Part shown: positions 1-64,000 of the stretch, piece by piece
How the letters are laid out: each line of letters opens with the position of its first letter
Numbering within the stretch: position 1 is the stretch's first letter
DNA from: Christensenellales bacterium
GTDB lineage: Bacteria; Bacillota; Clostridia; Christensenellales; UBA1750
Direction of reading: 5' to 3'
Length of the DNA stretch: 64,000 nt
Assembly: GCA_050942895.1 (NCBI GenBank)
Contig: JBMNOE010000002.1
Coordinates: 130,710-194,709, forward strand
Notes under the pieces: generated by a model
Database searches by the model: none
What the model was told of the DNA's origin: nothing
Seen by the model: only the letters and a program-made list of their open reading frames with translations
Made by a program: the position numbers and the translations under genes

Positions 1-19
1 TGTTTTTTTCTTTCCCATA

Positions 20-333
20 TCAGCCACCTAACAGAAACAGACTTCGTCTGCTTCTGTTAGGTGGCTCTATCCGGGGGAAGGCTCCGCCTTCCCCCGGACC
101 CCCATCCGCAAGCCTTTGAAAAGGCTTGACCAAACTTTTACGACGCATTAAGATTCTTTGCCCGCGGGAGCAAGCAGCTTTCTTGCTGATAAGCCCCTTG
201 GGGAAGCGCCCTTGTATTGAGAAGGAAACCTTCTCAATACAAGCGTGATAAAGCAAAATGCCAGCGGCATTTTGCTTTATCATGCTTGCCAGCGCGAAGC
301 GCTGACAAGGGCGCGGGGTGGGCGGGCCCTCCC
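20..333. repeat. Array of seven consecutive, non-identical strong hairpins or palindromes. They lie at about 22-66 (20/21-bp stem, UUCG-type loop), 71-97, 110-129, 169-187, 211-243 (15-bp perfect stem), 246-282 (17-bp perfect stem) and 284-310.
   Basis: Direct reading of inverted repeats. Arms are perfect or near-perfect with 3-5 nt loops. The segment lies downstream of the minus-strand glycosyltransferase gene. Confidence 0.6.
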
Positions 334-366
334 AATGCCCATAACACAAATTCGAAATGCAAATAT

Positions 367-1290
367 TCATTCGTCCTCGCCAAAGCCGATGGTGCGCGAA
401 ATAATATAAAGCGGGCGGTTCATGACCTCCTCATATATGCGCCCTATGTATTCCCCAAGCACATACATGCTCACCATCAAAACCCCCGTAGCAAGCAATA
501 TCGCCGCCACGATATAGCTTCCTTCGCTCAGCTTCGTAATCATGCATACGATGAGCAGCACCAGCCCCGCCAGCAGCGAAAGCACTCCCCCCGATAAAAT
601 AAACCTTATCGGCTTTGTTGAAAAGGAATATATCCCGTCGAAAGCCAGCTTCAGCATCTTCTTTAAAGGATATTTTGTCGTTCCCGCAAAGCGCTTCTGG
701 CGCTCAAACTCATAAGGAACCTGCTTGAACCCCACCCAACTCACCATGCCCCGAAGGAAAGTGCCATGTTCATTCATTGATAAAATAGCGTCCTTCACAT
801 TACGGCCGATAAGCCTAAAGTCCCCTGTATCCGCGGGAATTTCTATGCCCGCCAGCATGTTCAGCACCCTGTAGAAGGCAAATGCGGTAAACTTTTTAAA
901 GACGCTCTCCCCTTCCCGGGATATCCGCTTGCCGTAAACCACGTCATAGCCTTCGCGCCACCTTTCCAGCATCCCCGGTATCACCTCCGGCGGATCCTGC
1001 AAATCAGCATCGATTATTACTACCGCATCTCCGCTCGCCTTTGAAAGCCCCGCCCTCACCGCCATCTGGTGACCGAAATTCTTTGCAAAGTCGATTATCT
1101 TCACATGCCCATCCCCCGCAGCCGCCTCCAAAAGCACATCCACCGTGCCATCGCGGGAACCGTCGTTGACGAATATCATCTCATAGTCCATATCCATCTC
1201 CGAAAGCACTGCGCTCAGCCGCTGATAGGTGTATGCGATTACTTCCTTTTCATTGTACATGGGCACCACAAGCGATAAAAGCATATGCAA
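367..1290 (-). CDS. Family 2 glycosyltransferase of the polyprenyl-phosphate sugar transferase type (dolichyl-phosphate mannosyltransferase, ArnC or GtrB-like), with C-terminal TM helices.
   Basis: N-terminal VVPMYNE...FVNDGSRDGT...DADLQDPP motifs typical of GT2, and a hydrophobic C-terminus. Confidence 0.8.
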   Translation of the reverse strand: MHMLLSLVVPMYNEKEVIAYTYQRLSAVLSEMDMDYEMIFVNDGSRDGTVDVLLEAAAGDGHVKIIDFAKNFGHQMAVRAGLSKASGDAVVIIDADLQDPPEVIPGMLERWREGYDVVYGKRISREGESVFKKFTAFAFYRVLNMLAGIEIPADTGDFRLIGRNVKDAILSMNEHGTFLRGMVSWVGFKQVPYEFERQKRFAGTTKYPLKKMLKLAFDGIYSFSTKPIRFILSGGVLSLLAGLVLLIVCMITKLSEGSYIVAAILLATGVLMVSMYVLGEYIGRIYEEVMNRPLYIISRTIGFGEDE

Positions 1291-1356
1291 ACCCTCTCTT
1301 TTCTTTTACTTGCTAACGCATATAAAATACATACGGACAGAACCGACAACGGAAAA

Positions 1357-1794
1357 CTATTTTGAGTCATCCTCAATAAAACGTATTTCCCCGGGCAGCA
1401 TCAGCCCCAACTGCTCCCGCGCGAAGCTTCTCACATAGTCATCCGTTTTCATGTAATTTAAAACTCTAAGCATCTCGTCATTAACCGCCTGTGCCTCCTC
1501 GATATCGCTCTTGAGAGCCTCCATCTCCGCCCGTTGCTTCGATATGCTCCCGTATTGGCTTAAAATCGACACCGCCCCTATAATTATCACAAACATGCAT
1601 GCCAGAAAAAACGCCAGCCTCCTGTAGCGTCTTCTCCTGGCGCTATTACCGCTCGTCCTATTTTGGGGCACAAGCTTTAGATCCGCTTTTTCTCTTCCTT
1701 CGCCTGATTTGGCCAAATCAATACCTCTTTTGCAGAAGGAGCAATAATAACGGTTTATTATTACTGCTTTCCTGATGAATATAATATACCACAT
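1357..1794 (-). CDS. divIC: Septum formation initiator (DivIC/FtsB family). The start codon is uncertain.
   Basis: Basic stretch RRRRYRR, one TM segment, a coiled coil and a C-terminal YVRSFAREQLGL...GE motif. Sits downstream of yabP-yabQ as in Bacillus. Confidence 0.65.
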   Translation of the reverse strand: MWYIIFIRKAVIINRYYCSFCKRGIDLAKSGEGREKADLKLVPQNRTSGNSARRRRYRRLAFFLACMFVIIIGAVSILSQYGSISKQRAEMEALKSDIEEAQAVNDEMLRVLNYMKTDDYVRSFAREQLGLMLPGEIRFIEDDSK

Positions 1795-1830
1795 TATAGT
1801 AATTTCTAAAAGGGTTCTTTATATCACTTC

Positions 1831-2199
1831 CTATTTGAGCATATTTTTCCCAAAAGAGGTAGACCTAAACCACTTCACCGCTCTTTTGAAAGCGCCGGAG
1901 ATTTTTTCAGTCATAAAATTCACTATGGGTGTTACCGCCGATTTGAACAGCAGATACCCGGCGCCGAATCCCAGGGCCATGTACAGCCTGATATCCCCGT
2001 CGTTTGCCAGCACGGATACGATGAGTATTATCGCCCCGGCCAGCATCCAAAACGAAATATCCGCCGCCGCGGTTATCAGCAGCCCCCTGCCCGCAGCCGA
2101 TCGCACAATTCCCATAAGATCGTAAACAAGGCCTATGGCAAGGCCTCCGTATATACATGCAAGAAAAACCGGCCACTGGCCTACCGATTCAAACAACAT
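1831..2199 (-). CDS. yabQ: Spore cortex biosynthesis membrane protein YabQ. Called from the internal Met; the longer ORF would overlap yabP.
   Basis: Small polytopic membrane protein immediately downstream of yabP. Conserved yabP-yabQ-divIC order. Confidence 0.6.
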   Translation of the reverse strand: MLFESVGQWPVFLACIYGGLAIGLVYDLMGIVRSAAGRGLLITAAADISFWMLAGAIILIVSVLANDGDIRLYMALGFGAGYLLFKSAVTPIVNFMTEKISGAFKRAVKWFRSTSFGKNMLK

Positions 2200-2203
2200 G
2201 GCC

Positions 2204-2500
2204 TTACTTAAACAGCCTGGACAGCATCCCGCCCTTGCCGGATGGGGAGTCGATATCGTCATATTCAATGGCGTAGATGAAGCCGTCCACCACCAGCAGC
2301 CCTTCCTCAAGGTTAAGCTTGGATATATGCAGATTCTGTCCGCTCAGTATTATCGCCCCGGACGACGTTATCATTACCACCTGTTCGTCGTTAAAGCTTT
2401 CCACGTCCTGTACGCCGCTGAAAACCGCCCTTTCGCGGTTGTCCAAGGCGACAGTGTGCTTTACCGGCCTGATGGCGCTCTGTTCGATCTCTTTGTTCAT
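2204..2500 (-). CDS. yabP: Sporulation protein YabP.
   Basis: 98 aa. Motifs VALDNRERAVFSGVQDV...EQVVMITSSGAIILSGQNLHISKLNLEEG are typical of YabP. Confidence 0.85.
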   Translation of the reverse strand: MNKEIEQSAIRPVKHTVALDNRERAVFSGVQDVESFNDEQVVMITSSGAIILSGQNLHISKLNLEEGLLVVDGFIYAIEYDDIDSPSGKGGMLSRLFK

Positions 2501-2627
2501 GAGCCTACCTCCTTTTACACAAACATATTCACTCCCCCCGGGGAATATTACATCCGCTCCCTTGCATTTCTTCTTGATTTCTGTTACTATTAACGTAACA
2601 AATAATTACGAACGCCGGTGATATAAA

Positions 2628-2999
2628 ATGAAAATTAAGGAGTCAGCAGAGAACTATTTGGAAGCCATTTACATGCTCAAAAAGAAAAACGGGCAAGTCC
2701 GCTCGATAGACGTAGCCACTCATCTGCAGTTTTCAAAGCCAAGCATCAGCTATGCCATGAAGCGCTTTCGCGAGGACGGCTACATCACCATGGACAAGGG
2801 CGGTCTCATCTCCCTTACTGAAAAGGGCACGGAGGTCGCCGAGCGGGTGTATGAACGCCACAGCCTCCTGAGCAAGTACCTGATAAGCCTCGGGGTGAGC
2901 GAGGAAACCGCCATCGAGGACGCCTGCAGGATGGAACATGTGATAAGCGAGGAAACATTTGAAAAGATGAAGGCCAGCGCCGCAATGCGCAATCTGTAG
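2628..2999 (+). CDS. DtxR/MntR-family metal-dependent transcriptional repressor.
   Basis: 123 aa with an N-terminal winged HTH (ENYLEAIYML...SIDVATHLQFSKPSISYAMKRF) and a metal-binding/dimerisation helix region. No SH3-like tail. Confidence 0.8.
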   Translation: MKIKESAENYLEAIYMLKKKNGQVRSIDVATHLQFSKPSISYAMKRFREDGYITMDKGGLISLTEKGTEVAERVYERHSLLSKYLISLGVSEETAIEDACRMEHVISEETFEKMKASAAMRNL

Positions 3000-3046
3000 A
3001 AAAAAGATAGCATTATATATTATATAAAGAAATACTAAAGAAAGAA

Positions 3047-3087
3047 GAGCCCCGGGCGAAGTATATTCACCGGGGCTTTTTATTTTT
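3047..3087 (+). terminator. Rho-independent terminator after the DtxR-family gene.
   Basis: Stem agccccgg/ccggggct followed by tttttattttt. Confidence 0.7.
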
Positions 3088-3180
3088 GCAGCACCACAGG
3101 ATATATGCGCCTTTTGCAAAACATAAAAGAAAAAGAAGCTCGTTCTCGTTAAAACAAGCTTCTTCCGGCCAAAGTTTTCG

Positions 3181-3219
3181 CAGGCCATCGGGGACTTGTC
3201 TCCCCCGCGCCCTGATTAA
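3181..3219 (-). other. Degenerate copy of the tRNA-Lys 3' half (acceptor arm, T-arm and the 3' side of the anticodon stem). Candidate distal att repeat.
   Basis: aggccatcggggact...cgccctgattaa matches 5589-5627 of the intact tRNA-Lys. 15 and 12 nt are exact and overall identity is about 80%. Same orientation as the tRNA. Confidence 0.55.
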
Positions 3220-3473
3220 AATTTATAAAATTTAGTTTCTTCGTTGCCTAAAGGCTGCCATCTGCTATGGATTTGCATATGATTGCATTTTCACACTTCA
3301 TATAGCTGCGCATATGTGCGTGGGGCGAATTGGCGCACTTCAACTGGCAGTCATGGGGTGCGCGCTGTATTCGTCCGAGGCAAAAAGACATCTCTCTTTC
3401 AAGAAACTGCCATGCAAAGGCTGTCTTCGGCGCGGCAGTAAGCATACCTCTTTTTTGTTTCACAGCATCTTCA

Positions 3474-3512
3474 GGTATGCTCTCTTACATTTTATTTCAA
3501 AATGTGGTATAA
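3474..3512 (+). promoter_or_regulatory. Sigma-A type promoter with an extended -10. It is TTACAT, 17 nt, TGgTATAAT, and lies upstream of the CarD-like gene.
   Basis: ctcTTACATtttatttcaaaatgTGgTATAATagt. Confidence 0.5.
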
Positions 3513-3678
3513 TAGTATTACGGCGTGTAGTTTTTGCAGGCGTAGATCCAGTTGTATGAACTGCGCTCTTTTTCTTATTTACCATTCTAGATTGCGTGCT
3601 CTGGTTTAAAAACGTCCAGCAAGCATTGCGCAAAAACATTGCCGAAAACACCACATCCGGTATAAGACAAAAGGGAAG

Positions 3679-4230
3679 TTGGAGGTGAAAAAAATATTTA
3701 AGATCGGAGATTTAATTGTTTATGGTGGCACCGGCGTTTGCCGGGTAACAGATATTTCAGTATGCGACATTTCGGGAAAATATGAAGACCAACTGTTCTA
3801 CACATTCCGTCCATTATGTCAGGATTGCATTATTTCCATTCCGGTAAATACCACAAAGGTTTTTATGCGGCCAATCATATCAAAGGATGAAGCGAACCGG
3901 CTAATCGATATGATACCGACGATTCAAGCAGAGGCTTACCACAACCCTATATCAAATGAGCTAATCAAGCATTATGAGACATTGCTAAATACCCACGATT
4001 GCATGGAGCTTATTGAGCTTGTTATGTCCCTTTATGCAAAGAAGCAATATATGAAAGAGAATAACCGTAAATTTGGAGCGGTAGACTCGCGGTTTATGAA
4101 ACGGGCGGAGGAATCGCTTTTTGGGGAATTTGCCGCTGCTCTTGAAATTCCGAAGGAGAGCGTGCCGGCCTATATTGCAGAGCGCATAGGCGAAGAAACA
4201 GGACTCGATTTAAATGAATCTGTAAAATAA
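3679..4230 (+). CDS. CarD/CdnL/TRCF-family protein (RNA-polymerase-interacting domain). It is encoded inside the low-GC islet. The start may be TTG at 3679 or GTG at 3685.
   Basis: N-terminal FKIGDLIVYGGTGVCRV resembles the CarD N-terminal Tudor-like domain. The surrounding DNA is visibly AT-richer than the flanks. Confidence 0.55.
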   Translation: MEVKKIFKIGDLIVYGGTGVCRVTDISVCDISGKYEDQLFYTFRPLCQDCIISIPVNTTKVFMRPIISKDEANRLIDMIPTIQAEAYHNPISNELIKHYETLLNTHDCMELIELVMSLYAKKQYMKENNRKFGAVDSRFMKRAEESLFGEFAAALEIPKESVPAYIAERIGEETGLDLNESVK

Positions 4231-4399
4231 AAATACGGCCATTGCCAGCTTTTGGGTGCTTAATCGCCAGAGGATCATTTATGACCATGTTTCATTTCCA
4301 TAAAAATGTAGCAAGAAGGAATTTCTTTTCTGTGAAATGCGCGGCCGATGTCAAAAAGCGCTCAGCCGGCGGCTGTAAATTAGTTTAGAATTTAATCAT

Positions 4400-4432
4400 A
4401 ACCCCCCTCACTTTGAAGGGGGGTTTTATCTA
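4400..4432 (+). terminator. Rho-independent terminator.
   Basis: aacccccct cactttga aggggggtt followed by ttatctat. Confidence 0.6.
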
Positions 4433-5470
4433 TATCTATAAGCGTTATTCGATATTGTAAATTGTCAGCTTTGCGGACCAAGTATATGACCATGTATAAG
4501 AACATCCATTGATTTAAGCAATACCCCATAGCGCAGAGCATACACCCCGCCCCATGCTAACCATTAAGATAAGCGATAGTGCAGCATATGCATACTGTTG
4601 AAGAATGCGCCAAGGCACCAAATACGGTTCTTATGCAGCGCTTGAAAGATATGCGCTGAATATCATATGAAGTTTTGCCGCCTGTTTTACTCAACCTTTG
4701 TGCTGCGCCTTATGATAGCAAAAGCCCTTTCACAACACCGAAAGCAGAAAGCCTTGGCAAGATAAAGCAACGCCGAAAACCCCCGGGGTATGGCGCAAGA
4801 ATATTGGCATCAGGCCTGCGATCATATCAAGTCATATGCATATATATGGGGGGGATTTGATCAAGCGCAAACGCCGTGTTCTAGTTACATGGTGGCTGTC
4901 CTAAACATTGGTAATGCGCCGATGATGCTTTCCATCGTTTCTCATATTAACGTCGTTTCCAGCCTGGAAGAAACGATACGGGCCAATAGAGCGGCACTCA
5001 CCATTATGGAGCGTGATAGGACTGCGAAATGATGCTGACCTTCATACGTTACTGTACGGTGGCTAACGCATATTAGGACTATTTTTCCGACAGAGGCTTT
5101 AGCGAGGGAAGACTTTACGGTATATCTTGCAGACCCTGCTCTTAAATCCATTGATATAGCTCCTAATAAAGCGGCGCGGTATTTCTTATATTCAAGCGCA
5201 TAGATTACATTGGGCAATGATTTAAAGATAGTGACCAAGTTGGACCGTAATGTTGCCGACAGAATAAAGCGGAAAGTCAAATGTTCGTTTGGAGGGCCTT
5301 TCATAGCGCGGCTTTAACCGCCATTCTTTGATTGATGTGCTTTCGGCAGGAGTGAGACGGCTATAGCCCCATGGAGGGCCTGACAGCGCCGATGCCGCCG
5401 GAAAGGCTGACTGCTGGCGGGGATGGGATTGATCCGATGCTTAGAGTGTTGCTTAACGCGCCATAAAGAA

Positions 5471-5515
5471 AGATAAAAAAATAAGGCTGCCATGCGGCGG
5501 CCTTATTTTTCTTTT
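5471..5515 (-). terminator. Bidirectional Rho-independent terminator downstream of tRNA-Lys.
   Basis: A-run, then aaggctgcc atgc ggcggcctt, then T-run. Confidence 0.65.
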
Positions 5516-5584
5516 CGTTTGACATCGATTCCGAAAACACCGTTGACGAAAATGAAATGGGGTGAGTTCGGATTTGAAATGCTA

Positions 5585-5660
5585 TGGTAGGCCATCGGGG
5601 ACTCGAACCCCGGACGCCCTGATTAAGAGTCAGGTGCTCTACCAACTGAGCTAATGACCC
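5585..5660 (-). tRNA. tRNA-Lys (anticodon CTT) with an encoded CCA.
   Basis: The reverse complement gggtcattagctcagttggtagagcacctgactCTTaatcagggcgtccggggttcgagtccccgatggcctacca folds as a cloverleaf. It has D-arm gctc/gagc, anticodon stem cctga/tcagg, a 7-nt loop cuCUUaa and T-arm cgggg TTCGAGT ccccg. Confidence 0.9.
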
Positions 5661-5893
5661 GCATACTTGGGACTGCGGCAGTGAATTTAGGCCGTGCATA
5701 GCCGTTTTAAGGGCATATGCATCTTCTTTCAGATTGCGCTGAAACCCTCCGGCCTCAAGTCACTGATTAGTATTATATCCAGTCTTTTACGCCTTGTCAA
5801 CCCTAAATGAAAAAAAGACGTAAAAAAACATGCTGTAAAATGCAGAACAAAACAGAGGGCAACCCCCGGTGCAGATCGGCAGGACAGCAGGAG

Positions 5894-6331
5894 TTAAATC
5901 ATGTAGTCCTCACAACCGCCCAACACCCGGCTGTCAAGCATGTCCTGCAAAGTGACGCTGTCCAGATATTCGTTTATAACTTTGCTCAGGCCCTGCCAAA
6001 CGGGCAGCGTGGCGCAGTCGCCGCTCCTTACGCATTTAACCGGATCATTCTCCAGGCAGGCCACCGGCGCAAGGCTGCCCTCCATTATCCTGAGTATGTC
6101 GCCCACGGTGTATTCGGCAGGCGGCTTGCTCAGCCGATATCCCCCCTGAAACCCGCGGCTGGCCCGCAAGATGCCGGCCTTGTTCAGTGAAGGAACTATC
6201 TGCTCCAAATATTTTTTTGAAACTCCCTGTCTTTCGGCTATGTCCTTAAGAGCGATATAGCCCTCGCTTTGGTTTTGCCCCAAGTCATAAAGCATCCTCA
6301 GCGCATATCTTCCTTTTGTCGATATCTTCAT
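5894..6331 (-). CDS. Rrf2-family transcriptional regulator, IscR/CymR-like, with three Cys as candidate Fe-S ligands.
   Basis: MKISTKGRYALRML...wHTH, and CLENDPVKCVRSGDC matches the CX(n)CX5C pattern of Fe-S Rrf2 proteins. The internal Met start was chosen. Confidence 0.8.
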   Translation of the reverse strand: MKISTKGRYALRMLYDLGQNQSEGYIALKDIAERQGVSKKYLEQIVPSLNKAGILRASRGFQGGYRLSKPPAEYTVGDILRIMEGSLAPVACLENDPVKCVRSGDCATLPVWQGLSKVINEYLDSVTLQDMLDSRVLGGCEDYMI

Positions 6332-6411
6332 TTTAGCACCTCGCTGTACCAAGATGATAACATATATCCGTGCGGCTTTCAATATCACCATTTATTTGCT
6401 GCTGTCCATTT

Positions 6412-7149
6412 TCACTCATAGCTGAAATATTCGTTTGCAAGCATCACCGAAACGCGATCTGCCTCATCATGCCTGAAGTGCTTCTTTGCAAACATGGAGT
6501 AATATTCCTTTCTGGTCACGATTATGTGATCGGCCAGCGCAATATCCAGCACATTCAAAGCCTGCTTAAGGCTGTTTGTGGCTTCGACATCCTCCTTGGA
6601 CGGCACAGTCACACCGGAGGGATGATTGTGGGTGAGAATCACCGCAGCGGCGCCGTTCCTTATGGCAATTTCCGCAATGTTTCTGGCATACAGCGGCGCT
6701 TGAGCAAAGTTCCCCCGTTGAATTATCTGGGCTCGTATCAGCTTCATGTCCGCCCCCAGGGAGAGCACTGCCACGCATTCTGTGCGCTCTGAGCCAATCA
6801 GCCGCATGCAAAATCTTCCCGCTGTGGCGGAGCTGCTCATTTTTTCCGCAAAAAAGTCCTCGTGCTTTAGATCCACATAGCGGACGCTCTCCTCCACCAG
6901 CTTTATCAGGGTGGCCGTGTTCGCACCCACGCCCTTGGCTCTTATGAGTTGGCCGTAGTCTGCCTGCAGCACTCCTCTCAGGCTTCCAAACTCCCTTATC
7001 AGGCTGTGAGCCAGGGGATTAACATCCCTTTGTGGTATTGAATACATCAATATAAGCTCCAGCACCTCGTGCTCGCTGAAGTTATCAAGTCCTTCGTTGC
7101 GGAATCTGTTTTTAAGGCGCTCTCTATGTCCTTTGTGAATGTTTTCCAT
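6412..7149 (-). CDS. radC: RadC-family JAB-domain protein (UPF0758).
   Basis: An HhH region followed by a JAMM motif (ILTHNHPSG). Confidence 0.8.
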   Translation of the reverse strand: MENIHKGHRERLKNRFRNEGLDNFSEHEVLELILMYSIPQRDVNPLAHSLIREFGSLRGVLQADYGQLIRAKGVGANTATLIKLVEESVRYVDLKHEDFFAEKMSSSATAGRFCMRLIGSERTECVAVLSLGADMKLIRAQIIQRGNFAQAPLYARNIAEIAIRNGAAAVILTHNHPSGVTVPSKEDVEATNSLKQALNVLDIALADHIIVTRKEYYSMFAKKHFRHDEADRVSVMLANEYFSYE

Positions 7150-7219
7150 TGCTTCACCCATTAGTATTCTATCAAAAAACGGCGCAGATGCAAGCACCCG
7201 CGCCGTATGCAGTTGGTTT

Positions 7220-7378
7220 TTATTTTTCCATGTTTGTCGGCGGCCTTTCCTGCGGGCCCGCCTACCCGCGCTTCCTGCGCAAATGCTAAACTTATTTTTC
7301 CATGTTTGTCGACGGCCTTCCCTGCAGGCCCGCCTACCCGCGTTTCCTGCGCAAATGCTAAGCTTATTTTTCCATGCC
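7220..7378. repeat. 72-bp tandem direct repeat. Two full copies lie at 7220-7291 and 7292-7363, and a partial third copy is the 3' end of the DUF4340 gene. Each full copy carries the palindrome gcgggcccgc.
   Basis: Period 72. The copies are about 92% identical. The unit begins ttatttttccatg, which is the MEK-stop end of the gene. Confidence 0.85.
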
Positions 7379-8980
7379 GTCGATGGCGGTGAGAATATTG
7401 GCCACCTTTTCCTTGCTCATGAAGAAATAGTAGTCTTCCGAGATGGTGGTTTTAACAGCATAATACAGTGACTTATACGGCACGTAGCTTACCACAAAAT
7501 CCTCCCAGTTTTGCTCATCCAGATATCGGAACGTGATCTTGCAGTATTCCGCGCCCTCGCTCAAGCCCTCTCTGTTCAACTTGCCGTCCTGGTCCAAGGG
7601 CAGCGCGCCCTCAACCGTTACGCCGATTATTGCCTGATACATGGTCCTGAACGCCTTTTCATCCTGAGCAACTCCGTTTATATAGTAGCTGTAAAGATAG
7701 TCCGTCTCCCCGTTGGACAAAAGCTTCACTTTGCCTTCTTCGTCATACTGAAGCTCCCGGTCGGTCACCATGTTAAATGTCTTTCCGTTTATTTCAACAT
7801 CCAAGCCTTTAAGGTCAACGATATTAACAAGGGATGCGAATATGGACGAAAACGTGAACGCCTTTGCATCCAGCACCTGTTGGGCATATGATGCGGCTAT
7901 TGTGAACACATCGCCGGGTATCTGGGGAGACCAGGCAAAGTAATCAGAGCTGGAATACTTGCTTCCTATCAGCAGCTCAAGGGCGGCGCCATCGGTATCC
8001 TCCAGATAAAGCCTCGCGGGTTTGTCCTCCGGTGAGAGGCCGTATTGGGATAGATCATCCGCCGGGCCGATATAGCTTTTTATTGCTATGCTTCCCATGG
8101 AGGAGATGAATGTGGATAGATATTCCGTGTCGGCGTCCACAGTATAGGGCTTGCTTAAATGCCAGTTTGCAAGGCCGGGGGAACGCGCTCCCTCCTCATA
8201 GGGCTTAATCTCAATAACGCCGCTGCTGTTTTCCACCACCAGCAAAGCCGGAGACTCAACGTCGGGCATCGTCAGCGACGAGCTCTTTCTCATAGTGGTG
8301 TAGTCAGAGGTCATGTAGTTGCCCACGTTCGCCCACACCAGAAATATTTCGTCCCTGCCTTCGGCCATAAAGTACCATGTGTTCGCCGTGGGCGATTTGC
8401 TGCCCAGGTAATATGTTCCCTCCTCGCCATCGGTATAGCTCACTTTTGCAGTGGCAAGAGGCGGCTCAAAGCCGAACTCCGCCTTGCGGGAACTGTTATC
8501 CTCCACAGTGTCCTCTGTGGTAAGGGCCGCAAACACATAGAGTATGGAGCCGGCGCTGGTCTGGTTCAGGGGGAAGTCCGGGTCGCTCTCGACATATATC
8601 TGCCCCTCGGCGTCCATAATATAAACCGTCGTCTTGCCATCATGGCTTAACTCCACCCTGGAAACATCATCTTTCACCCTCTGGGACAATGTCACCGGCC
8701 GCTTATTGTCAACTATCTCTGTGGGCTCCTCCGGCCCGGGCATAAGAGCCTGGGCAAGGAAGAAGATACCCACCCCAAGGGCGCAGATGATCAAAGCTAT
8801 CAGCAGCACTTTGCCCCTGTTGGTTTTCTTGATCTCTTTGTCGCCCCGCAGATCCTTTGACGAAGCCAGACGATACACCGGATCGCCGCTTTCGGTTTCG
8901 TTTTTTACATCATCTTTTATATCGCTTTTTATGTCGTTGTCAAGTTCGCCTTCTTCGGCGCGCCTGTTCTCCTCGTTCAT
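7364..8980 (-). CDS. DUF4340-domain protein. It is the fourth gene of the GldG-type ABC module and has an N-terminal TM anchor and an acidic low-complexity head.
   Basis: 538 aa. Its position immediately downstream of the GldG-like gene and its general composition match DUF4340 partners. Confidence 0.5.
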   Translation of the reverse strand: MNEENRRAEEGELDNDIKSDIKDDVKNETESGDPVYRLASSKDLRGDKEIKKTNRGKVLLIALIICALGVGIFFLAQALMPGPEEPTEIVDNKRPVTLSQRVKDDVSRVELSHDGKTTVYIMDAEGQIYVESDPDFPLNQTSAGSILYVFAALTTEDTVEDNSSRKAEFGFEPPLATAKVSYTDGEEGTYYLGSKSPTANTWYFMAEGRDEIFLVWANVGNYMTSDYTTMRKSSSLTMPDVESPALLVVENSSGVIEIKPYEEGARSPGLANWHLSKPYTVDADTEYLSTFISSMGSIAIKSYIGPADDLSQYGLSPEDKPARLYLEDTDGAALELLIGSKYSSSDYFAWSPQIPGDVFTIAASYAQQVLDAKAFTFSSIFASLVNIVDLKGLDVEINGKTFNMVTDRELQYDEEGKVKLLSNGETDYLYSYYINGVAQDEKAFRTMYQAIIGVTVEGALPLDQDGKLNREGLSEGAEYCKITFRYLDEQNWEDFVVSYVPYKSLYYAVKTTISEDYYFFMSKEKVANILTAIDGMEK

Positions 8981-10606
8981 TTACAGGTGCCTCCTTCTAA
9001 GCCATACAACTATGCCAATCAGCAAAACCACCAGGGGTATTCCTATGGCGCCCACGCCTGCGGCCACATATATCTGCGTGTAAGAGGTGAAGCTTAAAAC
9101 ATCCTCCATCATGCTCTTGCCGATGATGTTGACCACTTCGGTGTCCTCGTTTTGCATATATTTGACTGTCTGCAGGAACAGATCCGCGTTTCCTCCCAGG
9201 GTATAATATGACGTGAGGAATGCGTTGGAGCCGAAAACCACCATCCTTGCGTTCTTCGTGGGATCTGCATGATCGTTTATCATCTCCGCGGACATGGCAA
9301 TCACAAATGGGCCGTCGGTATCGCCCTCCTCTTTTTCGATAACCGTGGACTGAAGGTTCGTCTTGCCGTATGATGTGTCGGATGTGGTCAGTATGTTTTC
9401 AACCGTCAGCAAGCTGTTGCGGATATCAAGGTTTACCAGGGAGTGGCTGCCCTGCATGTATGCCGCCAGATTATTCGACCTGAGGGTGGATGTAACCTTA
9501 TGGCTGCCAAGCTGCGGAACCACCACCGAGGGCGAATAGAAGTAGTAATTTGCGCTGCCTTCAACAACTACATCCCTGCTCATGCCGATGCCGAAAACGC
9601 TCAGCAGTTCCTCAAAGTTGGGCAGCTCCAGCCCCGGTGTGGAAAGGTATATCAGCCTTCCTCCTTGGTTCATGAAGCCTTTAAGCTGCTCCAGCTCCTC
9701 GCTTGAAATATCCCTTTGGGGGGCGGTAATCACCAGAGTATCGCCCGAGACCAGCGCCCCAAGGCCCATGGACTCGATGGTCAGGCACTCAAAGTTCTCC
9801 CTTTGCAGGTAGGTCTGAATGTCGCTGTAGTAGGATATGGGTGTTTCGCCGTGGCCGCTGTACCAGTAAACTTTTGGCGATGTTTCGCTGTTGACATACA
9901 AAAGCGCGTTTGTCAAAGCGTCCTCACCCTTGAAGGCGGCGTCGATGATCTGCGAGTAGGTGCTGTCGTATTGATACTGATAAAAATCAGACTGGGTCAA
10001 TACCCTGAACTTGCTGGCGTCCTCTCGGGAAACTATGACCGATCCGCCGCTGATGGCGCTGATGGCACCCCCAAGGAACTGGTTTGTGAAGGTCGGGTTC
10101 GCAGTGGGGTCAACATATTCAACCTTCACAAGGCTGTTTTGCTTTTGGATATTGTCAAACAGCTTCACATAGTCCGGGTAGCTGTCCTTGGTCGCCTCCG
10201 GGAACATGGCGTATATGTATATATCCTTGTCCAGCCTGTTTATGACGTTCTTGCTGGTCTGGGAAAGGGTATACTTTCTGTTCCTAGTAAGGTCCAGGTT
10301 AAGGTCAAGGCTGTTGGTCAAAGCGGTCACGCCAATGTTTACCGCCACAACCGCCACCAGGACGATCAATATCAGCACAGTGCTGTATGTGCCGTATTTC
10401 ACATTTTTGGATTCACGAAAGCGCCTGAAGAATCCGGATATGCTTTTGCCGGCTTTTTTCCTGCTGCCTTCGCCTTTTCCTTCTTTTTCTTCCTGACCGC
10501 CTTGGACTCTATCCTTGCTCTCGTCCATTTCTTTTTCTTCTTTAATTTCTTTTACTTCTTTCATATCCTTGTTCTCGTTAATATTATTGCTCATATCAGC
10601 TTTCAC
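8981..10606 (-). CDS. GldG-family ABC-transporter auxiliary component.
   Basis: 541 aa. It has a Lys/Glu-rich N-terminus, an N-terminal TM segment, a large extracytoplasmic domain and a C-terminal TM segment. It sits downstream of the ABC-2 permease and ATPase. Confidence 0.6.
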   Translation of the reverse strand: MKADMSNNINENKDMKEVKEIKEEKEMDESKDRVQGGQEEKEGKGEGSRKKAGKSISGFFRRFRESKNVKYGTYSTVLILIVLVAVVAVNIGVTALTNSLDLNLDLTRNRKYTLSQTSKNVINRLDKDIYIYAMFPEATKDSYPDYVKLFDNIQKQNSLVKVEYVDPTANPTFTNQFLGGAISAISGGSVIVSREDASKFRVLTQSDFYQYQYDSTYSQIIDAAFKGEDALTNALLYVNSETSPKVYWYSGHGETPISYYSDIQTYLQRENFECLTIESMGLGALVSGDTLVITAPQRDISSEELEQLKGFMNQGGRLIYLSTPGLELPNFEELLSVFGIGMSRDVVVEGSANYYFYSPSVVVPQLGSHKVTSTLRSNNLAAYMQGSHSLVNLDIRNSLLTVENILTTSDTSYGKTNLQSTVIEKEEGDTDGPFVIAMSAEMINDHADPTKNARMVVFGSNAFLTSYYTLGGNADLFLQTVKYMQNEDTEVVNIIGKSMMEDVLSFTSYTQIYVAAGVGAIGIPLVVLLIGIVVWLRRRHL

Positions 10607-11315
10607 TCCATCTTCTTCTCTCGATGACCCTGGCGGTTAAAAACGCGAACACGCCGAAGAACGACAGCATGTAGACTATGTCGGAAAGAGAGATTATGCC
10701 GTATGCAAAGTTATAAAACCTGGCGTATATGTCCACCGAGCCGATGATATCGTCAAGGAAGGGCAGAAAGTCCACCTTGGCGTAAACGGCTATCGAGCCC
10801 GCGAAGTACAGGGCGATCATGGCGCCAAAGCCCAGTATGGCGGCTGTGACCTGGCTTTCTGTCAAGGCCGACATCAGTGCGCCCACAGCTATCAGCCCGC
10901 AGCCCAGCAGAAAGAAGCCGAAATAGCCTGTGAAAACCTCACCGTAGGCAGGCGCGCCGAATATGTCGATAATTATTACATATATAAATGTTATAAGGAG
11001 CGTGATCAGGAAGATGAAACATGCGGCAAATATCTTGCCCAGCACCATTGAGCCTATTGAAACAGGCGAAGTCAGCAGAAGCTGGTCCGTCTTTGTCCTG
11101 CGCTCATCGCTGAATAGCTTCATGGTCAGTATCGGCACCACTATCATGAACAGGAACTGAAGATTCCCAAGAAGGGTTCCAATGGACGCGGACATGCTCA
11201 TGATATTGCTCATTGCAAAAAAGATTCCGCTTATGAGAAGAAACATGCCCATGAACACAAAGCCGATGGCGCTTTGCAAATAGGCCCTCACTTCTCTTTT
11301 AAAAATGGCAAACAT
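10596..11315 (-). CDS. ABC-2 family transporter permease (GldF-like).
   Basis: Polytopic membrane protein of 239 aa. Its start overlaps the ATPase stop. Confidence 0.7.
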   Translation of the reverse strand: MFAIFKREVRAYLQSAIGFVFMGMFLLISGIFFAMSNIMSMSASIGTLLGNLQFLFMIVVPILTMKLFSDERRTKTDQLLLTSPVSIGSMVLGKIFAACFIFLITLLITFIYVIIIDIFGAPAYGEVFTGYFGFFLLGCGLIAVGALMSALTESQVTAAILGFGAMIALYFAGSIAVYAKVDFLPFLDDIIGSVDIYARFYNFAYGIISLSDIVYMLSFFGVFAFLTARVIERRRWSES

Positions 11316-12262
11316 TATTCAATTTCCTCCTTTTCTGCGGTAACGCGAAGGAATATGTCCTCAAGGGTGAATTCCATGGGCTTAAGCATTATGATGGGCC
11401 TGCCCGCTTTGGCAAGGGCAACGAAAAGGGGCCTTCTGACATCCGTCCTGCTGCTGGATTCGACAATAAAATCGCAGCTGTCGGCCTCCTTGACGCCCAT
11501 CGACTGAGCGTATGTGACTCCCGGCACGCTTTTAAGTATCTTTAGCGTCTGTTTTTCATCCCCATGGATGCGGATGCTCAGATGGGCGGCTTCGTTCATG
11601 CCGCTGGTGAGGTTTGAAAGCAGATCGCTGGCGACGATCTTTCCCTTGTTGATTATAACAACCCTTTCGCAGACATCCGCCACCTCCGGCAGTATGTGGG
11701 AGGAAAGAACCACGGTGTGGTGTTTGCCCAGCTCTTTTATCAGCCTTCTGATATCGATAATCTGGCGCGGGTCAAGGCCGACGGTGGGCTCGTCCATAAT
11801 GACCACCTTGGGGTTGCCAACAAGCGCCTGGGCAAGGCCCACACGCTGCTTATAACCCTTAGAAAGGTTCTTGATCATTCGGCCATAGACATCGCCTATT
11901 TTGACAAGATCGATTATATCGTCTATATGCCCCGTCTGCTTGTTCCTTAAAACGCCCTTTATATCGCACACGAAGTGCAGGTAGTCCTTCACCGTCATCT
12001 CCATGTAAAGGGGCGGCTGCTCCGGCAGATAGCCGATCTGCCTCTTGAATTCCCGAGGGTTTTCAAGGATGTCTATGCCGTCCAGCTTAACGGAGCCGGC
12101 ATTAGAGGATATGTAGCCGGTGACGATGTTCATCGTCGTGGTTTTACCGGCGCCGTTCCTGCCAAGGAAGCCGAGAATCTCGCCGTCGTTGATGTTGAAG
12201 GATACGTCATCAACGGCAAGCTTATCGCCATAACGCTTGGTGATATTTTTTATTTCAATCAA
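11315..12262 (-). CDS. ABC transporter ATP-binding protein (GldA-like).
   Basis: Walker A GRNGAGKTT, signature LSKGYKQR and Walker B VVIMDEP. Confidence 0.9.
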   Translation of the reverse strand: MIEIKNITKRYGDKLAVDDVSFNINDGEILGFLGRNGAGKTTTMNIVTGYISSNAGSVKLDGIDILENPREFKRQIGYLPEQPPLYMEMTVKDYLHFVCDIKGVLRNKQTGHIDDIIDLVKIGDVYGRMIKNLSKGYKQRVGLAQALVGNPKVVIMDEPTVGLDPRQIIDIRRLIKELGKHHTVVLSSHILPEVADVCERVVIINKGKIVASDLLSNLTSGMNEAAHLSIRIHGDEKQTLKILKSVPGVTYAQSMGVKEADSCDFIVESSSRTDVRRPLFVALAKAGRPIIMLKPMEFTLEDIFLRVTAEKEEIE

Positions 12263-12633
12263 GGCTTTTCCCTCCTTTAGGTCTAAAATGGATTATACAG
12301 ATTTCTTTTTACAAGCATATGAACTTTTTGTAAACAAGCCGCATTAATGCCTGTCTTAGCTGCATTTGTGTTTTTGCCGCGGTTTGATGGGCTCTTTCAC
12401 ATTTTCTTTCACCTTATTCGCCTTCCATATATCCTGTCGACACAAAGAGCCCCACAGCTTCTATTTATAAGGTTTCATCAGCATTTTGTCAAATAGAAAC
12501 ATTTTTATGCGCCACGGGGCAACAATTTGCGCGGCCGAGGCTGTGTATACTCATGCCATACGCGAAGGATATTTAATACAAGCCGGTTAAGCACCGCTGA
12601 AAAAAGCTGAAAAAAGCAGGAGGGGATTTGGTC

Positions 12634-13398
12634 ATGACTGTATATGTTGAAGCATATGCTTTTATTAACATAGCCATGGATTTATTCCTGCTGACCCTGT
12701 GCTCGCTTCTTTCGGCAAAAAGACTAAAGCCTCTGGGGACAGCCCTGGGCTGCGCTTTGGGCGGGGCGTATTCAATCGCCGCTTATACGGTTTTTTCAGG
12801 GGCGCTTTTGGGCTTTGCCGCAAAAACTGTGTGCACGGCGCTGATGGTTTTTCTGGCCTTCGGCAAAACGAAGCCTCTGCTTTATTTTAAACTTTTTGCG
12901 GGTTTTTACGCAGCCTCCTTTGCCGTTGGAGGCACGGGCTTTGGCCTGAGCTATCTGCTGGGGCGCGGCGGCTTCGGCTACGGCGCCATGGTTTTGACGG
13001 TTTTAGCCACCACAGGGATAGTATACCTTATTTTGGGCAGCAAAAAAGCGCGCGTTTTTTCGAGGTGGCGGCTGCCGGTGATAATCGAGGGCGAAGGCGG
13101 CAGCATAAAAATGGAGGCATTCATCGACAGCGGCAACCTGCTGACGGAACCGATAACCGCTTTGCCGGTGGCCATCTGCTTTTCCAGCAGCGCGAAGAGC
13201 CTGTTGAAGCCCTCGGGGCTGATGGCGGGGTTCAGCTCCATCGGCGGGGGCGGCGAGCTGATGCTCTATTCCCCCAGGGCGGTTTACGCTGTGAAAAGGG
13301 GGCGCAGGGAAAGGCTTGGCGACATATACATCGCCTTTTCCGCCGCTGAAAAAAGCGACGATATCGACCTGCTGATACCTCCGTCCGCAATCGTTTAG
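12634..13398 (+). CDS. spoIIGA: Sporulation sigma-E processing peptidase SpoIIGA.
   Basis: Membrane N-domain plus a C-domain with the FIDSGN aspartic-protease motif. Directly upstream of sigE. AGGAGG lies 10 nt upstream of the ATG at 12634. Confidence 0.85.
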   Translation: MTVYVEAYAFINIAMDLFLLTLCSLLSAKRLKPLGTALGCALGGAYSIAAYTVFSGALLGFAAKTVCTALMVFLAFGKTKPLLYFKLFAGFYAASFAVGGTGFGLSYLLGRGGFGYGAMVLTVLATTGIVYLILGSKKARVFSRWRLPVIIEGEGGSIKMEAFIDSGNLLTEPITALPVAICFSSSAKSLLKPSGLMAGFSSIGGGGELMLYSPRAVYAVKRGRRERLGDIYIAFSAAEKSDDIDLLIPPSAIV

Positions 13399-13458
13399 CT
13401 TTTGTTTTTATTGCCATTTAGGCATAAGTTTTTTATTTTTTTACATAAGGAGGCCAAT

Positions 13459-14175
13459 ATGGGTGCTTTTAAAAGGATTATCTCTTTTTTCAGCCGGCTA
13501 ATATTAAAGCTTACCGCCAAAAGGCAGCCGGTGCACTACATCGGCGGAAGCGAATCCCTGCCTGCTCCCCTGCCCCTGGAGGAGGAACAGAAGATGGTTC
13601 GTCTCTGGGCTCAGGGCGATGAATGCGCCCGGGCAAAGCTTATAGAGCATAATCTGCGCTTGGTGGTTTACATCGCAAAAAAGTTCGAATCGACGCCTGT
13701 CGGGATCGAGGATCTTGTGTCCATCGGCGCCATAGGCCTGATAAAGGCTGTCAACACATTCGATCCTGAGAAGAAGATAAAGCTTGCCACCTATGCCAGC
13801 CGCTGCATCGAAAACGAGATATTGATGTACCTTCGCAGAAACAACAAGCTGCGCTTTGAGGTATCCTTCGAGGAACCTTTGAACATCGACTGGGACGGCA
13901 ACGAGCTTCTCCTTTCCGATATTTTAGGCACCGACCCGAACCTTGTTTCCAGCGGGATCGAGAGCGAGGTGGAAAAATCCCTTCTAAGAGATGCCCTGTC
14001 CCAGCTCTCCGAGCGCGAGCAGCGGATTATGCGCCTGCGGTTTGGCCTTATCGGCGAAACTGAGCGCACACAGAAGGAAATCGCAGATATGATGGGCATC
14101 TCCCAGTCGTACATCTCCCGCCTTGAAAAAAGGATAATGAAACGGCTGAAGAAACAAATCTCCTCCGTCATCTGA
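13459..14175 (+). CDS. sigE: RNA polymerase sporulation sigma factor sigma-E (pro-sigma-E).
   Basis: Sigma-70 regions 2 to 4 ([12 protein letters not shown]...; [11 protein letters not shown]). Follows spoIIGA. AGGAGG RBS. Confidence 0.9.
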
Positions 14176-14359
14176 TATCAGCGGGTGATAAAATGGCAAA
14201 CATGCAGAGCAGAGCAAGGCCGGTAAGAAGAATAAAAAAGGTAAAAAAGACAGAAAAGGCAAAATATGGTAATAAGCGACAAAGCTTTCGTTTTTTCCTC
14301 CGTATAAAAATGATTCAATCAACAAAAACTGGAGGTGTAATGAAAACGGAGGTGGAATC

Positions 14360-15133
14360 GTGGCTATAACAAAAGTAGAGATATGCGGCGTAGACACATC
14401 CAAGCTGCCCAGGCTTACCAGCGCCCAGATGACCGAACTGATGGCTAAGGTGAAGGCCGGCGACGAGGACGCAAGGCAGGAGTTCATTGAGGGAAACCTG
14501 CGCCTTGTTTTAAGCGTTATACAGCGCTTTAACAATCGCGGCGAGTCTGTCGACGACCTTTTCCAGGTGGGCTGCATCGGCCTTATTAAGTCCATAGATA
14601 ATTTTGATACAACTTTGGGCGTGCGCTTTTCCACATACGCCGTGCCAATGATAATCGGCGAGATACGGCGCTATCTGAGGGATAATAACCCTATACGGGT
14701 CAGCCGTTCTTTGCGGGATACGGCGTACAAGGCCCTTCAGGCAAGGGACAAGCTCTCCGCCCTTTTCCAGCGCGAGCCCACAATCGAGGACATTGCCAAG
14801 GAAACAGGCATTGAAAAAGAGGATATTGCCTTCGCCCTTGAAGCCATACAGGATCCGGTTTCCATATTCGACCCCATATACCACGACAGCGACGACGCAA
14901 TTTTTATTATGGACCAAATAAAAGACGAAAAAGCTATAGAAGAAGCCTGGCTTACAAATGTCGCAATTAAAGAAGCGATGAGCAGGCTTAACGAGAGGGA
15001 AAAGAAGATTCTTAACATGCGCTTTTTCCAGGGACGGACCCAGATGGAGGTAGCCAGAGAGATTGGCATTTCTCAGGCGCAGGTATCCCGTCTGGAAAAA
15101 AACGCCCTCGGCCACATGAGAAAGCATGTATAG
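14360..15133 (+). CDS. sigG: RNA polymerase sporulation sigma factor sigma-G, starting at GTG.
   Basis: Sigma-70 family with an N-terminus of the VEICGVDTSKLPRL type, characteristic of SigG/SigF. Follows sigE. Confidence 0.85.
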   Translation: MAITKVEICGVDTSKLPRLTSAQMTELMAKVKAGDEDARQEFIEGNLRLVLSVIQRFNNRGESVDDLFQVGCIGLIKSIDNFDTTLGVRFSTYAVPMIIGEIRRYLRDNNPIRVSRSLRDTAYKALQARDKLSALFQREPTIEDIAKETGIEKEDIAFALEAIQDPVSIFDPIYHDSDDAIFIMDQIKDEKAIEEAWLTNVAIKEAMSRLNEREKKILNMRFFQGRTQMEVAREIGISQAQVSRLEKNALGHMRKHV

Positions 15134-15204
15134 TCCGCAATCGCTTGGGCCTCGGCCTATGGCCGAGGCCCAAGCAGCACTTGTCTGTTCGCAATATCGA
15201 CCGC

Positions 15205-17631
15205 CTATAAAACCTCGTATATTCCGGTGATACTGTCGTCCATCAACACCATCAGATAAGGGCTGCCCTTTGATGAGCGCGCCTCGATCATTATCTCGCT
15301 CGCTCCAATGCGCGTTTGTTCGCCGCTTTTTTGGATCACGATTATCGCCGCCTCCTTGCTGCTCAAAGCCAAAGCCGCAGCAACCTCGCTCCCTTCTGCG
15401 CCGTTCCTGCTCAGCGAATAGGCGCGCGTGCCTTTGCCACCGCGCTTTTGCCTGTCAAAGTCCACTGCCAGCATGCGCTTCCCATATCCCCTGTCGGTGA
15501 AAAGAACCAGCTCGTCCTTGCGGGAAATGAATGCCGCAAACGCCAAGCCGTCAGAGGCATCCAACGCTATCCCCTTCACCCCCGCCGTCGTCCTGCCCGT
15601 AGCCGGAAACTCCCCTTCGCGAGCGCAGACGGCAAAGCCTTTTCTCGACACCATAAAGACGTCCTTGCCCGGTTCAAATACCGCCACAAATTCAAGGCTG
15701 TCATCCCCTTTAAGGGAAATGGCTGCCACCTTGCCGCGGCGCGCACCGTATTCCGCCGCTGCCGTGCGCTTGACCATGCCAAGGCGCGTAAAGAAGAAAT
15801 ATTCGCCTCCGCCTGCTTCAGGAGAAACAGGTATGATCTCGACTACTTTTTCCCCTTCCGACAGGCCGGAAAGCAGCGCCACAAAAGGCATGCCCCTGTC
15901 CTTCAGCCTGCACTCGGGTATCTGCTCCGGATTTACGGTGAAACAATTCCCCTTATCCGTAAAGAAAAGCAGCTTCCAGTCCGTTGCGATGTCGAACTTT
16001 CGCCAGACAACGCCATCGCCTTCCTCCCTGCGCGCAAAGACCTTCTCAGCCATGCGTTTGATAAATCCGTCATGCATGACCGCCACCAATGTCGGCACAG
16101 GCTCCAATTCAGCCGGCACAAATTCGATCTCCGGCTGAACCTCGGTTATTTTCGTCCTTCGGGGATCGGCGAATCGCTTTTTAATGTCGCCCAACTGCGC
16201 CTTGATTACAGACAGCAGCTTTTTTTCGCTGGAAAGAATCCCCTCCAGATAGGCGATCCTCTTTTCAAGCTCTGCAAGCTCGTTTTTAAGGTTCAAAATT
16301 TCAAGACCCGTCAGCCTTTGCAGGCGCAAATCCAGTATGGCCTGAGCCTGTACGTCCGTGAGTGCAAAGCGGATCATCAAAAGCTCCCGCGCCTCCTTGG
16401 GCGTCTTGCTGGAGCGGATAAGCCTTATGACCTCGTCAATATTCTCAACGGCGATAATCAGGCCATTAAGCACATGGGCACGGGCCAAAGCGCCCTCCAA
16501 CTCATGGCGTGTAGCCCTTGTGACGACCTCCCTGCGGTGGCGGATGTAATAATCGTTCACCTGCTTAATGCCGAGCTGCATGGGCTTGCCCTCGGCGATG
16601 GCCACCATGTTCACTCCAAATGTAGTTTGCAGATCGCTGTATTTGTAAAGGCAGGCCAAAATCCGGTCAACATCCGCGTCCTTTCTAAGCTCTACAACAG
16701 CCCGCATCCCCATCCTGTCGCTCTCGTCGCGTATGTCATATATTCCCGCCAGATCAGCTTTGCGTTTTTCAGAAAGCTTCAAAATGGAGCTTAAAAGATT
16801 CGCCTTATTTACCTGGTAAGGGATTTCGCTTATCACCAGCAGCTTTCTGCCGGCGCTGCCCTGCTCGACATCCACCTTCGCCCGCACCAGCACCCTGCCC
16901 CTACCGCTTTCATATATCTTTTCAAGGTCATCGCCCCCCACGATAAGGCCGCCCGTAGGAAAGTCCGGCCCCTTCACATGCCTTAAAAGCTCCTTGGTGG
17001 TGATGGCGGGCCTTTCTATCTGGGCGATCACGCCGTCAATGGCCTCACCAAGATTGTGCGGGGGGATGTTGGTGGCAAGGCCGACCGCGATACCATATGC
17101 GCCGTTAACCAGCAGGTTCGGGAAGCCGCCGGGCAAAATGTCCGGCTCCTTGACGCTGTCATCGAAGTTCAAAGAGAAATCCACGGTGTTTTTGTCTATG
17201 CCTTCCAAAAGCTCCAAAGCCAGGGGCATCATCCGGCACTCGGTGTATCGTATGGCCGCCGCCCTGTCGCCGTCGATTGAGCCGAAGTTCCCGTGGCCGT
17301 CCACAAGAGCGCTGCGCATGTTAAAGGGTTGAGCCATCCTCACCAGCGCGTCATAAACGGCGGTGTCGCCATGGGGGTGATATTTTCCCAGGCACTCCCC
17401 CACCACGCGTGCGCACTTTTTATAGGGTTTGTCGGGGGTTAGGCCCAGATCATTCATGGTGTAGAGTATTCGCCGCTGAACGGGCTTGAGGCCGTCCTCC
17501 ACCCTGGGCAGAGCTCTTTCCATTATGACATATTCGGCGTAGGGCATCATCGAGTCATGGACGATCTCCTCCATCGGCTTTTCTATTATCTTTTCATTTA
17601 CAACAATATCATCCTGTTTTTTTCTAGCCAT
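15205..17631 (-). CDS. gyrA: Type IIA topoisomerase subunit A, most like DNA gyrase GyrA.
   Basis: [12 protein letters not shown]...GKYHPHGD and [14 protein letters not shown] motifs, which are GyrA-like rather than ParC-like. Active-site Tyr region and a C-terminal beta-pinwheel with a QKRGGKG heptad. Confidence 0.75.
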
Positions 17632-19591
17632 CCACGCTCACCTGCCTTTCAAAGGAATCCTCCCGGTTAAAGTCCGCATGTTTGCTGATATACTGCTTTC
17701 GCGGCTCCACCTTGTCGCCCAAGAGTATGGTCACCAGCCTGTCCGCCTCGGCGGCGTCGTCCAAAGTTATGCGCATCAAAGAACGGTTCTGGGGGCTTAG
17801 CGTCGTCTCCCAGAGCTGCTCCGGGTTCATCTCGCCAAGGCCCTTGTACCGCTGGATGGAATAACCCTTGCCTATCTTCTTTATGGCTGCGCCAAGCTGC
17901 TTGTCGTCATAGGCGTAGACCTCCTTATTGCCCTTTGAAACCTTGTAAAGGGGGGGCATGCCGATGTAAATATGGCCCTGAGACACCAACGGCTTCATAT
18001 ACCGGAAGAAGAAGGCCAGTAATATGGCTCTTATATGGGCGCCGTCCTGGTCGGCGTCGGAGAGTATGACCACCTTATCGTATTTTAGGCCCTTGATGTC
18101 GAAATCACGGTCAAGTCCGGTGCCAAGGGCGGTTATTATTGATCTGAACTCCTCATTTGCAAGCACCTGGTCAATCTGCTTTTTTTCGGCGTTCAAAGGT
18201 TTCCCCCTCAAAGGCAGTATGGCCTGAAAACGCCTGTCCCTCCCCTGCTTGGCGCTGCCGCCCGCGCTGTCGCCCTCGACGATAAACAGCTCGTTCTGCT
18301 TGGCGTTTTTTCCGGTGCAGCTTGAAAGCTTGCCCACCAAAGCCGCTGTTTCCAGTGTGGATTTAGCCCTTGCCACGTCCTTCGCCTTGCGTGCGGCTTC
18401 CCTCACCTTCGCCGCCTGCACAGCCTTGCCCACTATTATCTGCGCCGTCTGCGCATTCCTGAGATCATCCAAAAAGAGCATCAGCGTCTCGGAGATGATC
18501 GATTCCACTATGGGCCGCACCTCGCTGTTGCCCAGCTTGCCCTTTGTCTGCCCCTCAAACTGGGGGTTTATAACCTGGCAGGCCAAAACGGCAGTCATGC
18601 CCTCGCGGAAATCGTCGCCGCTTAAGTTGCCGTCCTTGTCCTTGAGGACGCCGTTTTTGCGGGAGTAGTCGTTCAGCACCTTTGTCATGGCGGCCTTCAT
18701 GCCCGCCTCGTGGCTGCCGCCGTCAGCAGTGGGTATATTGTTCACATATGAAAACAGGGATTCGGTATAGCCGTCTGTGTGCTGAATGGCGCAGGCGATG
18801 TTCACGCCGTCCTTGCTGCCCTCCAGCAAAATCGGCTTTTCAAAAAGCGCGTCCTTGTCGGCGTTCAAGTACAGCACATAGTCTGCGATGCCGCCGTCGT
18901 ACTTGTAGTTTTCAATCCTCGCGCCGCCCTTTTGCCGCTCGTCCGCAAAGACTATCGAAATGCCCTTGTTAAGATAGGCCAGCTCACGCAGCCTTCTGGC
19001 AATGCTGTCACCATTGAAAATAGTGCTTTCAAAGACGGTCTTGTCCGGCATGAAGGTGGTCTTCGAGCCATGCTTGCGGGTGTTCCCAACTTTTTCAAGG
19101 GGCCCCTTCGGCACGCCTGACATCATCTTTTTCTTTTCAGAGTCATAATATGAGTGAAACTCCTGGCGGTAATGGCTCCAGTCCTTGTATATGTCGATTA
19201 TCATATAAGAAGAAAGGGCGTTCACCACCGATGCGCCCACCCCATGCAGGCCGCCTGAATATGTGTAGTTGTCGTGGTTGAACTTGCCCCCTGCATGAAG
19301 CTGTGTGTGTATGACCTGCACCGCCGAAACGCCCAACTGCGGGTGGATGTCCACCGGCATTCCCCGGCCGTTATCCTCCACCACTGCGCTGCCGTCCCTT
19401 TGGATGGTCACCTTGACCTCGCTGGCAAAGCCCATGGAAGCCTCGTCGATTGAATTATCCACTATTTCCCACAGCAGATGATGCAGCCCCTTCAGGTCAG
19501 TTGTACCGATATACATACCCGGGCGCTGGCGAACCGCGTCAAGGCCCTCCAGCACCTGGATATCTTTTGCTTCATACGTTCCTTTTGGCAT
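17624..19591 (-). CDS. gyrB: Type IIA topoisomerase subunit B (GyrB).
   Basis: GHKL ATPase motifs ([16 protein letters not shown]), a TOPRIM domain ([10 protein letters not shown]) and a C-terminal tail. The stop overlaps the subunit A start. Confidence 0.8.
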
Positions 19592-19983
19592 CTAAATAAT
19601 AACCTCCCCGGGGCTTTAACTGGAATTTTGTCAAGAAACATGATAACACATATGTTCCCCTTTATGCAAATATTAACTGGGTTCTCTTGGAAAAAGCAGG
19701 CTGTTGTGTTATGCTCGTACTATTCGTAGGGCGCTGATCAATTAAACCCGAAATGCATTAAACCCGGCTTATACCCGCAATCCACGCATGTTGTTAAGCT
19801 CTGCGGCGGCCAGATGTCCTCTCGCCGCAAGCATGGTGTATTCTTCCATGCAAGTCATGAAAAAATTCATTAGGACGAAAAGCAAAGCTCTGAAAGCCCA
19901 AATCCGCAAGGACGGCTTAGAACGTTTTAGCATAAAAAGCCGCCCCGTAAAGGGCGGTAAAATAAAAAGCCGGAGGTTTCTAT

Positions 19984-20523
19984 ATGCGTTATTTTCGCAA
20001 AATCCCCGGAGAGCGGCTATATCTCTCTCCGCTTGACGTCGACGACACGGGAATCCATACCAGATGGGCGGAATGGATGAACGATAAAACCGTCGCCGAA
20101 CACTATGGCGGCCATCACAATCTCGTAACGCTGTCGAGCGCAAAAAAGACTCTTGAGGAGCTAAAGGGATACCGTTTCGCCATAATACTCCTTGACGGCG
20201 ACGTATTGATCGGCCACATCAGCCTGCACGACATCGACCACCTCAACCGTAACGCCTTCCTTGGCATTTTTATCGGCGATGAGAAGCACCGGGGCAAGGG
20301 CTACGGCGGCGAGGCTGTCCGGTTGGTCCTCGATTACGGATTCAAAACGCTGAATCTTCACAGCATCATGCTTTCCGTCCACGCGGATAATTACGCCGGC
20401 ATTGCCTGCTATAAGAAGGTGGGTTTCCGGGAGGCCGGGCGGCGGCGCGAGTGGATATTCAAACACGGAAAGTACTTCGACAAGATTTACATGGACATAC
20501 TGGCGCACGAGTTTGGGGAGTAG
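19984..20523 (+). CDS. GNAT-family N-acetyltransferase.
   Basis: RimJ/RimL-like acetyltransferase fold motifs (HRGKGYGGEAVRLVLDYGF). Confidence 0.75.
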   Translation: MRYFRKIPGERLYLSPLDVDDTGIHTRWAEWMNDKTVAEHYGGHHNLVTLSSAKKTLEELKGYRFAIILLDGDVLIGHISLHDIDHLNRNAFLGIFIGDEKHRGKGYGGEAVRLVLDYGFKTLNLHSIMLSVHADNYAGIACYKKVGFREAGRRREWIFKHGKYFDKIYMDILAHEFGE

Positions 20524-20561
20524 GAAATTGCTCCCACTCCCCGTTTTTATTTTTTCTGCTT

Positions 20562-21485
20562 TTAATCCCCCATCAGCGTCACTAAAACCGCCTTCTGGGC
20601 ATGGAGCCTGTTCTCCGCTTCCTCGAAGATCTCTCCGGCGTGGGCCTCGAACATCTCCGCGCTGATCTCCTCGCCCCTGTGGGCAGGCAGACAGTGCTGT
20701 ACGATAGCGCCCGCATTGGCGACCGACATCAGCTTTTCGTCCACTATATAGCCCTCGAAGGCGATTTTGCGTCTTTCCGTCTCCGCCTCCTGCCCCATGG
20801 ACGTCCAAACGTCCGTCACCACCACGTCGGCGCCCTCTGCGGCATCCAGCGGTTTGTCTGTCAGCAGGAAGTTTTCCCCGCATTCCTTAGCGAATTTCAG
20901 CACTATCTCCGCCGGCTCATAGCCCTTAGGCGAGGCGCAGGCCACCTTCATGCCCATTTTCAGCCCGCCGATAATAAGGCTGTTGGCCATATTATTTCCA
21001 TCGCCGATAAAGCACAGCTTTTTCCCATCAAGGCTCTTTAGATATTCTCTCATCGTCATCAGATCCGCCAGCACCTGGCAGGGATGAAAAAGATCCGTCA
21101 GGCCGTTTATCACCGGTATGCTGCCATGTTTCGCCAGCTTTTCCACCAGCTCCTGGTCGAAGGTGCGTATCATTATGCCGTCGATATATCTGGAAAGCAC
21201 CCGGGCGGTGTCCTCCACAGGCTCGCCCCGGCCCATCTGCAGTTCCTTGCCGTTCAAATGAAGCGCATGGCCGCCAAGCTGATACATGCCCGCCTCGAAG
21301 GACACCCGCGTTCTGGTGGACGATTTATCAAATATCATGCCCAGGGTCTTTCCCTTGAGATGTTGATGCTCCCTGCCGGCCTTCTTATCGGCCTTCAAAA
21401 TGTCTGCAAGGCCCAAAATCTGCGTTATTTCTTCCTTGGAGTAATCCAGCAATGTCAAAAGATGCTTATTTTTCGTTTCTTTCAT
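20562..21485 (-). CDS. argF: Ornithine carbamoyltransferase.
   Basis: STRTR carbamoyl-phosphate motif, and HCLP and DxxxSMG motifs. RBS at the internal Met. Confidence 0.9.
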   Translation of the reverse strand: MKETKNKHLLTLLDYSKEEITQILGLADILKADKKAGREHQHLKGKTLGMIFDKSSTRTRVSFEAGMYQLGGHALHLNGKELQMGRGEPVEDTARVLSRYIDGIMIRTFDQELVEKLAKHGSIPVINGLTDLFHPCQVLADLMTMREYLKSLDGKKLCFIGDGNNMANSLIIGGLKMGMKVACASPKGYEPAEIVLKFAKECGENFLLTDKPLDAAEGADVVVTDVWTSMGQEAETERRKIAFEGYIVDEKLMSVANAGAIVQHCLPAHRGEEISAEMFEAHAGEIFEEAENRLHAQKAVLVTLMGD

Positions 21486-21617
21486 TTTTCCTCTCCTGTT
21501 TGGCAAATATGTGAAAGGCTCGGTGATCCTGAAAGGCCGCGTGGGAGGAAAAGCTCCTTGCCGGAAGGCAAGGGGTTTTCCGTGGGTGGGTGGGGCCCCC
21601 AGGCGATGTTAAAACAG

Positions 21618-22802
21618 TCAATCCTGTTGAAGGGCCTTTGAAAGCGCCGCAAGCCCCTTGTCTATCTCATCGTATGTTATCGTCAGCGGAGGCAATAGCC
21701 TCACCTTCGCCTTTGCCGTCAGCAACAGCACCCCATAGCCGATTCCTCTGTTCACAACATCCGCCGCCGTCGCCGCAAAATCCTCATCCAGCTCCACGCC
21801 GATCATAAGGCCCATGCCTGAAACAGTCTTCACATTCCTCATACCTTTTATCTTCCGGGAAATATATGCGCCCTTTTCCTTCACTTCAGCCAAAAACTCA
21901 TCGTCCATTCTGGAAAGCACCTGCACAGCACCGGCGCAGGCGATGGGATTTCCTCCAAAAGTGGTAGCATGATCCCCCGCCGTCAGCGCGCCCTTCGCCT
22001 TTTCGTTAAACAAAACCGCCCCCAAAGGCAGCCCGCCGCCGATTCCCTTTGCCGAAGTCACGATATCCGGGCTTATTCCCGCCTGCATGAAGCAAAAAAG
22101 ACTCCCCGTTCTTCCTGCGCCGGTCTGCACCTCGTCAATTATCAGCAGTATATCCCGCTTTGAGCATTCATCCGCAAGGGCCTTCACAAAATCATCCGCA
22201 AGAGGCAAAACGCCGCCCTCGCCCTGGATCAGCTCTACCATCACCGCGCAGACGCTACCATCCATCTTCGCTTTCACATCATCGATATCATTCGCATCCG
22301 CAAATATAAACCCTTCGGTGAATGGAAAAAAGTAATTATGGAAAACATCCTGTCCGGTGGCGGAAAGGGTTGTCACAGTCCTGCCATGGAAGGAGTTGTT
22401 AAGGGAAATCACATTGCTCCTGCCCCCGCCATACTTCATGAAGCTATACTTTCTTGCCGCCTTGATTGCGCCCTCATTTGCCTCGGCGCCGCTGTTGCAG
22501 AAGAAAACCTTGCTCATCCCCGTCTTTTCGCAAAGGATCTGCGCCGCATCGATGCATGGCTTTGTGTAGTAAAGGTTTGACATATGCTGAACCTTGCCCA
22601 ACTGGTCAGTGATCGCCTTCTGCCAGCTTTCATCGGCAAAACCCAGGCTGTTCACGCCGATTCCGCTGGTGAAGTCGATGTATTCATTGCCGTCAAAGTC
22701 CCAAAGCGTGGCGTTTTTACCGTGGGATACCGCCACCGGAAAACGGTTATATGTGTGCAGCACATATTGATCATCCCGCTTTTTTATCGAATCAAAAACC
22801 AT
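21618..22802 (-). CDS. argD: Acetylornithine aminotransferase. The alternative start at 22844 would overlap the argB stop.
   Basis: Class III PLP aminotransferase with the PLP Lys in the DIVTSAKGIGGG context. Sits in the arg cluster. Confidence 0.85.
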   Translation of the reverse strand: MVFDSIKKRDDQYVLHTYNRFPVAVSHGKNATLWDFDGNEYIDFTSGIGVNSLGFADESWQKAITDQLGKVQHMSNLYYTKPCIDAAQILCEKTGMSKVFFCNSGAEANEGAIKAARKYSFMKYGGGRSNVISLNNSFHGRTVTTLSATGQDVFHNYFFPFTEGFIFADANDIDDVKAKMDGSVCAVMVELIQGEGGVLPLADDFVKALADECSKRDILLIIDEVQTGAGRTGSLFCFMQAGISPDIVTSAKGIGGGLPLGAVLFNEKAKGALTAGDHATTFGGNPIACAGAVQVLSRMDDEFLAEVKEKGAYISRKIKGMRNVKTVSGMGLMIGVELDEDFAATAADVVNRGIGYGVLLLTAKAKVRLLPPLTITYDEIDKGLAALSKALQQD

Positions 22803-22840
22803 CTTTTCTCCTCCTTTGCCCGCTTGCCTTTTAAATATAA

Positions 22841-23710
22841 TCACAGAGTTATCATCGTGCCGATGCCCTCGTTTGAAAACATCTCTATCAATATCGAGTG
22901 GGGCACCCGGCCGTCGATCATGACCGCCTTTTTTACGCCCTCGCGCAAAGCCTTTTCAAGGCCCTTCACCTTTGGGATCATCCCTCCGCTTATAACGCCG
23001 CTTTCGATAAGCCCTTTAAGCTCGCTCACCTTCACCGAGGGAATAAGCGTCTTTTCATCCCTTATATCCCTCATCAGCCCCCTTATATCCGTTAAGGTGA
23101 TTATGTTCTCCGCCTTCAGCGCCGAGGCGATCTCCGTGGCGGCGGTGTCGGCGTTTATGTTATACGCGCTTCCCCCGCAGCCTGCCCCAACCGTTGCAAT
23201 TACTGGTATATAGCCGTTTTTAAGGGCATTTTCTATCACATCTGTTTCTATGCTTGTGATATCGCCCACAAAACCCAGGTCATTTTCGCCTTCCAGCTTT
23301 TTTGCCTTTATCATGCCGCCGTCGATGCCGCAAAGGCCCACAGCCTTGCCCCCCAGCCTTCCTATGAGCGAAACAAGGTCCTTGTTGGTCTTGCCGGAAA
23401 GCACCATCTGGACGACTTCCATCGTCTTTTCATCGGTGTAGCGCAGCCCGTCTATGAACTTGGATTCGATCCCCAGCCGGTTTAGCATTCCGCTTATCTC
23501 CGGACCGCCGCCGTGCACCAGCACAACTTTTATCCCCACCAGTGAAAGCAGCACTATGTCGCTCATCACCGCTTCCTTAAGCTCGTCATTCACCATGGCA
23601 TTGCCGCCGTATTTGACCACGACCACCTTCCCCGCATATTTTTGTATATAGGGCAGGGCTGCAGTCAGCACCTGTGCGCGGATATCGTCGCCTATATGGA
23701 TAAAGTTCAT
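22841..23710 (-). CDS. argB: Acetylglutamate kinase.
   Basis: Amino-acid kinase family with VVVVKYGGNAM and VLVHGGGP motifs. Confidence 0.9.
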   Translation of the reverse strand: MNFIHIGDDIRAQVLTAALPYIQKYAGKVVVVKYGGNAMVNDELKEAVMSDIVLLSLVGIKVVLVHGGGPEISGMLNRLGIESKFIDGLRYTDEKTMEVVQMVLSGKTNKDLVSLIGRLGGKAVGLCGIDGGMIKAKKLEGENDLGFVGDITSIETDVIENALKNGYIPVIATVGAGCGGSAYNINADTAATEIASALKAENIITLTDIRGLMRDIRDEKTLIPSVKVSELKGLIESGVISGGMIPKVKGLEKALREGVKKAVMIDGRVPHSILIEMFSNEGIGTMITL

Positions 23711-23726
23711 TGCATCTCCTCCGTTT

Positions 23727-24968
23727 TTATGTCCTGTAATCGCCGTTTATCTTGACATAATCATATGTAAGGTCGCAGCCCCATGCGGTGGCAGAGCCTT
23801 CTCCTTGGCCCATGTCGATGTCTATCCTTATTTCCTTCGCGGCCAGCACATCCGCGGCCTTTTCCTCGCTGAAGGGAACGCCCGCGCCGTTTTTGCAGAC
23901 ATCTACCTTCCCGCCCTCAGACGAAAGGGCGACGCTGATTTTATCCACAGCGAAATCCCCCGGAGTGTAGCCGATGGCGCAGAGTATGCGCCCCCAGTTG
24001 GCGTCCTGGCCGAACATGGCGGTTTTCACAAGACTGGATGTTATGACCGACTTTGAAATATCCACCGCCAGCTGCTTTGAAGGCGCGTTATTAACTGCGC
24101 ACTCCAGCAGCTTTGTCGCCCCCTCGCCATCCGCGGCGATCATCATCGACAGCGCCTTTGAGGCCTCGAACAGCATCTCCTTAAAGGCTTCAAAATCCTC
24201 GCCCTCATTTTCGATCAAAGGGTTTTCAGCAAGGCCGCTGGCCATTATAGACACCATATCATTTGTAGATGTGTCGCCGTCCACGCTGATCATGTTAAAG
24301 GTGTCGCCGGCCACCTGGGACAGCGCCTTTTGCAGCATTTTGGGCGCTATGTTCACATCGCTGGTGATGAAGCAGAGCATCGTCGCCATGTTGGGGTGAA
24401 TCATCCCCGAACCCTTTGCCATGGCCCCCAGCTTCACGGTTTTCCCGCCGATCTGCCGGCTTAAGGCGATTTCCTTGGGCGAAAGGTCTGTGGTCATTAT
24501 GGCCATTGCAGCGTCCGTTGCGCCGCCATCACTCAAATTTCCCTTGAGCATTTCAATTCCCTTTTCGATGGGGCTTATGTCAAGGCTCTGGCCGATCACG
24601 CCCGTGGAAGCGACGATTATATCGCCGGGGGCTATGCCGAAAGCCTTGGCGGTCATATCGCACATGGCCTGGGCCTTTTCGATGCCGTCGGCGTTGCAGG
24701 TGTTGGCATTGCCGCTGTTGCATATGACGGCTTTCGCCCTTCCGTCACTTATGTTCTGCCTGGTCACGGTTATCGGCGCGCCGTAGACTTTGTTTTGTGT
24801 GTAAACAGCAGCCGCAGCGCAGTCAACTTTGCTTAAGATAACCGCCAGATCCTTCTTCTGCTGGTTTTTGCGGATTCCGCAGTGGACGCCTCCTGCCAAA
24901 AATCCCTTTGGCCCGCAGACCCCGCCGTTTATTTTCTCAATATTCTTCATATCATCCTTCTCCGTCAT
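23727..24968 (-). CDS. argJ: Bifunctional ornithine acetyltransferase / N-acetylglutamate synthase ArgJ.
   Basis: The ATML autoprocessing site is present (MATMLCFITSD). The start ATG overlaps the argC stop (ATGA). Confidence 0.9.
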   Translation of the reverse strand: MTEKDDMKNIEKINGGVCGPKGFLAGGVHCGIRKNQQKKDLAVILSKVDCAAAAVYTQNKVYGAPITVTRQNISDGRAKAVICNSGNANTCNADGIEKAQAMCDMTAKAFGIAPGDIIVASTGVIGQSLDISPIEKGIEMLKGNLSDGGATDAAMAIMTTDLSPKEIALSRQIGGKTVKLGAMAKGSGMIHPNMATMLCFITSDVNIAPKMLQKALSQVAGDTFNMISVDGDTSTNDMVSIMASGLAENPLIENEGEDFEAFKEMLFEASKALSMMIAADGEGATKLLECAVNNAPSKQLAVDISKSVITSSLVKTAMFGQDANWGRILCAIGYTPGDFAVDKISVALSSEGGKVDVCKNGAGVPFSEEKAADVLAAKEIRIDIDMGQGEGSATAWGCDLTYDYVKINGDYRT

Positions 24969-25903
24969 ATCAGAGATTTATATTCATCAATTCCCAGGGC
25001 GATATTCATGCACTGCACCGCCGCCCCGGAAGCGCCCTTGCCCAGATTGTCAAGCACGCTTATGAGTGTCATCTGCTCAGCATTGCCGCAGACATATATC
25101 TTCATCCGACATGTGCCCTCGATCTCGTTTGCCGCGATAAAGCCTCCACCATTGCCCTCATGCACCGATATCAGCCCATGCCCGGCGTAGCGGCCGGAAA
25201 AAACGTCCAGCATCTCCGCCAGAGATGGTTTTTTCTGCATCAGCGAAACATGCAGCGGCACGCTCACCGCCATGCCGCTGAAAAAGTCGCAGACGATGGG
25301 GTTAAAAAGGGGTTTTTGCGAAATTCCAGTCACATGCTTCATCTCCGGCAGATGCTTGTGGGCAAGGGTCAGGCCGTACTGCCTGGGGCTTTTCAGCAGC
25401 GGGCTGCGGGCTTCGTCCTCATACTCGGCGATCATCTTCTTGCCGCCGCCGCTGTAGCCTGTGATGCTGTGGCACACCAGCGGATAGTCCCCCGCGATAT
25501 AGCCCAGCTTCACCAATGGGTACACCAAGGCGCTGAAGCCCGTGGCATGGCAGCCGGGGACAGCTATCCTCTTTGAGGAGGCGATCTTCTCCCGATGGGC
25601 CTTTGAAAGCTCCGGGAAGCCGTAGGCCCAGCCGTCGCTGGTCCTGTGGGCGGTGGAAGCGTCGATTATTATCACATCTTCATTTTCCACCAGGCTCACA
25701 GATTCCTTTGCCGCGTCATCCGGCAGGCAGAGGAACACCGCATCAGCGCTGTTTATAAGCCTTTTGCGCTCGGAAACATCCCTGCGCTTATCCTCGTCGA
25801 TCAAAATCAGCTCTATATCTTCCCGGGGCTGGAGCCTTTCGCGCAGCTTAAGACCCGTAGTCCCTTCCTGCCCGTCGATAAAAACCCTGTACTTTTTCAA
25901 CAT
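24965..25903 (-). CDS. argC: N-acetyl-gamma-glutamyl-phosphate reductase, short-type ArgC.
   Basis: Semialdehyde-dehydrogenase fold with the catalytic Cys in VPGCHATG. Confidence 0.85.
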   Translation of the reverse strand: MLKKYRVFIDGQEGTTGLKLRERLQPREDIELILIDEDKRRDVSERKRLINSADAVFLCLPDDAAKESVSLVENEDVIIIDASTAHRTSDGWAYGFPELSKAHREKIASSKRIAVPGCHATGFSALVYPLVKLGYIAGDYPLVCHSITGYSGGGKKMIAEYEDEARSPLLKSPRQYGLTLAHKHLPEMKHVTGISQKPLFNPIVCDFFSGMAVSVPLHVSLMQKKPSLAEMLDVFSGRYAGHGLISVHEGNGGGFIAANEIEGTCRMKIYVCGNAEQMTLISVLDNLGKGASGAAVQCMNIALGIDEYKSLI

Positions 25904-25916
25904 TTTCGCTCCTCCC

Positions 25917-27320
25917 CTATTTTTTCATATCTTCAAGATTTTTTCTTGCCTGTTTTATCTGCTCCGCCACCATTTCGGGCGCAGGCCCTCCCTGAACTCC
26001 CCGCTGGCGGACGCATTCCATCAGCGAAATGGCGGCAAATATATCTTCTTCAAAAAGAGGGCTGGCTTTTTTATATTCGCCCATCGGCAGCGTTTCAAGG
26101 GTAAGCCCTTTTTCTATGCAAAGGTTCACCAAAGCGCCGGTGATAGCGTAGGCATCCCTGAAGGCCATGCCCTTTTTCACAAGGTAATCGGCGCAGTCAG
26201 TGGCGTTGATGAAGCCCTCCGCAGCGGCCTTCGCCATGTTTTGCGGGTAAAAAGAAGCTTCCCTCAGCATGGGCGCCAACACGTCCAGGCAGATAAGCGC
26301 CGTGTCCACCGCGTCGAATATGGCTTCCTTGTCCTCCTGCATGTCCTTGTTGTAGGTCATGGGCAGGCCCTTCATCATTGTGAGCAGCGTCACATTGCTT
26401 CCAAAAACTCTGGCGGCCTTGCCGCGGATCAGCTCTGCGCCGTCGGGGTTTTTCTTCTGGGGCATTATGGACGAGCCCGTTGAAAAGCCGTCCGAAAGGC
26501 CCATGAAGCGGAACTCCAAGCTGCACCAGAGGATTATATCCTCCGCCAGACGGGACATGTGCATGGCCAAAATGGAAAGACAGGAGCAAAGCTCGATCAC
26601 AAAATCCCTGTCGCTGACGGCGTCCATGCTGTTTTGCGTGACGCCGTTAAAGCCCAGCTTATCGCAGACTGACTGCCTGTCTATTGGGTAGGTGGTTCCC
26701 GCCAGAGCGCCGCTGCCAAGGGGCATTGTAAGAGTCCGCTTTTTGCAGTCGGCAAGCCTTTCAATATCCCGCAGGAACATCCAGGCATAGGCCATCAGGT
26801 GGTGGGCAAGGGTTACCGGCTGGCCCCTTTGCAGGTGGGTGTAGCCGGGCATCACCGTTTCCAGATGCATTTGCGAAACATCACAGAGGGCCGACACCGC
26901 TTCCCCGGCCGCGGAGCTTATCTCGTCCATCCGCTCAGCCAGGTACATCCGTATGTCCAGCGCCACCTGATCATTCCTGCTTCTGGCTGTGTGCAGCCTT
27001 TTGCCGGCGGTGCCGATTCGCTGAGTCAGCGCCTGTTCCACGAATGTGTGTATGTCCTCGGCGGACATGTCGATCTCAAGGCTGCCGTTCATTATATCCG
27101 TCAAAATCCCTTCAAGCCCGCTCACTATGGCCTTGCTTTCTTCACGGGGAATTATACCCGTTTCCCCCAGCATACGGGCATGGGCGACGGAGCCCAAAAT
27201 ATCCTGCTTAAACATCCTCTTGTCAAAGCTGATGGATGAATTAAGCTCATTCAGCCTTCCGTCCACATCTCCCGCCAGCCGCCCGAACCATAGCTTCTTA
27301 TTTTCCGCCTTTTCCGCCAT
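25917..27320 (-). CDS. argH: Argininosuccinate lyase.
   Basis: Fumarate-lyase family with a GSSIMPQKKNPD signature. Confidence 0.9.
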   Translation of the reverse strand: MAEKAENKKLWFGRLAGDVDGRLNELNSSISFDKRMFKQDILGSVAHARMLGETGIIPREESKAIVSGLEGILTDIMNGSLEIDMSAEDIHTFVEQALTQRIGTAGKRLHTARSRNDQVALDIRMYLAERMDEISSAAGEAVSALCDVSQMHLETVMPGYTHLQRGQPVTLAHHLMAYAWMFLRDIERLADCKKRTLTMPLGSGALAGTTYPIDRQSVCDKLGFNGVTQNSMDAVSDRDFVIELCSCLSILAMHMSRLAEDIILWCSLEFRFMGLSDGFSTGSSIMPQKKNPDGAELIRGKAARVFGSNVTLLTMMKGLPMTYNKDMQEDKEAIFDAVDTALICLDVLAPMLREASFYPQNMAKAAAEGFINATDCADYLVKKGMAFRDAYAITGALVNLCIEKGLTLETLPMGEYKKASPLFEEDIFAAISLMECVRQRGVQGGPAPEMVAEQIKQARKNLEDMKK

Positions 27321-27342
27321 TTCCCTCTCCTTGAAAATCCAT

Positions 27343-28569
27343 CTACTTGCTCGTCTTTTCGTCCAGCAACGCCTTTATCTTTATTGGCAGGCCGTAAAGG
27401 CTGATAAAGCCCTTGCTGTCCATCTGGTCGAAAACCTCGTCCTCGCCGAAGGTGGCGATGTCCTCATCATAAAGAGAATAGGGGCTGGTCATGCCCGCAC
27501 CGATGATATTGCCCTTGTAAAGCTTTAGCTTCACACTGCCGGTCACCGTCTTTTGGGTCTCGTCCACAAAGGCGGAAAGAGCTTCCCTAAGGGGCGTGTA
27601 CCAAAGGCCGTTGTAAACCAGGTCTGCAAACTCCAGCGCCATCTTCTGCTTATAGTGAAGGGTGGCTTTGTCCAGGCAGAGCTGCTCCAGCATCTCATGG
27701 GCCTGGTAGAGGATGGTGCCGCCCGGAGTCTCGTAAACGCCCCTGCTCTTCATGCCCACCAGCCTGTTTTCCACCATGTCCAAAATGCCCACGCCATGCT
27801 TGCCGCCGATTTCATTCAGCTTTTTAATCAGCTCGACGCCGCCCAGCTTTTCGCCGCCCACCGCCACAGGCACGCCCTTTTCAAAGTCCACGCAGATATA
27901 TTCCGCCTTGTCGGGGGCTTCTTCGGGGGTGACGCACATCTCCATGTTGCCGTCGTACTTCGGCTCGTTGGCTGGGTCTTCAAGCTCCAGCCCCTCATGG
28001 GAAAGATGCCAGAGATTTTTATCCTTGGAGTAGTTCGTCTCACGGGTGATGTTAAGGGGCACATTGTGCTTTTCTGCGTAGTCGATCTCGTCATCCCTGC
28101 TCTTAAGCTCCCACACCCTCCACGGGGCGATGACGGGCATGTTGGGCGCGAAGGCCTTTATGGCCAGCTCAAAGCGGACCTGGTCATTGCCCTTTCCGGT
28201 GCAGCCGTGGGCGATGGCGTCGGCGTTTTCCTTCTTGGCGATCTCCGTTATCCTCTTGGCGATTATGGGCCTCGCAAAGGCTGTCCCCAACAGGTATTTG
28301 TTCTCATAAACCGCGCCGGCCTTCAGCGTGGGGAAAATGTATTCGTCCACGAATTCTTCCTGCAAATCCTCGATGTAGAGCTTGCTTGCGCCGGTCTTTT
28401 TTGCCTTTTCGTGCAGGCCCGAAAGCTCCTTGCCCTGACCCACATCCGCCGCCACGGCGATGATCTCGCAGCCTTCGTAGTTTTCTTTCAGCCATGGAAT
28501 GATTATCGACGTATCCAGCCCGCCGGAATACGCCAGCACTATCTTTTTATAATTGTTGTCTTTTTTCAT
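27343..28569 (-). CDS. argG: Argininosuccinate synthase.
   Basis: [10 protein letters not shown]-loop and ArgG signature regions. RBS before the internal Met. Confidence 0.9.
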
Positions 28570-28603
28570 CTCAGTTCCCCTCCGCAATTACATGCTATTG
28601 CAT

Positions 28604-28656
28604 ATTATACGCCTTTTATTCAGGTTGTCAACAGTTTTTTGTATAAATATTCAATA
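28604..28656 (-). promoter_or_regulatory. Candidate sigma-A promoter for the arg operon (TTGACA, 16 nt, TATAAT read on the minus strand). A single ARG-box-like site, ttgtataaatattcaata, lies just upstream.
   Basis: The -35 and -10 hexamers are exact. ArgR/AhrC consensus wnTGAATwwwwATTCAnw is matched with one mismatch. Confidence 0.4.
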
Positions 28657-28753
28657 AATATGTATTGTGAGCTAATCCCCCAAAAAGCACTTGCTTCCAA
28701 AAACTGCCTATGGCATAATTAAATTGTTCAATAAAACAAAGAAGGGATCCCCT

Positions 28754-29575
28754 ATGAAGAAGCCGGCTTTGCTGATTTTGCTGATTTTCGCCCTCCCCCT
28801 GATTTTTCCTTCTTCCTTGGCGCTTGCGGAAAACAGCTTGGAGGCCGACCTCGCCTCCTGGCTGTATGACTTTTACGGCTACAAACACAGGGTTTACGCC
28901 GGCGAAGAATTCAGTGAAACCGAGCTCACCAAATATTTTGACTTAAGTGATCCTGACTCCTATGATTTCTACGAACACGAAGTTTTAGTCATTTACAAGG
29001 AGATAAAAACTTTTCATCACTATGCCGTACAAGGCAAAAACATATTATGGTCAGACTACGACCATTCGGTTGTTGTAGGATCGGTTCGGGAGACGTCGGA
29101 AGGCCTTATTGCCGATGTTGAGCTGACTTTTTTGTTTGATTTATTCAACAGGGCCAATGAATATCCCCTTGGAGGAGTCCTTGAATACTCGCTTAAAATC
29201 GGCGAAAGCGCAACGGGTTTTTATCTAAAAGAAAAGGGTCTGAACGGATATTTCATGCCCGAAAGCGACATGGATTTTGCCATTCATGAATTTCGCGCCA
29301 ATCAAGGCGGTGAAACATACCGCTTTGATGAGATTTATTCAAAAATCATAGGATACAGCGATCCGTCCTCACTAAGCCCCGAACAGGACATGAAAATACG
29401 GTATCAGTTTCTTGAGGCGGAGGGTTTCATAAACTCTGCTGGCGTTTTGGGCTCAGCTTGCGCAGAATTCAGAAAGTCGGTGGAACTTTTGCCCTCAGGC
29501 GGAGCAAAGGCTTATAAATATGAAATAGCCGGTGGAGCAGGGGCAGCCGGACATATTGCTTATGCTGAAAAATAA
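28754..29575 (+). CDS. Secreted hypothetical protein with a signal peptide.
   Basis: MKKPALLILLIFALPLIFPSSLALA signal sequence, with an RBS upstream. No recognised domain. Confidence 0.6.
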   Translation: MKKPALLILLIFALPLIFPSSLALAENSLEADLASWLYDFYGYKHRVYAGEEFSETELTKYFDLSDPDSYDFYEHEVLVIYKEIKTFHHYAVQGKNILWSDYDHSVVVGSVRETSEGLIADVELTFLFDLFNRANEYPLGGVLEYSLKIGESATGFYLKEKGLNGYFMPESDMDFAIHEFRANQGGETYRFDEIYSKIIGYSDPSSLSPEQDMKIRYQFLEAEGFINSAGVLGSACAEFRKSVELLPSGGAKAYKYEIAGGAGAAGHIAYAEK

Positions 29576-29622
29576 GCCTTAAAAAACATCCCTTGCCTTC
29601 CCGAAAGCCGTTAGGGAAAATA

Positions 29623-29656
29623 AAAAGCCTTTCCTAAATAGGAAAGGCTTTTTATT
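29623..29656. terminator. Bidirectional Rho-independent terminator.
   Basis: aaagcctttcctaaataggaaaggcttt flanked by A and T runs. Confidence 0.7.
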
Positions 29657-29710
29657 TGTGGGTGGGCGGGCCCGCCGCCGATGCAAAAAACCCGCTCTGC
29701 GCTAACCAGA

Positions 29711-30220
29711 CTAATCAGCCTCTGAGCCAAGGCCGATGCGCTTCGTGGCGTATTCATAAGCGCCCCTGTAGTCCTCCATCTCCTTGCAGCAATCCTCCAG
29801 CGCAATGCACACCATATTCTTTTCTTCCACGGTCAAAGAATCGCTGTATATTTCCTCCAGCCTGCTTCTTGCTTCTTCAGCTTCACCCCGGGCGATGAGA
29901 ATATACCCCTGTATGCACACCGCCGCCGCCACAGCCGGGCTGCCTTCTTCTATCTTTTGCGCAAGGCGAAAAATCTTCTTGCCATATCCGCCGAAATCCT
30001 GCACCTTCTCCGGCAGCTTTTTCATGTCCTCATCGCTGACAAAATAGCCCATGGGCACTTCCAGCGCTTGAGCAATATGCTCCAAAGTCCTTATCGATGG
30101 CGTTGCGCTACCGTTTTCAATCTTTGAAAGCATGTTTCTTGTCATATAGCCTTCAACGACTTCGCTTTGAGTCATCTTCCTGTGAAGGCGCAATTCGCGT
30201 ATCTTCCCGCCAATGTTCAC
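29711..30220 (-). CDS. XRE-family HTH transcriptional regulator with a helical (TPR-like) C-terminal domain. A GTG start is assumed.
   Basis: HTH_3 motif IGGKIRELRLHRKMTQSEV...LSKIENG. Confidence 0.65.
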   Translation of the reverse strand: MNIGGKIRELRLHRKMTQSEVVEGYMTRNMLSKIENGSATPSIRTLEHIAQALEVPMGYFVSDEDMKKLPEKVQDFGGYGKKIFRLAQKIEEGSPAVAAAVCIQGYILIARGEAEEARSRLEEIYSDSLTVEEKNMVCIALEDCCKEMEDYRGAYEYATKRIGLGSEAD

Positions 30221-30407
30221 GCATACCACCGCTTTCAGAACATAGAGTATGGACCACTTACAGTAATTTAAATTTACTATAGCATATAAACATTTTATTT
30301 TCAATACTATATAGCAAAAAAGTACCAAAAAAGACTGCTTGTCAATTCGTTTCCACGAATTACGTAGTATTTTTAAAATAATTATTCAATATTATTATCG
30401 TAATTCA

Positions 30408-30436
30408 TTGACAAATGCCCCCAGCAGTATTAAAAT
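30408..30436 (+). promoter_or_regulatory. Sigma-A promoter (TTGACA, 17 nt, TAAAAT) for the nfeD-floT operon.
   Basis: cattgTTGACAaatgcccccagcagtatTAAAATaaa, located about 40 nt upstream of the RBS. Confidence 0.55.
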
Positions 30437-30478
30437 AAAAGTGAATTGAAATTACCATCGCTATAAGACAAAGGTGGG

Positions 30479-31234
30479 ATGAATATGCTTTCCTGGTTCG
30501 ATGCCCTTCCCCTGCTGGAAAAAATCTTTTATTACATGGCACTTCCTGCGACAGCAATTATCGTCATACAGACAGTGATGCTCATTTTCGGCGGCTTCGG
30601 CTCCGATCAAAGCGATCTGGACGCAGGCTCATCCGATTCCTTCGGCGACATTGACGGCGATCTCGACGTTGATTTCGACGGCGATCTTGGCGTTGATCTC
30701 GACCTTGACATGGCGGAAAGCGGCCTTGACATCTCCGGCGACATCGCCGACACGGATCTGCCCGAAAGCAGCGATGTCAACGAGCGGACCGCCGGTGAAA
30801 GCGGCATCAAGTTCGTCACCGTCCGCGGCGTCATCACCTTTTTCGCCATCACCGGCTGGACCGGAATTCTCTTCATGGAGTTCAAATTTCCAGAGCTTAT
30901 CTCCATAATCTTCGCCCTGATATTCGGCGCGGGCGCCATGGTCACGGTTGCATATCTCGTGCGCGCCCTGATGCGCCTGGACGCCAGCGGCAAGAGGAGC
31001 TATAATGCCGCCCTTGGCCAGGTCTGCGATGTTTATCTGACAATACCCGCCAGCGGCCAGGGTTCAGGCAAAGTCACCATGAACCTGGGCGGAAGGTTCT
31101 CCGAATATGATGCCATAACCACATGCCCGCGCCCCATAAAAACCGGCGAGGTGGCCCGAGTGGTGGACATCGTCAAGATGAACGTGATGGTGGTAGAGCC
31201 GGAAAACGGCGAAGCCGGCGAAGCAATCTTTTAG
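30479..31234 (+). CDS. NfeD-family membrane protein (YuaF-like), partner of flotillin.
   Basis: N-terminal TM segments, an Asp-rich repetitive linker and a C-terminal OB-fold/beta-barrel domain. Immediately upstream of an SPFH protein. Confidence 0.7.
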   Translation: MNMLSWFDALPLLEKIFYYMALPATAIIVIQTVMLIFGGFGSDQSDLDAGSSDSFGDIDGDLDVDFDGDLGVDLDLDMAESGLDISGDIADTDLPESSDVNERTAGESGIKFVTVRGVITFFAITGWTGILFMEFKFPELISIIFALIFGAGAMVTVAYLVRALMRLDASGKRSYNAALGQVCDVYLTIPASGQGSGKVTMNLGGRFSEYDAITTCPRPIKTGEVARVVDIVKMNVMVVEPENGEAGEAIF

Positions 31235-31291
31235 CGCAATTAATCCCCAGCGCAAGCCAAAAAACAAAAACAGAAAGGTGGAATTTAAAAC

Positions 31292-32710
31292 ATGCCATAC
31301 CTGATTATCTGGATATCGGTCATCCTTCTCATCTTCTTCGGTCTTGTTGCGGCCATTTTATCCCGCTACCGCAAATGCCCCTCCGACAAGATCATGGTCA
31401 TTTACGGCCGCGTGGGCGAAACCACCAGCGGTCAAAGCCATGCCGCAGCAAAGTGCCTCCATGGCGGCGCCACCTTCATATGGCCCATCATACAGGCATT
31501 TGAATACCTCGATCTCAGGCCCATTTCAATCGGCGTGGACCTAAAAAGCGCCCTTTCACGCCAGAACATAAGGGTGGATGCTCCCTGTAATTTCACCGTG
31601 GGCATCTCCACCGAGCCCGACATCATGCAAAACGCTGCCGAGCGCCTTCTGGGCCTTAAGCGCAACGAGGTGCAGGATCTTGCAAGGGATATCATCTTCG
31701 GGCAGCTTCGCCTTGTAATCGCCACGATGGACATCGAGGAGATCAACACCGACCGCGACAAGTTCCTGGCCGCCGTTTCCAGCAACGTCGAAGGCGAGCT
31801 TAAGAAGATCGGCCTGCGCCTGATCAACGTCAACATGACCGACATCACCGACGAATCCGGCTACATCGACGCCCTGGGCAAGGAAGCCGCCGCCAAGGCC
31901 ATAAACGACGCCAAGATCAGCGTCGCCGAAAAGGACAGGGACGGCAACATCGGCGCGGCAAACGCGCAAAGAGACCAGCGCATTCAGGTCTCCTCCGCCA
32001 ACTCCGCCGCCGTCAAGGGCGAAAACGAATCCCGCATAGTCATCGCCAACTCCGAGTCACAAAGGCGCGAAAGCGAGGCCGAGGCAAACCGCAAGGCCAC
32101 AGCCGCCGAAAAGGTCGCGGAAGCGAAGGCGCTCGAGGAGTCCTACGCAGCACAGAAGGAAGCCGAAACCGCCAGGGCAATGCGCGAACAGGCCACAATG
32201 GAGGCCGACGTCATCATCAGGGCGGAGATTGATAAGCGCCGCGCTGAGATCGACGCCGAGGCCGAAGCGGAGAAGATCCGCCGCCAGGCAAGGGGCGAGG
32301 CCGACGCAATATTCGCCCGAATGGAAGCCCAGGCCCGAGGCGTGGAGGAGCTCCTTTCCCGTCAGGCCGCAGGTCTGTCCAAGATAATGGACGCTGCCGG
32401 CGGAAACGCAGACGCGGCTGTCAAGATGATGATCGCTGAAAAGATGGAGGCCATCGTCAAGGCTCAGACCGAGGCCGTAAAGAACCTGAAGATCGACAAG
32501 GTCACCGTATGGGACGGCGGAACCGACGCGAGCGGCAAGAACGCCACCGCCAATTTCGCCTCGGGGCTCATAAAATCGCTGCCCCCGCTGAATGATATGT
32601 TTGAGATGGCCGGCCTTTCGCTGCCCAGCATCCTCTCCGTTGACGGGAAAAAGACGGAAGCCCTGCCGCAGGCCGTTGAAGCCCCACAGGCCGAAAGCGC
32701 TGCGCAGTAA
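31292..32710 (+). CDS. floT: Flotillin-like SPFH/Band-7 protein (FloT/YuaG-like).
   Basis: N-terminal membrane hairpin, an SPFH domain and a long Ala/Glu-rich coiled coil (EA repeats). Confidence 0.8.
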   Translation: MPYLIIWISVILLIFFGLVAAILSRYRKCPSDKIMVIYGRVGETTSGQSHAAAKCLHGGATFIWPIIQAFEYLDLRPISIGVDLKSALSRQNIRVDAPCNFTVGISTEPDIMQNAAERLLGLKRNEVQDLARDIIFGQLRLVIATMDIEEINTDRDKFLAAVSSNVEGELKKIGLRLINVNMTDITDESGYIDALGKEAAAKAINDAKISVAEKDRDGNIGAANAQRDQRIQVSSANSAAVKGENESRIVIANSESQRRESEAEANRKATAAEKVAEAKALEESYAAQKEAETARAMREQATMEADVIIRAEIDKRRAEIDAEAEAEKIRRQARGEADAIFARMEAQARGVEELLSRQAAGLSKIMDAAGGNADAAVKMMIAEKMEAIVKAQTEAVKNLKIDKVTVWDGGTDASGKNATANFASGLIKSLPPLNDMFEMAGLSLPSILSVDGKKTEALPQAVEAPQAESAAQ

Positions 32711-32868
32711 AAAACGAAGCTTACTTTCCGGACGCTCCTTAGGGAGATGCAAGCAAAGCCGCCTTGCTAAGAGCAACGGCGGTTTTGCGGCATCGTGGGC
32801 GGGTGGGTGCGCCGCCGGTAGAGGAAATCGCCCCCCAAGAGCAATTCTTTATTACTGGAAGTGATGAT

Positions 32869-33393
32869 ATGAATGAAAAGATAATCCTGGAGCGCCCCGG
32901 CCCCCAGCACATGGATGACGTTTTCTCCTACATGCAGGAGCATATCGGCCAGGGCGAATACCATCTGCACGGCTCCGGCGGGCTGGACAAGGCCCTTTCC
33001 TATGAGGAATGGCTGGAGGATCTCCGCCATGAACAAACGCAGCCTAAGGAAGGCCTCGTTCCCGCCACCACCTTTTTCGCCGTTAGAAAGCATGACAGGA
33101 AGCTTATCGGCGCCATTCAGATTCGTCATGAGCTGAACGACTTTCTCCTTAAATACTACGGCCATATAGGCTTCGGCGTAAGACCCATGGAACGCAAAAA
33201 GGGCTATGCCACCCAAATGCTCGGCCTGGCTCTGGATTACTGCCGCCAGTTAGGCCTTGAAAACATCCTCATTTCCTGCGATAAAACCAACGCCGCCTCC
33301 GCCGCGACAATACAAAAATGCGGCGGCGTTCTTGAAAACGAAGTCGCCCAGGAGGACGGCAGCCTCCTTCAGCGCTACTGGATTTCTTTGTAG
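32869..33393 (+). CDS. GNAT-family acetyltransferase.
   Basis: Acetyl-CoA binding motif (RKKGYATQMLGLALDYCRQLG). Confidence 0.7.
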   Translation: MNEKIILERPGPQHMDDVFSYMQEHIGQGEYHLHGSGGLDKALSYEEWLEDLRHEQTQPKEGLVPATTFFAVRKHDRKLIGAIQIRHELNDFLLKYYGHIGFGVRPMERKKGYATQMLGLALDYCRQLGLENILISCDKTNAASAATIQKCGGVLENEVAQEDGSLLQRYWISL

Positions 33394-33677
33394 CTTAAGA
33401 AACAACTTGAGAAAAACCAAGCCCCGTCGTACATACTACAGTGGGGCTTTTTAGTTTGTTTTTTCAGATATCCTTAAGGGCGCCGCCCTCAAACTCCAGC
33501 CAAAGCGAGGCTCCCTTTGTAATACCCTTATCACAATAAAACCTTTTTATAAAGGACCAAAGGAATTCTTCCCATTTCGTGTTCCCCTTCCTCAATGATC
33601 AAGAGCGCGGGAGAAAGGGTCAAGGGGTTTTATCCCTTGCGGGTGCGGGGTGGAGCCCCGGCACGCCTCCCCCCCGG

Positions 33678-34661
33678 CTAAAGTAGCTCAGCGCGCAGTT
33701 CCTCCGGCGACTGGGCGGAAAGCAGCCCCGGCGCGATGTCCAGCACCGTCCGTGCGCCGGTTTCGCCGTCCATCGCCATGCGGTAGGCCGCTCTTGCATA
33801 GGCAGTCAGCACATTGGCGGTAAACTCGGGGTTTGAGTCCAGCTTCAGGCTATATTCGATTATCTGCCGCGAACTCTGCCGTAAATTCTCCCCCGTGGTG
33901 CCGCTCCTCAGCACAAAGCCGCCATGGTTCATCCGGGAATGCTCCCGCTCAAACTCTTCCTCGCCGATGAATTTCACTGTCGTGTCGTAATCCGCGAAAT
34001 ATTTGGGCATGTTCACGATTTCACTCTCAATCCTCGCCCTGTCCGCACCTTCATGGGCCACAACATAGCAAAGCCTTCTGTGCTTTTCGCGGGTTGAAAG
34101 CTCCGGCGTTTCGCCGCCCCTTATCTTTTCAATGGCATCCTTTACCGGCAGGGTATATTGAACCGCCGCCTTGACGCCCTCTACGCGCCGCACCGCATCC
34201 GAATGCCCCTGGCTCACTCCGTCTCCCCAGAAGGTGTAATCAACCCCATTGGGCAGAACCGCCCGTGCATATGCCCTGTTGATGGAAAACAGCCCGGGAT
34301 CCCAGCCGACGGAGATGATGGAGAGCCGCCTGCCTTTTTTCGCAGCCTCATCCACCTTGGCGAAGTACCGAGGAATGTCCGCGTGGGTGTCGAAGCTGTC
34401 CACAGTGCAGAACATCCTGGCGATCTGTGGCGTCTGCTCCGGCAGATCCTTGGCGCTGCCGCCGCACAGCATCATCACGTCTATCTCGCCTTTAAACCTT
34501 GGAATATCGTTCATGTGGTAAACTTCAGCCATTGCGCCTTTGATGGTCTGAGGAGGCCTGCGGGTAAAAACCGCCACCAGCTCCATGTCCGAATTCTGAG
34601 CTATTGAAAGCTGCACCCCTTTGGCGATATTCCCGAAGCCGACTATGCCTATTCTTATCAT
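33678..34661 (-). CDS. ddh: meso-Diaminopimelate D-dehydrogenase.
   Basis: IGIVGFGNIAKG Rossmann motif and the Ddh signature GWDPGLFS. Confidence 0.85.
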   Translation of the reverse strand: MIRIGIVGFGNIAKGVQLSIAQNSDMELVAVFTRRPPQTIKGAMAEVYHMNDIPRFKGEIDVMMLCGGSAKDLPEQTPQIARMFCTVDSFDTHADIPRYFAKVDEAAKKGRRLSIISVGWDPGLFSINRAYARAVLPNGVDYTFWGDGVSQGHSDAVRRVEGVKAAVQYTLPVKDAIEKIRGGETPELSTREKHRRLCYVVAHEGADRARIESEIVNMPKYFADYDTTVKFIGEEEFEREHSRMNHGGFVLRSGTTGENLRQSSRQIIEYSLKLDSNPEFTANVLTAYARAAYRMAMDGETGARTVLDIAPGLLSAQSPEELRAELL

Positions 34662-34818
34662 ATCAAATCCTCCTTAAGCTGAGCTTCCTTTCCCATTGAT
34701 AATAGCATATTACCCCCCAAAATACCACCTGATCAGCTATCGCTATTTTTGATTGCATGTTATAATATTTGCATATATCTAAAGAGAATATCAATAAAAA
34801 CACACCAGAGGTGCAGAT

Positions 34819-37458
34819 GTGATAAAACAATTGATTGAAAACAAACATGAAAACCACATGATTCCTTTCTTCTGGCAGCATGGAGCGGACGAACAAACCC
34901 TTAGAGAGGTGATAAAGGCCATATATCTTTCCGGCTGCCGCGCCCTTTGCGCCGAGTCCCGCCCCCATCCCGATTTCGCCGGCGAAAAATGGTGGCAGGA
35001 CATGGACGTGATAATGGACGAGTGCAAAAAGCTGGGCATGCAGGTCTGGATTCTGGACGACGCCCACTTCCCCACGGGCTACGCCAACGGCGCCGCGGCA
35101 GGAAGCCCCCACCGGCGGCTTTTTCTTAGCGAAAGCCATGTGGATATAATCGGCCCGCAGAAGGGAACATCTTTGCTGATAGAGCCGGAGGGAAGGCCCG
35201 GCAACAGGACAAGCGATCAGGAGGGCATTGTCGCCGTGGTGGCGGGAAAGCGCATACCGGGCAAGGACATTGATCATAACTCATTCACCAATATCGACGG
35301 CGTTCCCGTGGAGGAACTGACCGATCTCACCCATCTTTTGGAGGACGGCATAATTCACTGGGATATCCCCGAGGGGCTTTGGCGCATATTCACATTCACC
35401 GCCACCCATGTAAGAACCGGCGCAGGCGCCAACCCAAGGCCCTATGTGAATCCCCTGACGGAGGAGGGCGGCAGGATTTTAATCGACGCTGTGTACGAGC
35501 CCCATTTCAAGCGCTACGGCAAGGATTTCGGAAAAACATTCCGCGGCTTTTTCTCCGATGAGCCCACCTTCGCCAACCACAGGGGCTACCATTCGATAAT
35601 CGGCCATGCCCCCTTCATGCAGCTTCCCTGGAGGGTGGACATGCTTTCTTTCCTGAGCGAATCCATGGGGGAGGACGCAAGGCGGCTGCTGCCCGCCCTT
35701 TGGTATGAATCTGAAAACATGGCTCCGCAAATGCGCTTCGCTTATATGGATGTGGCCTCCAGGCTCTATGGCGAAAACTTCTGCAGCCAGCTTGGCCGTT
35801 GGTGCGAGGAGCATGGCGCTGAGTATATGGGCCATGTGATAGAGGAGAACAACTGCCACGCCCGCCTTGGAAACGGCACGGGCCATTTCTTCCGTGCCCT
35901 TTGGGGGCAGCACTTTTCCGGCATAGATGTGGTGCTCCACGAAATCGTCCCCGGCATAAAGGGCGGCTCCCATGCATGGACCTCCTCCGACTTCGAGGCC
36001 GACGATGACTTTTTCTACTACATGCTGGCCCAGATGGCCACCTCTTTGGCCCATATCGATCCGAAGAAGAAAGGCCGGGCCATGTGCGAGATATTCGGGG
36101 CCTATGGCTGGCAGGAGGGCAACAAGCAGATGAAGTGGCTGGCGGATTTCATGCTGGCAAGGGGCATAAACTACTACATTCCCCATGCCTTCACCGAAAA
36201 GGCCTTCCCCGACCCGGACTGCCCGCCCCATTTCTACGCCTTCGGCCACAACCCACAGTTCAAGGGCTTTGGAAAGCTTATCACATACATGAACCGCATC
36301 TGCACCCTTATCGACGGCGGCATTCACAGGGCCAGGGCGGCGGTGCTTTACTACGCCGAGGCCGAGTGGGCCAGCGGCTATGACTGCATGAAGACCCAGC
36401 TTGCCGTGAAGGAGCTTAACCAGCGGCAGATCGAATGCGATGTTCTGCCCATGGATATACTGGCCGATGCAAAGCTCGAGGGCGGCGAGATAAAAATAAA
36501 CGGCGAAGAGTATGAGCTTCTGATCGTCCCCTACGCAAAATATCTGCCATATGAATTTGCAGAAACCTGCGCCCGTCTGACTAATGCCGGCGTGCCGGTA
36601 ATATTCATCGATGGCCTTCCGGAGGCTTCTTCCGCCGGCGGAGGTGACATCTGCGCCGCCCTTGAAAAGGCGGATGTAAAAGTTCTGCCCCTTTCCGATA
36701 TCGCCGGCGAGGCTTGTCGCATATTGAAAGACAGGGTGGAAACTGACAGCTTCCAGCCGGATGTGAAGCTTTACCACTACGCCAAAAGCGGCGAGGAATA
36801 TCTGCTTCTTCACAATGAGGATATATTCAACTCCAAGGCGTTTAAGCTGAAAGTCCCCGCTGAAAAGAGCCTTGCGCCCTTCTTGTATGACGCGATCGAG
36901 AACAGTTGCCATGCCGCAGCTTACAGCTTTGATGGCGGCGCGTATGAAATAGAAGTGGAAATTGCGCCTTATGAGATGAAGCTGCTGGTACTTTCAGGCT
37001 TCAAGCCGGAATTTGCCCTTTGCCCAATAGTGGAGCGCTGCGCTGATATTTCCGATAAATTTAAGACGATTTCCCTTTGTGAAGCAAGAGATTATCCTGA
37101 CTTCACCCACACCGACCTTGTGCCTGTTCTCGGCAATTTGAACGCGCCGGGCCGTCTGCCCCGCTTTTCCGGCTTTATCCGCTACGAAGCTCAGTTCGAG
37201 GGCAAGGCCGGAGCGCCTGCGGTTTTGGACGTCGGCGAGGCCCATGAAACGGTGCAGGTGTTCATAAACGGCGAGGATGCGGGCATGAAAATCGTGCCGC
37301 CATACCGCTTTGATATCGGCGCGCTGGTAAAGGACGGCCCAAATCATCTGGCAGTTGAGATAGCTAACACCCTCGTTCACAAGCAGCGGGACGGCCTTTC
37401 CAGGTTCCAGGCCATGCCGCCCAGCGGGCTGATCGGCCCCGTGCGAATTCTAACCTGA
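34819..37458 (+). CDS. Large glycoside hydrolase of uncertain family, with a TIM-barrel-like core and a C-terminal galactose-binding-like (GH2 sugar-binding type) domain. GTG start.
   Basis: 879 aa. N-terminal FFWQHGADE...VWILDDAHFPTGYANG and the C-terminal jelly-roll region are typical of uncharacterised clostridial GHs. Confidence 0.5.
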   Translation: MIKQLIENKHENHMIPFFWQHGADEQTLREVIKAIYLSGCRALCAESRPHPDFAGEKWWQDMDVIMDECKKLGMQVWILDDAHFPTGYANGAAAGSPHRRLFLSESHVDIIGPQKGTSLLIEPEGRPGNRTSDQEGIVAVVAGKRIPGKDIDHNSFTNIDGVPVEELTDLTHLLEDGIIHWDIPEGLWRIFTFTATHVRTGAGANPRPYVNPLTEEGGRILIDAVYEPHFKRYGKDFGKTFRGFFSDEPTFANHRGYHSIIGHAPFMQLPWRVDMLSFLSESMGEDARRLLPALWYESENMAPQMRFAYMDVASRLYGENFCSQLGRWCEEHGAEYMGHVIEENNCHARLGNGTGHFFRALWGQHFSGIDVVLHEIVPGIKGGSHAWTSSDFEADDDFFYYMLAQMATSLAHIDPKKKGRAMCEIFGAYGWQEGNKQMKWLADFMLARGINYYIPHAFTEKAFPDPDCPPHFYAFGHNPQFKGFGKLITYMNRICTLIDGGIHRARAAVLYYAEAEWASGYDCMKTQLAVKELNQRQIECDVLPMDILADAKLEGGEIKINGEEYELLIVPYAKYLPYEFAETCARLTNAGVPVIFIDGLPEASSAGGGDICAALEKADVKVLPLSDIAGEACRILKDRVETDSFQPDVKLYHYAKSGEEYLLLHNEDIFNSKAFKLKVPAEKSLAPFLYDAIENSCHAAAYSFDGGAYEIEVEIAPYEMKLLVLSGFKPEFALCPIVERCADISDKFKTISLCEARDYPDFTHTDLVPVLGNLNAPGRLPRFSGFIRYEAQFEGKAGAPAVLDVGEAHETVQVFINGEDAGMKIVPPYRFDIGALVKDGPNHLAVEIANTLVHKQRDGLSRFQAMPPSGLIGPVRILT

Positions 37459-37497
37459 TTCTTCACTATTTTTAGCGCAGGTGAAAGGAGCCGACAC

Positions 37498-37986
37498 ATG
37501 ACGGTATCGCAGGCACATAAGCTTTGGCAAGAAGGCGGCTTTTCTATCTCGGAAAGAACGGTGAGGAGATACTGTGAAAAAAGGCAGATAGAGGGCGTGA
37601 AGCAAATGACGATCAACGGCCGGTATATTATTCCCAACAGCGCCGTGGCGCCGCCGTATCTGCCCGCGAAGAAAAAGGCCCGCACTCAGTCAGACCATGT
37701 CCTCGACATTTTGACGGCCCTTAACGAAGGGAAAATGATCTACGCCGGAAACTTCAAGCTGAGCAAGGAAAAGCTTTCCAATTACACCCGGCTTCTTTTT
37801 GACGAGGGCAAGATAAGGCTGATCGAAGGCCGGCCCAAAAGGGATATAAACAGCTATATCTTAACCTTTGAAGGCCTAAAGCAACTGAAAGAGCAAAAGC
37901 CGCCGCGACCTTTGAACATCACCGTAAACAACAGCGCCAGCCTTATAAAAACAGGAGACATCGGCCTAAAAACCGATATCTCCTGA
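37498..37986 (+). CDS. Hypothetical protein. The N-terminus may be a DNA-binding HTH.
   Basis: 162 aa with an RBS-like GGAG upstream. No recognised catalytic motif. Confidence 0.45.
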   Translation: MTVSQAHKLWQEGGFSISERTVRRYCEKRQIEGVKQMTINGRYIIPNSAVAPPYLPAKKKARTQSDHVLDILTALNEGKMIYAGNFKLSKEKLSNYTRLLFDEGKIRLIEGRPKRDINSYILTFEGLKQLKEQKPPRPLNITVNNSASLIKTGDIGLKTDIS

Positions 37987-38012
37987 GAGCCTCTCGCAGC
38001 CCCCTTACGACT

Positions 38013-38537
38013 TCATTTTTTTCTGCGAAGGGGATAAAACTCACGGAATAGAGCAATGTAGGAGGGGAGTTTTTCAGTCTCAGGCTTCAAGAACTGAAAC
38101 ACCTCTCCGCTGCATTTTTCATGCAGCTTTCCGTTCAGTGTATATGTTTTTCTAAACCTGCATAAGCCGCCGGGCCTGTCCTTGCAGTGATGGCAGTCAC
38201 CGGGCCCTATATCAAAAGCAGCGCGAATATATTCCGGAGTTTTTTCGATAAAGCCGGCGTGCCTGTCGACATTGCTCAGGAACAGCCGCAGAATAACGCC
38301 CTTATCCGTGCAGTATATCCGCGCCGCAACCTGTTTGCTCTTTATGCCCGTCTTTGCGTATATAAGCAAGTGCCGCCCCCATGCGGGCGCACCCGCATAG
38401 CCCGGCGTAATGATTCCTCCGGCCGAATACCCCTGCGCTTCCATTTCCGCGTCGAACTTGGCTATAAAGGCCTTGTCCTGCAAAGAGATATAATCATACC
38501 GGCTCTCTGCAAGCTGCTCCGTTATGCCGCTAGTCAT
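38013..38537 (-). CDS. Hypothetical protein.
   Basis: 174 aa. Its stop overlaps the MerR gene start region. Contains a CHHC...C cluster. Confidence 0.45.
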   Translation of the reverse strand: MTSGITEQLAESRYDYISLQDKAFIAKFDAEMEAQGYSAGGIITPGYAGAPAWGRHLLIYAKTGIKSKQVAARIYCTDKGVILRLFLSNVDRHAGFIEKTPEYIRAAFDIGPGDCHHCKDRPGGLCRFRKTYTLNGKLHEKCSGEVFQFLKPETEKLPSYIALFREFYPLRRKK

Positions 38538-39565
38538 TTCCCCGCCTCCTTTGCCCCATTGCTTCCTTTCACTTTTATCGGAAATAGCAAGTCAAGCTGC
38601 TGCGTACCCGCGCCGATATCCCATTCTTTTACGATGTTATAAAAGTTGAGCGGCTCCTCCATTGCCCAATCCATCTCCGGATCGTGAGGTGTGACACGAA
38701 CCTCGCCCCACGCATGGACAAACTTTTCATTAGACATCACCCAGTCCCCGAGCCACGCCCATTCCTCAAACGCGCCCATCGGGATCATATGCGCGGCGTA
38801 CAAGCCGCCAGCGAACTGCTTTTTCACCAGCGGGGCGAATACTTCCATATCATCGGGGATCGTAACCCATGCTTCATATCCGTCTGATGCAGTATTAACT
38901 ACTTTCATCATTGGATTGTTAAAACCAAAAGATCGAAAATCGGGCTTGCGTTTATGGAGATTGTTTTCGTTGACAAACTTAGCGATTTGCCCGTACACAA
39001 CGCCCTCACAGCCTTCCCCGATGTGGTGCGCAGCCGCCACCGCGCTTGGCGGCAGATAAATAATCCGCACATCACGGTCGGTGAGCTTATTCAGCTTTTC
39101 ACTGGCGGCTTGTAAATCTGCCACCGTCTTTTCCTCTTTGAGCGGTAGCTTTTGCACAGTCAGCGCGTCCACGGCTTCCAGCAGGGCGGTGTCTTCCAAC
39201 AGGCTTATCTTTATATTTTGATGAATGCTCTCGTTAAGCCGCTCGACAAAAGTGCTAATGATATCCCGAATGGTGGAAAGAGCGGTAATCTCGTCGTCCA
39301 CCTCGGCCAGGCTTTGCTGGAAAGAGTCGATGATGGCCGCCGTGTTTTCGCTTTGCAAAATCAAAGCAATTTGCTTGAGGGGGATGCGCAGCTTCCTTAG
39401 AACAATGATCTGTCGCAACCGGACAGCCGCTTCCTCATCATAGGCGCGGTAGGCGTAATCGTCCTTTTTAGCGCTCTTTATCAAGCCTATCTGCTCATAA
39501 TAGCGAAGGGTGCGGGTTGAGATATTCAGCGCCCTTGAAATTTCGCTGATGGTTATTAGCTCCAT
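38534..39565 (-). CDS. MerR-family transcriptional regulator with a C-terminal GyrI-like effector-binding domain.
   Basis: ITISEISRALNISTRTLRYYEQIGLI HTH, a coiled-coil linker and a GyrI-like domain. GGAG RBS. Confidence 0.8.
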   Translation of the reverse strand: MELITISEISRALNISTRTLRYYEQIGLIKSAKKDDYAYRAYDEEAAVRLRQIIVLRKLRIPLKQIALILQSENTAAIIDSFQQSLAEVDDEITALSTIRDIISTFVERLNESIHQNIKISLLEDTALLEAVDALTVQKLPLKEEKTVADLQAASEKLNKLTDRDVRIIYLPPSAVAAAHHIGEGCEGVVYGQIAKFVNENNLHKRKPDFRSFGFNNPMMKVVNTASDGYEAWVTIPDDMEVFAPLVKKQFAGGLYAAHMIPMGAFEEWAWLGDWVMSNEKFVHAWGEVRVTPHDPEMDWAMEEPLNFYNIVKEWDIGAGTQQLDLLFPIKVKGSNGAKEAGK

Positions 39566-39661
39566 ATCATTTTCTCCTCTGAACATAGTCCCGAAAAGAC
39601 GAGCCATGTTCAGTATAAAGTGCGACATCGCGTCAAAGTCAACACTCCCCCAAGCATCAAA

Positions 39662-41662
39662 CTAATTCACTGCCATTTCGCTTATGCGGGTTGCGTATAT
39701 CGCCACCACCGCATCTATAAGCGCGGCGTGTTTTTCCGGACTTTCCAGCACGGCCCTTGCTTCCTTATGAGTTTTTTCCAGCAGATTCACATCGCTCATG
39801 CCGGAGGCGATGCCCGCATCCAGAAGGCCGCTTTGCCGCGTTCCCAGAACTTCGCCCGGCCCTCTCAGCTCCAAGTCCTTTTGGGCGATAACAAAGCCGT
39901 CGTTGCTGTCGGTGAGAATTCGCAGCTTTTCGCCGCCGGAAGCCATCAAAAAGCAAAATGCTTCGCCGCCGCCTCTGCCGACCCGCCCTCTAAGCTGGTG
40001 AAGCTGGGCAAGGCCGAAGCGGTGGGCGTCCTCTATCACCATGAACGAGGCGTTCGGCACATTCACACCCACCTCGATAACCGTGGTGGAAACGAGAATA
40101 TCGGTTTCGCCGGCATAAAAGCCCTCCAGCGCCCCTTGTTTTTCCGCCGTCTTCATGGAGCCGTGAACAAGGGCGACTTTAACATCCGGCAGTTTCTCCA
40201 TCATCATCTCATATGTCTGCTGGGCGCTCATCAGGTCCATGGCCTCGCTCTCCTCGATCAAAGGGCAGACAACATAACCCTGCCTGCCTGCCGCCACCTG
40301 TTCCCGCAAAAAGCCGTACATCCCCTCCCGCTTAGACTCCCGCACTATGTGCGTCCTAACCGGCAGCCTTCCCGGGGGCAGCTCATCCAGCAGCGATATG
40401 TCAAGATCGCCGTAGAGTATCAGCGAGAGGGAGCGGGGTATCGGCGTGGCGGACATCACCAGCACGTTAGCGCCCTCCGCCTTCATCGAAAGCGCCTGCC
40501 TCTGGTTGACGCCAAAGCGGTGCTGCTCGTCGGTTATCACCAGGCCAAGGTTTTTATATTCGACCTTGTCGGTGACCAGTGCGTGGGTGCCGATTACGAT
40601 ATCCCATTCCCCCGTGCGGACGGCTTCATGGGCAAGGCGGTGCTCCTTCCGGGTCAGCGCGCCGATCAACAGCCCCACATTGACACCCAGCGGTTCAAGC
40701 AGCTCCTGAAACGATTTGAAATGCTGCCTTGCCAGCACCTCCGTCGGGGCCATCAGCGCCCCTTGATAGCCCGCTTTCACGCAGGCATAAAGAGCTGCCT
40801 GAGCCACGGCTGTCTTGCCGCTGCCCACATCCCCCTGCAAGAGCCTTGCCATGGGATCATCGCCTTCAAGGTCGGTTATTATCTCGCCTATGGAACGCTT
40901 TTGGGCGCGTGTCAGCTCAAAGGGCATCCTTGCGACCACATCATCGATATCCCTTCTGTCAATCCTCATGGCGATGCCTTTTCCCTTATCGCGTCCGCGT
41001 CCGAAGCCTAAAGCTATCTGATAATACAATAGCTCGTCAAAGGCCAGCCTTCTTCGCGCATCGGAAAGGCTCTCCTTGCTCTGCGGGAAATGCGCCTGGC
41101 TGTAGGCCTCGTCCAGAGGCATCAGCGCGTTTCTGCGAAGAATCGTCTCCGGCAGCATGTCGTCTGGCCTAAAAACCTCCAAAGCGGCCCTCACCGCATT
41201 TCGGTAGGTCTTGGCGGGCAGCGTTTTCATGGGCGGGTAAAGGGGCGTTATCGCCCCCACCTCACCCTCCGGCACGATTATGGGGCTTTGGGCCCTTAAA
41301 CTGCCGCCAAAAAGAACAATTTCAGCGTAAACATGATAATAAGCGCCTATTTTAAGGGTGCTGCGAAGATATGGCTGGTTGAAAAACACCGCCTGTATCT
41401 TGCCGCTTTCATCATGAAAGACTGCGGAAAGAACAGAAAGAGCGCCCACCCGCTTGATTGATGGCAAGCGTTTGAGCGCAGCTTTGAAAATAGCCTTCAT
41501 GCCCGGGCGAAGCTGCCCTATGGGCCTTGGGGCCGTATAATCCCTGTATGAAACGGGGAGCTTTTTGATCAAATCCTCCGGGGTGATGACGCCGCTTTTC
41601 CTCAGCTCCGCCAGCCTTTTTTCGCCGAGGCCGGGTATGCCGTCAAGGGATTCATTATGCAT
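39662..41662 (-). CDS. recG: ATP-dependent DNA helicase RecG.
   Basis: Wedge domain plus the SF2 helicase motifs GDVGSGKT, DEQH and QLRGRVGRG. Confidence 0.9.
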   Translation of the reverse strand: MHNESLDGIPGLGEKRLAELRKSGVITPEDLIKKLPVSYRDYTAPRPIGQLRPGMKAIFKAALKRLPSIKRVGALSVLSAVFHDESGKIQAVFFNQPYLRSTLKIGAYYHVYAEIVLFGGSLRAQSPIIVPEGEVGAITPLYPPMKTLPAKTYRNAVRAALEVFRPDDMLPETILRRNALMPLDEAYSQAHFPQSKESLSDARRRLAFDELLYYQIALGFGRGRDKGKGIAMRIDRRDIDDVVARMPFELTRAQKRSIGEIITDLEGDDPMARLLQGDVGSGKTAVAQAALYACVKAGYQGALMAPTEVLARQHFKSFQELLEPLGVNVGLLIGALTRKEHRLAHEAVRTGEWDIVIGTHALVTDKVEYKNLGLVITDEQHRFGVNQRQALSMKAEGANVLVMSATPIPRSLSLILYGDLDISLLDELPPGRLPVRTHIVRESKREGMYGFLREQVAAGRQGYVVCPLIEESEAMDLMSAQQTYEMMMEKLPDVKVALVHGSMKTAEKQGALEGFYAGETDILVSTTVIEVGVNVPNASFMVIEDAHRFGLAQLHQLRGRVGRGGGEAFCFLMASGGEKLRILTDSNDGFVIAQKDLELRGPGEVLGTRQSGLLDAGIASGMSDVNLLEKTHKEARAVLESPEKHAALIDAVVAIYATRISEMAVN

Positions 41663-41668
41663 TTTACA

Positions 41669-43303
41669 TCATTCCACCGAGAGTATGTAATAATAGACCG
41701 GCTGACCTCCGCCGAGCATCTCCACATCGCAATCGGGGTAAGCGTTTTCGATTTCCTCCAGCAGAGCGCCCGCCGTGTCCTCGTCAACCTCATCGCCGTA
41801 GAACACGGTGATAACGCCCGAATCTTCGTCTATCATGGTGTCTATAGTCTCCATGAAAACGGAGTTGATGTCCTGCCCAAGGGCCACAAGCCCTTCGTCC
41901 GACATGCCCATTATATCGCCTTCATTGATCTGCCTGTCGTCGATCTGCGAGTCCCTTACGGCATATGTGATCCTGCCGGACTTGATGGTATCGACGCTCT
42001 TGCACATGGCGCTGTAGTTGTCTTCAGCTTCGTTTTCAGGCATGAAGGAAAGCATCGCAGCTATCCCCTGGGGAATGGTCTTCGTGGGGATTACCTTCAC
42101 ATCGCAGCTTTCGGTCATCTCCCCCGCCTGCTGGGCCGCCAAAATGATGTTGGAATTATTAGGCAGAATATAAACTGTTTTGGCGTTGGCCTTTTCGATG
42201 GCGTTAAGGAAGGCTTCCGTGGAAGGGTTCATGGTCTGCCCGCCCTGTATTATCTCATCCGCGCCCAAATCCTTGAACACATTGGCGATTCCCTCGCCCG
42301 CAGCAACGGCGATGCAGGCGTATTCGCTCCTGGGCGCTTCATTTATGCCCTTGGCCTCCTCGATTATAGTGCTATGCTGTTCGCGCATATTGTCTATCTT
42401 AAGTCCGTGCAGGGTGCCGACCTCCAGGGCAAACTCAAGGGCCTGGCCGGGATGGTCGCTGTGGACATGGACCTTTAAAAGATCGCTGTCGCCAACCACC
42501 AGCACGCAATCGCCTATGCCGGACAGATTTTCACGCAGCCTTTCAGCCTTGGCATCGGCATCACCGGTGATGTTCCTGATAAAAAACTCGGTGCAATAGC
42601 CAAACTCAATGCTTTCATGCTCCGTTTCGCCGATGAAGCTGACATCCATCTGGGGAACTTTGTCGAAGGAAGAATCAAGGACTATCTCGGTGCCGTTCAC
42701 CGCCATGGCATAGCCGGAGTACATGGTCAAAAGACCTTTTCCGCCTGCGTCCACCACTCCCGCCTGCTTTAAGACAGGCAGCATGTCCGGCGTTTTTCTG
42801 AGTATGTTCTCACCTATTGACATTATATCCGCAAAGAGGGTTTCAAAGTCCGAAAAGCTCTTTCTTTTCAGCAGCTCGTCGGCGATCACTCTTGCGACAG
42901 TCAAAATCGTGCCCTCGCGGGGCTTCATCATGGCTCTGTAGGCCGTGTCGGAGCCTTCCTTCAGGCAGTGGGCAAAATCCTCCGGGGTGAGTTCGTCTTT
43001 GCCGGCCGCGCCTTTGGCGAAGCCGCGCATGAGCTGGGAAAGGATAACGCCGCTGTTTCCTCTTGCGCCCTTCAGCGAGCCCTTGGAGACGATATCCGCC
43101 ACCTGAGAGATGCTTGTTGACTGGCTCTGGGAAACATCCTTCGCGGCGAGCATCATCGTAAGAGACATATTGGTTCCTGTGTCGCCGTCGGGAACAGGGA
43201 AAACATTTAGCGCGTCAATATTGGTTCTGTTCTTTTCAAGCATGGACGCGGCATTCATGATCATCTCTTTGAAGAGCTGACCATCTACAGTAAAGACTGA
43301 CAA
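41669..43303 (-). CDS. DAK2-domain fusion protein YloV.
   Basis: DGDTGTNM Dak2 motif. Conserved yloU-yloV-recG neighbourhood. Confidence 0.85.
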   Translation of the reverse strand: MSVFTVDGQLFKEMIMNAASMLEKNRTNIDALNVFPVPDGDTGTNMSLTMMLAAKDVSQSQSTSISQVADIVSKGSLKGARGNSGVILSQLMRGFAKGAAGKDELTPEDFAHCLKEGSDTAYRAMMKPREGTILTVARVIADELLKRKSFSDFETLFADIMSIGENILRKTPDMLPVLKQAGVVDAGGKGLLTMYSGYAMAVNGTEIVLDSSFDKVPQMDVSFIGETEHESIEFGYCTEFFIRNITGDADAKAERLRENLSGIGDCVLVVGDSDLLKVHVHSDHPGQALEFALEVGTLHGLKIDNMREQHSTIIEEAKGINEAPRSEYACIAVAAGEGIANVFKDLGADEIIQGGQTMNPSTEAFLNAIEKANAKTVYILPNNSNIILAAQQAGEMTESCDVKVIPTKTIPQGIAAMLSFMPENEAEDNYSAMCKSVDTIKSGRITYAVRDSQIDDRQINEGDIMGMSDEGLVALGQDINSVFMETIDTMIDEDSGVITVFYGDEVDEDTAGALLEEIENAYPDCDVEMLGGGQPVYYYILSVE

Positions 43304-43343
43304 TTCAGGTTCCTCCTATGTTACCTGCGGTGCGAAGCAAATC

Positions 43344-43696
43344 CTATACTCGAATGCCCACCACTATTACGTTAATCTTTTCGACTTTTACGCCGATCAT
43401 CGTCTCGATATTATACTTGATGTTGTCTATGACGGCCTTTGAAACAGCCTGCATTGAAACACCATACTCCAGCACAACCGAAACGCTGATTGAAACGGAG
43501 CCCTCACCTGCGACGACCTTGACGCCCTTGGTGAGCGAATCCTTTTTGAACATCTCGACAATGCCGTCAGTGGCGCGCTTTGTGCCCATGCCGACTATGC
43601 CGTAGCATTCCACGCATGTGTTTCCCGCAACGGTGGCAATAACCTCATCAGCCACTGTGAGGGTTCCCAGTTCGAGATTAATTTTGCAGTCCATGA
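43344..43696 (-). CDS. Asp23/Gls24-family alkaline shock protein (YloU).
   Basis: 117 aa from the internal Met, with an AGGAGG RBS. Asp23 fold signature. Confidence 0.8.
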
Positions 43697-43734
43697 TAAA
43701 CCTCCTTTTGCATGATTGGAGTGCGCATACAATC

Positions 43735-43763
43735 CTTTTTACAATTATACTACCTTCACCCAG
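43735..43763 (-). promoter_or_regulatory. Sigma-A promoter (TTGAAA, 17 nt, TATAAT on the minus strand) for the yloU-yloV-recG operon.
   Basis: Minus-strand reading cTTGAAAaaactgggtgaaggtagTATAATtg, about 35 nt upstream of the yloU start. Confidence 0.55.
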
Positions 43764-43990
43764 TTTTTTCAAGAAAAAAAGCCGTTCATACATGTCCATA
43801 CTGTTAACGAATCAAAAACATGCGCCGCATCCGGCCCGCTGCCGCTTATAAGGCGGGGTTTCAAGCGCAGCATGGGCGTAAACAAATGCAAAACAGACGG
43901 GCATTTTAACGGCGCAACTATTTTTCCCCGAAGACAAATAATTATTTTAAACTGCAAGTTTTTCTAAATACAAAGCATGTTAACCAATAG

Positions 43991-44020
43991 TTGACAAGAA
44001 CAAAGCGAAGAATGTATAAT
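43991..44020 (+). promoter_or_regulatory. Near-consensus sigma-A promoter (TTGACA, 18 nt, TATAAT) on the plus strand. It points into the 3' end of the minus-strand PPTase gene, so it is antisense.
   Basis: agTTGACAagaacaaagcgaagaatgTATAATtatg. Confidence 0.45.
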
Positions 44021-44041
44021 TATGTGGAAAAACATGGTTTT

Positions 44042-44638
44042 TTAAAAGTGGCGAAACCTGTATATGCTTTGCGGAAGCAATGCGCAAACGAAAGCTGAAT
44101 AATGTGGCCCGAAGGACAATGAGATCAGGCGCGGTCCGCCCCCGGAAAAGCCGTTTAAGGCTGAAAACTCTCCCATGGGCTGTGAAAGCCCGCGGGAGGT
44201 ATATTTTATATAGCTCTCTTTAGCGCTCCAGATGTCAAAAAATACTTTTTCTGCCTCATTGCTTCTGCTGCCGCCTTTGCAACAGCGTTCCACCTTCACA
44301 TATTCATCAGGGTGAAAAAACCGCCGGGCAATGGACAGAAAGTCGCACTCTCGGTGCTCCTGGACATCAAAACCAACCGGGCGGCCGTGAAAGGCGCATG
44401 CCCAATACTTCCCGCTGTGGGATATGGAAAAATGAACTCCGGGCATGAAGGGAAAAAAGGGTTTCCCGTAAACCCCTGTTTTTATGGAAAAATCCACGGT
44501 TTCTATGCCCCGTAAGCCTGCGTAATGCTCTGCAGCCCTCAGCAGGAGCTGGCGGCTTGTATGTTCGCTTGAAACACAGCACTCGTAAAGGGCTATGTCG
44601 TTTTCACTAAAGAAAATGCTTCCGGTCAAGTGCATCAC
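44042..44638 (-). CDS. Sfp-type 4'-phosphopantetheinyl transferase.
   Basis: GKPFF...HFSISHSG, FDVQEH and WSAKESYIK motifs. Divergent from the NRPS gene. Confidence 0.85.
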   Translation of the reverse strand: MMHLTGSIFFSENDIALYECCVSSEHTSRQLLLRAAEHYAGLRGIETVDFSIKTGVYGKPFFPFMPGVHFSISHSGKYWACAFHGRPVGFDVQEHRECDFLSIARRFFHPDEYVKVERCCKGGSRSNEAEKVFFDIWSAKESYIKYTSRGLSQPMGEFSALNGFSGGGPRLISLSFGPHYSAFVCALLPQSIYRFRHF

Positions 44639-44729
44639 TCCATCAACATTTTATATTTTTACTTGGATATAGTCAAGAAATAATCGAGAACTGATCAAAA
44701 GATCAAAAAGTCAAAAAGTCTGTTTTAGG

Positions 44730-47700
44730 ATGGTGAATTCATTGGAGCGCGACCTGTATCCCCTTTCCAGCAGCCAAAAAAACATATGGAATCTGTCCAA
44801 GGTTTATCCAGGCACTCCGATGAACAATGTCTGCAATGTCCTTAGAATCTCCGGTGCCTTTGAGCCTTTCTTGCTTCAAAGATGCATCAAAGCTCTCTAC
44901 GCTGCATTTCCAGCGCTCACCACCAGGATCGCAATAAAAAACGGCATTCCTATGCAGCATCAAAGCCGCCTTTTTCCGGTGGAGGCTCCCTTTTTGGACT
45001 TTTCGAAGGAAAGCAGCGGCGAAAGTCTCAAGCAATGGGAAAGCGCCGTCGCCCGCGAGCCAATTTCAATTGAAAACTCGCCTCTTTCATTTTTTTATAT
45101 TTTTAAAGCCGGCGAAAGCAGCGGCGGGGTCATGATGAAGCTCCATCATATAATAACCGATGCATGGTCACAGGTGCTTTTGAACAACCATTTGATGCAT
45201 AATTATAAGCGGTTGATGAATGGAGATGAGCTTGACGAAACAGAGATGCCGTCATATGAGGCTCATGTCGAAGCCGAGGGCGAATATATTGACTCCGCAG
45301 CCTTTGAAAAGGATATGAGCTATTGGGCCCGGCGCATACAGACTCTGTCCCGGCTTCAGGCGGGGGATTTCACCGGCCTTTGCCCATCTACCGAAGCAAA
45401 GCGCAGCGAGTTTCTGTTGCCAGCCGGCCTCAGCCGGGGGATTCTTGACTTTTGCCGCGAGGGGAATATATCGCCCTTCACGGCGATATACATGGCCTTT
45501 GCAGTCTATCAGCTTCGCGTTCATGGCAGCAATGTATTTCCGATAGGCGTTCCCAGCATAAACAGGGTGAACCACAGGCGCAAGCAGACCCTCGGCATGT
45601 TCGTCAACACACTGCCCTTTTTCACCGTTATAGATGAAGCGGACTCAAGCGCCAACTTCAGCACCCTTTGCGAAATGGTTAAAAACGATTGGTTCTCGCT
45701 GCTGAGCCATCAGCGTCTGCCATATGAGAACATAAAAAACCTGGCTCCCTCGGGCTCAGGCAATCTTTTTGATGTGGTTCTCTCATACCAAAACGGCCGT
45801 TTGGACGATAACCTTGACCCGCGCGTGAGTTTTTTAGGCGAATGGATCCACAGCGGCCATCAGGCGGAGAGCCTTTGCATGCACATCAGCCATCAGGGCG
45901 CCGATGGGCTGCTCATATACTATGATTATCTTCCCCATGCCTTCACGGGCGCAGAAATCGCCGATATGCACAGGCATATGATCAACATACTTTCTGGGGG
46001 AATCAAAAGCCCTAAAAAACCCCTCTCGCTCCTTCCCATACTGGATGAAAGCGAGGAGCAACAGCTCATCTTCGGCTTTAACCAAACTGAAACTACTCAG
46101 CCAAGCGAGAAAAATATTGCCGAGGCTCTGATGAAAGCCCTCAATGAAAACTCCGGCAAGATTGCCGTTGAGCATGGCGGAAAAAGCTATAGCTATGGCC
46201 GGCTTAATGACGATGCGCTCATGATCGCCCGTGGCCTGGCGGAAAGATTCCCATCCGGCGGCAAGGTGATCGCCATATCGATGGAAAACGGCTATGAGCT
46301 GCTAACCTGCCTTTGCGCCGTCGCCCTTTCCGGGAACGCCTGGCTGCTGATCGACCGGGATCAGCCAAAGCAAAGGCTTGGCATTCTGCTGGCCCAAGGC
46401 GGCGCCAACCTGCTGATTTCCGACAGAGCATTTCCAGAAAGCCCGGGGGGCATCAAGCAGGTTCTCCCATCGTCTTTGGGCCTTGCAGGCGGGAGCCGTT
46501 TTTCCCCTCAGGCGCAGTCAACGCCGGAGGACATCGCCTATGTGGTCTGCACATCCGGCAGCACGGGTGTTCCAAAGGCCGTACAGGTGCCTCAGGAAAG
46601 CCTTTTGAATCTTGTTGACGCAATGCGCCCATTCTATTTGCAAAAGACTGTGCTGGCCCTGTGCAACATCGCTTTCGACGCATTTATGCTTGAAAGCGTC
46701 TGCACCCTCCTTTGCGGAGGGTCAATAGTAATACCGGAGGACGGCCACAGGCATGATCCCGCAAGGCTTGGCGAATATATATCAAAATACGATGTCGGCT
46801 GCTTCGCCTTAACGCCATCGCGCCTGCAGGCGTATCTTCAAAATGATGCCTTTTGCGCATCGCTGCGAAGCGTGGAAACAGTTATCTGCGGGGGGGAACC
46901 CCTCCCCGCCGGACTTGTGCGCCTGATGGCCAGGCATAGCGGCGCAGTTTTATACAACCAGTACGGCCCCTGCGAGGCGACTGTCGCCGTCACGATGGGA
47001 AGGGCCGCAGACCGCGATCCTGTCACCATAGGCCGGCCCATGCAGAACTGCCGCATATATATACTGGACGATAATATGCAGCCTCTGCCGGCGGGCTCCG
47101 TGGGCGAAATTTACATCGGCGGCCGATGCCTTGCAAAGGGCTATGCCCTTAAGCCGGAGCTGACGGCTCAAAGCTTTGTATCCGATCCCTTCCGCCATGG
47201 CGAAAGGCTTTATAAAACCGGAGATCTTGGCCGCTGGACAACTGAGGGCGAGATCATTTTTGCCGGCCGAAAGGACAGGCAGGTGAAGCTGCGGGGCCAT
47301 CGAATAGAGCTGGCCGAGGTGGAATCATGCCTGCTTTTGTTTGACGGAATCACAGCAGCAGTGGCCAGCATATATGAGGGCCGCCTTGTTGCCTATTACA
47401 CCTGCGATGGAATTGTGAATCCTGATGCTCTTTTGGCCCATGCCGCAGCGCATCTTCCCGCATATATGGTTCCCGTTTATGCCGCGCAGGTTGATGGCTT
47501 CGAATCGACCGCAAGCGGCAAAATCGATTATAGACAGCTTCCGGCGCCCGACTTGGGCGATAATAGCATTCCCGCGGATGACGTTGAGCGCAGGCTTCTT
47601 GCCATATGGCAGGCTGTGCTTAAAACAAGCGATATCGGCACCCGCACCTCCTTCTACAGGGCCGGGGGCGATTCCCTCAGCGCGCTGTCACTGGTCGCAT

Positions 47701-50700
47701 CGGTTGAGGAGGAGTTCGGCGTGCAGATTGAGCTTTCATCTTTGCAGACCCACGGCACAATCAGCCGCATGGCGCTTCTCCTGCGCGATAGAGCCGGCAA
47801 AGAAAGTTTTTCGGCGGAAATCCCCTTGGCGCCCCTGAGCGAAAGCGCGACATACCGCCCTTCAGCGCCACAGAAAAGCTTTTTCGCCCTCTCCCGTTTG
47901 GATGAATCCGGCCTTGCTTACAACATGCCCGGCGCCTTTTTGCTGGAAGGAAAGCTGGATATCAACCGCTTGGATAGCGCCTTCAAAGAGCTTATCGCCC
48001 TGGATGAAACCCTCCGCACAGGCTTTGAAATACAGGGGATGGACATCGTCTGTAAAGTTCATCAGAGCGCGGGCTTTGAACTGCAGCGCCTTAGCGGCAG
48101 TCTTGAGGACGCCATGAAAAAGTTTGTCCGGCCTTTTGATCTGGGTTCGCCTCCGCTGCTCAGGGCGGGCATTATTCAAGGTGAAAGCGCAGAGCAGATT
48201 CTGCTTTTGGACATGCACCACATCATATCCGACGGCATCAGCAGCCAGTTGACATTGGAGCGTCTCAGCAAGCTTTACCGTGGCATGGCCCCCGAAATGC
48301 CCAGGCTCAGCTATAGGGATTATGCCCACTGGAGCAACCAAGGCAGCTTTGGCCGTGGCGCTTTATCTCTAGAAAAACAGCGCAGTTTCTGGAAGGATTG
48401 CTTTTCAGGCGGCATTCCGCAGATGAGCCTGCCCACGGATAATCCGCGGCCGGCGGTGTTTAAAAGCGCCGGAAAGCGCTATGATTTCCAGCTTTCAAAG
48501 GAACTGACAGCCGGTATAAAGGATTATTGCGCAAAGGCCCACACCACCCCTTATGTGCTGCTTTTGGCAGTGTACGGGCTTTTTCTTTCCCGCTATTCAG
48601 GGGCGGAAGAGCTGGTGGTAGGCTCGCCCGTGTCGGGCCGCAGAATGAGTAGCCTTCAGCAGATAACCGGAGCATTCGTGAATACTCTGCCCATGCTCCT
48701 GGGCCCGAAAGAGGAGCTTTCCTTTGAGGATTATCTTAAAAAAACGCGTGATTTTGTGGCTCTCGCCCTGGATAATCAGGATATTCCCTTCGAGGAAATA
48801 ATGGCCATATCCGGGGCTTCCCACAGCCGCCGGAGCAATCCCCTTTACAGCGTGATGTTCTCATTCGTGCCTATGGATCCGGCGGGGTTTGAAATTGGCG
48901 GATGCGCGATGACGCCCCTTAAAGTGGGAGGGGGCAATGTGAAGATGGATCTTCATCTGGAGGCGACCATGTCCAAAGACAGCCTTAAGCTATCATTGGA
49001 GTATGCCGCCGCCCTTTTTGACGAACAGACCATCGGTCTGTATGCTCGCGGGCTGGAAGCGACCATGGTCGGCATTGTGGGCGGCGCTGGTCGGTCTCTG
49101 CGGGAAGTACCCGTCTTATCCTCTGCGGACAAGGCCAGGCTTTTTACAATCCCCTGGAATATGCGTGCGCCCTATGACGACCTGCCGGTGGATCAGGCTA
49201 TCGACAGCTTCGCAAAAGCCATTCCCGATGCCGCCGCCATCCGCTGGGGAGAAAACCAAAGCCATAGCTTCATCCGCGTGAAGGAGATGTCCGATAATCT
49301 GGCTGTTAACCTGCAAAAACAGGGTGTCCAGCCGGGCGATGTGGTGGCATTCATGCCCAGGCGGGACGGCGATATGATCCCCACTATGATCGGCATTTTG
49401 AAAGCCGGTGCGGCATATCTGCCGGTGGAGCCCTCCTTCCCTGCGGATAGAATAATATATATGCTTGAAATGGCAAAGGCAAGGCTGCTGCTGTTCAGCA
49501 GCAAAACAGCTCCGCCAAAGGGAATCCCATGCCCCTCTCAGGTGATCGATTTTTCCGCCCTGGAAGAACAGCCCTCTGTCCCTCCGGCCAATAGAAGCCC
49601 GGAGGACCCCTTTAACGTGCTGTTTACATCCGGTTCCACCGGCCAGCCAAAGGGCGTGATGATGATACATAAATCCATCAGCAATCTTCTGGCAAATGTG
49701 GAACCCCTCCTTGCGGGTGAGGATTCGCGGATGCTCTGCGCTTCCAGTTGCGTTTTCGATGTCTTTACCACAGAAGCCCTCCTGTGCCTGGCCACCGGCC
49801 GCTGCGCCGTCATCGCCGACGAGGAGGAGATGCTGCTGCCCTGGAAGCTTGCCGCCCGAATTGAAAAGGACGGCGCGGACATACTGCAGCTCACACCCTC
49901 TCGGATGCAGATGTGCCTTGCCAGCGATGAATTTCGCCATGCGCTAAGGAATGTCAAGAGCATAATCCTCCTGGGAGAACCATGGACGCTTTCGATGCGC
50001 GACAGCATAAAAAGGCTGACAAATGCGCGCATATTCAACATATACGGCCCCACGGAAACCTCTGTGCACAACTGCCAGGGGGATGTGACCGACTGTAGCT
50101 GCATACACATCGGCCTGCCCATAGGCAACTGCCGCTATTATCTGCTGGATAAAAAACAGCGGCTCCTGCCGCCGACCGCCCTGGGCGAAATATACATCGC
50201 CGGTGATTGCCTCGCAAAGGGCTATGCGGGCCGGGATGACCTTACCGAAAAGGTCTATCTTCCCGATCCTTTCTTCCCAGGGGAGCGGATGTACAAGACC
50301 GGCGATATCGGCAGGCTGCGGGCCGACGGCACATGGCAATGCCTTGGCCGCACCGATACTCAGCTAAAGCTCAACGGCCACCGCATCGAACCCTCGGAGA
50401 TAGCCGCTCAGATAGTTCTTTCCGCCCTTGCGAAGGAAGCGGCGGTAATACCTGTGATGCAGGACGGCGTTCCCCAGTCGCTTCGGGCTTATCTGGTTCC
50501 CGACGATGGCTACAGCGAGGAAGGCCTGCGAGGCTATCTGGCAGGCAAGCTGCCCGATTATATGCTGCCTTCTTCCTTTGTGGCGCTGGACGAAATGCCC
50601 CGAAATGCCAGCGGGAAGACCGATCTTAAGGCCCTGGCCCAGATGGATCCCCAGCAGAAAATATTGACTGATAAAATATCCGCTTCGCCGGAGGAGAAAG

Positions 50701-58582: not shown

Positions 58583-59512
58583 TTATCTGTATATCTGCAC
58601 CGCGCCCTTCAGTGCTCTTACCTGCACATCTGAAAAAATGCCGGCAAACTCGCCGTCCAGCCCCCATTCTATCTCCTGCGGGGTGCGTATGCTGATGCTG
58701 GACGCCTGGTAAAAGCTGATATACTCATCGTCATATTGCCCTGCGAGCAGGCAGGAAATTATTCTTTCCAGCTCCAACAGATTTCTGGGGGCCTTTATGA
58801 ACATCGCCTCGAACAGGCCGTCGTCCAGCCTCAGGCTCTCGAACTCTATTTTGAATATGCCCGCCATCGACCTGGAGTTGGAAACATTGCCGAATATTAT
58901 CCTGTCCGCCCTTTCATAGCAATCACCCTTTGCATCGCCGCACTTTATGTTCACCTCATAGCTTTTGAGCTCCGCCAGGTTCTTTATTCCCTGAAGAAGG
59001 TAAGCGAAATAGCCCAGAATGTTTTTAAGATTCTGGGATGTCTCATAGGAAACATTTGAAAAGGCGCCAAATGTCGCCATGAATGTGAAATGTCTGGACT
59101 GGCCCGCGCCGGTGAAACTGCCGATATCATAGGGCCTGGGCGCACCATTGACCACCTTGGAAATGACCGACCTTGGCAAGCCGGTAAGGCCCATGCTGGT
59201 GGCGGCCACATTGGTGGTGCCGGAGGGGAAGTACATTATCTCAGGGCGTTTTTCCCCTTCTTCGGCCATTACGCCGTTTATAACCTCGTGGAGGGTACCG
59301 TCACCCCCCGCACAGGCGATGATATCATAATAATGGCTGCCCTCCCTGGATATTCTGACGGCATCGCCGGCAGCAGCGGTCTCAACCTGATCAACGGCGA
59401 AGCCCCCTGCGCGAAGCTGCGCGCATATTTCATCGGCGCTCTTTATCCCCAGCCGCCTTCCCGCCACGGGGTTTATTATCAGCAGCACTCTTTTGCCGGA
59501 TATCATTTCCAT
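58583..59512 (-). CDS. Diacylglycerol/lipid kinase family protein (DAGK catalytic domain, YegS-like).
   Basis: LLIINPVAGRR and GGDGTLHEVINGV motifs. Confidence 0.8.
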   Translation of the reverse strand: MEMISGKRVLLIINPVAGRRLGIKSADEICAQLRAGGFAVDQVETAAAGDAVRISREGSHYYDIIACAGGDGTLHEVINGVMAEEGEKRPEIMYFPSGTTNVAATSMGLTGLPRSVISKVVNGAPRPYDIGSFTGAGQSRHFTFMATFGAFSNVSYETSQNLKNILGYFAYLLQGIKNLAELKSYEVNIKCGDAKGDCYERADRIIFGNVSNSRSMAGIFKIEFESLRLDDGLFEAMFIKAPRNLLELERIISCLLAGQYDDEYISFYQASSISIRTPQEIEWGLDGEFAGIFSDVQVRALKGAVQIYR

Positions 59513-59820
59513 TCTTTATGAAAACCTCCCATAACCGACAGGTTCATCGATTGTTTTAATTTAGCTTGTTTTAGTATTATATCATGTTTTGTGGCGTACA
59601 TGGCCGCCCGCCGTGCAGGAATTCCTGCGGAAATTAATAAACTTATTATATCATATCATAATAAACTTAATGTAAAAATGACAAGACTTTTCAAATTGCG
59701 CGTTTTGAGATAAAATATAACATAATGCGCCATTGTTATTGTAATTATCAAAGTTATCAAAAAAAGCAGGCGTTAAAACAGGCGTTTTCAGACACCGCGC
59801 AAACTAACAGGAGAAAAACG

Positions 59821-61008
59821 ATGAAGCTTACAAAAGAAGAACTCAACAACCGCCGCAGCAGGTTCTGCAAGGTGATGGACGAGCGCAACCCCGACTGGGA
59901 CACAGCCGTCATAATGGGCAAGGCAAACCAATATTATTTCATGGGAACAATGCAGGATGCAGTTTTGCTGATAAGAAAGGGCGGCGCATTTTCATACCAT
60001 GTGCGCAGAAGCCTTGAGCGGGCTTTGGACGAGTCCCCTTTCGACGATAACATCTACCCCATGCTAAGCTATCGTGATGCGGCTCAGGCCGTTGGAAGCG
60101 ATCTGGGGATCACATATATTGAGACGGAAGTGGTGACATACGCCATAGTCCAGCGCTTTTCAAAGCATTTTAAAATGGCGCAGATTAAATCCCTTGAGGG
60201 TGCGCTGATGTATGTGCGCTCTGTCAAAAACCCTTATGAGATGTATTGGGTGGAAAAAGCCTGCGCGACGCAGCACTCTCTTTTGATGGAGGCAGTTCCG
60301 GGCCTGCTGAAGGAGGGCATCAGCGAGGCGGATTTCGTGGGCGAGCTTCAGGCGAAAATGATGCAATACGGCTACCACGGAATCACCCGCTTTTACCGCT
60401 TTCAAACGGAGCTTGTTACCGGGCAGGTTGGCTTTGGCATAAGCTCTCTTTATCCCACCAGCTTTGACGGCCCCGGCGGCGCCCTGGGAACAAGCGCTGC
60501 GGCCCCCGTGACGGGCAGGCGGGATGTGAGGCTAAAGAAGGGCGACCTGGTTTTTGTGGACTGCGGCTTTGGCATGGAGGGCTACCACAGCGATAAAACC
60601 CAGGTGTATATGTTTGGTGCAAAGCCTTCACCGGAGGCAATAAGCGCCCACAGAGCCTGCATTGATATCGAACAAAGAGCGGCGGACATGCTAAGGCCCG
60701 GCATAGCGCCAAGCGAAATATACAACAAGATAATGGGCAGCCTTGATGAAAGCTTCCTTGAAAACTTCATGGGCTTTGGGCAAAGAAGCGCAAAGTTTCT
60801 GGGGCATGGCGTTGGAATGTTTGTGGACGAAATGCCGATTATCGCCGCCGGATTTGACGAGCCGCTTCAGGAAAACATGACCATCGCTCTGGAGCCGAAG
60901 AAGGGCATCGCAGGGCTGGGCATGGTCGGGGTGGAGGATACCTATGCCGTCACTCCGAGTGGCGGCAGATGCCTCTCCGGCGGCGGCTGCGACATCATCG
61001 TCGTATAA
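59821..61008 (+). CDS. M24-family metallopeptidase (Xaa-Pro aminopeptidase/creatinase-like).
   Basis: Pita-bread fold metal ligands (DCGFGMEGYHSD...HGVGMFVDE). AGGAG RBS at the internal Met. Confidence 0.75.
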   Translation: MKLTKEELNNRRSRFCKVMDERNPDWDTAVIMGKANQYYFMGTMQDAVLLIRKGGAFSYHVRRSLERALDESPFDDNIYPMLSYRDAAQAVGSDLGITYIETEVVTYAIVQRFSKHFKMAQIKSLEGALMYVRSVKNPYEMYWVEKACATQHSLLMEAVPGLLKEGISEADFVGELQAKMMQYGYHGITRFYRFQTELVTGQVGFGISSLYPTSFDGPGGALGTSAAAPVTGRRDVRLKKGDLVFVDCGFGMEGYHSDKTQVYMFGAKPSPEAISAHRACIDIEQRAADMLRPGIAPSEIYNKIMGSLDESFLENFMGFGQRSAKFLGHGVGMFVDEMPIIAAGFDEPLQENMTIALEPKKGIAGLGMVGVEDTYAVTPSGGRCLSGGGCDIIVV

Positions 61009-61217
61009 GACGCGGTTCCTGCCATCGCCCGCGGGCCCGCCCACCCACGGAAAAGAATTCTTTTCCCAAAAAATTCTTTTTCTCCCCAAGGCACTCCCCG
61101 AAGGCAAGCGTCTTTTTTGCATTGGAATTCCCCGGCTCCGCCTGTCCCCGCGGGAAAGATCAGCCATGAAAAGCCAAGGAGTGAAGCGAAAATTTAAAGG
61201 ATGATCTGGAAAAATTG

Positions 61218-61604
61218 TTATGTAGAAGGTCTTCTGTTTTCCTCCTGCTTAAGCCAATAGCGAATACCCTTGCCCGCCAAAGGTTCATCATCGAAGCGGG
61301 GTATGACATGCAAATGCGAATGGAACTCCGTTTGCCCGGCAACGCTGCCAATATTCCAACCCAAATTGTATCCTCCTGGATGGCATTTGTCATCCAGGTA
61401 TTGCTTTACCCGGTCCAGCAACTCTTTCGTAGCAGACCATTCCTCCTGCGATAGATCGAAGGGCGATTGCCTATGCGCGACAGGAATGATGACGCAGGAA
61501 TCAACCAGCACAGGGTTGCTGACGGCGATACAAGCGGCATACGCGTTTTCAAAAAGTATTTTGTCCTTATTATTCTTGTAATTGCAGCAATAGCAGCCTT
61601 CCAT
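61218..61604 (-). CDS. HIT-family (histidine triad) protein.
   Basis: HSHLHVIP matches the HxHxHxx motif. GGAGGGG RBS at the internal Met. Confidence 0.75.
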   Translation of the reverse strand: MEGCYCCNYKNNKDKILFENAYAACIAVSNPVLVDSCVIIPVAHRQSPFDLSQEEWSATKELLDRVKQYLDDKCHPGGYNLGWNIGSVAGQTEFHSHLHVIPRFDDEPLAGKGIRYWLKQEENRRPST

Positions 61605-61796
61605 GTAATCCCCTCCGCAATTGATAGATTTCCGGTTTTCCCGGTTTTTTGACTGGTTTTTTCCTCCCGCATTGAGCGACTGATAATGCTCCGGCAAAAT
61701 CAGACCGCAAGAGTCTCCTCAAATCAAGAAGGCCCGGTGATCTCCGGGCCTTTTTTGAATGCGAGGTTATGCAGCCAGGGGAAAGTGTGAGGGGCG

Positions 61797-62708
61797 CTAC
61801 TCCCCGCAGTTATGATCCTCTATCCACTCCCCAACGGCGTTGTAGTTGACTTCACCGCCAAGCTTTTCTATCGTCTGCCGATATTCCCGCAGAGCCTGAC
61901 CGGCGATGGGCAGGTCGATCCCCTGCTTGATCGATTCATCCAGCGAAAGAGCCAGATCCTTCGTCATAAGCCCCAGCTTGAAGCCCGCATCGTACTTCTT
62001 TGGCAGCATGAACTTGGGCACATTCCCCTGCATCACCCATGAATTGCCGGAACTCTTGCCCACTATCTCCAGCATAAGACCGATGTCGACGTTAAGGCGC
62101 TTTGCAAGATACATGGCCTCCGCAGCAACGGCGGTGTTAACGGCGTTTAAAAGCTGGTTGATCATCTTGACCGTCTTGCCGTCGCCCAGCTTTCCGGCAA
62201 AGAATATGTTCTTTCCCATGGCTTCAAGCAGTGGCCGCGCCCGCCTGACATCATCCTCCTCGCCCGCGCTCATTATGGTCAGCGTTCCGGCTACTGCACC
62301 GTCCACGCCGCCGCTGACAGGTGCGTCCACGAAGGAGAGCAACGCGCCCTTTTCTTGGGCAAGCTGCGCCACATGCTTTAAGGTGCTGCCCATTGCCGAT
62401 GTCATCTCAATGCAAAGCTTAGGCCCAGCCGCGCTCTCGATAATGCCGCCCGGGCCGGCGTAAACATCCAATATCTCTCGGTCAGCCGGCAATATCGTGA
62501 TTATCGCATCGCTGTTTTGCGTCAGTTCCGCAATCGAGGAAGCAGCTTTCGCGCCCGCCTCCGCCAGCGGAGCCATCGCCTGGGGGATCAGATCATAGAC
62601 CAAAAGGCTATAGCCCCCTTTGATCAGATTCATCGCCATGGGGCTTCCCATCCGCCCAAGACCTATAAACCCAACGGTTTTAATATCATTTGCCGCATTT
62701 TTTCCCAT
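61797..62708 (-). CDS. NAD(P)-dependent 3-hydroxyisobutyrate or tartronate-semialdehyde reductase family oxidoreductase (GarR-like).
   Basis: N-terminal GFIGLGRMGSPMA Rossmann motif and a 6-PGDH-like C-terminal domain. Confidence 0.8.
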   Translation of the reverse strand: MGKNAANDIKTVGFIGLGRMGSPMAMNLIKGGYSLLVYDLIPQAMAPLAEAGAKAASSIAELTQNSDAIITILPADREILDVYAGPGGIIESAAGPKLCIEMTSAMGSTLKHVAQLAQEKGALLSFVDAPVSGGVDGAVAGTLTIMSAGEEDDVRRARPLLEAMGKNIFFAGKLGDGKTVKMINQLLNAVNTAVAAEAMYLAKRLNVDIGLMLEIVGKSSGNSWVMQGNVPKFMLPKKYDAGFKLGLMTKDLALSLDESIKQGIDLPIAGQALREYRQTIEKLGGEVNYNAVGEWIEDHNCGE

Positions 62709-62844
62709 AATAAAACCTCCTGTGAATTTTTGTCAATTACAATATATTATATCATGGTATGGGATTAATTGACAGCTCGGCACTTGTGTAGTTAAATTAA
62801 TGTATAGACAATTTTTACAATATTCAATACAAAAGGAGAATACC

Positions 62845-63630
62845 ATGATAAGATTGAACCCGCTTAAACAAGGCCTAAGGGAAGGAAAGAGCTATGTTGG
62901 AACCTTTGTGAAGATGACCGATGCCTCCTCTGTGGAGATTATCGCCTTTTGCGGCTTTGACTTCTTCGTTATCGACTGCGAGCACACCCACATCGGCAAG
63001 GAAACGATGGTCAGCCTTCTTCGCGCAGCGGATATTTCCGGCATAGTGCCCATCGTTCGCGTGCGTGAGAACAACCGCGCTCAGATTCTTCACGCCCTTG
63101 ACTCAGGGGGCATGGGTGTGATGGTGCCTGAAACCAGCAGCGCCGGCGAGGTTAAGCATGTGGTGGACTGCGCCTATTACGATCCCGTCGGCAAGAGGGG
63201 CTTCACCCCCTCCAACAGAGCGGCGGGCTACACATTTATGAACGGCGGCGAATACGCCCAGATGACCAACGAGAACGTGATGGTTGTCGTCTATGTGGAA
63301 ACAAAGGAGGGCCTTGACAATCTGGAGGAGATGCTGGCCGTGCCGGGAATAGATGTGATGTGGATAGGGCCCATGGACCTCTCCCAGGCGCTTGGCGTCA
63401 CCGGGGATTCAAAGCATCCCAAGGTGCTGGCCGCTGTGGACGATATCATCGAAAAGTGCAAGAAAGCGGGTGTGGCCGTGGGGACGATCGCCCCAAATGC
63501 AAAGGAGGCCCAGGCCCTCATCGATAAAGGCGTGCAGTTCATCGGCCTTAGCTCAGACCAGGCGATGATCGCCTATGCGGGCAAGCAGTTCATGAAAGAA
63601 CTGGGCAAAAGCGGCCGCCTGCCCTACTGA
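62845..63630 (+). CDS. HpcH/HpaI-family 2-keto-3-deoxy-acid aldolase (GarL-like). Divergent from the reductase.
   Basis: TIM-barrel pyruvate/PEP-utilising aldolase family signature. AAGGAG RBS at the internal Met. Confidence 0.75.
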   Translation: MIRLNPLKQGLREGKSYVGTFVKMTDASSVEIIAFCGFDFFVIDCEHTHIGKETMVSLLRAADISGIVPIVRVRENNRAQILHALDSGGMGVMVPETSSAGEVKHVVDCAYYDPVGKRGFTPSNRAAGYTFMNGGEYAQMTNENVMVVVYVETKEGLDNLEEMLAVPGIDVMWIGPMDLSQALGVTGDSKHPKVLAAVDDIIEKCKKAGVAVGTIAPNAKEAQALIDKGVQFIGLSSDQAMIAYAGKQFMKELGKSGRLPY

Positions 63631-63640
63631 AAACTGAAAA

Positions 63641-63680
63641 CTGACAAAAGGCGGCGTTTTTACTCCGCCTTTTTCCGTTT
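63641..63680 (+). terminator. Rho-independent terminator.
   Basis: aaggcgg cgtttttact ccgcctt followed by tttccgtttt. Confidence 0.6.
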
Positions 63681-63759
63681 TCCATGAAACGCCAATAAGG
63701 CCAAAATCGTTTATATATGTGGATATGAACGAAATTTACGCTTGCCCCCGGAGGTCCCA

Positions 63760-64000
63760 GTGAATAAACCCATAAAAAGAAATGTAATAAAACTTGCGCT
63801 GCTCCTTGCTCTTTTGTGCTCATGCATTGCGCTCATTTCCTGCTCACAGCCGGCGGAGGATCAAAAGGTCACCGCTATCGCCCCTGCAGGCATGGACGCA
63901 AAGCGCGCTTCTGCTGCGATTTTGGAGACAGAAAGGCCCCTTCAGGGTAACGATGCAATCATAACATCGCCTGCGCCGGAGCCGACGGCAGAATCATCCG
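63760..64000 (+). CDS. Putative lipoprotein, 5' partial, running off the window end. GTG start.
   Basis: KLALLLALLCSC lipobox-like signal peptide. No stop within the window. Confidence 0.4.
   Translation, partial: MNKPIKRNVIKLALLLALLCSCIALISCSQPAEDQKVTAIAPAGMDAKRASAAILETERPLQGNDAIITSPAPEPTAESS

Follow-up and report, generated by a model that had tools for sequence, protein, structure and literature searches.

Families of small hairpin repeats have been well studied in Proteobacteria and in some Firmicutes, whereas the uncultured Christensenellales, abundant in gut and digester communities, have not received such study. Pneumococcal BOX elements are intergenic elements of a Firmicute with a modular boxA-boxB(n)-boxC build and a variable number of internal modules, and the sequence of each module is conserved across more than 100 copies. 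Hairpins between genes can also be intercistronic RNase III sites or stabilisers, as in the phage T7 early region and in the malE-malF REP, and such sites are not known as dispersed modular repeats. REPs are extragenic, lie mainly downstream of genes, have stems of 5-13 bp and frequently form clusters with members in either orientation (PMC3733652, PMC2817692). Their GTAG tag can degenerate to GTGG in some families, and Firmicutes had no entry for GTAG or CGTC families in a survey of 2013 (PMC3733652).

Here we describe a hairpin-rich spacer whose sequence suggests a modular hairpin-repeat family without an earlier description, belonging to an uncultured Firmicute lineage and having stems that are unusually long, perfect and sequence-variable. 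Like REPs, BIMEs and REPINs, the segment is extragenic, forms hairpins and lies downstream of a gene or within an operon (PMC2817692, PMC3733652, PMC3116915), and it shares with REPs a presumed effect on mRNA 3' stability. As in BIMEs, the cluster is a mosaic of several motif types in both orientations: recurring motifs are mixed in one extragenic cluster, alternate in orientation and are found at other loci as well. In contrast to REPs, the large hairpins are nearly perfect and have stems of 13-23 bp rather than 5-13 bp, these stems vary between copies, none carries a GTAG tag, CTTG/CAAG forms the feet of several, and the element belongs to a Firmicute host. No RAYT gene was seen among the 34 mid-sized ORFs scanned in the window (the whole 64-kb stretch of DNA that was analysed). 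A REP-type tag was found on the small dispersed motif only, where GT(G/A)G next to a GC palindrome resembles a degenerate GTAG tag, and copies of this motif lie beside hairpins.

The segment has in common with BOX elements a small set of module types, a variable number of internal modules, strong predicted structure, a non-coding nature and a Firmicute host, but only linkers and stem feet are conserved here, and no similarity to BOX in sequence is known. Integron attC sites are likewise hairpins at the 3' ends of genes, with differing stems and conserved feet alone. Unlike them, the stems here are perfect, without extrahelical bases or an unpaired central spacer, no integrase domain was found among the 34 mid-sized ORFs scanned, no cassette array is present, and RYYYAAC/GTTRRRY happens to occur, as ACCTAAC/GTTAGGT, in the hairpin at 22-66 only; an attC site was therefore rejected. 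The T7 and malE-malF sites resemble the segment in having stable stems between co-transcribed genes and no U-tracts, and the hairpin at 22-66 spans about two helical turns. This likeness would be one of function only.

The hairpin segment and its setting

The segment occupies most of a 378-bp spacer between a minus-strand gene for a GT2 glycosyltransferase (GT) and a gene for a Peptidase_M29 aminopeptidase (M29), which begins just left of window position 1, as read from contig L002. The mRNA sense of this gene pair is the minus strand, while the first composite unit of the spacer is described in its model orientation, the plus strand (Table 1). The exact GT protein is also recorded on other contigs. 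Genes nearby in the window include yabP, yabQ, divIC, spoIIGA, sigE/sigG-like genes and an arg operon; with the names given to homologues, they assign the host to uncultured Christensenellales-like Clostridia.

Table 1. Features of the spacer, the upstream gene and the other motif copies, in window coordinates (L163 is a contig of the sister species)
Feature	Position	Strand	Description
Composite unit 1	18..141	+ (model orientation)	HP1, CTAT, HP2, ACCCCCATCCG, HP3, ACCAAACTTTTAC; covariance model R1
HP1	22..66		21-bp stem, one mismatch, 3-nt loop, foot AGCC/GGCT; DNA fold z -8.7
HP2	70..98		perfect 13 bp, G/C-rich, CCGGGGGAAGGC-nnn-GCCTTCCCCCGG; DNA fold z -5.2
Linker ACCCCCATCCG, HP3 and tail ACCAAACTTTTAC	98..141	+	33/34 identical to L163:4500-4533
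HP3	109-128		8-9 bp, CAAGCCTTT-ga-AAAGGCTTG; DNA fold z -3.2
Sigma-70-like match	126..154	+	TTGACC, 17 nt, TAAGAT; weak, 9/12 matches; antisense to operon
Module GGGGCTTATCAGCAAG	182..197	-	recurs at L163:4384-4399 and about L163:805-822 (within GGCTTTTCAGCAAG)
Three-hairpin module (211-243, 240-288, 285-309)	198..311		outer stem 206-214 / 306-314; four-way junction, z -14.6
Hairpin	211-243		perfect 15 bp; DNA fold z -9.6
Hairpin	240-288		23 bp, one G.T pair; core 246-282 perfect 17 bp; z -9.0
Hairpin	285-309		11 bp, one mismatch; DNA fold z -3.4
Dispersed-motif copy	312..334	+	(GCGG)GGTGGGCGGGCCC(TCCCA); motif proper 316-329
Unstructured stretch	335..366	-	32 nt, GT stop codon to first module; sequence and fold
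Family-2 glycosyltransferase gene (upstream gene)	367..1284	-	305 aa; ATG at 1284; Pfam PF00535, E 1.7e-33
Other extragenic motif copies	7254, 7326, 21584, 29660, 61033		each adjoins a hairpin

Folding of the whole segment (20-334; about 370 nt folded) gave -190 to -197 kcal/mol, compared with about -111 to -124 for shuffles, which corresponds to a z of about -12 on either strand, and the segment was the strongest outlier of a 120-nt sliding fold over the entire 64 kb. The 64 kb contain only eight perfect hairpins with stems of 9 bp or more, and three of these lie within the segment. Furthermore, the Clostridia loci that were fetched (1.9 Mb) contained only six clusters of perfect hairpins (at least three within 350 bp), two of them in this species pair.

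A preliminary description had counted seven strong hairpins with unrelated stems. The pile-up is real, and six hairpins were individually significant when folded singly as DNA against shuffles, but the candidates at 168-189 and 316-334, taken singly, did no better than shuffles. The long stem claimed at 22-66 stood, whereas its loop is a 3-nt TTC (GAA on the gene-sense strand) and not a cUUCGg tetraloop; its single mismatch is A.C on the plus strand and G.U on the minus strand. Likewise, the stem placed at 71-97 is perfect but extends over 70-98, and the perfect 15- and 17-bp stems were both found as described, the latter as the core of a longer hairpin. Stem sequences are indeed not shared, either among the hairpins of the locus or with other parts of the window, in agreement with the earlier view that this is no tandem repeat, and a CRISPR array was rejected for the same reason; neither the large stems nor the linkers have a second copy in the 64-kb window. 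What the three right-hand hairpins do share are 4-nt CTTG/CAAG feet, which are present at every junction. The segment also contains two units, each made of a hairpin, a G-rich linker and a GC palindrome, that are oppositely oriented and point outwards (128 to 70 and 285 to 334).

That the structure exceeds what a single terminator needs was borne out, no hairpin being followed by a U-tract. The search for intrinsic terminators returned four candidates, against a shuffle mean of 1.8 (sd 1.2), and no convincing site; the sole candidate on a large hairpin, at 282-246 of the minus strand, precedes CGCTTGTATT rather than a clean U-tract. No convincing promoter was found after the hairpins. Since the hairpins have no U-tract and no convincing promoter follows them, the spacer would be read through. 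The sigma-70-like match within the spacer is probably not functional, because it is not conserved in the L163 copies, and an sRNA gene starting from this TTGACC-17-TAAGAT site was rejected on the same ground. An Rfam scan, as had been proposed, matched no family in the segment: the only match in the window was a tRNA at 5588-5660, matches within 1-420 were weak and far below threshold, and nothing was found in contigs L163, L169, L172, L168 or L002 at gathering or permissive thresholds.

That the segment arose in assembly, or that it is a small gene for a protein, is very improbable and largely refuted. An ORF of 116 aa on the minus strand (20-370) does stay open through the entire spacer, but it has no Pfam match and no homologue at E up to 10 among 5.8 billion proteins, and the sister species shares module-sized pieces and no reading frame. 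Contigs L001 and L169 both break at HP2, as an artefact might lead one to expect. Nevertheless, apart from one 1-nt indel, the spacer sequence is also present in two Logan contigs, L001 and L002, each from a different run, making three assemblies in total; L002 runs on into the next gene, and a 212-kb contig is on record with the two flanking proteins. Thus, the spacer is not the product of a single faulty assembly, nor does it mark the end of a contig, which disposes of the boundary that the preliminary description had asked about. A nearby replication terminus, raised there as well, was not indicated either, as there is no skew switch near the window start.

The spacer in related genomes

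Relatives were collected by GT-protein-guided scans of genome and metagenome contigs, in which the relatives among the matches listed had at most 60% identity, and closer relatives were obtained by protein searches followed by contig look-up by exact protein. In ten syntenic relatives (L164-L167, L170, L003, L004, L083, L093 and L160) GT and M29 overlap or lie no more than about 33 bp apart, and in one further relative (L106) the gap is about 118 bp. The relatives that keep the GT-M29 order have GT proteins 46-71% identical to the one studied here and include a Candidatus Neochristensenella genome. Only the nearest relative, here called the sister species (contig L163; GT 78% identical, coding DNA about 70-73%), also has a long spacer, of 563 bp. 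Because the two genes adjoin or overlap in syntenic relatives, the spacer is a lineage-specific gain. In the sister species the 563-bp spacer is followed by a DUF3788 gene, which has a promoter-like site and a leader of its own, and the M29 gene lies at the start of another contig of the same sample (L169). A 612-nt spacer of this species contains about ten hairpins made from the same modules (z -14).

Recurrence of the modules and the dispersed motif

The hairpins had been described as independent of one another, and this did not hold. The hairpins at 22-66, 70-98 and 109-128 form, with their linkers, one composite that recurs elsewhere and in the sister species, and the remaining parts are recurring modules too, or an insertion into such a module. 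We built a covariance model (R1) of composite unit 1 from the window sequence alone. It matched the sister species over its full length at another locus (L163:603-731, 57.9 bits), where the flanking genes, a tRNA-synthetase-like gene and an iron-repressor gene, are convergent, and again directly upstream of the sister-species M29 (L169:1-76, 49.5 bits), where the match is truncated by the contig end. A weaker match was found in the IMG/VR contig L172 (7737-7796, 35.7 bits), and no further full-length match above 28 bits occurred in about 2.8 Mb searched. Recurrence as reported here is based on two contigs of a single sister species, 11.5 kb in all, and on weaker matches.

At L163:607-720 the architecture, linkers and feet are those of composite unit 1 and the stems are different. 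The linkers and feet GGCT-CTAT, CGGGGGAA, ACCCCC and TCCGCAA are identical between copies, while the stem interiors differ. In a model-guided alignment of the composite units, 20 of the 42 pairs showed double-sided changes, and 96.8% of pair cells were paired, compared with 37-50% when partners were slid by 1-3 columns, a figure that leans high because the alignment was fitted to the structure; the identical linkers are a stronger argument for homology than the pairing figure. HP1 illustrates the pattern: its homologues are 20 bp long in L163 and 22 bp in L169, so that position and length are kept and most stem bases differ, and between the window and L163 about 12 of the 21 arm positions are the same, with all changes compensated.

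HP2 and HP3 with their linkers are far more conserved, at 93-97% identity between the species compared with about 70-73% for coding DNA. HP2 itself is identical at 22 of 23 positions in the sister-species contig L169. HP2 with its linker (34 nt) is 32/34 identical in L172, which has 71% G+C, and lies there within another hairpin-rich spacer; contig L168 holds a weaker look-alike of the linker-HP3 part. Units made of a G-run hairpin plus ACCCCC.TCC, similar to the one here, also occur in some giant-virus-labelled contigs. These matches and the one in L172 are possibly convergent, because G/C-run sequence is common in GC-rich DNA. The copy of the HP3 unit at L163:4500-4533 has the opposite orientation relative to the GT gene, which two inverted copies flanking an inserted DUF3788 cassette fit as well as an inversion does.

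The right-hand part of the spacer forms a second composite unit, which reads on the minus strand as a C-rich motif (GGGCCCGCCCACCCCGCG), three hairpins, CTTCCCCAAG and GGGGCTTATCAGCAAG. Its frame occurs twice in L163. At about 740-825 the hairpin slot holds one 17-bp hairpin (about 760-796), and at 4355-4400 the slot is empty, the flanks CCCACCCCGCG and GGGCTTTTCAGCAAG being contiguous (L163:4374-4399). This contiguity marks the three-hairpin module as a precise, module-sized insertion. At L163:4480-4543, which can be aligned with composite unit 1, HP1 and HP2 appear collapsed, only their feet being left. Module order and orientation vary among the window, L163:603-830, L163:4374-4543 and L169:1-76.

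Pattern scans of IMG/VR gave no matches for HP3, the 17-bp hairpin, the 18-nt dispersed motif or the HP1-CTAT-HP2 junction. The pattern CCCCCGSACCCCCNTCC was discarded as too unspecific, with more than 120 matches in G/C-rich and giant-virus-labelled contigs. Matches to GGGCTTWTCAGCAAGNAAA appeared to be due to chance: three lie in one conserved homologous stretch on different viral contigs, the fourth is unrelated, and none of the four is within a hairpin cluster. Phage and plasmid collections yielded one marginal 42-nt match, on a fecal scaffold deposited as 'Bacteriophage sp.', and nothing else.

The segment contains, as the preliminary description noted, a copy of a motif that is dispersed through the window. 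We found seven matches to GGGTGGGCGGGCCC with at most two mismatches, where 0.79 are expected; six are extragenic and one lies within a 2444-aa ORF. The extended form is CGT-GGGTGGGCGGGCCC-GC.GGCGATG. One copy lies between argD and argF, inside an operon, and the hairpins beside the copies at 21584, 29660 and 61033 are terminator-like. The motif reads like a mini-REP, composed of GT(G/A)G and the palindrome GCGGGCCCGC: the tag before GCGGGCCCGC is GTGG in four copies and GTAG in two, and the stem is only 4-5 bp. A G-quadruplex was rejected for this motif, as most copies have only three G-runs, and its density and distribution are wrong for a DNA uptake sequence or a Chi site.

Origin and possible effects of the spacer

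Among the explanations considered, one in which the GT-M29 transcript (minus strand) carries an RNA element dedicated to acting in cis is unlikely, though not negligible. Such an element might be an intercistronic processing or stability site, for instance one at which RNase III would cut the 20-22-bp HP1 and protective 3' hairpins would remain on the GT message, or it might be a structured leader controlling M29 translation. Consistent with this, HP2 and HP1 stand at the same place in both species, 35-50 nt upstream of the M29 start codon, the ribosome-binding site GAGGTGAAACATG is identical in both, HP1 keeps its length despite its change in sequence, and read-through is expected where U-tracts are lacking. 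Moreover, all four transition mismatches in composite-unit copies are G.U on the strand that has mRNA sense in the window and in L169, which points weakly to some constraint at the RNA level. However, the same composite stands at an unrelated locus of L163, directly after an opposite-strand gene, it matches no Rfam family, and it is missing from all other relatives, whose two genes simply adjoin. In addition, both strands fold equally well and G.U pairs are nearly absent (1 of 156 cells), a rarity that argues against a classical structured RNA gene.

Equal stability on both strands, near-perfect Watson-Crick stems and 3-nt loops would be natural in a DNA-level element, in which the palindromes might extrude as cruciforms or bind a nucleoid, topoisomerase or recombinase protein, by analogy with BIMEs, which bind gyrase and IHF. 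The conservation of linkers and feet above that of coding DNA, the occurrence of copies in both orientations and the exchangeable CTTG/CAAG feet of the four-way junction fit such an element too. We nonetheless hold it to be improbable: palindromes of 29-49 bp extrude poorly unless supercoiling is strong, and no linked gene for a recombinase or binding protein was found in the 34 mid-sized ORFs scanned. The same 34 ORFs, from a window the size of only a few per cent of a genome, contained no transposase, integrase or Y1/RAYT domain. There is also little likelihood that a gene cassette once stood between GT and M29, was later lost, and left its untranslated flanks and its terminators behind as the spacer. 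The sister species offers a model for this, with GT, the 563-bp spacer and then the DUF3788 gene, and M29 opening another contig of the same sample, but GT and M29 being on two separate contigs, their adjacency there is putative. Furthermore, no hairpin has the U-tract of a terminator, the window contains no trace of DUF3788 coding sequence, and the modules are present at an unrelated locus too.

The explanation that we favour, with a little better than an even chance of being right, is that the segment is a mosaic of the BIME/BOX kind, assembled from small non-coding modules that recur and form hairpins. Against it count the stems, which at 13-23 bp exceed those of described REP families in length, and also in perfection and in variability between copies. 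The conserved position upstream of M29 in both species is as compatible with a locus-specific function as with a repeat. The preliminary description had held that membership of known palindromic families would reduce the segment to an ordinary REP cluster; it does come close to a cluster of dispersed elements, but the family is not a described one. In such a mosaic, one module would be the composite of three hairpins at 18-141, in which linkers and stem feet are conserved while the interiors of the stems are free to vary. Another would be the arrangement of C-rich motif, hairpin slot and GGGGCTTATCAGCAAG at 182-334, whose slot holds zero, one or three hairpins depending on the copy, and another the GT(G/A)G-tagged GC palindrome scattered beside hairpins across the window.

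These modules would have gathered between GT and M29 in the common ancestor of the host species and the sister species. They may have spread or been reshuffled as DNA, whether through trans-acting transposition or through palindrome-borne recombination or template switching, and the complementarity of their arms might be upheld by template switching from arm to arm, by selection or by both. Two papers report template switching that homogenises the arms of inverted repeats (PMC8604942, PMC5941160). At the RNA level, the spacer would be transcribed through within the GT-M29 mRNA, with M29 probably still transcribed from upstream. Within this mRNA the stems could act as barriers to 3'-to-5' exonucleases or as sites for double-strand-specific RNases and would uncouple two genes that were formerly coupled. 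The mosaic would then make this locus a case of modules splitting a formerly overlapping gene pair, whose co-expression must change. Should copy number and mobility be confirmed, the family would offer a handle on how palindromes are maintained, by selection or arm-to-arm conversion, and on assembly breaks; should they not, the segment would be an ordinary lineage-specific structured spacer.

A more specific and rather improbable form of the mosaic would have the conserved feet and linkers as a scaffold into whose slots long perfect hairpins are written, collapsed and rewritten. The CTTG/CAAG tetranucleotide, present at nearly every foot, would then be either a tag recognised or nicked by a single-strand DNA enzyme of HUH/Y1 type or a microhomology for template switching, and the whole could represent a REP/RAYT-like system of Clostridia acting on hairpins of variable sequence. 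The evolution of the elements is unusual in any event, as the linkers exceed coding DNA in conservation and the stems are free to vary, yet their arms stay almost fully complementary.

CTTG/CAAG feet and copies of the dispersed motif in the window

CTTG/CAAG occurred nine times in window 109-314 of the hairpin cluster (expected ~1.6), and most hairpins have it at their foot. The four copies in 206-314 make two alternative pairings of the four-way junction possible. Elsewhere in the window, a gene for a sporulation sigma factor was directly followed by a single perfect hairpin with a 15-bp stem and a 3-nt loop (15143-15175). This hairpin carried no T-run, and its feet, GCTTGG/CCAAGC, include the CTTG/CAAG foot seen in the cluster.

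The dispersed motif, the short GT(G/A)G-tagged GC palindrome, was also observed within a tandem duplication at 7220-7376 (72-bp unit, 2.2 copies, 94% matches), where the end of a minus-strand gene, from its final codons through the stop, is repeated along with a GTAG-tagged copy (GGGTAGGCGGGCCCGC). Another copy, accompanied by a hairpin, was positioned at 21550-21600 between argF and argD, and is a second intercistronic insertion, within the arginine biosynthesis operon. The window additionally contains a 2444-aa ORF (44730-52064) that may encode an NRPS or PKS; its neighbour is a gene for a 4'-phosphopantetheinyl transferase (44042-44638).

Coordinates of the arginine biosynthesis genes and of the repeated unit in IMG/VR contigs
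Feature	Sequence	Coordinates	Context
argF	window	20562-21506	minus-strand arginine biosynthesis operon
argD	window	21618-22844	minus-strand arginine biosynthesis operon
repeated unit	L240	2972-3102	
repeated unit	L228	2890-2961	
repeated unit	L186	2820-2947	
repeated unit	L259	494-602	

Sister-species spacers and contig ends

In the sister-species contig L163, a 612-nt spacer flanked by convergent genes (592-1203) contained ~10 hairpins (z -14), made in part of modules common to the window cluster. On the same contig, at 4590-4775, a promoter-like TTGTAC...TATAAT preceded a ~170-nt RNA upstream of a DUF3788 gene. This RNA is closed by a 19-bp stem (GGAGGTGTGGACATGAGAT / ATCTCATGTCCACACCACC), had no match in Rfam, and is a candidate for a leader or riboswitch not described before.

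HP2, the perfect 13-bp hairpin at window 70-98, contains or adjoins the break point of two independent contigs: the end of L001, a Logan contig with the same spacer (~window 102), and the start of the sister-species contig L169. Such breaks would be expected if HP2 were present in several copies, or if coverage fell at this G/C-rich hairpin. In a second Logan contig, L002, the M29 protein was identical to the M29 protein on record (P0121) over 307 residues, after which 13 of the last 39 residues differed, at the contig end (2560-2681); mixed strains or a chimera at the end of the contig probably account for this divergence.

Similar hairpin arrays in other contigs

An IMG/VR contig of 71% G+C, L172, carried a ~285-bp intergenic spacer rich in hairpins (7558-7840) that includes GGGTGGGGGCGGGC, and a 34-nt stretch of this spacer was identical to window 69-102 (minus strand) at 32 of 34 positions. 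Four further IMG/VR contigs, two of which (L228 and L186) are labelled giant-virus MAGs, shared a repeated unit, GGGGAAACC-tac-GGTTTCCCC-CGCACCCCCTTCC, similar to HP2 plus the linker next to it in composite unit 18-141. Perfect hairpins of up to 26 bp were also arranged back-to-back in more distant Christensenellales-like MAGs (L004:19090-19330 and L021:19620-19860), with G-rich tracts beside them and outer stems around them, and their sequences were unrelated to the window cluster.

Follow-up and report, generated by a model that had tools for sequence, protein, structure and literature searches.

The window analysed here, a 64,000-nucleotide stretch of a Christensenellales contig, contains an intact tRNA-Lys(CTT) gene and, some 2.4 kb away, a partial copy of that gene in the same orientation. 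The DNA between the two carries a single intact gene, which encodes a CarD-fold protein and lies between a promoter and a terminator, together with a long non-coding segment that reaches almost to the tRNA gene. The features of the locus are collected in Table 1, in which L090 denotes a contig from a related species and R1 a covariance model of the leader hairpin.

Table 1. Features of the tRNA-Lys(CTT) locus, in window coordinates.
Feature	Position	Strand	Basis or remark
Original intrinsic terminator of tRNA-Lys, now apart from the gene	3131-3166	minus	terminator-like site
Displaced tRNA-Lys(CTT) 3' fragment (distal direct repeat)	3182-3219	minus	31/38 identical to 5589-5626
Inserted foreign DNA	3220-5584		2,365 bp; 2,407 bp including one repeat copy; absent from L090
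Cargo promoter, -35 CTTACA, extended -10 TGGTATAAT	3484-3513	plus	promoter-like site
Conserved leader hairpin, then T-tract	3519-3583	plus	covariance model R1, 72.4 bits (the window leader is itself among the five sequences that built R1)
Possible remnant of an 86-88-aa Cys-rich ORF, in-frame stop	3583-3639	plus	tblastn to L085_86
CarD-fold gene, 181 aa, GTG start, intact, subfamily without the Trp wedge	3685-4230	plus	Pfam CarD_TRCF_RID
Bidirectional terminator downstream of the CarD-like gene	4400-4425	both	9-bp stem, 6 G-C pairs, T-tracts
Non-coding debris, about 1.05 kb	4426-5476		without detectable gene, pseudogene or RNA family
Element-borne bidirectional terminator	5477-5510	both	15-bp stem, within inserted DNA
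tRNA-Lys(CTT), intact	5585-5660	minus	ARAGORN and Rfam, 67.4 bits
Chromosomal promoter of tRNA-Lys, TTGACA / 17 nt / TATAAT	5772-5800	minus	12/12 consensus

The initial annotation had described a direct repeat of the 3' half of tRNA-Lys, and such a repeat is present, one base off from where it had been placed. It covers the tRNA from position 35, in the anticodon, through the last base of the acceptor stem, and the window contains just two instances of the pattern AGGCCATCGGGGACT-N12-GCCCTGATTAA (3182-3219 and 5589-5626), both on one strand. With three mismatches tolerated, none of 100 shuffled sequences contained this pattern, for which the chance expectation is none. The earlier description of exact blocks of 15 and 12 nt around a degenerate T-arm holds, but the middle is not simply degenerate: all seven mismatches fall inside 11 nt of the T-arm (clustering P = 5e-4), a distribution not expected if a host-derived fragment had simply decayed neutrally. 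An array of tRNA pseudogenes, which had been raised as a competing source of the similarity, is not what we find, since the copy consists of a solitary 3' fragment with its start in the anticodon loop, and ARAGORN detects one tRNA in the 64 kb. The terminator adjoining the displaced fragment is orthologous to the hairpin and T-tract that directly follow the tRNA in L090, and the consensus promoter of tRNA-Lys is kept both in L090 and in a second relative, L089. The tRNA-Lys transcript now ends at the element-borne terminator, 75 nt beyond the 3' end of the gene.

The enclosed DNA is AT-rich, as had been noted from inspection of the letters, with a GC content of 43.8%, the window as a whole having 52.0% (sd 2.9% among stretches of 2,365 nt). 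It is the lowest-GC stretch of its size in the 64 kb (0.5 percentile), and the CarD-like gene has a GC3 of 42% compared with 55-72% in 8 of the 9 other genes measured, so that composition across the locus is atypical rather than uniform by both measures. The promoter, the CarD-like gene and the terminators of the initial annotation were all recovered, and its 1.1 kb without credible ORFs corresponds to the non-coding segment of Table 1. Its statement that no integrase is present also stands. A six-frame Pfam scan (E <= 1) gave no integrase or recombinase pseudogene in the insert, the integrase of L089 used as a tblastn query gave no match in 3220-5584, and 4231-5584, the part that the initial annotation had proposed to search, holds no detectable fragment of an integrase or recombinase. 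In addition, there were no matches for six-frame fragments of the insert in 3.1 Mb of fetched loci, for the insert in phage and plasmid DNA collections (blastn), or for 4426-5476 in Rfam. A 120-aa ORF at 4942-5304, called as a gene in one assembly, was rejected as a gene; among 1.84 billion representatives it matches only itself and a few repetitive proteins, none of them a real homologue.

Comparison with L090, a metagenome contig, provides the empty site that the initial annotation had proposed to look for. All of the flanking genes are present in window order (GT2-divIC-yabQ-yabP-mntR / tRNA-Lys / rrf2-radC) and the insert is absent, with protein identities to the window of 73-97% (MntR 97%, YabP 96%, RadC 87%, Rrf2 85%). 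In L090 the tRNA-Lys gene runs directly into its old terminator and then into mntR-yabP-yabQ-divIC, which is the sequence left of window position 3181. Positions 1992-2088 of L090 correspond to window 3126-3219 by blastn, the terminator behind its tRNA being alignable to window 3126-3180. The 3' part of the L090 tRNA, which is identical to that of the window tRNA-Lys, can be aligned to both window copies (3175-3219 and 5585-5626), and the window is therefore the carrier of a 2,407-bp insertion with its breakpoint in the anticodon loop. Homology to the empty site and to the tRNA stops at TTAA, inside that loop. An anticodon-loop crossover (the 'A' subsite) is recorded for 2,083 of the 3,919 islands in Islander (PMC4383910), the T-loop and the T/acceptor junction being the other canonical subsites. 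The comparison set comprises one empty-site genome (L090) and one that is differently occupied (L089), in a poorly sampled clade. A scan of genome contigs for MntR-like proteins returned 80 loci at 55-69% identity, none with the yabP/tRNA-Lys neighbourhood, and the matches listed in an Rrf2-alignment scan of metagenome contigs (at least 600) were all at most 77% identical and without synteny, L090 not being among them. One locus with a 73%-identical Rrf2 (P0125) was rejected as an orthologous site, being a different Rrf2 locus that adjoins a PALP-domain gene. Exact-protein look-ups of the window genes led only to contigs with 100% identity to the window, which represent the same strain.

Two further contigs show the same tRNA gene in use by other elements. 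In L089 a 407-aa tyrosine integrase with Phage_integrase and SAM_3 domains starts 42 nt after tRNA-Lys, on a contig that stops short of its distal junction. The second, L266, is a phage contig whose integrase is 89% identical to that of L089 and adjoins holin, amidase and XkdX genes; its attP is a 51-nt block in which 50 of 51 bases match tRNA-Lys positions 26-76. This type of temperate phage, from uncultured Clostridia and represented in integrated form by L089, resembles the window element in targeting the same tRNA-Lys(CTT) in the same clade, and the L266 identity block, which extends from the anticodon stem to the CCA end, has its crossover region where the window does. The window repeat, however, begins 9 nt further 3' than the L266 block, at tRNA position 35, the recovered part of L266 has no CarD-like gene, and, apart from the tRNA block, no DNA or protein similarity links the insert to L266 or L089. 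Relatives of the L089 integrase in IMG/VR (80 loci, 26-40% identity) carry no tRNA-Lys fragment and are uninformative on the att site of the window.

We consider it very probable that an integrative mobile element once entered tRNA-Lys(CTT) and that 3220-5626 is what erosion has left of it. The initial annotation had likewise read the islet as a decayed tRNA-integrated element, and the direct repeat, the empty site, the L089 integrase, the L266 attP, the atypical composition and the occurrence of the cargo gene family on tRNA-associated mobile elements all support this. The element would have entered by site-specific recombination of the tyrosine-integrase type with its crossover in the anticodon loop, an integrase probably catalysing the insertion. 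By bringing its own tRNA 3' part it would have left the tRNA-Lys gene intact, and a type-A crossover model predicts that 5585-5626 of the present gene was supplied by the element. The original 3' part of the host gene would then have been displaced by 2.4 kb and would survive as the mutating fragment that is still joined to the original terminator and the mntR/yabP flank. We infer that the element was once larger; later deletions would have taken its integrase and nearly all other genes, leaving a moron-like transcription unit (promoter, leader hairpin, CarD-fold gene and terminator) and about 1 kb of non-coding debris. As a result of such deletions, the insert would no longer be able to excise alone. 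No trace of an integrase or excisionase survives that would identify the enzyme or the type of element (prophage, IME or ICE).

The same arrangement might in principle come from a local partial duplication of tRNA-Lys, or from a second tRNA gene that has decayed, with native DNA in between and no mobile element. Tandem tRNA arrays do occur and the copy is degenerate in its T-arm, yet this explanation is hardly credible given that L090 has none of the intervening 2.4 kb. Moreover, the copy is missing the 5' half of the tRNA and sets in precisely within the anticodon loop, no other tRNA lies in the window, and the intervening DNA is compositionally foreign with a gene from a family found on mobile elements. 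A different proposal concerns timing only, and would not alter the nature of the feature. The islet could be ancestral to the species group and have been lost from the L090 lineage by excision or by deletion between the repeats, as might be suspected from there being a single empty-site genome and from the heavy decay of the insert and distal repeat, which implies considerable age; a CarD islet might even lie beyond the L089 element, whose contig does not reach that far. We nevertheless regard such a loss as unlikely. The GC and GC3 of the insert are still clearly atypical, and the tRNA, spacer and terminator of L090 join without a seam, colinear with the tRNA and positions 3126-3180 of the window. 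Once the integrase was gone, loss would also have needed an exact deletion between repeats that share only 15 + 12 exact bases. With one empty and one occupied genome found, the choice of gain in the window lineage over loss in L090 depends on base composition and on how patchily the cargo gene is distributed.

It is also conceivable, and in our judgement quite improbable, that the islet was never much larger, having been a cis-mobilizable unit without an integrase (CIME- or satellite-like) that was inserted in trans by a helper of the L266/L089 type. The tRNA-derived att-like sequences at both ends, the compact, self-contained cargo and the presence in close relatives of a phage with the same tRNA and sublocation would all suit such a unit. 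About 1.05 of the 2.4 kb is non-coding and matchless, however, and looks like debris rather than part of a streamlined unit, and the cassette is truncated relative to its relatives, lacking the partner gene and retaining no more than a doubtful fragment of the 86-88-aa ORF. The distal repeat, in addition, has no counterpart of the anticodon-stem 5' arm present in the L266 attP and is mutated at its centre, and no second copy of the islet was found by exact-protein look-ups or in the phage and plasmid collections.

tRNA genes are classic landing sites of integrative elements, and decayed remnants without an integrase are common. The window adds one ordinary case of a decayed tDNA islet, a type of genomic scar that is well known. 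Criteria for tDNA-integrated islands are given with the Islander database (Hudson, Lau & Williams 2015, PMC4383910; citing Williams 2002). Like the islands collected there, the window has an intact regenerated tRNA at one end and a displaced direct 3' fragment at the other, a crossover at the 'A' subsite, foreign composition and an empty site in a relative. Islander requires a tyrosine integrase (PF00589, not of the Xer or integron type), whereas the insert has none; it is also very small at 2.4 kb and mostly non-coding, and its displaced fragment is only 82% identical. Degenerate or cis-mobilizable integrative elements left by the decay of ICEs and IMEs are known as CIMEs. The window shares with CIMEs and with phage morons att-like repeats around a short segment without an integrase, and a surviving gene with a promoter and a terminator of its own, whose GC content departs from that of its surroundings. 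Mobility of the insert in trans is unlikely because its distal repeat is mutated. In this poorly sampled lineage of Christensenellales, tRNA-Lys(CTT) stands out as a hot spot of integration: the site has been seen without an insert, with an integrase-bearing element and with the remnant in the window. For annotation, the comparisons account for a CarD-family gene of foreign composition beside tRNA-Lys, which should not be taken for the housekeeping CarD/CdnL.

The cargo protein matches CarD_TRCF_RID (PF02559) with 34.5 bits against a gathering cutoff of 23, and Pfam CarD_C with 17.9 bits, under the cutoff of 23.1. Its residues 2-149 nevertheless give a full-length phmmer match to CdnL 2LWJ (E 2.5e-7), and an AlphaFold2 model (pLDDT 89) aligns in Foldseek with full-length T. 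thermophilus CarD 4L5G (TM 0.72/0.79), so that the C-terminal helical CarD domain can be recognised. The protein thereby resembles CarD/CdnL (4L5G, 4KBM, 2LWJ; PMC5324124) over the full length, with an N-terminal Tudor-like RID followed by a C-terminal helical domain, although sequence identity is only 19-22%. The roles of the CarD Trp wedge and of the adjacent basic residues have been described (PMC5324124). In the window protein the wedge aligns to Ile and the adjacent Arg-Arg to Asn-Glu; across the subfamily the wedge position is Val, Ala or Ile, and Trp is entirely missing from 110 of 120 relatives. The window protein departs from its family at 4 of 52 highly conserved columns, the family median being 2. 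Unlike the core CarD/CdnL gene, the window gene is accessory and mobile, and members of its subfamily usually come with a partner, a protein of 116-130 aa that weakly matches PcrA/UvrD-Tudor. Binding of the CarD-like protein to the RNA polymerase beta lobe is a prediction from this fold.

The cargo promoter is kept upstream of related CarD-like cassettes in L083, L177, L086 and L085. In the leader hairpin that follows (MFE -15.3 kcal/mol), 95.8% of pair cells are standard, and 12 of the 19 pairs vary on one side only, through swaps among G-U, A-U and G-C. The hairpin has no Rfam match and the motif was not found in IMG/VR, while R1 detected no additional copy among other loci totalling about 2.1 Mb, where its weak matches resemble generic terminators. 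We regard the hairpin as a putative attenuator or small RNA. An inverted repeat acting as a DNA operator was considered less likely, the changes in the 3' arm preserving G-U pairs on the plus strand only. In the relatives an intact 86-88-aa Cys-rich ORF, whose family matches phrog_27214, precedes the CarD-like gene. The possible remnant of this ORF in the window shows a weak match to L085_86 (9/19 identities, E 0.01 in a 300-nt search space), and the 116-130-aa partner gene of the relatives is absent from the window cassette.

The nearest non-self relatives of the cargo gene are at most 73% identical and lie in unrelated contexts. One of them, P0030, belongs to a block that exceeds 10 kb and encodes MobC and a relaxase. 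Copies of this block with 97-99% identity occur in three distinct chromosomal settings, each beginning at the 3' terminus of either a tRNA-Thr(CGT) or a tRNA-Ala(CGC) gene. No member of the CarD-like family turned up in the viral contigs of IMG/VR, the CarD-like protein has no match in PHROG or PADLOC, and the relatives in the GenBank phage and plasmid collections are only 27-40% identical. A CarD fold without the Trp wedge, relatives on tRNA-integrating, relaxase-bearing elements and genomic islands, the usual pairing with a small PcrA/UvrD-Tudor-like protein and the frequent proximity in relatives of genes for UvrA-like proteins, pentapeptide-repeat proteins or RecA, and closest relatives that lie under a conserved 5' leader hairpin-terminator without an Rfam match are features that would fit a mobile module acting on RNA polymerase. 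Only tentatively do we suggest that the cargo is more than debris, perhaps a domesticated piece of such a module. If so, it might represent an element-borne competitor or modulator at the RNA polymerase beta-lobe site of CarD, Mfd and UvrD, with a switch at the RNA level. A mobile, Trp-less CarD-fold subfamily with a Tudor-like partner and a leader hairpin could raise the question of how mobile elements deal with the RNA polymerase of their hosts.

Only one tRNA gene, a tRNA-Lys(CTT) (ARAGORN; Rfam tRNA 67.4 bits), is present in the window, together with a second copy of the 3' part of that gene. Read on the plus strand, the 3' part is AGGCCATCGGGGACTCGAACCCCGGACGCCCTGATTAA and the second copy is AGGCCATCGGGGACTTGTCTCCCCCGCGCCCTGATTAA, the two being identical at 31 of 38 positions, and the copy spans anticodon position 35, the 3' anticodon stem, the variable loop, the T-arm and the 3' acceptor strand. 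When both exact blocks are kept in register (15 nt, N12, 11 nt), the resulting pattern occurs in the window at these two sites alone, with 0 matches in 100 shuffles (3 mismatches tolerated). The direct repeat of the tRNA 3' half, which the initial annotation placed at the bounds of a low-GC islet, was described accurately to within one base.

A search with the Rrf2 regulator adjoining the tRNA gene returned two close relatives. One of these, the JGI metagenome contig L090, has the gene order of the window (GT2, divIC, yabQ, yabP, mntR, tRNA-Lys, rrf2, radC), with proteins 73-97% identical across the tRNA-Lys neighbourhood, and only ~150 nt separate its mntR and tRNA genes. By blastn, L090 1-1894, 1992-2088 and 2047-3691 correspond to window 1076-2999, 3126-3219 and 5585-7233, respectively; because the last two L090 segments overlap, the 3' part of the L090 tRNA gene aligns to both window copies, the signature of insertion with target duplication. 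Moreover, window 3131-3166, directly left of the displaced fragment, is the orthologue of the hairpin and T-tract that come after the tRNA in L090. The empty site for which a search of related genomes had been proposed is thus found in L090, where the tRNA gene is followed by sequence homologous to that left of the fragment, and relative to it the window shows a gain of 2,407 bp. The homology to the tRNA breaks off at TTAA within the anticodon loop, the 'A' subsite that the Islander authors report in 2,083 of 3,919 islands (PMC4383910). Exact-protein look-ups returned the same strain only, and a species-representative scan with the MntR-like protein (55-69% identity) gave no shared neighbourhood in 80 loci (L003-L082); the close relative L090 is the only one in which this repressor is syntenic. 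The interval from radC to the next gene contains a 72-nt tandem repeat (2.2 copies, 94% identity) from which the L090 alignment omits ~127 nt, so that L090 seems to have fewer copies.

At 43.8% GC, compared to 52.0% for the window, the insert ranks lowest among 2.4-kb stretches of the 64 kb (0.5 percentile), in agreement with the reported AT-richness of the islet relative to its flanks, and GC3 of its only gene is 42% versus 55-72% in all but one of nine other measured genes. The promoter, CarD-like gene and terminators assigned to the islet can all be located (see table). The second terminator now serves the tRNA gene because the old tRNA terminator was left behind. The debris beside it, which corresponds to the ~1.1 kb said to lack credible ORFs, has no Pfam match in six frames, no Rfam match, and no match to the integrase of the related locus L089, 3.1 Mb of fetched loci, phage DNA or plasmid DNA; its sole ORF (120 aa) has no real homologues. 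As the initial annotation had stated, no integrase is detected in the islet by the six-frame Pfam search or by the L089 integrase comparison of the debris. The doubtful fragment ahead of the CarD-like gene is possibly a pseudogene remnant of an 86-88-aa Cys-rich ORF preceding the CarD-like gene in loci L084, L085 and L263; the intact ORF family hits phrog_27214 (E 1.6e-12), a group of phage proteins without assigned function.

Coordinates of features in the window and in related loci
Feature	Sequence	Position	Strand	Remark
MntR-like repressor	window	2628-2999
Displaced tRNA-Lys 3' copy	window	3182-3219
Promoter of cargo unit	window	3484-3513
Leader hairpin	window	3519-3583	+	13-16 bp, T-tract
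Cys-rich ORF fragment (doubtful)	window	3583-3639	+	in-frame stop
CarD-like gene	window	3685-4230		181 aa
Bidirectional terminator	window	4400-4425
Debris	window	4426-5476
Second bidirectional terminator	window	5477-5510		insert right end
tRNA-Lys(CTT)	window	5585-5660	-	3' part 5589-5626
72-nt tandem repeat	window	7220-7376
Leader hairpin	L083	4775-4838
Leader hairpin	L177	3638-3702
Leader hairpin	L086	7773-7836
Leader hairpin	L085	7552-7616
Putative attP	L266	5497-5547
P0030 block	L258/L260/L262	about 1528-12537
P0030 block	L261	1983-12537

The CarD-like protein has a CarD_TRCF_RID match that exceeds the Pfam cutoff and aligns over its full length to CdnL and CarD structures; a confident model built from a 63-sequence alignment (pLDDT 89, pTM 0.84) superposes on full-length Thermus CarD with TM 0.72/0.79. 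The protein has neither the wedge Trp, which in CarD enters the upstream edge of the transcription bubble, nor the neighbouring arginines (the function of these residues is described in PMC5324124). In 110 of the 120 closest relatives the whole protein is free of Trp, so that this is a distinct subfamily and not housekeeping CdnL. Since the CarD fold is present and the Trp wedge is missing, we name the protein CarD-like (CarD-fold) and not CarD/CdnL proper. The window copy is intact; across 52 highly conserved columns it has 4 departures from the subfamily, compared to a median of 2. The subfamily (the window protein and relatives P0002-P0120) has the conserved motif AYHSRxLRELxEHYExxLKTHDC.

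This family is accessory and mobile. Its nearest non-self members are at most 73% identical to the window protein and lie in unrelated neighbourhoods, some adjoining UvrA-like, pentapeptide-repeat or RecA genes and some near integrase fragments. The usual downstream gene, missing from the window, encodes a protein of 116-130 aa; its N-terminus weakly matches PcrA/UvrD-Tudor (E 0.022), which would make it a second putative RNAP-lobe binder. One family member, P0030, is carried with a 130-aa partner on a >10-kb block (VbhA-like, DEAD helicase, CSD, CarD-like, 130-aa partner, HTH, GGDEF, AAA_25, MobC, relaxase) that recurs at 97-99% identity in three different chromosomal flanks. A tRNA 3' end marks where the block starts: that of tRNA-Thr(CGT) or, in L261, that of tRNA-Ala(CGC). 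The latter has the same T-arm and acceptor 3' part as the tRNA-Thr, so that it is a hybrid tRNA made by the element. Searches of IMG/VR gave no member of the CarD-like family, and GenBank phage and plasmid records contain distant relatives only. As a result, the insert is more likely to derive from an integrative mobilizable element or island than from a phage, a preference that falls short of a decision.

In relatives, this tRNA-Lys serves as a live attachment site. In L089 (NCBI MAG GCA_050309705.1; Rrf2 88% identical), a 407-aa tyrosine integrase gene lies 42 nt past the tRNA gene and is read towards it. An 89% identical protein is encoded on the 8.3-kb contig L266, flanked by phage early genes (DUF551, DUF3310) and a holin, amidase and XkdX lysis cluster, and the 51-nt block between integrase and holin, which shares 50 of its 51 bases with tRNA-Lys(CTT) positions 26-76, is read as the phage attP. 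Three states of the site are therefore seen in this small clade: empty, occupied by a phage-type integrase-bearing element, and holding the remnant in the window.

The most likely history is that an element with a type-A attP recombined at the tRNA-Lys anticodon loop, presumably by integrase catalysis; its attP-borne copy would have restored the tRNA, displacing the host 3' part along with the old terminator, and deletion would then have removed the integrase and most genes of what we infer was a larger element, leaving one self-contained unit. The islet may instead always have been this small and have been mobilised in trans, but 1 kb of featureless DNA, a truncated cassette and a damaged distal repeat agree poorly with that. 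An old insertion since lost in L090 would alter only the timing. Three findings contradict a local duplication of the tRNA gene: the lone 3' fragment beginning in the anticodon loop, the empty site in a relative and the foreign composition of the insert. The initial reading of a decayed tRNA-integrated element is correct. The feature, ordinary in kind, has all that defines an Islander tDNA island bar the integrase gene, and is thus filed as a decayed, integrase-less tDNA islet.

Simple decay does not fit the distribution of mismatches in the repeat. All 7 fall inside 11 nt (window 3197-3207; P = 5e-4 by permutation), covering the variable loop, 5' T-stem and T-loop of the displaced fragment, and a 5-6-bp hairpin can still form in this stretch. 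Given a type-A crossover, the displaced T-arm is host-derived and must once have been perfect; one multi-base event, or a mosaic from successive elements, may be responsible. The fragment also differs at the discriminator base and CCA (GCG versus ACCA). The left junction of the insert, beside the TTAA breakpoint, coincides exactly with a short AT-rich sequence that is both tandem and palindromic, TAAAATTTA x2 (3217-3234).

The promoter and leader hairpin are shared with the four closest cassettes (71-75% DNA identity). The hairpin lies at about +3 of the conserved promoter, with a 16-nt loop ahead of the T-tract; it has no Rfam match and no further copy in about 2.1 Mb of fetched loci. Its 5' arm and loop are almost invariant, and G-U, A-U and G-C swaps in the 3' arm preserve pairing on one strand alone, the plus strand (95.8% of cells paired; one-sided changes in 12 of 19 pairs). 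The hairpin is a candidate attenuator or small RNA which, with no more than five sequences, we regard as a lead and not as a demonstrated RNA element. At two loci, the hairpin stands upstream of a UvrA-like gene that precedes the CarD-like cassette.
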